Shown here: positions 1 to 5,801 of the stretch, piece after piece
Layout of the letters: every line of letters starts with the position of its first letter
Position numbering within the stretch: position 1 is the first letter of the stretch
Virus record (IMG/VR): IMGVR_UViG_3300029126_000078
Span: 1 to 5,801 of that record
Length of the DNA: 5,801 nucleotides
Direction: 5' to 3' (one strand)
From: a virus
Taxonomy: Duplodnaviria; Heunggongvirae; Uroviricota; Caudoviricetes
The notes under the pieces: model-generated
What the model was told of the DNA's origin: nothing
Seen by the model: only the letters and a program-made list of their open reading frames with translations
Database searches by the model: none
Position numbers and translations under genes: made by a program

Positions 1-398
1 CGCTCAACGGCGGCACCTTCAACGTTTATCGCCACTTCCGCAGAACCAAAACTTGCCCCAAAGACGCCGAGACCAACGGCAAAGAGCAGGGGCGATGTCA
101 GCCAGAGTGCCAGACTTAATATCATCATCCCGATCAATGCGCAGGACATCGTGACCAGGATGACATTACGTGTCCCAAAGCGTTTCACTAACCACGCCGA
201 GCAGAGAATACCGCTCATCGAACCGATCGACAGACCAAAGAGAACACCGCCCATTTCAGCGATCGAGACAGAGAGAATATCGCGGATAGCAGGCGTACGG
301 GTTGCCCAGGACGCCATTAACAGGCCTGGCAAAAAGAAGAACATAAACAGCGCCCAGGTTCGGCGTTTCAATGCATTACGTGAAGAATTTACGGTCAT
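1..398 (-). CDS. ybjJ: MFS-type inner-membrane transporter, N-terminal portion only (gene continues beyond window start)
   Basis: Minus-strand reading frame open from the ATG at 398..396 to the window edge; my hand translation begins [42 protein letters not shown]..., which is hydrophobic and TM-rich. Divergent from rcdA, as ybjJ is in E. coli K-12. Not in the ORF track because no stop lies in the window. The gene name is from recalled synteny, not a search. Confidence 0.6.
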
Positions 399-481
399 AG
401 ATCACGTCAAAATAAGAAGAGGGAAGACAACATTAGCAAGGTTGTGTACATTTGTACACAATTGCAGAGAGAGGAAATGAC

Positions 482-1018
482 ATGCGTCGCGCTAACGATC
501 CGCAACGGCGAGAAAAAATTATCCAGGCCACGCTGGAGGCGGTGAAACTTTACGGAATACATGCTGTTACGCACCGCAAAATTGCTACCCTTGCCGGGGT
601 ACCGTTGGGATCGATGACCTACTATTTTTCAGGAATTGATGAGTTGTTACTGGAGGCGTTCAGCAGTTTTACTGAGATCATGTCCCGGCAATATCAGGCA
701 TTTTTTAGCGATGTTAGTGATGCTCCGGGCGCATGCCAGGCTATCACCGATATGATCTACAGCTCACAGGTTGCAACGCCGGATAACATGGAGCTGATGT
801 ACCAGCTCTACGCGCTGGCTAGCCGAAAACCGCTATTAAAAACGGTAATGCAAAACTGGATGCAGCGCAGTCAGCAAACGCTCGAACAATGGTTTGAACC
901 CGGAACCGCCCGCGCGCTTGATGCGTTTATTGAGGGGATGACGCTGCATTTTGTCACCGACCGTAAGCCGCTATCGCGCGAGGAGATTTTGAGGATGGTT
1001 GAGAGGGTTGCAGGGTAG
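482..1018 (+). CDS. rcdA: TetR-family transcriptional regulator RcdA (YbjK), 178 aa
   Basis: Track ORF 452..1018 starts at a TTG. The ATG at 482 is preceded by GAGAGGAAATGAC (Shine-Dalgarno-like, about 7 nt spacing) and gives [49 protein letters not shown]..., with an N-terminal TetR-type HTH. Length and sequence match what I recall of E. coli RcdA. Confidence 0.85.
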
Positions 1019-1037
1019 TAGATAAATTTTAGATAAC

Positions 1038-1063
1038 AAAAAACCCATTTATGTAAACGGGTT
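1038..1063 (-). terminator. Rho-independent terminator (minus-strand orientation) ending the int/cargo transcript
   Basis: Minus-strand RNA reads 5'-AACCCGUUUACAUAAAUGGGUUUUUU-3': a 7-8 bp stem (CCCGUUU/AAAUGGG with one G-U pair), 4-nt loop, then a U6 tract. It lies about 60 bp downstream of the 1122 stop. On the plus strand the stem has a mismatch and no T-tract, so it is a weaker terminator for rcdA. Confidence 0.5.
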
Positions 1064-1067
1064 AATG

Positions 1068-1100
1068 AAAACAATAAGTTAGATTAAAACAATAAGTTAG
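1068..1100. repeat. Tandem 15-bp direct repeat AAAACAATAAGTTAG x2, candidate Int arm-type or att-proximal site
   Basis: Exact copies at 1068..1082 and 1086..1100, 3 bp apart, followed by GTTGGTGGTCAGTGGTGGTT (GGTGGT repeated). Located between the cargo gene stop and the host junction. Confidence 0.4.
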
Positions 1101-1121
1101 GTTGGTGGTCAGTGGTGGTTA

Positions 1122-1844
1122 TTACGGGGTAATGCCAACCGCTGCCGCCACTTTGTCGCCACTAGTGCTTTGTTTTTCGAATTCATCTAAGGCTCTTTCA
1201 ACATCAGAAAGATACTCTTTGAATGAGTTCAAGATCATGCTTAACGAGCCCTCCATAAATAGGACCTGTTTTCCATCTTTTTTAAAAAAATCAGGATATT
1301 TTTCTATAAGTTCAATAATGCTTTTAATATTTTGCCCATCGTTTTCTAAGTATTTTGCATCATTATGCGCACAACTGTTTCTTAATTTTGTTATTTTTTT
1401 GATATTCGAATAGTGGGATGTTGACTTCATCCCTATCATTTTTTTGATAAATAGATGGCTCCTCTCAAATCCACTTCCTTTGAGATCTGAAACATTTATA
1501 GGAGAATGATGTCTATTAGCAAAGTTGTTACAGAATTTTTCTATTTCGTGCTCAAAAATTCCGAATATAGTTAAGAATACTGACCTGCGGATAATACTTG
1601 GGTAGTATTCTAAAAACATTTCATCGAGATCTAGCGATGAGCTGGTGAGTCCCATGTAATGATCAATTGACTGATATACACCATCTTCCGGAGATATTTC
1701 AATTATATATTCTTCAGGTCCTTTGTCTTTATATTCTGCTATACCCTTAGCGATTGATGATTCGCTATGAGTGATTAACGTCTCGATAATATCAAATGTT
1801 AAGGAGAAGTCGAATATTGGGAATTGAAACAAAAACTTAACCAT
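1122..1844 (-). CDS. AT-rich cargo gene; hypothetical protein with Rx4H (HEPN-like) motif, candidate abortive-infection/defence nuclease
   Basis: Track ORF 1122..1877. I prefer the ATG at 1844 (MVKFLFQFP...) because the integrase stop TAA is followed directly by AGGT and a 6-nt spacer (TAAAGGTTCAAGC-ATG), whereas the 1877 ATG has no RBS and lies inside int. The protein contains ...KKITKLRNSCAHNDAKY... (R-N-x3-H) in the C-terminal third. The gene is visibly AT-rich compared with flanking rcdA and int. Confidence 0.6.
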   Translation of the reverse strand: MVKFLFQFPIFDFSLTFDIIETLITHSESSIAKGIAEYKDKGPEEYIIEISPEDGVYQSIDHYMGLTSSSLDLDEMFLEYYPSIIRRSVFLTIFGIFEHEIEKFCNNFANRHHSPINVSDLKGSGFERSHLFIKKMIGMKSTSHYSNIKKITKLRNSCAHNDAKYLENDGQNIKSIIELIEKYPDFFKKDGKQVLFMEGSLSMILNSFKEYLSDVERALDEFEKQSTSGDKVAAAVGITP

Positions 1845-1854
1845 GCTTGAACCT

Positions 1855-2886
1855 TTAAGAATCTGATTTAGTAACATCCAAAGTTGCTAGTGGATTGAAA
1901 CGAAGAGCTGTCTCTAAGTGATCAGGTGATAGATGAGCATAACGCATAGTCATTTTTATGTCGTGATGTCCGAGGATTTTTTGCAAAGCAAGGATGTTTC
2001 CACCCGACATCATGAAATGCGCCGCAAACGTATGACGCAGAACGTGTGTAAGTTGACCGCGAGGGAGCACGATAGACGTTTTTTCCATCACGGATAAAAA
2101 TTGAAAATAGCAGTCTGTGAAGAAATTGAACCCATCAAGCGCCATGATCTCTTCATAAAGCTCTTTACTGATAGGGATGCTTCTGTTTTTCTTCCCCTTC
2201 GTTCTTACAAAGGTAATTCGGTATTTGGTCACCTGTGATCGGGTTAGGTTTATTGCTTCTCGCCAGCGTGCGCCTGTGCTTAAGCATATCTTGACTACCA
2301 GTGCCAGAATTGGGTCCTGACGTTTGCAATCATCCAGCAGTTCAACAATCTGCTCATGGGTAAGCCATGCCATCTCTTTTTCTGCGATGGTGAATTTTCG
2401 CATGTTCTCCAGTGGGTTTGGATACGACCATTCGCCCAGGCGGGATAGTTCGCTAAAAACACTACTTAGATAGCTTTGCTCCAGGTTAATGGTGACCGGG
2501 CTGGCCCCTTTCTTCCATTTCTCGCTGAAGTAGATCTCACCTGTCAGTCGTTTATCTCGATAATGGGCAAACATTTTAGATGTGAGATCGGTTGCAAGGG
2601 GATTGCCCAGAGCGTCAACCATCAGCAGCAATTTGTCATAGACATGCTGCCCAGCAGTCAGAGATTTACCATGTAGTTTGAACCATAGCTCAACCACGTC
2701 TTTCAGGGTTCGACGATCTACTGATTCGCCCAGCCAGGGCTTTGCTTCGGTTTCTTCCATCGTGTGACGCTCAAAAGCCAGTGCTTCGCCTTTGGTGGCG
2801 AATTGTTTACGCACACGACGCCCACTACGTCCGGCGGGGTAACATTCGCAAAGCCATTTTCCTGTGGTGAGTTTTCGTACTGCCAT
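1855..2886 (-). CDS. int: Phage tyrosine integrase, P2 Int-like
   Basis: Track ORF 1855..2964. The start at 2886 (MAVRKLTTGKW...) is preceded by GGAGGG with 8-nt spacing, and the recalled P2 Int N-terminus (MAIKKL...) aligns here. The C-terminal region has ...LSTGARWREA..., ...HVLRHTFAAHFMMSGGNILALQKILGHHDIKMTMRYAHL..., consistent with the tyrosine-recombinase catalytic core (R, H-x-x-R, Y). Confidence 0.9.
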   Translation of the reverse strand: MAVRKLTTGKWLCECYPAGRSGRRVRKQFATKGEALAFERHTMEETEAKPWLGESVDRRTLKDVVELWFKLHGKSLTAGQHVYDKLLLMVDALGNPLATDLTSKMFAHYRDKRLTGEIYFSEKWKKGASPVTINLEQSYLSSVFSELSRLGEWSYPNPLENMRKFTIAEKEMAWLTHEQIVELLDDCKRQDPILALVVKICLSTGARWREAINLTRSQVTKYRITFVRTKGKKNRSIPISKELYEEIMALDGFNFFTDCYFQFLSVMEKTSIVLPRGQLTHVLRHTFAAHFMMSGGNILALQKILGHHDIKMTMRYAHLSPDHLETALRFNPLATLDVTKSDS

Positions 2887-2910
2887 AAAAAATGCCCTCC
2901 AATAGAGAGC

Positions 2911-2939
2911 ATTTTTACTGTATGTATAACCAGTGTCAA
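2911..2939 (-). promoter_or_regulatory. Candidate sigma70 promoter for int (minus strand)
   Basis: On the minus strand: consensus -35 TTGACA (plus 2934..2939), 16-nt spacer, -10 TAAAAA (plus 2912..2917; AAAAAT with a 17-nt spacer). This is about 25 nt upstream of the int RBS. An inverted repeat ATGTATG(2939..2945)/CATACAT(2958..2964) lies immediately upstream. Confidence 0.35.
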
Positions 2940-3072
2940 TGTATGAAATCTTGCGACCATACATCTCACTGAAGCCATAATGAAGTTGGCTATTTTTTGC
3001 TATGTGAGTATGTGACTTTTGCGGTTAGCCTGCGGCTCATTGTTATATTAGGCGCAGATATAAAAGCAAAAA

Positions 3073-3264
3073 TTATCGCGAGTTTTTAGTACAGATTTTT
3101 TTTGATTTACTAATAGTTCCATCATTGCAAACGAACTTTCCATCGGAGGTACAGTGAGAGACACCTCCCTTTTTCCCAGAACAAGGATAATTTTTAGCAT
3201 AGGTAGTTAGTGGGTTTAATAACAAAGAGCATGATAAAACCACAAAAAATACCTTACCAAGCAT
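3073..3264 (-). CDS. Small secreted Cys-containing peptide (63 aa precursor), hypothetical; cargo gene within the cI-int operon
   Basis: ATG at 3264 preceded by GGGAGG with 5-nt spacing, starting 15 bp after the cI stop. N-terminus [23 protein letters not shown] looks like a Sec signal peptide (basic n-region, hydrophobic core, TYA cleavage-type site). Predicted mature part is about 40 aa, Lys-rich, with 4 Cys. The gene is AT-rich. Confidence 0.55.
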
Positions 3265-3279
3265 AGTTTCCTCCCGGTA

Positions 3280-3849
3280 TTACCTAACGTACTTAATTGT
3301 CAAACTTATAATTTTTCCAATTATTTCAACATCTTCTATCTTGCACTCGAAGGTTCTGTTTCCACCTTCAACGAAGATTCTTCCACCGGGTAAACGAGTA
3401 ATGTCGCGGATTGTTATTTCGCCATCAATACTTATTACCCATTTACCATCACGTATATCATCAAATTCTTTATCACAAATAAATTCAGAATTGTTATCTG
3501 TGATGACAAAAGGTTTTTTAAACGTAGAGGGTAGAAATCCCTTATCAAAAATATAAAAACCGTCTTCACGCAAGGCACCATCAGATAATACATATTTAGC
3601 AACTTCCATCGTATTTGTATTACCTGAAGTTTGCTTTGAACCATGTCCAGTTGTGAGCCAATTAAGCGAGGTGCCCGTTTCAAGGGCGCACTGGATTACC
3701 CATTCTGCTGGGAATGAGTCACGCATGTAGCGTGTAGCGAGTGTACTTTTAGAGATTCCTAAATGATCGCACAACGCCTGTCGAGTTTTGAATCCATAAG
3801 CTTCTACCATGCGCTCTATAGCGCCTCGTCCGCCTTTCTCCAAATTCAT
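3280..3849 (-). CDS. cI: Immunity repressor CI, phage 186 type
   Basis: Track ORF begins at a GTG (3855). The ATG at 3849 is preceded by GGAGTGACC (SD with 5-nt spacing) and gives MNLEKGGRGAIERMVEAYGFKTRQALCDHLGISKSTLATRYMRDSFPAEWVIQCALETGTSLNWLTTGHG.... The N-terminal HTH and the CALETG..L.WLLTG.G block match my recollection of 186 CI. It lies directly left of the switch region, transcribed leftward. Confidence 0.85.
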   Translation of the reverse strand: MNLEKGGRGAIERMVEAYGFKTRQALCDHLGISKSTLATRYMRDSFPAEWVIQCALETGTSLNWLTTGHGSKQTSGNTNTMEVAKYVLSDGALREDGFYIFDKGFLPSTFKKPFVITDNNSEFICDKEFDDIRDGKWVISIDGEITIRDITRLPGGRIFVEGGNRTFECKIEDVEIIGKIISLTIKYVR

Positions 3850-3860
3850 GGTCACTCCAA

Positions 3861-3914
3861 GTGAACTTTTATCTTGACGATTTCATAGTGCGATCGTATG
3901 TTTATGGTGTTCAC
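3861..3914. promoter_or_regulatory. Candidate CI operator half-sites flanking pR (inverted GTGAAC / GTTCAC)
   Basis: GTGAAC at 3861..3866 (just upstream of the pR -35) and its reverse complement GTTCAC at 3909..3914 (around pR +1). A related GGTCAC sits at 3850..3855. The placement suits repressor occlusion of pR, but the 186 operator consensus is not recalled with certainty. Confidence 0.3.
3874..3902 (+). promoter_or_regulatory. Candidate lytic promoter pR (rightward)
   Basis: -35 TTGACG (3874..3879), 17-nt spacer, -10 TATGTT (3897..3902). Positioned to transcribe apl and cII. Confidence 0.5.
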
Positions 3915-3964
3915 AAAATACAAACGATCCGTATTCGTCCTGATTAATCATCATTAAACGAGGA

Positions 3965-3993
3965 ATGTTGCATCATGAGACCTAACATTTCAA
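3965..3993 (-). promoter_or_regulatory. Candidate lysogenic promoter pL (leftward), face-to-face with pR
   Basis: On the minus strand: -35 TTGAAA (plus 3988..3993), 17-nt spacer, weak -10 CAACAT (plus 3965..3970). The predicted start is about 50-60 bp from the pR start and convergent with it, overlapping the 5' end of apl. This fits the known 186 face-to-face pR/pL arrangement, but the -10 is poor. Confidence 0.3.
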
Positions 3994-4196
3994 TCACTCT
4001 TACCACGCCTCATGTGACTATTGAACGCTATAGCGAGCTGACAGGACTGTCCATCGATACCATCAATGACATGTTGGCTGATGGACGCCTTATCCGTCAC
4101 CGTTTGCGCAAAGATAAAAAACGCGAAAAAGTGATGATCAACATAGCAGCCATGACCGTTGATGCGCTTTCAGAATGCAATCTAAACCTTAATTAG
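3975..4196 (+). CDS. apl: Apl/Cox-like small HTH excisionase and switch regulator (73 aa)
   Basis: First gene rightward of the switch. ATG at 3975 with GAGGAA upstream at a rather long spacing. [21 protein letters not shown] is an HTH-like segment typical of excisionase/Cox/Apl proteins. Position matches 186 apl / P2 cox. Confidence 0.6.
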
Positions 4197-4228
4197 TTCG
4201 ATTCTGAAATACATCAGAGGCATTGACC

Positions 4229-4738
4229 ATGTTTGATTACCAAGTTTCCAAACATCCACATTTTGATGAAGCCTGTCGTGCATTTGCACTGCGCCACAAT
4301 CTGGTGCAACTGGCAGAACGTGCAGGCATGAATGTGCAGATTCTGCGGAACAAGCTGAACCCAGCTCAGCCTCATTTATTAACCGCACCAGAAATCTGGC
4401 TGCTTACCGATCTGACTGAAGATTCAACGCTGGTAGATGGTTTTCTGGCACAGATTCACTGCCTGCCATGTGTACCGATTAATGAGGTTGCAAAAGAGAA
4501 ACTGCCGCATTACGTCATGAGCGCAACTGCAGAGATCGGACGTGTTGCAGCAGGTGCGGTATCTGGTGATGTAAAAACTAGTGCCGGTCGTCGTGATGCT
4601 ATCAGCAGCATTAACTCTGTAACACGACTGATGGCGCTGGCTGCTGTTTCATTGCAGGCCCGTTTACAGGCTAATCCTGCAATGGCGAGTGCAGTTGATA
4701 CCGTGACTGGCCTCGGTGCTTCATTCGGTTTGCTGTGA
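4229..4738 (+). CDS. cII: CII lysogeny-establishment activator, phage 186 type (169 aa)
   Basis: Track ORF starts at a TTG (4223). The ATG at 4229 is preceded by AGAGG with 8-nt spacing and gives [45 protein letters not shown]...[24 protein letters not shown]..., close to the 186 CII sequence as I recall it. Length 169 aa matches. Confidence 0.85.
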
Positions 4739-4745
4739 GGTGCTT

Positions 4746-4946
4746 ATGCTGACGAAAGAACCATCATTTGCATCGCTGCTGGTAAAACAAAGCCCGGCAA
4801 TGCACTACGGTCACGGCTGGATCATGGGTGAGGATGGTAAACGCTGGCATCCGTGCCGTTCACAAGATGAATTGCTGGCAGAACTATCTACGAAAAAACG
4901 GGGGAACAAATGGCTATTGAAGGCGCTGCGGCGACTGTTCCATTAA
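4746..4946 (+). CDS. Small early protein (66 aa), hypothetical; occupies the fil position of 186
   Basis: ATG at 4746 preceded by GAGGTG with 5-nt spacing, 8 bp after the cII stop. MLTKEPSFASLLVKQSPAMHYGHGW.... The functional guess rests on synteny only. Confidence 0.5.
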   Translation: MLTKEPSFASLLVKQSPAMHYGHGWIMGEDGKRWHPCRSQDELLAELSTKKRGNKWLLKALRRLFH

Positions 4947-5251
4947 GCCCCGGTGAACGCCTGAATGGACTTAATCACATAGCGGAATTAAGGGCAAAAG
5001 TTTTTGGCCTGAATATTGAGTCAGAGCTTGAGCGGTTTATTAAAGATATGCGTGATCCACGGGATATCAATAACGAACAAAATAAACGAGCACTGGCAGC
5101 CATATTCTTTATGGCAAAAATTCCGGCTGAACGTCATAGCATCAGCATCAATGAGCTGACCACTGACGAAAAGCGGGAGTTGATTAAAGCAATGAATCAT
5201 TTTCGTGCAGTGGTGAGCTTATTTCCCAGACGGCTAACCATGCCGAATTAA
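4910..5251 (+). CDS. Hypothetical early protein (113 aa)
   Basis: ATG at 4910 preceded by GGGGGAACAA. Overlaps the previous ORF by 37 bp in another frame. No recognisable motif; a relation to 186 dhr by position is speculative. Confidence 0.5.
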   Translation: MAIEGAAATVPLSPGERLNGLNHIAELRAKVFGLNIESELERFIKDMRDPRDINNEQNKRALAAIFFMAKIPAERHSISINELTTDEKRELIKAMNHFRAVVSLFPRRLTMPN

Positions 5252-5318
5252 CCAACTAATGAAATTAATGGCGTAAACCCGCCGAGCATCCCTTTATCTA
5301 AATTCAGGAGAATTGATT

Positions 5319-5552
5319 ATGCGTAATATTGAGATCCTCACGACTAAAACCGGATCGGATGATGCAGGGCTTAATATTTTACTGACAGTGGCTCGTCTGG
5401 AAGAACGCCGGGCAAGGGCTGAAGCAATGGCAGCTCGCCTTGATAGCCTGGCGTGTCATATCTCATCCCGTCAGCTAAACCACGTGGAAGCGGCAGAACT
5501 GCTGCGTGTGACTGCTGAAGCAATCCAGAACGAAGCGCAGGAGATCCACTAA
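5319..5552 (+). CDS. Hypothetical early protein (77 aa), Ala/Arg/Glu-rich, likely helical
   Basis: Track ORF starts at a TTG (5313). The ATG at 5319 is preceded by CAGGAG with 8-nt spacing. Its stop overlaps the next start (TAATG). Confidence 0.5.
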   Translation: MRNIEILTTKTGSDDAGLNILLTVARLEERRARAEAMAARLDSLACHISSRQLNHVEAAELLRVTAEAIQNEAQEIH

Positions 5553-5779
5553 TGGCTGATGCAATGGATCTCGTACAGCAGCGCGTTGAAGAAGAACGCC
5601 AGCGCCATATCCGTGCTGCCCGTGCCAAAACACCGGGCGTGTCTCGCGTGCTTTGCATTGAGTGTGAAGCGCCAATTCCGCCAGCACGCCGCCGTGCCAT
5701 TCCGGGTGTGCAGCTTTGCATTACCTGCCAGGAAATTGCAGAGCTGAAAGGCAAACATTACAACGGAGGTGCTGTATGA
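5552..5779 (+). CDS. TraR/DksA-family C4 zinc-finger protein (75 aa)
   Basis: CIECEAPIPPARRRAIPGVQLCITCQ gives C-x2-C-x17-C-x2-C, the TraR/DksA zinc-finger signature. Such small proteins are common in P2-like early regions. Start overlaps the upstream stop (TAATG). Confidence 0.75.
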   Translation: MADAMDLVQQRVEEERQRHIRAARAKTPGVSRVLCIECEAPIPPARRRAIPGVQLCITCQEIAELKGKHYNGGAV

Positions 5780-5801
5780 GCACCATCCTGAAATGGGCGG
5801 G
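5776..5801 (+). CDS. Start of next early gene (MSTILKWAG..., truncated by window end)
   Basis: ATG at 5776 overlaps the TraR-like stop (ATGA) and is preceded by GGAGGTG. Only 8 codons are visible, so no product call is possible. Confidence 0.3.

What the first reader, a model, noticed from the sequence alone, without database searches (positions are those of the whole stretch)
1038..3855. Compact four-gene leftward lysogenic operon cI - secreted peptide - int - HEPN-motif gene ending at an intrinsic terminator
Seen in sequence: all four genes are on the minus strand with short or coupled junctions (cI stop to peptide start 15 bp; int stop to cargo start 10 bp with an embedded RBS), and the only convincing terminator lies after the last gene (1038..1063). 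A consensus-like internal promoter sits upstream of int. Two of the four genes are non-core cargo. Inference: the prophage uses the repressor transcript to drive accessory genes in the lysogen.
Basis: partly seen in the sequence, partly recalled or inferred. Interest (0 to 1): 0.5.

Follow-up and report, generated by a model that had tools for sequence, protein, structure and literature searches.

The report
186-type lysogeny operon carrying two cargo genes
This is the repressor-integrase operon of a phage-186-like prophage inserted in the E. coli rybB small-RNA gene, carrying two swappable passenger genes (a small secreted protein and a probable HEPN RNase) in places already known as cargo hotspots, so the layout is ordinary and only the passengers are uncharacterised.

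Summary
Four co-directional minus-strand genes are present: cI 3280-3849, a YdcA-family secreted 63-aa protein 3073-3264, int 1855-2886, and a 240-aa HEPN-like gene 1122-1844. The junctions are 15, 186 and 10 nt, and the best minus-strand terminator lies after the last gene.

The layout is that of phage 186 itself (pL/pE -> cI -> int -> orf69 -> attP). The window has 186's exact CII-binding repeat, and -35/-10 hexamers at the positions of 186's pR and pL.

Both extra genes sit in variable slots. Relatives carry KAP NTPases or other genes between cI and int. Between int and att they carry nothing, an 89-aa gene, a 110-aa gene or a Panacea pair. Both slots are published P2-family hotspots.

- The prophage sits in rybB. 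The "operon terminator" is a phage-made 5' arm paired with the att core, which is the 3' half of the RybB terminator.
- The HEPN gene ends in the last 13 codons of the ancestral int, which hold Int arm-type sites.
- The int-proximal promoter is conserved across relatives, so int and the HEPN gene may not depend on the repressor transcript.

No transcript data were available. Verdict: a new member of a known kind, of modest interest.

The parts
1035..1048 (.). att core / crossover segment, AACAAAAAACCCAT. It is identical to attB, which is the 3' end of the rybB sRNA gene (3' arm of the terminator stem plus the U-tract). Host sequence lies to the left and phage sequence to the right.
   Evidence: In K-12, rybB lies 20 nt after the rcdA stop on the minus strand. 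Identity between K-12 and the window ends at 1048. attR in strain CRE10 carries the phage-type variant AGGCAAC and regenerates a full RybB (Rfam 105 bits).
1036..1063 (-). Intrinsic terminator after the last gene. The hairpin AACCCGUUU-ACAU-AAAUGGGUU is followed by U6. The 5' arm and loop are phage DNA; 7 of the 9 nt of the 3' arm and the U-run are the att core.
   Evidence: dG -9, z -3.0. The same hairpin follows int directly in cargo-free E2348/69 and in Klebsiella phage 4LV2017. In PEC414 a G-to-A change turns a G-U pair into an A-U pair.
1065..1100 (.). Two tandem 18-nt repeats, AT(G/T)AAAACAATAAGTTAG, in the attP arm. They are candidate binding sites for IHF, Apl/Cox or Int (inferred).
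   Evidence: They are conserved downstream of the HEPN gene in a 78%-identical homologue's locus (L022), in Serratia and partly in E. ludwigii.
1122..1163 (-). Relic of the ancestral int 3' end. It now supplies the last 13 codons and the stop codon of the HEPN gene. It contains two Int arm-type sites, TGCCGCCACT (1143-1152) and TGTCGCCACT (1154-1163).
   Evidence: The E2348/69 int ends ...LATLPSGDKVAAAVGITP* and the cargo ends ...SGDKVAAAVGITP*. The repeats come (2 found, 0.06 expected). They resemble the 186 arm-type consensus YAYCGCCAYTY. The stretch 1100-1163 is found in about 1120 E. coli genomes.
1164..1878 (-). Inserted cargo cassette. It holds a new 7-codon int tail (DVTKSDS) with its stop, a 10-nt spacer and codons 1-227 of the HEPN gene. 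GC content is 33%, against 46.5% for int.
   Evidence: Other cassettes (89 aa, 110 aa, Panacea pair) meet the att-side boundary within about 5 nt of the same point.
1122..1844 (-). HEPN-like cargo gene, 240 aa, a probable metal-independent RNase. R155-N156-x3-H160 and E98 are invariant.
1855..2886 (-). Tyrosine integrase, 343 aa, 55% identical to 186 Int.
2911..2940 (-). Conserved int-proximal promoter-like element, (A)TTGACA-17-AAAAAT ('Pint').
3073..3264 (-). YdcA-family small secreted protein, 63 aa. It has a Sec-type signal peptide, a predicted cleavage after TYA and 4 Cys in the mature part. GC content is 35%.
   Evidence: NF007463 scores 116 bits against a cut-off of 93. Also phrog_6000, PF27300 and the hydropathy profile.
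3280..3849 (-). CI immunity repressor, 189 aa.
   Evidence: Phage_CI_repr plus Phage_CI_C. It is 32% identical to 186 CI, E 8e-38.
3874..3902 (+). pR-like early lytic promoter, TTGACG-17-TATGTT.
   Evidence: It aligns with the annotated 186 pR.
3965..3993 (-). Inferred pL (lysogeny maintenance promoter): -35 TTGAAA at 3993-3988 and -10 CAACAT at 3970-3965. It faces pR.
   Evidence: Its position relative to the apl start codon is the same as for the annotated 186 pL hexamers. This is inferred, not measured.
3975..4196 (+). Apl/Cox-like excisionase-repressor, the first gene of the rightward operon.
   Evidence: phrog_575, E 6e-31.
4194..4256 (-). Inferred pE (CII-activated establishment promoter). 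Its CII operator is ATGTTTG-N13-CAAACAT at 4229-4255.
   Evidence: The half-sites and spacing are identical to the annotated 186 CII site. Chance expectation is 0.00 matches.
4229..4738 (+). CII (CP76 family).

Best explanation
The window is the left (attL) end of a phage-186-like (Peduoviridae) prophage integrated into the 3' end of the E. coli sRNA gene rybB, next to rcdA.

The leftward genes form the family's lysogenic operon. A CII-activated pE promoter and a weak pL promoter facing pR are expected to send transcripts through cI. The YdcA-family secreted protein is translated 15 nt downstream of the cI stop.

After a 186-nt spacer comes a conserved sigma-70-type promoter, then int. Ten nt after int comes a HEPN-like gene. 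It has no room for its own promoter and is therefore co-transcribed with int.

Transcription then crosses the attP arm and stops at a hairpin. The 5' arm of that hairpin is phage DNA. Its 3' arm and U-tract are the att core, a copy of the RybB terminator's 3' half.

Both extra genes are AT-rich cassettes sitting in two swappable slots, cI-int and int-att. Related prophages fill these slots with other defence-like genes or leave them empty.

The int-att cassettes are all inserted immediately upstream of the Int arm-type sites. Those sites are encoded in the ancestral int tail and must be kept for integration and excision. That is why this HEPN ORF runs into, and ends with, the old int C-terminus.

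The HEPN protein is most likely a latent RNase that acts in the lysogen, as an abortive-infection or anti-phage effector or a related toxin. The secreted peptide is most likely an envelope-acting lysogenic-conversion or exclusion factor.

Shown: gene order, junctions, att anatomy, cassette variability, motif conservation. Inferred: which promoters are active, co-transcription, and the function of both cargo proteins.
For: Operon backbone:
- The genes and junctions are confirmed.
- The 186 record annotates pL/pE -> cI -> int -> Orf69 -> attP. Int is 55% and CI 32% identical to those of 186.
- The CII operator is identical to 186's, and the pR and pL hexamers sit at matching positions.
- The literature states that 186 pE and pL express CI and Int (PMC8538670).

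att anatomy:
- rybB follows rcdA in K-12.
- The core boundary is at 1048.
- A full RybB is regenerated at attR.
- rybB is a published P2-like insertion site (PMC3032704).

Terminator. The same hairpin follows int in cargo-free relatives.

Cassettes:
- The ancestral int tail is reused.
- Arm-type repeats are present and conserved in other genera.
- Slot variants are documented.
- The cargo genes are 33-35% GC against 46-50% for the backbone.
- Both hotspots are published (PMC13586616; PMC9122126).

HEPN:
- R86, E98, R155 and H160 are invariant in 51 sequences that are 18-59% identical to the window protein.
- 11 of 19 members hit HEPN_RiboL-PSP, best E 2.7e-5.
- 34 of 51 hit PADLOC RTasHEPN, best E 6.4e-9.
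- The AlphaFold model (pLDDT 84.7) places the motif at the end of a helix.
- The top Foldseek PDB hits are HEPN toxins.
- The gene is the last, att-proximal gene in P2-like prophages of Serratia, Enterobacter and a metagenome, and in P4-like satellites.
Against: - No transcript, transcription-start or termination data were available, so promoter use and co-transcription are inferred.
- Promoter-like hits in the window are no more frequent than chance.
- The pL -10 hexamer matches only 3 of 6. It is called only from its position relative to 186.
- The terminator is weak (-9 kcal/mol, against -23.3 for RybB's own).
- The window's HEPN protein itself is below every curated threshold (Pfam 17.1 bits against 28.4; PADLOC E >= 0.0045).
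- No defence phenotype is known for either cargo family.
Confidence: 0.72

Rival explanations
1. There are two separate transcription units. pL/pE drive only cI and the YdcA-like gene. int and the HEPN gene are expressed from the conserved int-proximal promoter. On this reading the HEPN cargo rides on an int transcript, not on the repressor transcript.
For: A 186-nt gap separates the peptide gene from int. It holds a perfect -35 TTGACA with a 17-nt spacer and AAAAAT. The element is conserved upstream of int in 10 related loci, whatever gene precedes it. Phage 186, which lacks this spacer, has cI and int overlapping. A stem-loop follows the peptide stop (z -2.1).
Against: No minus-strand terminator-like site was found between the peptide gene and int. 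The stem-loop after the peptide gene has no U-tract, and its stem is broken in the 1297KP relative. Read-through from pL/pE is therefore expected to add to any Pint activity. The two models are not exclusive.
Confidence: 0.4
2. The HEPN gene is a prophage-stabilising or addiction toxin, or a selfish passenger, and not an anti-phage defence effector.
For: HEPN RNases are common toxins of toxin-antitoxin systems, and the top structural matches are MNT-HEPN toxins. Another occupant of the same slot is a Panacea-domain pair, typical of a toxin-antitoxin system.
Against: No antitoxin-like partner gene lies beside it in the window or in most contexts. It sits in slots described as defence hotspots. 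Two thirds of the family match a HEPN model taken from defence-associated reverse-transcriptase systems.
Confidence: 0.2
3. The hairpin at 1042-1063 is only the displaced remnant of the host RybB terminator left at attL. It has no role for the phage operon.
For: The 3' arm and the U-run are identical to the RybB 3' end.
Against: Only about 11-14 nt of rybB remain at attL. The complementary 5' arm and the loop are phage DNA. They are conserved in E. coli, Klebsiella and L022 relatives, and one variant restores a Watson-Crick pair. The hairpin would therefore exist in attP as well.
Confidence: 0.1
4. The two cargo ORFs are silent or decaying AT-rich insertions without function.
For: Their GC content is low (33-35%). 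Only 25 of 5426 E. coli genomes carry the HEPN gene. Truncated copies exist (P0018, P0021).
Against: Full-length HEPN homologues of constant size are spread over many genera, with 2047 cluster representatives at E <= 0.001 and invariant catalytic-type residues. The YdcA-like mature peptide is highly conserved from E. coli to Haemophilus, Moraxella and Acinetobacter phages.
Confidence: 0.05

Closest known systems
Coliphage 186 lysogenic operon (pL/pE -> cI -> int -> orf69 -> attP)
   Same: The repressor family is the same and Int is 55% identical. The gene order and strand match. The CII operator is identical. The pR and pL hexamers sit at matching positions. Apl and CII lie on the other strand. 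A small non-core ORF sits between int and attP.
   Different: In 186, cI and int overlap, with no gene or promoter between them. The att site is in the tRNA gene ileY, not in rybB. Orf69 is unrelated to the HEPN gene and to the 89-aa cargo.
P2-family cargo and defence hotspots: int-att and int-primase in P2-like phages (NAR 2026, PMC13586616), and cI-int in K139-like Vibrio phages (Rousset et al. 2022, PMC9122126)
   Same: The positions are the same, the occupants are swappable, and defence-type domains occur (KAP NTPase, Panacea, HEPN).
   Different: The HEPN family here is not detected by PADLOC at the level of this protein. No paper I could read mentions it.
Lambda cI-rexA-rexB, and exclusion genes in lysogeny modules (K139 glo; Ltp of Streptococcus phage TP-J34)
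   Same: Accessory or exclusion genes are expressed in the lysogen from, or beside, the repressor transcript. Glo is described as a periplasmic protein and as the 'K139 family immunity gene' (PMC4870250). Lambda rexAB being co-transcribed with cI is textbook knowledge.
   Different: No sequence relationship to the YdcA-like peptide was tested or found. That glo lies between cI and int is recalled from Nesper et al. 1999, which I could not open.
HEPN RNases: Pfam RiboL-PSP-HEPN, PADLOC RTasHEPN, MNT-HEPN toxins
   Same: The Rx4H motif with N after R, an invariant upstream glutamate and a helical core are all present. There are family-level HMM matches and weak fold matches.
   Different: It is a stand-alone protein of about 230 aa with an extra N-terminal helix and beta-hairpin. 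It has no neighbouring nucleotidyltransferase, reverse transcriptase or antitoxin. It is below Pfam gathering scores, and distant members have no Pfam hit.
Haemophilus phage HP2/S2 pL operon
   Same: cI is followed at once by a YdcA-like 60-aa secreted protein whose ATG overlaps the cI stop. Then come orf1(S) and int, all downstream of the annotated pL.
   Different: The ORF is not annotated in the HP2 record. There is no HEPN gene after int.

Membership tests
186-type (Peduoviridae) lysogenic operon | A CI repressor of the Phage_CI_repr/Phage_CI_C type is the first leftward gene | tested here: met
   Pfam E 2.8e-33 and 1.1e-28. It is 32% identical to 186 CI.
186-type (Peduoviridae) lysogenic operon | int lies downstream of cI on the same strand and next to att | tested here: met
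   Int is 55% identical to 186 Int. One gene is inserted on each side of int.
186-type (Peduoviridae) lysogenic operon | A CII-activated pE with the inverted repeat ATGTTTG-N13-CAAACAT at the start of cII | tested here: met
   The repeat is identical in the window (4229-4255) and at the annotated 186 CII site.
186-type (Peduoviridae) lysogenic operon | Face-to-face pR and pL promoters between cI and apl | tested here: inconclusive
   pR is found by the scan. pL is only inferred from its position (-35 5/6, -10 3/6).
186-type (Peduoviridae) lysogenic operon | One transcript covers cI through the att-proximal gene | not testable with these tools
   There are no transcript data. No minus-strand terminator-like site was found between the genes.
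HEPN superfamily | An Rx4-6H motif with a polar residue (N, D or H) right after the R | tested here: met
   R155-N156-S-C-A-H160. R155 and H160 are invariant and N156 is at least 90% conserved in 51 diverse members. The definition is from PMC3710099.
HEPN superfamily | A conserved acidic residue in the preceding core helix | tested here: met
   E98 is invariant and lies in helix 73-111 of the model. The exact Ex3[KR] spacing is not kept.
HEPN superfamily | A four-helix up-down core with the motif at the end of helix 3, entering a loop | tested here: inconclusive
HEPN superfamily | A match to a curated HEPN profile | tested here: inconclusive
   The window protein is below threshold (RiboL-PSP 17.1 bits against 28.4). 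At family level, 11 of 19 members hit RiboL-PSP (best E 2.7e-5) and 34 of 51 hit PADLOC RTasHEPN (best E 6.4e-9).
HEPN superfamily | Metal-independent RNase activity | not testable with these tools
   This needs biochemistry.
Known anti-phage defence system (PADLOC catalogue) | A significant match of this protein to a catalogued defence protein | tested here: not met
   The best PADLOC E-value for the window protein is 0.0045-0.0049.
Known anti-phage defence system (PADLOC catalogue) | A location in a described defence hotspot of a mobile element | tested here: met
   The int-att slot of P2-like prophages and the primase-att edge of P4-like satellites. Both are listed in PMC13586616.
Known anti-phage defence system (PADLOC catalogue) | Protection against phage infection | not testable with these tools
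   This needs plaque assays.
YdcA family (NCBIfam NF007463 / PF27300) | A profile match above the curated cut-off | tested here: met
   116.1 bits against a cut-off of 93. Homologues carry PF27300.
YdcA family (NCBIfam NF007463 / PF27300) | An N-terminal signal peptide and a Cys-containing mature domain | tested here: met
   A hydrophobic stretch at residues 5-16 is followed by TYA|KN, and the mature part has 4 Cys. The Cys residues and the core align with the HP2 homologue. No dedicated signal-peptide predictor was available.
Intrinsic (Rho-independent) terminator | A stable stem-loop followed directly by a U-tract | tested here: met
   A 9-bp stem (3 G-C pairs), a 4-nt loop and U6. dG is -9 kcal/mol and z is -3.0. 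It is weaker than the RybB terminator (-23.3).
Intrinsic (Rho-independent) terminator | Termination observed in vivo | not testable with these tools
   This needs Term-seq or 3'-RACE.

The most novel reading that the evidence does not exclude
The 240-aa protein belongs to a large, unannotated family of stand-alone HEPN-like proteins of about 230 aa. The profile search found 2047 cluster representatives at E <= 0.001, and none of 10 distant members sampled had a Pfam hit. [quoted passage not shown] It would be expressed only by read-through from the element's int or primase gene, so its dose would be tied to the lysogenic state. The YdcA-like peptide coupled to cI from E. coli to Haemophilus phages would be a conserved envelope-acting exclusion factor.
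Probability: 0.35. Interest if true: 0.5.

Novelty: new member of a known kind. Interest (0 to 1): 0.3.

Why it matters
The architecture itself teaches nothing new. It is the phage 186 lysogenic operon, and both cargo positions are published hotspots.

Its value is as a pointer to four things:
[quoted passage not shown] It is a reasonable candidate for a new single-gene defence or toxin.
- A tiny secreted protein is repeatedly coupled to the cI repressor in distant P2-family phages. In phage HP2 it is unannotated.
- Cargo cassettes can be squeezed between int and attP without destroying the Int arm-type sites.
- The att core doubles as half of the operon's terminator.

Tried and rejected
- Rfam on the whole window at E <= 1 found nothing. 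Only 11-14 nt of rybB remain at attL. The rybB link came from the K-12 annotation instead.
- The afdb50 fold library was unavailable.
- The profile search against PDB sequences gave only chance hits.
- tblastn of the HEPN protein against 50,697 phage records found nothing.
- Pfam scans of 10 distant family members gave no hits.
- I first read the int promoter as TTGACA-16-TAAAAT (11/12). A pattern search showed this was a miscount. The correct reading is TTGACA-17-AAAAAT (10/12).
- A first conservation pattern had the wrong spacing and matched nothing.
- 186 Orf69 and the 89-aa cargo are unrelated.
- Nesper et al. 1999 on K139 could not be opened. The position of glo is therefore cited from memory only.
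- A promoter for the HEPN gene inside the int 3' end was considered. No candidate was found on the minus strand between 1845 and 2100.
- The promoter-like sites at 1813..1786 and 1729..1702 lie downstream of the cargo start and were dismissed.
- A lipoprotein reading of the peptide (VLSC at residues 9-12) was rejected. The Cys lies too close to the N-terminus, and the homologues lack a lipobox.

Full report
**What is in the window**

The left 1 kb is E. coli chromosome. It holds the end of ybjJ on the minus strand and rcdA at 482-1018 on the plus strand. From about 1049 onward the sequence is the left end of a P2/186-family prophage.

A megablast against 5,426 complete E. coli genomes found the whole window at 98.8-99.9% identity in diverse strains. 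In total 546 genomes hold at least 80% of it. In an E. coli genome 99.9% identical across the window (strain CRE10), RefSeq annotates these genes:
- Minus strand: a hypothetical protein (1122-1844), phage integrase (1855-2886), a 63-aa hypothetical or 'YdcA family' protein (3073-3264), and phage repressor CI (3280-3849).
- Plus strand: a Cox/Apl-like gene, cII, fil, DUF5347, DUF2732 and a TraR/DksA gene.

**Checking the observation**

- 15 nt between the cI stop and the peptide ATG, with a GGAGG ribosome-binding site.
- 186 nt between the peptide stop and the int ATG.
- 10 nt between the int stop and the cargo ATG (TAAAGGTTCAAGCATG).

The cI start is the ATG at 3849. The GTG at 3855 lies inside its GGAG ribosome-binding site.

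The hairpin at 1063..1042 followed by U6 is the best minus-strand terminator-like site in the interval. It folds at -9 kcal/mol with z -3.0, and none of 200 shuffles does as well. The two other minus-strand candidates lie inside int and the cargo gene and fold no better than shuffled sequence.

The promoter upstream of int is TTGACA-17-AAAAAT, matching 10 of 12 positions. I first miscounted it as 11 of 12 and corrected this. On score alone it is unremarkable: the window has 10 promoter-like sites against 11.4 expected.

Its support is conservation. A 28-nt element that includes both hexamers lies just upstream of int in 10 related loci from E. coli, a Klebsiella phage, Serratia and others, whatever gene lies upstream. 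By chance it is expected 0.00 times in the window.

**It is the phage 186 operon**

The GenBank record of phage 186 annotates the following, from right to left:
- pE, activated by CII.
- pL, facing pR.
- cI.
- int, overlapping the cI stop.
- Orf69, 14 nt after int.
- attP, with Int arm-type sites, an IHF footprint and Apl sites.

The window's Int is 55% identical to 186 Int (E 3e-139). Its CI is 32% identical to 186 CI (E 8e-38).

The annotated 186 CII operator, ATGTTTG-N13-CAAACAT at the start of cII, is present with identical half-sites and spacing at 4229-4255. The pR-like promoter at 3874-3902 aligns with 186 pR. Hexamers TTGAAA and CAACAT occupy exactly the positions of the 186 pL -35 and -10 relative to the apl start codon.

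The literature states that 186 pE and pL express CI and integrase from the lysogenic operon (PMC8538670). The 'compact leftward lysogenic operon' is therefore a known architecture with one extra gene on each side of int.

**The terminator and the attachment site**

In K-12 the gene immediately after rcdA is the sRNA gene rybB. It lies on the minus strand, and its 3' end is 20 nt after the rcdA stop. That corresponds to window position 1038.

The window matches K-12 up to ...AACAAAAAACCCAT at 1048 and then diverges. In strain CRE10, which carries the same prophage, the other junction holds a complete RybB (Rfam 105 bits). It is preceded by the phage-type version of the same 27-nt stretch.

So the phage integrates into the 3' end of rybB and regenerates the gene at attR. 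rybB is a published insertion site for P2-like elements (PMC3032704).

Consequently 7 of the 9 nt of the hairpin's 3' arm, and its U-tract, are the att core, which is the 3' half of the RybB terminator. The 5' arm AACCCGTTT and the loop are phage DNA.

The same hairpin follows int directly in relatives without cargo, namely E2348/69 and Klebsiella phage 4LV2017. In PEC414 a G-to-A change converts a G-U pair into an A-U pair. I read this as a phage-built terminator that borrows the core. It is not a mere host remnant.

**The attP arm and why the cargo ORF ends as it does**

Between the hairpin and the cargo stop codon lie two tandem 18-nt repeats (1065-1100). Inside the last 42 nt of the cargo ORF lie TGCCGCCACT and TGTCGCCACT (1143-1163). 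These resemble the 186 Int arm-type consensus YAYCGCCAYTY. Similar pairs lie in the phage arm at attR.

The stretch 1100-1163 occurs in about 1120 E. coli genomes. In most of the 30 records sampled it lies under the 3' end of an annotated integrase.

The cargo-free integrase of E2348/69 ends ...LATLPSGDKVAAAVGITP*. The window's integrase ends ...LATLDVTKSDS*. The window's cargo protein ends ...SGDKVAAAVGITP*.

So a 715-nt cassette of 33% GC (1164-1878) was inserted between the end of the conserved int coding sequence and the arm-type sites. It brought a new short int tail, a stop codon, a 10-nt spacer and the cargo ORF. That ORF reads in frame into the old int tail and uses its stop codon.

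Other cassettes meet the att-side boundary within about 5 nt of the same point. The arm block is conserved downstream of the HEPN gene even in Serratia and Enterobacter, where the ORF stops before it. The simplest reading is that the arm sites are needed in cis and fix the boundary of the slot. This is inferred.

**Both extra genes are swappable cargo**

Occupants of the slot between cI and int:
- The YdcA-like gene: here, BL21-derived C43(DE3), PEC414, C289 and 1297KP.
- KAP P-loop NTPases: E2348/69, TUM3755 and a metagenome contig.
- A 558-aa ATPase: phage 813R9.
- Unrelated genes of 349, 289 or 526 aa: Klebsiella phage 4LV2017, Serratia and E. ludwigii.

Occupants of the slot between int and att:
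- Nothing: E2348/69, 4LV2017 and 813R9.
- The HEPN gene: at least 80% of it is present in only 25 of 5,426 genomes.
- An 89-aa gene: PEC414, C289 and TUM3755.
- A 110-aa gene: C43(DE3).
- A Panacea-domain gene plus a 251-aa partner: 1297KP.

The two cargo genes here are 34-35% GC, against 46.5% for int and about 50% for the rightward genes.

Both positions are already in the literature. [quoted passage not shown] Rousset et al. 2022 noted a hotspot between cI and int in K139-like Vibrio phages (PMC9122126).

**The HEPN-like gene**

The window protein alone gives only sub-threshold HEPN hits: RiboL-PSP at E 0.006, and PADLOC RTasHEPN and HEC-01A at E about 0.005-0.008. Family-level evidence is much better:
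- 40 close relatives in Enterobacterales share an invariant LRNxCxHxD motif.
- A profile search of 1.84 billion representatives found 2047 members at E <= 0.001 and 513 at E <= 1e-10. Most of the 150 best are about 220-240 aa with near full-length matches.
- In 51 diverse members that are 18-59% identical to the window protein, R86, E98, R155 and H160 are invariant and N156 is nearly so. This matches the published HEPN signature: Rx4-6H, a polar residue after the R, and an upstream acidic residue (PMC3710099).
- 11 of 19 members hit Pfam RiboL-PSP-HEPN, best E 2.7e-5.
- 34 of 51 hit PADLOC RTasHEPN, best E 6.4e-9.
- The AlphaFold model (pLDDT 84.7, pTM 0.81) places the motif at the end of helix 145-161, before a loop.

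None of 10 distant members sampled had a Pfam hit. The protein is absent from 50,697 phage records.

Its genomic contexts are consistent:
- It is the last, att-proximal gene after int in P2-like prophages of Serratia, Enterobacter, a metagenome and the rybB site of other genera. In locus L022 the spacing from int is again about 11 nt.
- It is the last gene after the primase in P4-like satellites of Raoultella and Pantoea.

I conclude it is a probable HEPN RNase of an undescribed family, carried as a single gene at the edges of these elements. A defence or abortive-infection role is the most likely function but is untested.

**The secreted peptide**

The 63-aa protein matches the NCBIfam YdcA model above its cut-off (116 bits against 93). 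It also matches phrog_6000 and PF27300. It has a hydrophobic N-terminal stretch, a TYA|KN cleavage-type site and four cysteines.

Its mature part is 73-80% identical to ORFs in Moraxella, Acinetobacter and Haemophilus phages. In Haemophilus phage HP2 there is an unannotated 60-aa homologue. Its ATG overlaps the cI stop codon, downstream of the annotated pL and upstream of orf1(S) and int.

The cI-peptide pairing therefore recurs in distant members of the family. Its function is unknown. By analogy with periplasmic or surface exclusion proteins of lysogeny modules, such as K139 Glo, an envelope-level exclusion or conversion role is the best guess.

**How it most likely works, and what remains open**

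Gene order, junctions, the lack of internal terminators, the shared downstream terminator and homology with 186 all support transcription of the cargo within the lysogenic operon.

The int-HEPN pair must be co-transcribed, because only about 36 nt of cassette precede the HEPN ATG. Whether that transcript starts mainly at pL/pE or at the conserved int-proximal promoter cannot be decided from sequence. The two are not exclusive.

It is also not new in kind: lambda cI-rexAB and 186 cI-int-orf69 are precedents.

**Verdict**

This is a correctly observed, ordinary 186-type lysogenic operon with two cargo cassettes in published hotspots. Its modest interest lies in four things:
- the uncharacterised HEPN family;
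- the recurrent cI-coupled secreted peptide;
- the cassette boundary set by the Int arm-type sites;
- the terminator built on the rybB att core.

Noticed in passing
L023 (Haemophilus phage HP2, AY027935.1) 2520-2702 +: An unannotated 60-aa YdcA-like ORF with a signal peptide. Its ATG overlaps the cI stop codon in the pL operon, and it is 49% identical to the window peptide (E 2e-18). Phage S2 has the same match.
   Followed up: partly
L004 6001-6687, L005, L017 5001-5687: Homologues of the HEPN-like protein (41-43% identical) are the last gene after the primase in P4-like satellites of Raoultella and Pantoea. In L004 and L005 a DUF4238 gene lies directly upstream, which might make a two-gene system there.
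   Followed up: partly
window 1035-1063; L025 6645-6723: The prophage is integrated in the 3' end of the sRNA gene rybB. Only 11-14 nt of rybB remain at attL, and a complete RybB (Rfam 105 bits) is regenerated at attR. RefSeq does not annotate rybB in strain CRE10.
   Followed up: yes
L008 4662-6179; L010 5509-6840; L019 2397-3848: KAP-family P-loop NTPases occupy the cI-int slot in E2348/69, TUM3755 and a metagenome contig. A KAP-domain single-gene system ('Reve') was reported as a tested candidate in PMC13586616.
   Followed up: no
L011 4063-5291: In strain 1297KP the int-att slot holds a Panacea-domain gene plus a 251-aa partner, which looks like a toxin-antitoxin pair.
   Followed up: no
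window 3010-3072 (minus strand): A stable stem-loop lies right after the peptide stop codon. The region folds at -28.9 kcal/mol with z -2.1, but there is no U-tract. One stem position is disrupted in the 1297KP relative, so it is probably not a conserved element.
   Followed up: partly
window 2917-2934 (minus strand): Inside the conserved int-proximal promoter the spacer carries a short inverted repeat (ACTGG...ACAGT here, ACTGT...ACAGT in Serratia). It could be an operator. No binding protein was identified.
   Followed up: no
L025 1-1120: In strain CRE10 the prophage has a frameshifted tail sheath gene and a truncated tail tube gene. At least that copy is probably defective, while its lysogeny module and cargo stay intact.
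   Followed up: no
L002 (Klebsiella phage 4LV2017) 102-1208: The annotated int start (1082) looks too short. The conserved MAVRKLTTGKW start and the promoter element lie about 70-125 nt further upstream.
   Followed up: no
L014 (C43(DE3)/BL21 lineage) 6098-8518: The laboratory B strain carries the same cI-YdcA-int module with a different 110-aa cargo next to att, in a truncated prophage. The retron effector gene lies further right. This is a convenient strain for transcript mapping.
   Followed up: no

What the first reader, a model, noticed from the sequence alone, without database searches (positions are those of the whole stretch)
1122..1844. AT-rich cargo gene with an Rx4H (HEPN-like) motif between int and the attachment junction: candidate undescribed anti-phage function
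Seen in sequence: a 240-aa ORF translationally coupled to the end of int (TAA-AGGT-6 nt-ATG), with base composition clearly more AT-rich than either the host gene rcdA or the phage core genes, and a C-terminal ...KLRNSCAHND... segment. Established knowledge: R-x(4-6)-H is the catalytic signature of HEPN RNases (Abi2/AbiD-F, RnlA/LsoA, Cas13, Csm6 and others), and prophages commonly carry single-gene abortive-infection modules as morons. Inference: this is a horizontally acquired defence gene expressed from the lysogenic operon. P2 itself has no gene between int and att as far as I recall, so this site may be a cargo slot distinct from the two known P2 hotspots. The motif is short and could occur by chance; I cannot assign a named family without a profile search.
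Basis: partly seen in the sequence, partly recalled or inferred. Interest (0 to 1): 0.75.

Follow-up and report, generated by a model that had tools for sequence, protein, structure and literature searches.

The report
Untested solo HEPN gene in prophage slot
A 186/P2-like prophage inserted in the E. coli sRNA gene rybB carries, spliced into the very end of its integrase gene, a swappable AT-rich cassette encoding a stand-alone HEPN-type (probable RNase) protein that is most likely an anti-phage abortive-infection gene; this has already been predicted by machine learning but never tested.

The parts
1122..1844 (-). 240-aa stand-alone HEPN-superfamily ORF (WP_000238243.1), stop codon at 1122-1124
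   Evidence: Purifying selection on the body, dN/dS 0.05-0.11. Family of 558 50%-identity clusters at E<=1e-10.
1365..1382 (-). Codons R155-N156-S-C-A-H160, the R-x4-H HEPN signature
   Evidence: Invariant in 27 homologs. Kept in 100% / 96% / 99% of 125 relatives at a median 23% identity.
1530..1601 (-). Codons 82-105: the second conserved block, P82-S-x2-R86-R-S...G-x2-E98-H-E...C105, on the long first core helix
   Evidence: P82 98%, R86 98%, E98 99%, C105 96% conserved. Helix 73-111 in the AF2 model.
1634..1844 (-). Codons 1-70: family-specific N-terminal extension (helix 14-41 with conserved E28, beta-hairpin 44-63) outside the ~148-position HEPN core of PADLOC RTasHEPN; candidate sensor or regulatory module
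   Evidence: AF2 secondary structure. E28 96% conserved. The query's RTasHEPN match covers residues 137-219 only. The sensor role is an inference.
1125..1163 (-). Last 13 codons (SGDKVAAAVGITP): the captured former C-terminus of Int, lying in the attP arm, with two CGCCACT repeats (1146-1152, 1157-1163) that resemble 186 Int arm-type sites
   Evidence: Empty-slot Int ends ...LATLPSGDKVAAAVGITP*. pS 0-0.18 in the tail against 0.70-0.83 in the body. CGCCAYT scan and 186 consensus YAYCGCCAYTY. A similar sequence occurs in the far arm. In P2 the P' arm site lies inside the end of int.
1164..1878 (-). The exchangeable cassette: a new 7-codon Int tail (DVTKSDS, 1858-1878), the int stop (1855-1857), SD and spacer (1845-1854), and the body of the HEPN ORF
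   Evidence: Four-way DNA alignment of the HEPN, empty, HS and REL606 variants shows shared boundaries. GC 33%.
1855..2886 (-). P2/186-type tyrosine integrase; catalytic region intact (…MRYAHL…), extreme C-terminus replaced by the cassette
   Evidence: Pfam Int_N 2.9e-32 and Phage_integrase 5.2e-22. RefSeq CDS. Comparison with XH988 Int.
1042..1063 (-). Intrinsic terminator-like hairpin with T-run ending the int-HEPN transcript; 5' half from the phage arm, 3' half and T-run from the att core (the rybB terminator)
1022..1048 (.). att core shared by both prophage ends; 1035-1048 is the 3'-terminal 14 nt of rybB; phage DNA starts at 1049
   Evidence: Alignments with K-12 attB and with the far prophage end. 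Intact rybB at the far end (Rfam RF00110, 105 bits).

Best explanation
Window 1164-1878 is a mobile cassette (moron) in the int-attP slot of a 186-like (Peduoviridae) prophage integrated in rybB. It encodes a stand-alone HEPN-superfamily protein with no partner gene. The most likely mechanism is as follows. The gene is co-transcribed with cI and int from the lysogenic operon. The protein rests as an inactive oligomer. Infection by another phage activates it, and two R-x4-H motifs brought together across a dimer interface cleave RNA (tRNA or mRNA). Translation stops and the infection aborts, which protects the lysogen population and therefore the prophage. The family-specific N-terminal helix and beta-hairpin module is the best candidate for sensing or autoinhibition. 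Shown here: the gene is real and under purifying selection; it has the HEPN signature and fold; the cassette structure and its insertion inside the end of int; presence/absence polymorphism; repeated exchange at defence hotspots of P2-like phages, P4 satellites and plasmids. Inferred: expression in the lysogen, RNase activity, the RNA target, the trigger, and the defence phenotype. Approximate confidence: HEPN superfamily 0.9; exchangeable cargo 0.95; anti-phage function 0.55-0.6.
Confidence: 0.58

Rival explanations
1. It is a toxin of an addiction or stabilisation module. The HEPN RNase would be held in check by an unrecognised antitoxin (a small RNA, a phage protein encoded elsewhere, or Int/CI) and would kill cells that lose or misregulate the prophage, rather than defending against other phages.
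For: The best structural matches are HEPN toxins of toxin-antitoxin pairs: HepT/SO_3166, 8xdj and 7ae2. The gene sits at the edge of a mobile element.
Against: The 715-bp cassette has no room for a second gene. There is no conserved neighbour across prophage, P4-satellite, plasmid and phage-plasmid contexts, and in particular no MNT-type antitoxin. Most prophages of this type persist without the gene.
Confidence: 0.12
2. It is an RNase that serves the phage's own life cycle or acts as a counter-defence, for example by processing phage or host transcripts after induction or by degrading RNA components of host immunity, rather than excluding other phages.
For: It is placed in the int operon and transcribed together with integration functions. 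HEPN proteins also act in RNA processing (established knowledge: Anantharaman et al. 2013, cited).
Against: It is present in only about 2% of otherwise near-identical prophages. The family also occurs on plasmids and P4 satellites that have different life cycles. DefensePredictor scores it as defence.
Confidence: 0.12
3. It is a non-catalytic HEPN-fold protein (a binding or scaffold role), or has some other function unrelated to RNA cleavage.
For: No family threshold is passed by the query, and fold matches are only moderate.
Against: The catalytic-type residues R, N and H are near-invariant at 23% median identity, together with a conserved acidic residue on the first core helix. That pattern is expected of an active site, not a scaffold.
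Confidence: 0.08
4. It is a member of an RT-associated (UG22/DRT-type) two-gene system that has lost, or is separated from, its reverse transcriptase.
For: 82 of 105 family members match PADLOC RTasHEPN, best E 4.8e-10. UG22 reverse transcriptases are described as associated with a HEPN-like neighbour (PMC9226505).
Against: In the window the neighbours are int and the att site. No RVT-type Pfam domain appears among the called genes flanking six homologs or in the annotations of five plasmid contexts. The query's own match is weak (E 0.007) and covers only the C-terminal half.
Confidence: 0.05

Closest known systems
HepS (Gifsy-1 prophage 'HEPN Solo' abortive-infection protein, PDB 9oik; Sargen et al., Nature 2026, PMC13043305)
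   Different: No detectable sequence relationship: profile searches of PDB sequences at E<=10 do not retrieve it. The motif is at residues 155-160 rather than 100-105. Our family has a distinct N-terminal helix/hairpin and an insert after the motif. The host phage is a P2/186-type myovirus rather than a lambdoid phage. The trigger (tail tip J), the tetramer and the tRNA anticodon cleavage are known for HepS and unknown here.
RiboL-PSP-type HEPN (Pfam PF18735), including PD-T4-2_B of the validated PD-T4-2 system
   Same: Best Pfam match for the query and for 17 of 27 close and 17 of 105 distant members (best E 4.2e-8), on the R-N-x3-H helix. DefensePredictor's HHblits names PD-T4-2_B as the nearest known defence protein (probability 78.4, coverage 0.33).
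   Different: The query scores 17.1 bits against a 28.4-bit cutoff, and only about 50 residues align. The PADLOC scan listed no PD-T4-2 model for the query at E<=1. PD-T4-2_B is the 'B' component of a named system, whereas this gene has no partner.
RT-associated HEPN (PADLOC RTasHEPN; UG22-type UG/Abi reverse-transcriptase systems, PMC9226505)
   Same: Sequence-level similarity of the HEPN core in 82 of 105 family members.
   Different: No reverse transcriptase lies next to the gene here or in the sampled contexts. The family carries an extra ~70-residue N-terminal module. UG22 systems are themselves uncharacterised.
AbiD/AbiF (Pfam Abi_2), lactococcal single-gene abortive-infection proteins
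   Same: Single-gene Abi proteins with a HEPN R-x4-H motif. Weak hits to Abi_2 (9 of 27 members) and to phrog_2158 'abortive infection resistance protein'.
   Different: Below threshold (14.7 vs 25.6 bits). Different length and N-terminal architecture.
HepT-MntA and other HEPN-MNT toxin-antitoxin pairs
   Different: About 130-aa minimal HEPN domains that are always paired with an MNT antitoxin. No such neighbour exists here.
int-att defence hotspot of P2-like phages (PMC13586616, 2026); Orf69 of phage 186
   Same: Same genomic slot. The paper reports 3% of P2 defence systems between int and att. Phage 186 has an unrelated 83-aa gene there, within the lysogenic operon.
   Different: In what I could read of the paper (main text only; no supplementary files are held), it neither names this protein nor describes the insertion inside the int 3' end and the capture of the Int tail.

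Membership tests
HEPN superfamily | R-x4-6-H motif, usually with a polar residue (N/H/D) after R, conserved across the family | tested here: met
   R155-N-x3-H160. Invariant in 27 homologs. Kept in 100/96/99% of 125 relatives at a median 23% identity.
HEPN superfamily | All-alpha up-down helical bundle core | tested here: met
HEPN superfamily | Metal-independent RNase activity from a composite dimeric active site | not testable with these tools
   No multimer prediction or model coordinates were available. Needs biochemistry.
Pfam HEPN_RiboL-PSP (PF18735) | Score at or above the gathering threshold (28.4 bits) | tested here: not met
   The query scores 17.1 bits, E 0.0055, over residues 141-188 only. 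Some distant relatives reach E 4.2e-8.
Pfam HEPN_Cthe2314 (PF18730; the name UniRef gives the protein) | Significant match to the family model | tested here: not met
   Not listed for the query at E<=1. 1 of 27 and 2 of 105 members match, best E 0.0015.
Pfam Abi_2 (AbiD/AbiF) | Score at or above the gathering threshold (25.6 bits) | tested here: not met
   14.7 bits, E 0.038.
UG22/DRT RT-associated HEPN system (PADLOC RTasHEPN) | HEPN protein matching the model | tested here: inconclusive
   Query E 0.007, but 82 of 105 relatives match at E<=0.01, best 4.8e-10.
UG22/DRT RT-associated HEPN system (PADLOC RTasHEPN) | Adjacent UG/Abi reverse transcriptase gene | tested here: not met
   The neighbours are int and the att site. 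No RVT-type domain appears in the sampled contexts.
HepS family | Detectable sequence homology to HepS | tested here: not met
HepS family | Solo prophage HEPN gene with no partner | tested here: met
   Cassette with a single ORF. No conserved neighbour.
HEPN-MNT toxin-antitoxin | Adjacent minimal nucleotidyltransferase antitoxin | tested here: not met
   No second ORF in the cassette.
P2-like int-att defence hotspot (PMC13586616) | [quoted passage not shown] | tested here: met
   Literature.
Validated anti-phage defence system | Experimentally shown protection against phage | not testable with these tools
   There is only an ML prediction (log-odds 10.4). The family's motifs are absent from the tested tables S6-S8.

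The most novel reading that the evidence does not exclude
The gene founds a widespread family of self-contained single-protein HEPN abortive-infection systems, independent of HepS. The family has 558 50%-identity clusters at E<=1e-10 and is found in P2/186-like prophages, P4 satellites, phage-plasmids and conjugative plasmids. Its own N-terminal helix/hairpin module would sense a phage component and unlock an R-x4-H RNase. It spreads as a cassette that splices into the 3' end of int, right at the edge of the functional attP.
Probability: 0.4. Interest if true: 0.55.

Novelty: new member of a known kind. Interest (0 to 1): 0.4.

Why it matters
If the gene is confirmed as a defence gene, it would add a second, sequence-unrelated family of solo HEPN defence proteins on prophages. 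Only HepS has been worked out mechanistically so far. It would also provide a compact 240-aa protein for studying how a single polypeptide both senses infection and restrains a toxic RNase. The cassette anatomy is useful in its own right. It shows at single-base resolution how cargo is exchanged in the int-att slot of P2/186-like phages: the insertion lies inside the last codons of int and is bounded by the Int arm-type sites. This explains why the slot's left boundary is fixed and why the ORF carries a passenger tail. It also warns that automated prophage boundaries and protein-family alignments will treat that tail as part of the protein. The practical value is modest, because the kind of gene, the slot and the prediction are all already in the literature.

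Tried and rejected
1. NCBIfam gave no family for the protein. 2. tblastn against 50,697 deposited phage genomes found no match, so the gene is known only from prophages, IMG/VR contigs and plasmids. 3. Sequence and profile searches of the PDB with A1 and A3 found nothing relevant, only a designed coiled coil at E 1.3. 4. Foldseek against the PDB was not significant, the BFVD viral library returned only uncharacterised proteins, and afdb50 was unavailable. 5. Rfam found no RNA family anywhere in the window, so nothing supports an RNA antitoxin or sRNA in the cassette. 6. I first took E. coli HS and CFT073 for empty attB sites because window 1100-1166 matched them. That was wrong: they carry related prophages with different cargo. 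K-12 provided the true attB. 7. I suspected that the att junction lay inside the ORF and that host DNA encoded the tail. That was also wrong: the junction is at 1048/1049, and the tail is phage DNA derived from int. 8. The 'Putative HEPN' of Rousset et al. (pFR103, a P2 locus, no activity found) is an unrelated DUF4209 protein of more than 400 aa, so it is not a negative result for this family. 9. The genome-contig scan with the broad alignment A3 failed for lack of a conserved stretch, and the A1 scan gave only 9 loci. 10. The promoter scan was at background level, 5 found against 5.4 expected, and no internal promoter is claimed. 11. The HS 89-aa cargo, the REL606 110-aa cargo and 186 Orf69 have no significant Pfam family and no similarity to each other or to the HEPN protein. 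12. Model coordinates are not exposed, so spatial clustering of the conserved residues could not be measured.

Full report

Yes. The minus strand of window 1122-1844 holds a 240-aa ORF. RefSeq annotates it identically as WP_000238243.1, "hypothetical protein".

A longer 251-aa reading from ATG 1877 is possible. All homologs begin at MVKF, which supports the start at 1844.

The cassette is 33.0% GC. By comparison int is 46.5%, rcdA 51.6% and the early lytic genes 48.8%.

KLRNSCAHND is at residues 153-162. As a single occurrence the motif is weak:
- 0.20 R-x4-H are expected from composition alone.
- 19% of shuffles contain one.
- Only 0.7% of shuffles contain RN-x3-H.

**2. Is it a real gene, and is the motif meaningful?**

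A search of 5.8 billion proteins gave 40 close relatives. None carries a precomputed Pfam domain, and all are named "hypothetical" apart from one automatic UniRef HEPN label. An exhaustive profile search of 1.84 billion cluster representatives gave 2,126 hits at E<=1e-3 and 558 at E<=1e-10. Nearly all are stand-alone proteins of 220-240 aa.

In 27 close homologs R155, N156 and H160 are invariant. So is a second block, P82-S-x2-R86-R87-S88 ... G95-x2-E98 (H99 and E100 are near-invariant) ... C105.

In 125 full-length relatives with a median of only 23% identity to the query, conservation is:

| Residue | Conserved in |
|---|---|
| R155 | 100% |
| H160 | 99% |
| E98 | 99% |
| R86 | 98% |
| P82 | 98% |
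| N156 | 96% |
| E28 | 96% |
| C105 | 96% |

Against the 75-95% identical copies, the gene body has dN/dS of 0.05-0.11 with synonymous sites saturated. The ORF is therefore a functional protein with an active-site-like constellation of conserved residues.

**3. Which fold and family?**

The query passes no curated threshold, but every weak hit is a HEPN family and lands on the R-N-x3-H helix:
- Pfam: HEPN_RiboL-PSP (E 0.0055, 17.1 bits vs a 28.4-bit cutoff), Abi_2, DUF3644.
- PADLOC: HEC-01A, RTasHEPN, Cas13a.
- PHROGs: phrog_21382, unknown function (2.7e-9), and an Abi phrog (0.0026).

Scanning every family member strengthens this. RiboL-PSP HEPN matches 17/27 and 17/105 members (best 4.2e-8), with scattered hits to pEK499_p136, MAE_28990, AbiU2, Apea and Cthe_2314 HEPNs. 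PADLOC's RT-associated HEPN model matches 82/105 members (best 4.8e-10).

AlphaFold2 with the family alignment gives a confident model, pLDDT 86.5 and pTM 0.81. Its elements are:
- an N-terminal helix (14-41) and beta-hairpin (44-63);
- a helical core (73-111, 125-137, 145-161, 200-236);
- a small insert after the motif.

Conclusion: this is a HEPN-superfamily protein from an uncurated family. It is nearest to the RiboL-PSP-type and RT-associated HEPNs, and it has a family-specific N-terminal module of about 70 residues.

**4. Where does it sit?**

*Integration site.* The window is one end of a prophage of about 33 kb with 186-type gene order: cI, apl, cII, fil... Dam methylase, replication endonuclease, and ogr at the far end. 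K-12 has the sRNA gene rybB directly after rcdA. The window matches K-12 up to 1048 and then diverges. The far end of the prophage carries an intact rybB (Rfam RF00110, 105 bits). The att core is about 27 nt (1022-1048) and includes the last 14 nt of rybB.

*Slot states.* Window 1049-1163 is phage arm DNA shared with about 1,134 E. coli genomes that carry this prophage type. Only 25 of those have the HEPN gene. A spread sample of 60 records shows four states:

| State | Span | Examples |
|---|---|---|
| Empty slot (roughly two thirds of sampled rows) | ~839 bp | XH988 |
| Unrelated 89-aa gene | ~1,192 bp | HS, CFT073 |
| Unrelated 110-aa gene | ~1,319 bp | REL606 |
| HEPN gene | 1,550 bp | 25 genomes |

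Sources. P2 has nothing in this slot. Phage 186 has a further unrelated gene there, Orf69.

**5. New anatomical point: the cassette is inside int.**

In the empty-slot phage, Int ends ...NPLATLPSGDKVAAAVGITP*. Its stop codon is the same one that ends the HEPN ORF here. In the window, Int ends ...NPLATLDVTKSDS* and the HEPN protein ends ...KQSTSGDKVAAAVGITP*.

So the cassette (about 1164-1878) brought a new Int tail, a stop codon, an SD and the HEPN gene. The HEPN ORF then reads in frame into Int's orphaned last 13 codons.

Only the copies with at least 73% identity carry this tail. More distant relatives end about 15 residues earlier.

The tail evolves as backbone DNA and not as protein. Its pS is 0-0.18, against 0.70-0.83 in the body, and its dN/dS is about 1 in most pairs where it can be computed.

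The tail contains two CGCCACT repeats 11 bp apart (1146-1152 and 1157-1163). A near-identical sequence occurs in the far arm. The 186 Int arm-type consensus is YAYCGCCAYTY. In P2 the P' arm Int site lies inside the last codons of int. The left boundary of the slot is therefore probably set by the edge of the functional attP. That last step is an inference.

**6. Mobility and company.**

Of 39 related loci from IMG/VR, GTDB genomes and metagenomes, 27 have the gene directly after a P2/186-type int. The identities are discordant: 47-48% HEPN copies sit beside 88-93% Int, and a 75% HEPN copy sits beside a 39% Int. This indicates repeated cassette exchange.

Sister prophages carry KAP NTPase, SNIPE/T5orf172 or PIN_12 genes in the adjacent cI-int slot or elsewhere. 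Other contexts for family members are:
- a P4-like satellite hotspot next to DUF4238, a validated Rousset system;
- an IncHI2 plasmid island with an S-4TM effector and an Abi-family protein;
- an SSU5-like phage-plasmid, Pantoea and Vibrio plasmids, and Leptospira plasmids.

No neighbour is conserved across these contexts, and the cassette has no room for a second gene.

**7. Mechanism.**

Shown: everything in sections 1-6.

Inferred from established knowledge: HEPN domains are RNases whose R-x4-6-H motifs pair across a dimer interface (Anantharaman et al. 2013). HepS shows that a solo, constitutively expressed prophage HEPN can be inactive by default, sense a phage protein and cleave tRNA anticodon loops (PMC13043305). 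In 186 the pL/pE lysogenic operon reads cI-int-Orf69 and is annotated to terminate beyond attP.

Here the 10-nt gap with an SD after int, and the terminator-like hairpin at 1042-1063, fit a cI-orf63-int-HEPN transcript. That hairpin is built from the phage arm plus the rybB-derived core.

The best explanation is therefore a lysogen-expressed, default-off HEPN RNase that aborts superinfection. The rivals are a TA-like addiction toxin, a phage-serving or counter-defence RNase, a non-catalytic HEPN, and an orphaned RT-associated HEPN. They are scored in the structured fields.

**8. What is already known?**

- UniRef already names the exact protein "Cthe-2314-like HEPN domain-containing protein", although my scan does not support that particular family.
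- DefensePredictor (Science 2026, PMC13092281) Table S10 lists a 240-aa protein whose cluster representative is WP_000238243.1. It has a mean log-odds of 10.42 against a stringent cutoff of 4, and it is labelled "Predicted novel defense gene". Its nearest known protein is PD-T4-2_B (RiboL-PSP HEPN), at coverage 0.33 and probability 78.4.
- The family's motifs are absent from that paper's tables of tested systems. A full-text search for the accession found no paper. The "Putative HEPN" tested by Rousset et al. is an unrelated DUF4209 protein.

The defence idea is therefore published as one untested line among 1,041 predictions. I did not find the cassette anatomy (insertion in int, captured tail, arm-site boundary) described in any of the papers I read.

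**9. Verdict.**

This is a new, uncharacterised member of a known kind: a single-gene HEPN abortive-infection-type cargo in a prophage hotspot. Interest is 0.4. It is a good, cheap experimental target with a clear catalytic-mutant design, but it would not surprise a specialist.

Noticed in passing
window 1022-1063; L022 3508-3586: The prophage is integrated in the 3' end of the sRNA gene rybB. The far end keeps an intact rybB, rebuilt with the phage-borne core (Rfam 105 bits). The window end keeps only the last 14 nt of rybB (1035-1048). Together with phage sequence AACCCGTTTACATAA, those 14 nt form a new terminator-like hairpin for the int-HEPN transcript.
   Followed up: yes
window 1068-1082 and 1086-1100: Two identical 15-nt direct repeats (AAAACAATAAGTTAG) 18 bp apart, between the att core and the Int-tail arm sites. 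By analogy with the Apl/Cox and IHF sites annotated at this position in 186 and P2, they may be excisionase or IHF binding sites.
   Followed up: no
window 3073-3264 (-): A 63-aa ORF with an N-terminal signal-like hydrophobic segment and four Cys, 35% GC, lies between cI and int. It matches NCBIfam PRK10040.1-2 (4e-34) and phrog_6000, both of unknown function. Sister prophages hold KAP NTPase, SNIPE/T5orf172 or large unknown genes at the same cI-int position, so int is flanked by two cargo slots.
   Followed up: partly
window 1858-1878 (-): All three cargo-bearing variants (HEPN, HS, REL606) have replaced Int's last ~14 residues. The HEPN-bearing and HS/CFT073-type variants are found integrated at rybB in many different strains. 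The extreme C-terminus of this Int therefore seems dispensable, or at least tolerant of replacement.
   Followed up: partly
L042 4004-5720 (Enterobacter chinensis): A 75%-identical HEPN copy, complete with the SGDKVAAAVGITP tail, sits 17 nt after an integrase that is only 39% identical to the window's Int. The cassette plus tail has apparently moved between integrase lineages.
   Followed up: no
L020 4869-6687 (Raoultella ornithinolytica, P4-like satellite): A 41% homolog lies 125 bp downstream of a DUF4238 gene on the same strand, between the P4 primase and a SymE toxin/RhuM region. Whether DUF4238 and the HEPN protein act together there is unknown.
   Followed up: no
L006 3146-6012 (Klebsiella IncHI2A plasmid): A 32% homolog is tightly flanked on the same strand by a TPR-repeat protein (28 bp upstream) and a 437-aa hypothetical protein (42 bp downstream). 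This may be a three-gene operon variant of the family.
   Followed up: no
window 1000-3300: Terminator-like hairpins are over-represented: 9 found against 1.7 +/- 1.4 in shuffles. They include one on the sense strand inside the HEPN ORF (1640-1621) and one antisense (1415-1433). Their significance is unknown, and they may reflect local base composition rather than function.
   Followed up: no
window 2887-2964 (-): The int ORF can be extended 26 codons upstream to ATG 2964. RefSeq and the homologous Int proteins start at MAVRKL (2886).
   Followed up: partly

What the first reader, a model, noticed from the sequence alone, without database searches (positions are those of the whole stretch)
3073..3264. 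Small secreted four-cysteine peptide inserted between cI and int
Seen in sequence: a 63-codon ORF with a strong RBS begins 15 bp after the cI stop, on the same strand. It encodes a signal peptide followed by a roughly 40-residue basic, Cys-containing mature peptide ([40 protein letters not shown]), and the gene is AT-rich. Established knowledge: genes co-transcribed with the immunity repressor are expressed in the lysogen, and this is where lysogenic-conversion and superinfection-exclusion factors sit in other phages (for example lambda rexAB). Inference: a periplasmic, probably disulfide-bonded peptide acting as an exclusion or conversion factor. I do not recognise the family.
Basis: partly seen in the sequence, partly recalled or inferred. 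Interest (0 to 1): 0.6.

Follow-up and report, generated by a model that had tools for sequence, protein, structure and literature searches.

The report
Prophage-borne secreted YdcA-family mini-protein
The small gene after the prophage repressor is real and encodes an exported, cysteine-knotted, strongly basic 40-residue peptide of the widespread YdcA family, whose function is unknown and which repeatedly sits in the repressor–integrase cargo slot of 186/HP1-type prophages.

Summary
A 63-codon ORF (3264→3073, minus strand) starts 15 nt after the cI stop behind a GGGAGG ribosome-binding site. It encodes a Sec-type signal peptide and a 40-residue, net +7, four-cysteine peptide.

The family is not unknown. 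It is the YdcA family: NCBIfam NF007463 at 116 bits against a cutoff of 93, Pfam PF27300, and phrog_6000. RefSeq already annotates this protein as WP_001321204.1.

The gene is under strong purifying selection, with synonymous sites saturated and the mature peptide almost unchanged. It occurs in 654 of 5426 complete E. coli genomes, including BL21.

Phage 186 has nothing between cI and int. Relatives carry PD-Lambda-1 or YdcA plus PDC-S20 in that position, which is a described minor defence hotspot. The order cI→YdcA→int recurs in Escherichia, Yersinia and Pasteurellaceae prophages, and phage HP2 has an unannotated copy.

The only structural relative is Legionella Dis2, a disulfide-pinned protein under the outer membrane. 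Some homologues are fused to secreted nucleases.

Export and lysogenic expression are well supported. An exclusion or conversion role is plausible but untested.

The parts
3073..3264 (-). YdcA-family precursor gene (63 codons; ATG 3264-3262, TAA 3075-3073)
   Evidence: ORF list. NCBIfam NF007463 at 116.1 bits against a cutoff of 93. phrog_6000 at E 4.6e-34. PF27300:YdcA is recorded on homologues. RefSeq CDS WP_001321204.1.
3196..3264 (-). Signal peptide, codons 1-23 ([23 protein letters not shown]), predicted SPase I cleavage after A23
   Evidence: Hydrophobicity profile and the -3/-1 rule. The family shows an AXA-type site throughout. This segment evolves almost freely (dN 0.88 against L169) while the mature part is constrained. 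C12 lies too early for a lipobox and is not conserved.
3076..3195 (-). Mature peptide, codons 24-63 ([40 protein letters not shown]); 4 Cys; net +7
   Evidence: Invariant or near-invariant positions are P27, C28, S29, G30, K32, G33, G34, C38, F44, C46, G49, S52, S54, K55 and C58. AF2 pLDDT is about 90 for residues 31-50. It matches a lobe of Legionella Dis2.
3265..3279 (-). 15-nt cI-to-ORF spacer with Shine-Dalgarno GGGAGG (3275-3270)
   Evidence: Read directly from the sequence. No terminator-like site was found on this strand. In other prophages the cI-to-YdcA gap is -1 to 47 nt.
3280..3849 (-). 186-type CI immunity repressor, first gene of the lysogenic operon
   Evidence: PF07022 at 2.8e-33 and PF16452 at 1.1e-28. 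RefSeq annotates it as 'phage repressor protein CI'.
2976..3072 (-). Lineage-specific spacer downstream of the ORF. In the sister E. coli prophage L169 a KAP-NTPase (PDC-S20) gene is inserted at this point.
   Evidence: blastn breakpoints against L169 and phage 813R9. L169 gene map. PADLOC result.
2887..2916 (-). Hairpin AAAAAUGCUCUCU-AUU-GGAGGGCAUUUUU plus U-tract, directly before the int ATG. It is terminator-like and buries the int Shine-Dalgarno sequence.
   Evidence: RNA fold of 2887-3072: MFE -50 kcal/mol, z = -3.95. The stem is kept by different sequences in E. coli L169, phage 813R9 and three Yersinia prophages.
2911..2939 (-). Promoter-like TTGACA-17-AAAAAT within the conserved int upstream region
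   Evidence: Consensus scan, 10 of 12 matches. The TTGAC and ACTG...CAGT blocks are invariant in the alignment. Function not shown.
1855..2886 (-). Tyrosine integrase (P2/186 type)
   Evidence: PF24624 and PF00589. 55% identity to 186 Int.

Best explanation
The ORF is a genuine gene for a YdcA-family mini-protein, carried as cargo in the cI-int slot of a 186-like prophage inserted next to rcdA.

Proposed mechanism:
1. It is transcribed with cI from the lysogenic promoter and translated from its own strong ribosome-binding site, so it is made continuously in lysogens. A terminator-like hairpin just before int probably ends or attenuates this transcript.
2. The precursor is exported by Sec and cut by signal peptidase I after A23.
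3. The 40-residue product is oxidised in the periplasm to a compact two-disulfide module with a strongly cationic surface.
4. It needs no dedicated partner gene.

Proposed function (inference): it binds a conserved anionic or outer-membrane-associated envelope component. Candidates are DNA in transit, the inner face of the outer membrane, or an envelope-spanning machine. In doing so it acts as a lysogen-expressed protective factor that hinders entry of competing phage or foreign DNA, that is, superinfection exclusion.

Confidence by step: identity and family about 0.95; export and disulfides about 0.85; expression in the lysogen about 0.7; exclusion-type function about 0.3.
For: Identity: NF007463 scores above its curated cutoff, and phrog_6000 and PF27300 also match.

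Real coding gene: the mature region has dN/dS 0.02 against L090. Against L169, synonymous sites are saturated with only 3 nonsynonymous changes. All 79 homologous ORFs that could be delimited in alpha-, beta- and gamma-proteobacteria are intact.

Export: signal-peptide features are present across the family. K-12 YdcA is described as having a signal sequence and predicted to be periplasmic (bioRxiv 10.1101/2024.02.12.579971). Dis2 is seen in the periplasmic outer-membrane cap (PMC8486379).

Disulfides and fold: there are four invariant Cys. The PDB profile hit to Dis2 has E 6.6e-4, and the single-sequence hit E 2.2e-4. The top Foldseek hit is 7mud_AN at probability 0.98 and 38% identity. Dis2 lobes are pinned by disulfides (PMC8486379).

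Operon: same strand, 15-nt gap, Shine-Dalgarno sequence, and no terminator between cI and the ORF. In 186 the pL transcript runs through cI into int (record annotation).

Cargo slot: 186 has nothing between cI and int. Phage 813R9 and Klebsiella phage KP12 carry PD-Lambda-1 there, and L169 carries YdcA plus PDC-S20. A cI-int hotspot is described in K139-like phages (PMC9122126), and an integrase-primase hotspot in P2-like prophages (PMC13586616).

Recurrence: the order cI→YdcA→int, with gaps of -1 to 47 nt, occurs in two E. coli lineages, Escherichia sp., three Yersinia species, HP2/S2, H. parainfluenzae and a Pasteurellaceae MAG, although their cI proteins are only 31-38% identical. CI and integrase are the only recurrent neighbours across 72 diverse loci.

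Polyanion or DNA hint: the peptide is net +7. Family members are fused N-terminally to two unrelated secreted nuclease families, in 5 of 148 representatives plus locus L124, and also occur as 2-3 tandem copies.
Against: - No experiment or omics data on expression or phenotype was accessible.
- No PADLOC model matches the peptide.
- Many family members are single chromosomal genes among housekeeping genes, as in Moraxella bovoculi, protein P0052 and E. coli K-12 ydcA. This argues for a general envelope role rather than a phage-specific one.
- The only published phenotype in the family is sensitivity of a ydcA deletion to 3-hydroxypropionate and reported acid induction (PMC7642389). That is unrelated to phage.
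- Deleting dis2 in Legionella gives only subtle effects (PMC12716638).
- Nuclease fusions are rare and could reflect anchoring rather than DNA binding.
- No signal-peptide predictor was run.
Confidence: 0.4

Rival explanations
1. Host-fitness (lysogenic conversion) factor. The prophage supplies an extra, constitutively expressed copy of a housekeeping-type periplasmic YdcA protein. This would improve envelope robustness, for example against acid or organic-acid stress, and would have no direct effect on other phages.
For: The chromosomal paralogue ydcA is present in E. coli (NF007462 at E 5.8e-19; DNA match annotated ydcA). A ydcA deletion is sensitive to 3-hydroxypropionate, and ydcA is reported as YdcI-controlled and acid-induced (PMC7642389). 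Core-like chromosomal copies exist without mobile-element context. The defective BL21 prophage still keeps an intact cI-YdcA-int.
Against: The recurrent, tight linkage to cI in a defence hotspot, next to PDC-S20, fits inter-phage competition better. The K-12 phenotype is weak, comes from a single study, and has no mechanism.
Confidence: 0.3
2. Adaptor of an envelope-spanning machine. Like Dis2 in the Dot/Icm outer-membrane cap, the peptide would dock onto outer-membrane lipoproteins or secretin-type complexes and modulate their activity. Possible targets include pili, type II or type IV secretion, or conjugation.
For: Dis2 is the only structural relative. Dis2 contacts DotK, DotC and DotD beneath the outer membrane (PMC12716638). 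Homologues occur on conjugative and mobilizable plasmids. One homologue is fused to a VasL (type VI secretion) domain.
Against: No secretion-system genes lie near the gene in the window or in most loci. Dis2 has two lobes and five disulfides, whereas this peptide has a single lobe. The 'conjugal transfer protein' label is an unsupported automatic name.
Confidence: 0.1
3. Periplasmic inhibitor of an enzyme such as a protease, a nuclease like Endonuclease I, or a lysozyme or transglycosylase.
For: It is a small disulfide-rich secreted peptide. There are weak sequence matches to plant Pin-II proteinase inhibitors that share the C..G.KG...DG.FVC pattern (E 0.06-1). Fusion to nucleases could reflect a pro-domain or inhibitor role.
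Against: The Pin-II matches are not significant. Pin-II domains have 8 Cys and a reactive loop that is absent here. There is no cognate enzyme gene nearby.
Confidence: 0.07
4. Secreted cationic antimicrobial peptide or bacteriocin used against competitors.
For: It is cationic, cysteine-stabilised and about 4 kDa, which superficially resembles a defensin.
Against: It has a Sec signal peptide and not a double-glycine leader. No exporter or immunity gene is adjacent. Conserved single-copy chromosomal members occur in many species.
Confidence: 0.03
5. Chance ORF in AT-rich intergenic DNA, not a functional gene.
For: It is short (63 codons) and AT-rich.
Against: Family HMMs score above their curated cutoff. 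The exhaustive search found 309 protein clusters (50% identity) with E ≤ 1e-3. dN/dS is 0.02, and reading frames are intact across three proteobacterial classes.
Confidence: 0.01

Closest known systems
E. coli K-12 YdcA and the YdcA family (Pfam PF27300; NCBIfam PRK10040 models NF007462/NF007463; phrog_6000)
   Same: Same architecture: a signal peptide followed by a domain of about 35 residues with the motif PCSGKKGG[VI]SHC…GKF[VI]CNDG[ST]xSxSKKxC, four Cys, and 55-65 aa overall. The ORF scores above the NF007463 cutoff.
   Different: This copy is prophage-borne and wired to the immunity repressor, whereas K-12 ydcA is a chromosomal gene beside rydC/cybB. The ORF scores below the cutoff of the K-12-type model NF007462 (68 against 118 bits). 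The family has no established function.
Legionella pneumophila Dis2 (Lpg0823), Dot/Icm T4SS outer-membrane-cap protein (PDB 7MUC/7MUD chain AN)
   Same: Each Dis2 lobe carries the GG[IV]xxC…G..VCN[DN]G..S motif. It is exported, disulfide-stabilised, and sits beneath the outer membrane. It is the only Foldseek or sequence relative in the PDB.
   Different: Dis2 has two lobes and five disulfides and is a stoichiometric part of a type IVB secretion machine. The prophage peptide has one lobe, two possible disulfides, and no secretion genes nearby. [quoted passage not shown]
Vibrio phage K139 Glo and the cI-int hotspot of K139-like phages
   Same: It is a periplasmic protein encoded in the lysogeny region of a P2-related phage (PMC4870250). 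The cI-int interval is described as a defence hotspot (PMC9122126).
   Different: There is no sequence similarity: a tblastn search of phage records found no Vibrio hit. That Glo lies between cI and int, and that it contributes to exclusion, is recalled from the K139 literature and was not verified here.
Lambda rexAB, P22 sieA/sieB, T4 imm/sp (repressor-linked or envelope superinfection-exclusion genes)
   Same: As with rexAB, the gene is co-transcribed with the immunity repressor. As with Sie, Imm and Sp, the product is envelope-located.
   Different: There is no homology. Those proteins are membrane or cytoplasmic proteins with demonstrated phenotypes, and none is demonstrated here.
PD-Lambda-1 and PDC-S20 (KAP NTPase) cargo of sister prophages
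   Same: They occupy the same cI-int slot in prophages whose integrase is about 99% identical (PD-Lambda-1 carriers) or whose int DNA is 91% identical (L169, PDC-S20).
   Different: They are large cytoplasmic ATPase or nuclease-type defence proteins. In L169 the YdcA gene co-occurs with PDC-S20 instead of replacing it, and it stays attached to cI.

Membership tests
YdcA family (NF007463 / PF27300 / phrog_6000) | Profile score above the curated family cutoff | tested here: met
   NF007463 scores 116.1 bits against a cutoff of 93, covering model positions 1-58 of 58. phrog_6000 matches at E 4.6e-34. Homologues are precomputed as PF27300:YdcA. PF27300 is absent from the local Pfam copy.
YdcA family (NF007463 / PF27300 / phrog_6000) | N-terminal signal peptide followed by a single domain of about 35 aa with four conserved Cys and the PCSGKKGG / FVCNDGxxSxSK motifs | tested here: met
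   Alignments A1 and A2 show C28, C38, C46, C58, P27, G33, G34, F44, G49, S52 and S54 as invariant or at least 90% conserved.
Sec/SPase I-exported periplasmic protein | n-region charge, 10-15-residue hydrophobic core, small residues at -3/-1 | tested here: met
   K4, V5-L16, and T21-Y-A23|K24. The same pattern is seen in 79 homologues. This is a heuristic assessment, because no SignalP run was possible.
Sec/SPase I-exported periplasmic protein | Demonstrated export (PhoA/Bla fusion, proteomics) | not testable with these tools
   There is only indirect support: the homologue Dis2 is observed in the periplasmic outer-membrane cap (PMC8486379).
Bacterial lipoprotein (SPase II) | Lipobox [LVI][ASTVI][GAS]C at about residues 15-35 | tested here: not met
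   The only Cys in the signal region is C12 (V-L-S-C), which is too close to the N-terminus and is not conserved in homologues.
Superinfection-exclusion / lysogenic-conversion moron | Encoded in a prophage accessory slot and co-oriented with the repressor, with no intervening terminator | tested here: met
   The hotspot is described in PMC9122126 and PMC13586616.
Superinfection-exclusion / lysogenic-conversion moron | Expressed in the lysogen | not testable with these tools
   This is inferred from operon structure only. BL21 and REL606 omics data could settle it.
Superinfection-exclusion / lysogenic-conversion moron | Confers resistance to infecting phage or a host phenotype | not testable with these tools
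   No experimental data were found.
Known anti-phage defence proteins (PADLOC-DB 2.0) | Match to a defence-protein HMM | tested here: not met
   The peptide matches 0 families at E ≤ 0.01.
Dis2 (Lpg0823) T4SS component | Sequence and fold similarity to a Dis2 lobe | tested here: met
   hmmsearch E 6.6e-4 and phmmer E 2.2e-4. Foldseek probability 0.98, 38% identity over 39 columns, E 0.07.
Dis2 (Lpg0823) T4SS component | Two tandem lobes with five disulfides, and association with a Dot/Icm type IVB system | tested here: not met
   The peptide has a single lobe and four Cys. There are no T4SS genes in the window or its flanks.
Pin-II (potato type II) proteinase inhibitors | Significant similarity, 8-Cys framework and reactive-site loop | tested here: not met
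   E-values of 0.06-1 only, and four Cys.
DUF3761 (idea of a circular permutation, recalled from memory) | Pfam match of the native or permuted sequence | tested here: not met
   No Pfam hit at E ≤ 5 for the permuted peptide, and none for the native peptide.

The most novel reading that the evidence does not exclude
The YdcA domain may be a previously unrecognised periplasmic polyanion- or DNA-binding disulfide knot. Prophages (at the cI-int slot, and in the structural region in Moraxella and Acinetobacter phages) and plasmids would deploy it alone to intercept or stall incoming foreign DNA in the periplasm. The same module would tether secreted SNase and Endonuclease_NS nucleases to their substrate and decorate the Dot/Icm channel (Dis2). 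That would make it a new, very small class of entry-blocking exclusion factor, widespread in alpha-, beta- and gamma-proteobacteria.
Probability: 0.15. Interest if true: 0.7.

Novelty: new member of a known kind. Interest (0 to 1): 0.42.

Why it matters
The gene belongs to a widespread family with no known function. The exhaustive search found 309 protein clusters (50% identity) with E ≤ 1e-3. The family is present in at least 534 IMG/VR viral contigs and in 12% of complete E. coli genomes.

The peptide is among the most conserved small secreted peptides in proteobacteria. Its mature domain is about 75% identical between E. coli and Haemophilus prophages whose repressors share only 32% identity.

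Its fixed position directly behind the repressor, in a slot otherwise filled by anti-phage systems, makes it a concrete and cheap candidate for a new envelope-level exclusion or conversion factor. The laboratory strain BL21 carries the identical protein, so the idea is directly testable.

The work also gives Legionella Dis2, described in the papers read here as species-specific and without significant structural similarity in the PDB, a large set of relatives. It adds a missed gene to the classic phage genomes HP2 and S2.

Tried and rejected
- **Chance ORF:** rejected on conservation and dN/dS.
- **Lipoprotein:** rejected, because there is no valid lipobox.
- **DUF3761 circular permutation (idea from memory):** no Pfam hit for the native or permuted sequence.
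- **Pin-II protease inhibitor similarity:** E 0.06-1, not significant.
- **NCBIfam lpg1681 family:** E 0.11, not significant.
- **PADLOC:** no hit for the peptide.
- **Rfam:** nothing in the window.
- **Megablast of the cI-int region against phage genomes:** no match.
- **Conserved partner gene:** the neighbour census of 72 loci found none apart from CI and integrase.
- **Literature:** searches for ydcA, 'YdcA family', PRK10040, PF27300 and WP_001321204 found no functional study. The 'ydcA' names on plasmid pS88 and in Bacillus refer to unrelated genes.
- **Cluster lookup:** my exact-sequence lookup of the window protein failed because I gave the wrong end coordinate. The representative P0001 differs from the window protein by 2 residues.

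Full report
**Setting.** The window is the left end of a 186-like (P2-related) prophage inserted beside rcdA (ybjK) in E. coli. Megablast finds at least 80% of the window in 546 of 5426 complete genomes. RefSeq annotation of an identical locus gives this gene order: ybjJ, rcdA, a 240-aa hypothetical, integrase, a 63-aa hypothetical (WP_001321204.1), CI, an Apl/Cox-like gene, CII, Fil, DUF5347, DUF2732, TraR/DksA, Dam methylase and the replication endonuclease. Pfam confirms a 186-type CI (PF07022 and PF16452), CII (PF06892) and a tyrosine integrase.

**Checking the observation.**
- The ORF runs 3264→3073 on the minus strand. Its ATG is the first start codon in the frame.
- The cI stop is TAA at 3282-3280. 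The spacer is the 15-nt TACCGGGAGGAAACT, with GGGAGG five bases before the ATG.
- No terminator-like site lies between cI and the ORF on that strand.
- The precursor has one basic residue, a 12-residue hydrophobic core, P18, and T-Y-A|K at -3/-1. The mature peptide is 40 aa, 4.27 kDa, pI 9.6 and net +7, with four Cys.
- GC content is 34.9% against 44.6% for the window. The C-terminal half of cI is as AT-rich, at 33%.

**What it is.**
- The family is recognisable. The ORF matches NCBIfam NF007463 (PRK10040.1-2) at 116 bits, above the curated cutoff of 93. It matches the model of K-12 YdcA length (57 aa), NF007462, at E 5.8e-19, and phrog_6000 at E 4.6e-34.
- Homologues carry the precomputed Pfam family PF27300 'YdcA'. 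That family is newer than the local Pfam copy, which explains the empty Pfam scan.
- An exhaustive HMMER search of 1.84 billion cluster representatives finds 309 clusters at E ≤ 1e-3.
- Across alpha-, beta- and gamma-proteobacteria the mature domain is nearly invariant: PCSGKKGG[VI]SHC…GKF[VI]CNDG[ST]xSxSKKxC. The signal peptide is free to vary.
- Codon analysis shows strong purifying selection on the mature part. Against Escherichia sp. L090 there are 9 synonymous and 1 nonsynonymous differences (dN/dS 0.02). Against the sister E. coli prophage L169 there are 18 synonymous differences (saturated) and 3 nonsynonymous ones, while the signal region of the same pair has dN 0.88.
- The gene is present in 654 of 5426 complete E. 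coli genomes. BL21 carries the identical protein in a defective copy of the prophage.

**Is it an insertion?**
- In phage 186, cI (22433-23011) and int (21423-22433) overlap by one base. The 393 nt at 2887-3279 are therefore extra here.
- Escherichia phage vB_EcoM-813R9 and Klebsiella phage KP12 have about 99% identical integrases and 54% identical CI. In the same slot they hold a 558-aa protein that is PD-Lambda-1 (PADLOC E 3e-120).
- A sister E. coli prophage at the same rcdA site has cI, then YdcA (61 aa, 70% identical), then a KAP NTPase, then int. The NTPase is PADLOC candidate PDC-S20 (E 1e-171).
- Against that prophage, blastn breakpoints show that homology runs through cI and the YdcA gene, stops about 8 nt before its end, and resumes 89 nt upstream of int. 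The YdcA gene therefore travels with cI, and further cargo is added downstream of it.
- The literature describes a defence hotspot between cI and int in K139-like P2-related phages (PMC9122126). It also describes minor hotspots between integrase and primase, and between integrase and att, in P2-like prophages (PMC13586616).

**Recurrence.**
- tblastn of the window's CI and Int against all fetched loci shows the order cI→YdcA-like→int in several prophages. These are Escherichia (two lineages plus Escherichia sp.), Yersinia alsatica, Y. aldovae and Y. nurmii, Haemophilus phage HP2 (phage S2 has the same match at identical coordinates), H. parainfluenzae and a Pasteurellaceae MAG. In Buttiauxella a cI homologue lies 409 nt upstream, but no integrase was detected.
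- Gaps between cI and the YdcA-like gene are 15, 15, 23, 47, 47, 45, -1, -1 and -1 nt (409 nt in Buttiauxella).
- These CI proteins are only 31-38% identical to the window's CI, 32% for HP2. The mature peptides are about 65-75% identical.
- In HP2 the 60-aa ORF (L002 2920-3102) is not annotated and overlaps the cI stop.
- I took the immediate neighbours of 72 diverse genomic loci, using a crude ORF caller. The only recurrent Pfam families were Phage_CI_repr/Phage_CI_C (6 loci) and Phage_integrase (6 loci). Nothing else exceeded 3. There is thus no dedicated partner gene.
- Elsewhere the gene is a moron in the structural region of Moraxella and Acinetobacter phages. It also lies on Acinetobacter and Rhizobium plasmids and in at least 534 IMG/VR contigs.
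- It also occurs as an ordinary chromosomal gene among housekeeping genes.

**Structure and relatives.**
- AlphaFold2 with 42 homologues gives mean pLDDT 78.8, and about 90 over residues 31-50.
- This supports an exported, disulfide-bonded fold for the prophage peptide.

**Functional hints.**
- Among 148 diverse representatives, four carry a C-terminal Endonuclease_NS domain and one a staphylococcal-nuclease domain. Others carry VasL, DUF4124 or a PBCV-type basic module, and several are 2-3 tandem repeats. A Methylococcales genome confirms the Endonuclease_NS fusion (L124).
- In HP2 the next gene encodes a secreted OB-fold (tRNA_anti-like) protein.
- Together with the net +7 charge, this suggests a module that binds a polyanion such as DNA, or that anchors proteins in the envelope. 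This is inference and not a demonstrated activity.
- K-12 YdcA is described as having a signal sequence, predicted to be periplasmic, and of unknown function (bioRxiv 10.1101/2024.02.12.579971). Its deletion sensitises E. coli W to 3-hydroxypropionate, and it is reported as YdcI-controlled and acid-induced (PMC7642389).

**Transcription unit.**
- The 186-nt spacer before int folds unusually well (z = -3.95).
- It ends in a hairpin, AAAAAUGCUCUCU-AUU-GGAGGGCAUUUUU, followed by the int ATG. This is a terminator-like stem plus U-tract that also buries the int Shine-Dalgarno sequence.
- The stem is maintained by different sequences in E. coli L169, phage 813R9 and three Yersinia prophages, next to invariant TTGAC and ACTG…CAGT blocks.
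- The consensus scanner missed the hairpin, probably because the U-tract pairs with an upstream A-tract.
- The likely reading is that the lysogenic transcript is mainly cI-YdcA, with int expression gated separately.

**Verdict.**
- The gene is an already catalogued, functionally uncharacterised YdcA-family member.
- Export, disulfide bonding and expression with the repressor are well supported.
- An exclusion role is a reasonable but untested inference, at about 0.3. A general envelope-fitness role is about equally likely.
- As far as my searches show, these points are new: the repeated cI-linked placement across Enterobacterales and Pasteurellales, the missed HP2/S2 gene, the link to Dis2, and the nuclease fusions.
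- Interest is moderate. This is not a new kind of system, but it is a well-defined, widespread and easily testable unknown.

Noticed in passing
window 2887-2939 (- strand): A conserved regulatory block lies upstream of int. It has a promoter-like TTGACA-17-AAAAAT, an ACTG…CAGT inverted repeat, and a 13-bp hairpin plus U-tract that overlaps the int Shine-Dalgarno sequence directly before the ATG. The stem is kept by compensatory changes in E. coli and Yersinia prophages. It looks like a terminator or translational gate for int.
   Followed up: partly
window 1122-1844 (- strand): A 240-aa AT-rich (34% GC) ORF lies between int and the prophage end. It gives weak HEPN/Abi-like hits: PF18735 at E 0.006, PADLOC HEC-01A and RTasHEPN at E about 0.005, and phrog_21382 at 3e-9. 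It is absent from sister prophages L169 and L090 and is replaced by a 110-aa protein in BL21. It is probably cargo of the integrase-att hotspot described in PMC13586616.
   Followed up: partly
[not shown]
   Followed up: yes
PDB 7MUC/7MUD chain AN (Legionella Dis2, Lpg0823): Both lobes of Dis2 carry the YdcA-family motif. [quoted passage not shown] It therefore appears to belong to a family widespread in proteobacteria.
   Followed up: partly
P0134, P0153, P0167, P0177; L124 5989-6936: YdcA domains are fused after the signal peptide to secreted SNase or Endonuclease_NS nucleases. Tandem 2x and 3x YdcA proteins also occur (P0066, P0078, P0065).
   Followed up: partly
L007 3091-4767; L169 6198-7529: The same cI-int slot in closely related prophages carries PD-Lambda-1 (E 3e-120), or YdcA plus the KAP-NTPase candidate PDC-S20 (E 1e-171).
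   Followed up: yes
window 1065-1100: A tandem 18-nt direct repeat, AT(G/T)AAAACAATAAGTTAG, lies between the rcdA terminator region and the prophage end. It could be an Int arm-type or att-associated site.
   Followed up: no
L089 (JAEWTL010000113.1, 'MAG: Bacillota bacterium'): A 3-kb contig in a Bacillota MAG carries this Escherichia prophage segment, with cI 94%, YdcA 98% and int 99% protein identity. This is probably binning contamination.
   Followed up: no
L098 5938-6120 (Atlantibacter sp. MAG): Here the YdcA-like gene lies beyond int, on the att side, and not between cI and int. Both cargo slots of 186-like prophages can therefore host it.
   Followed up: no
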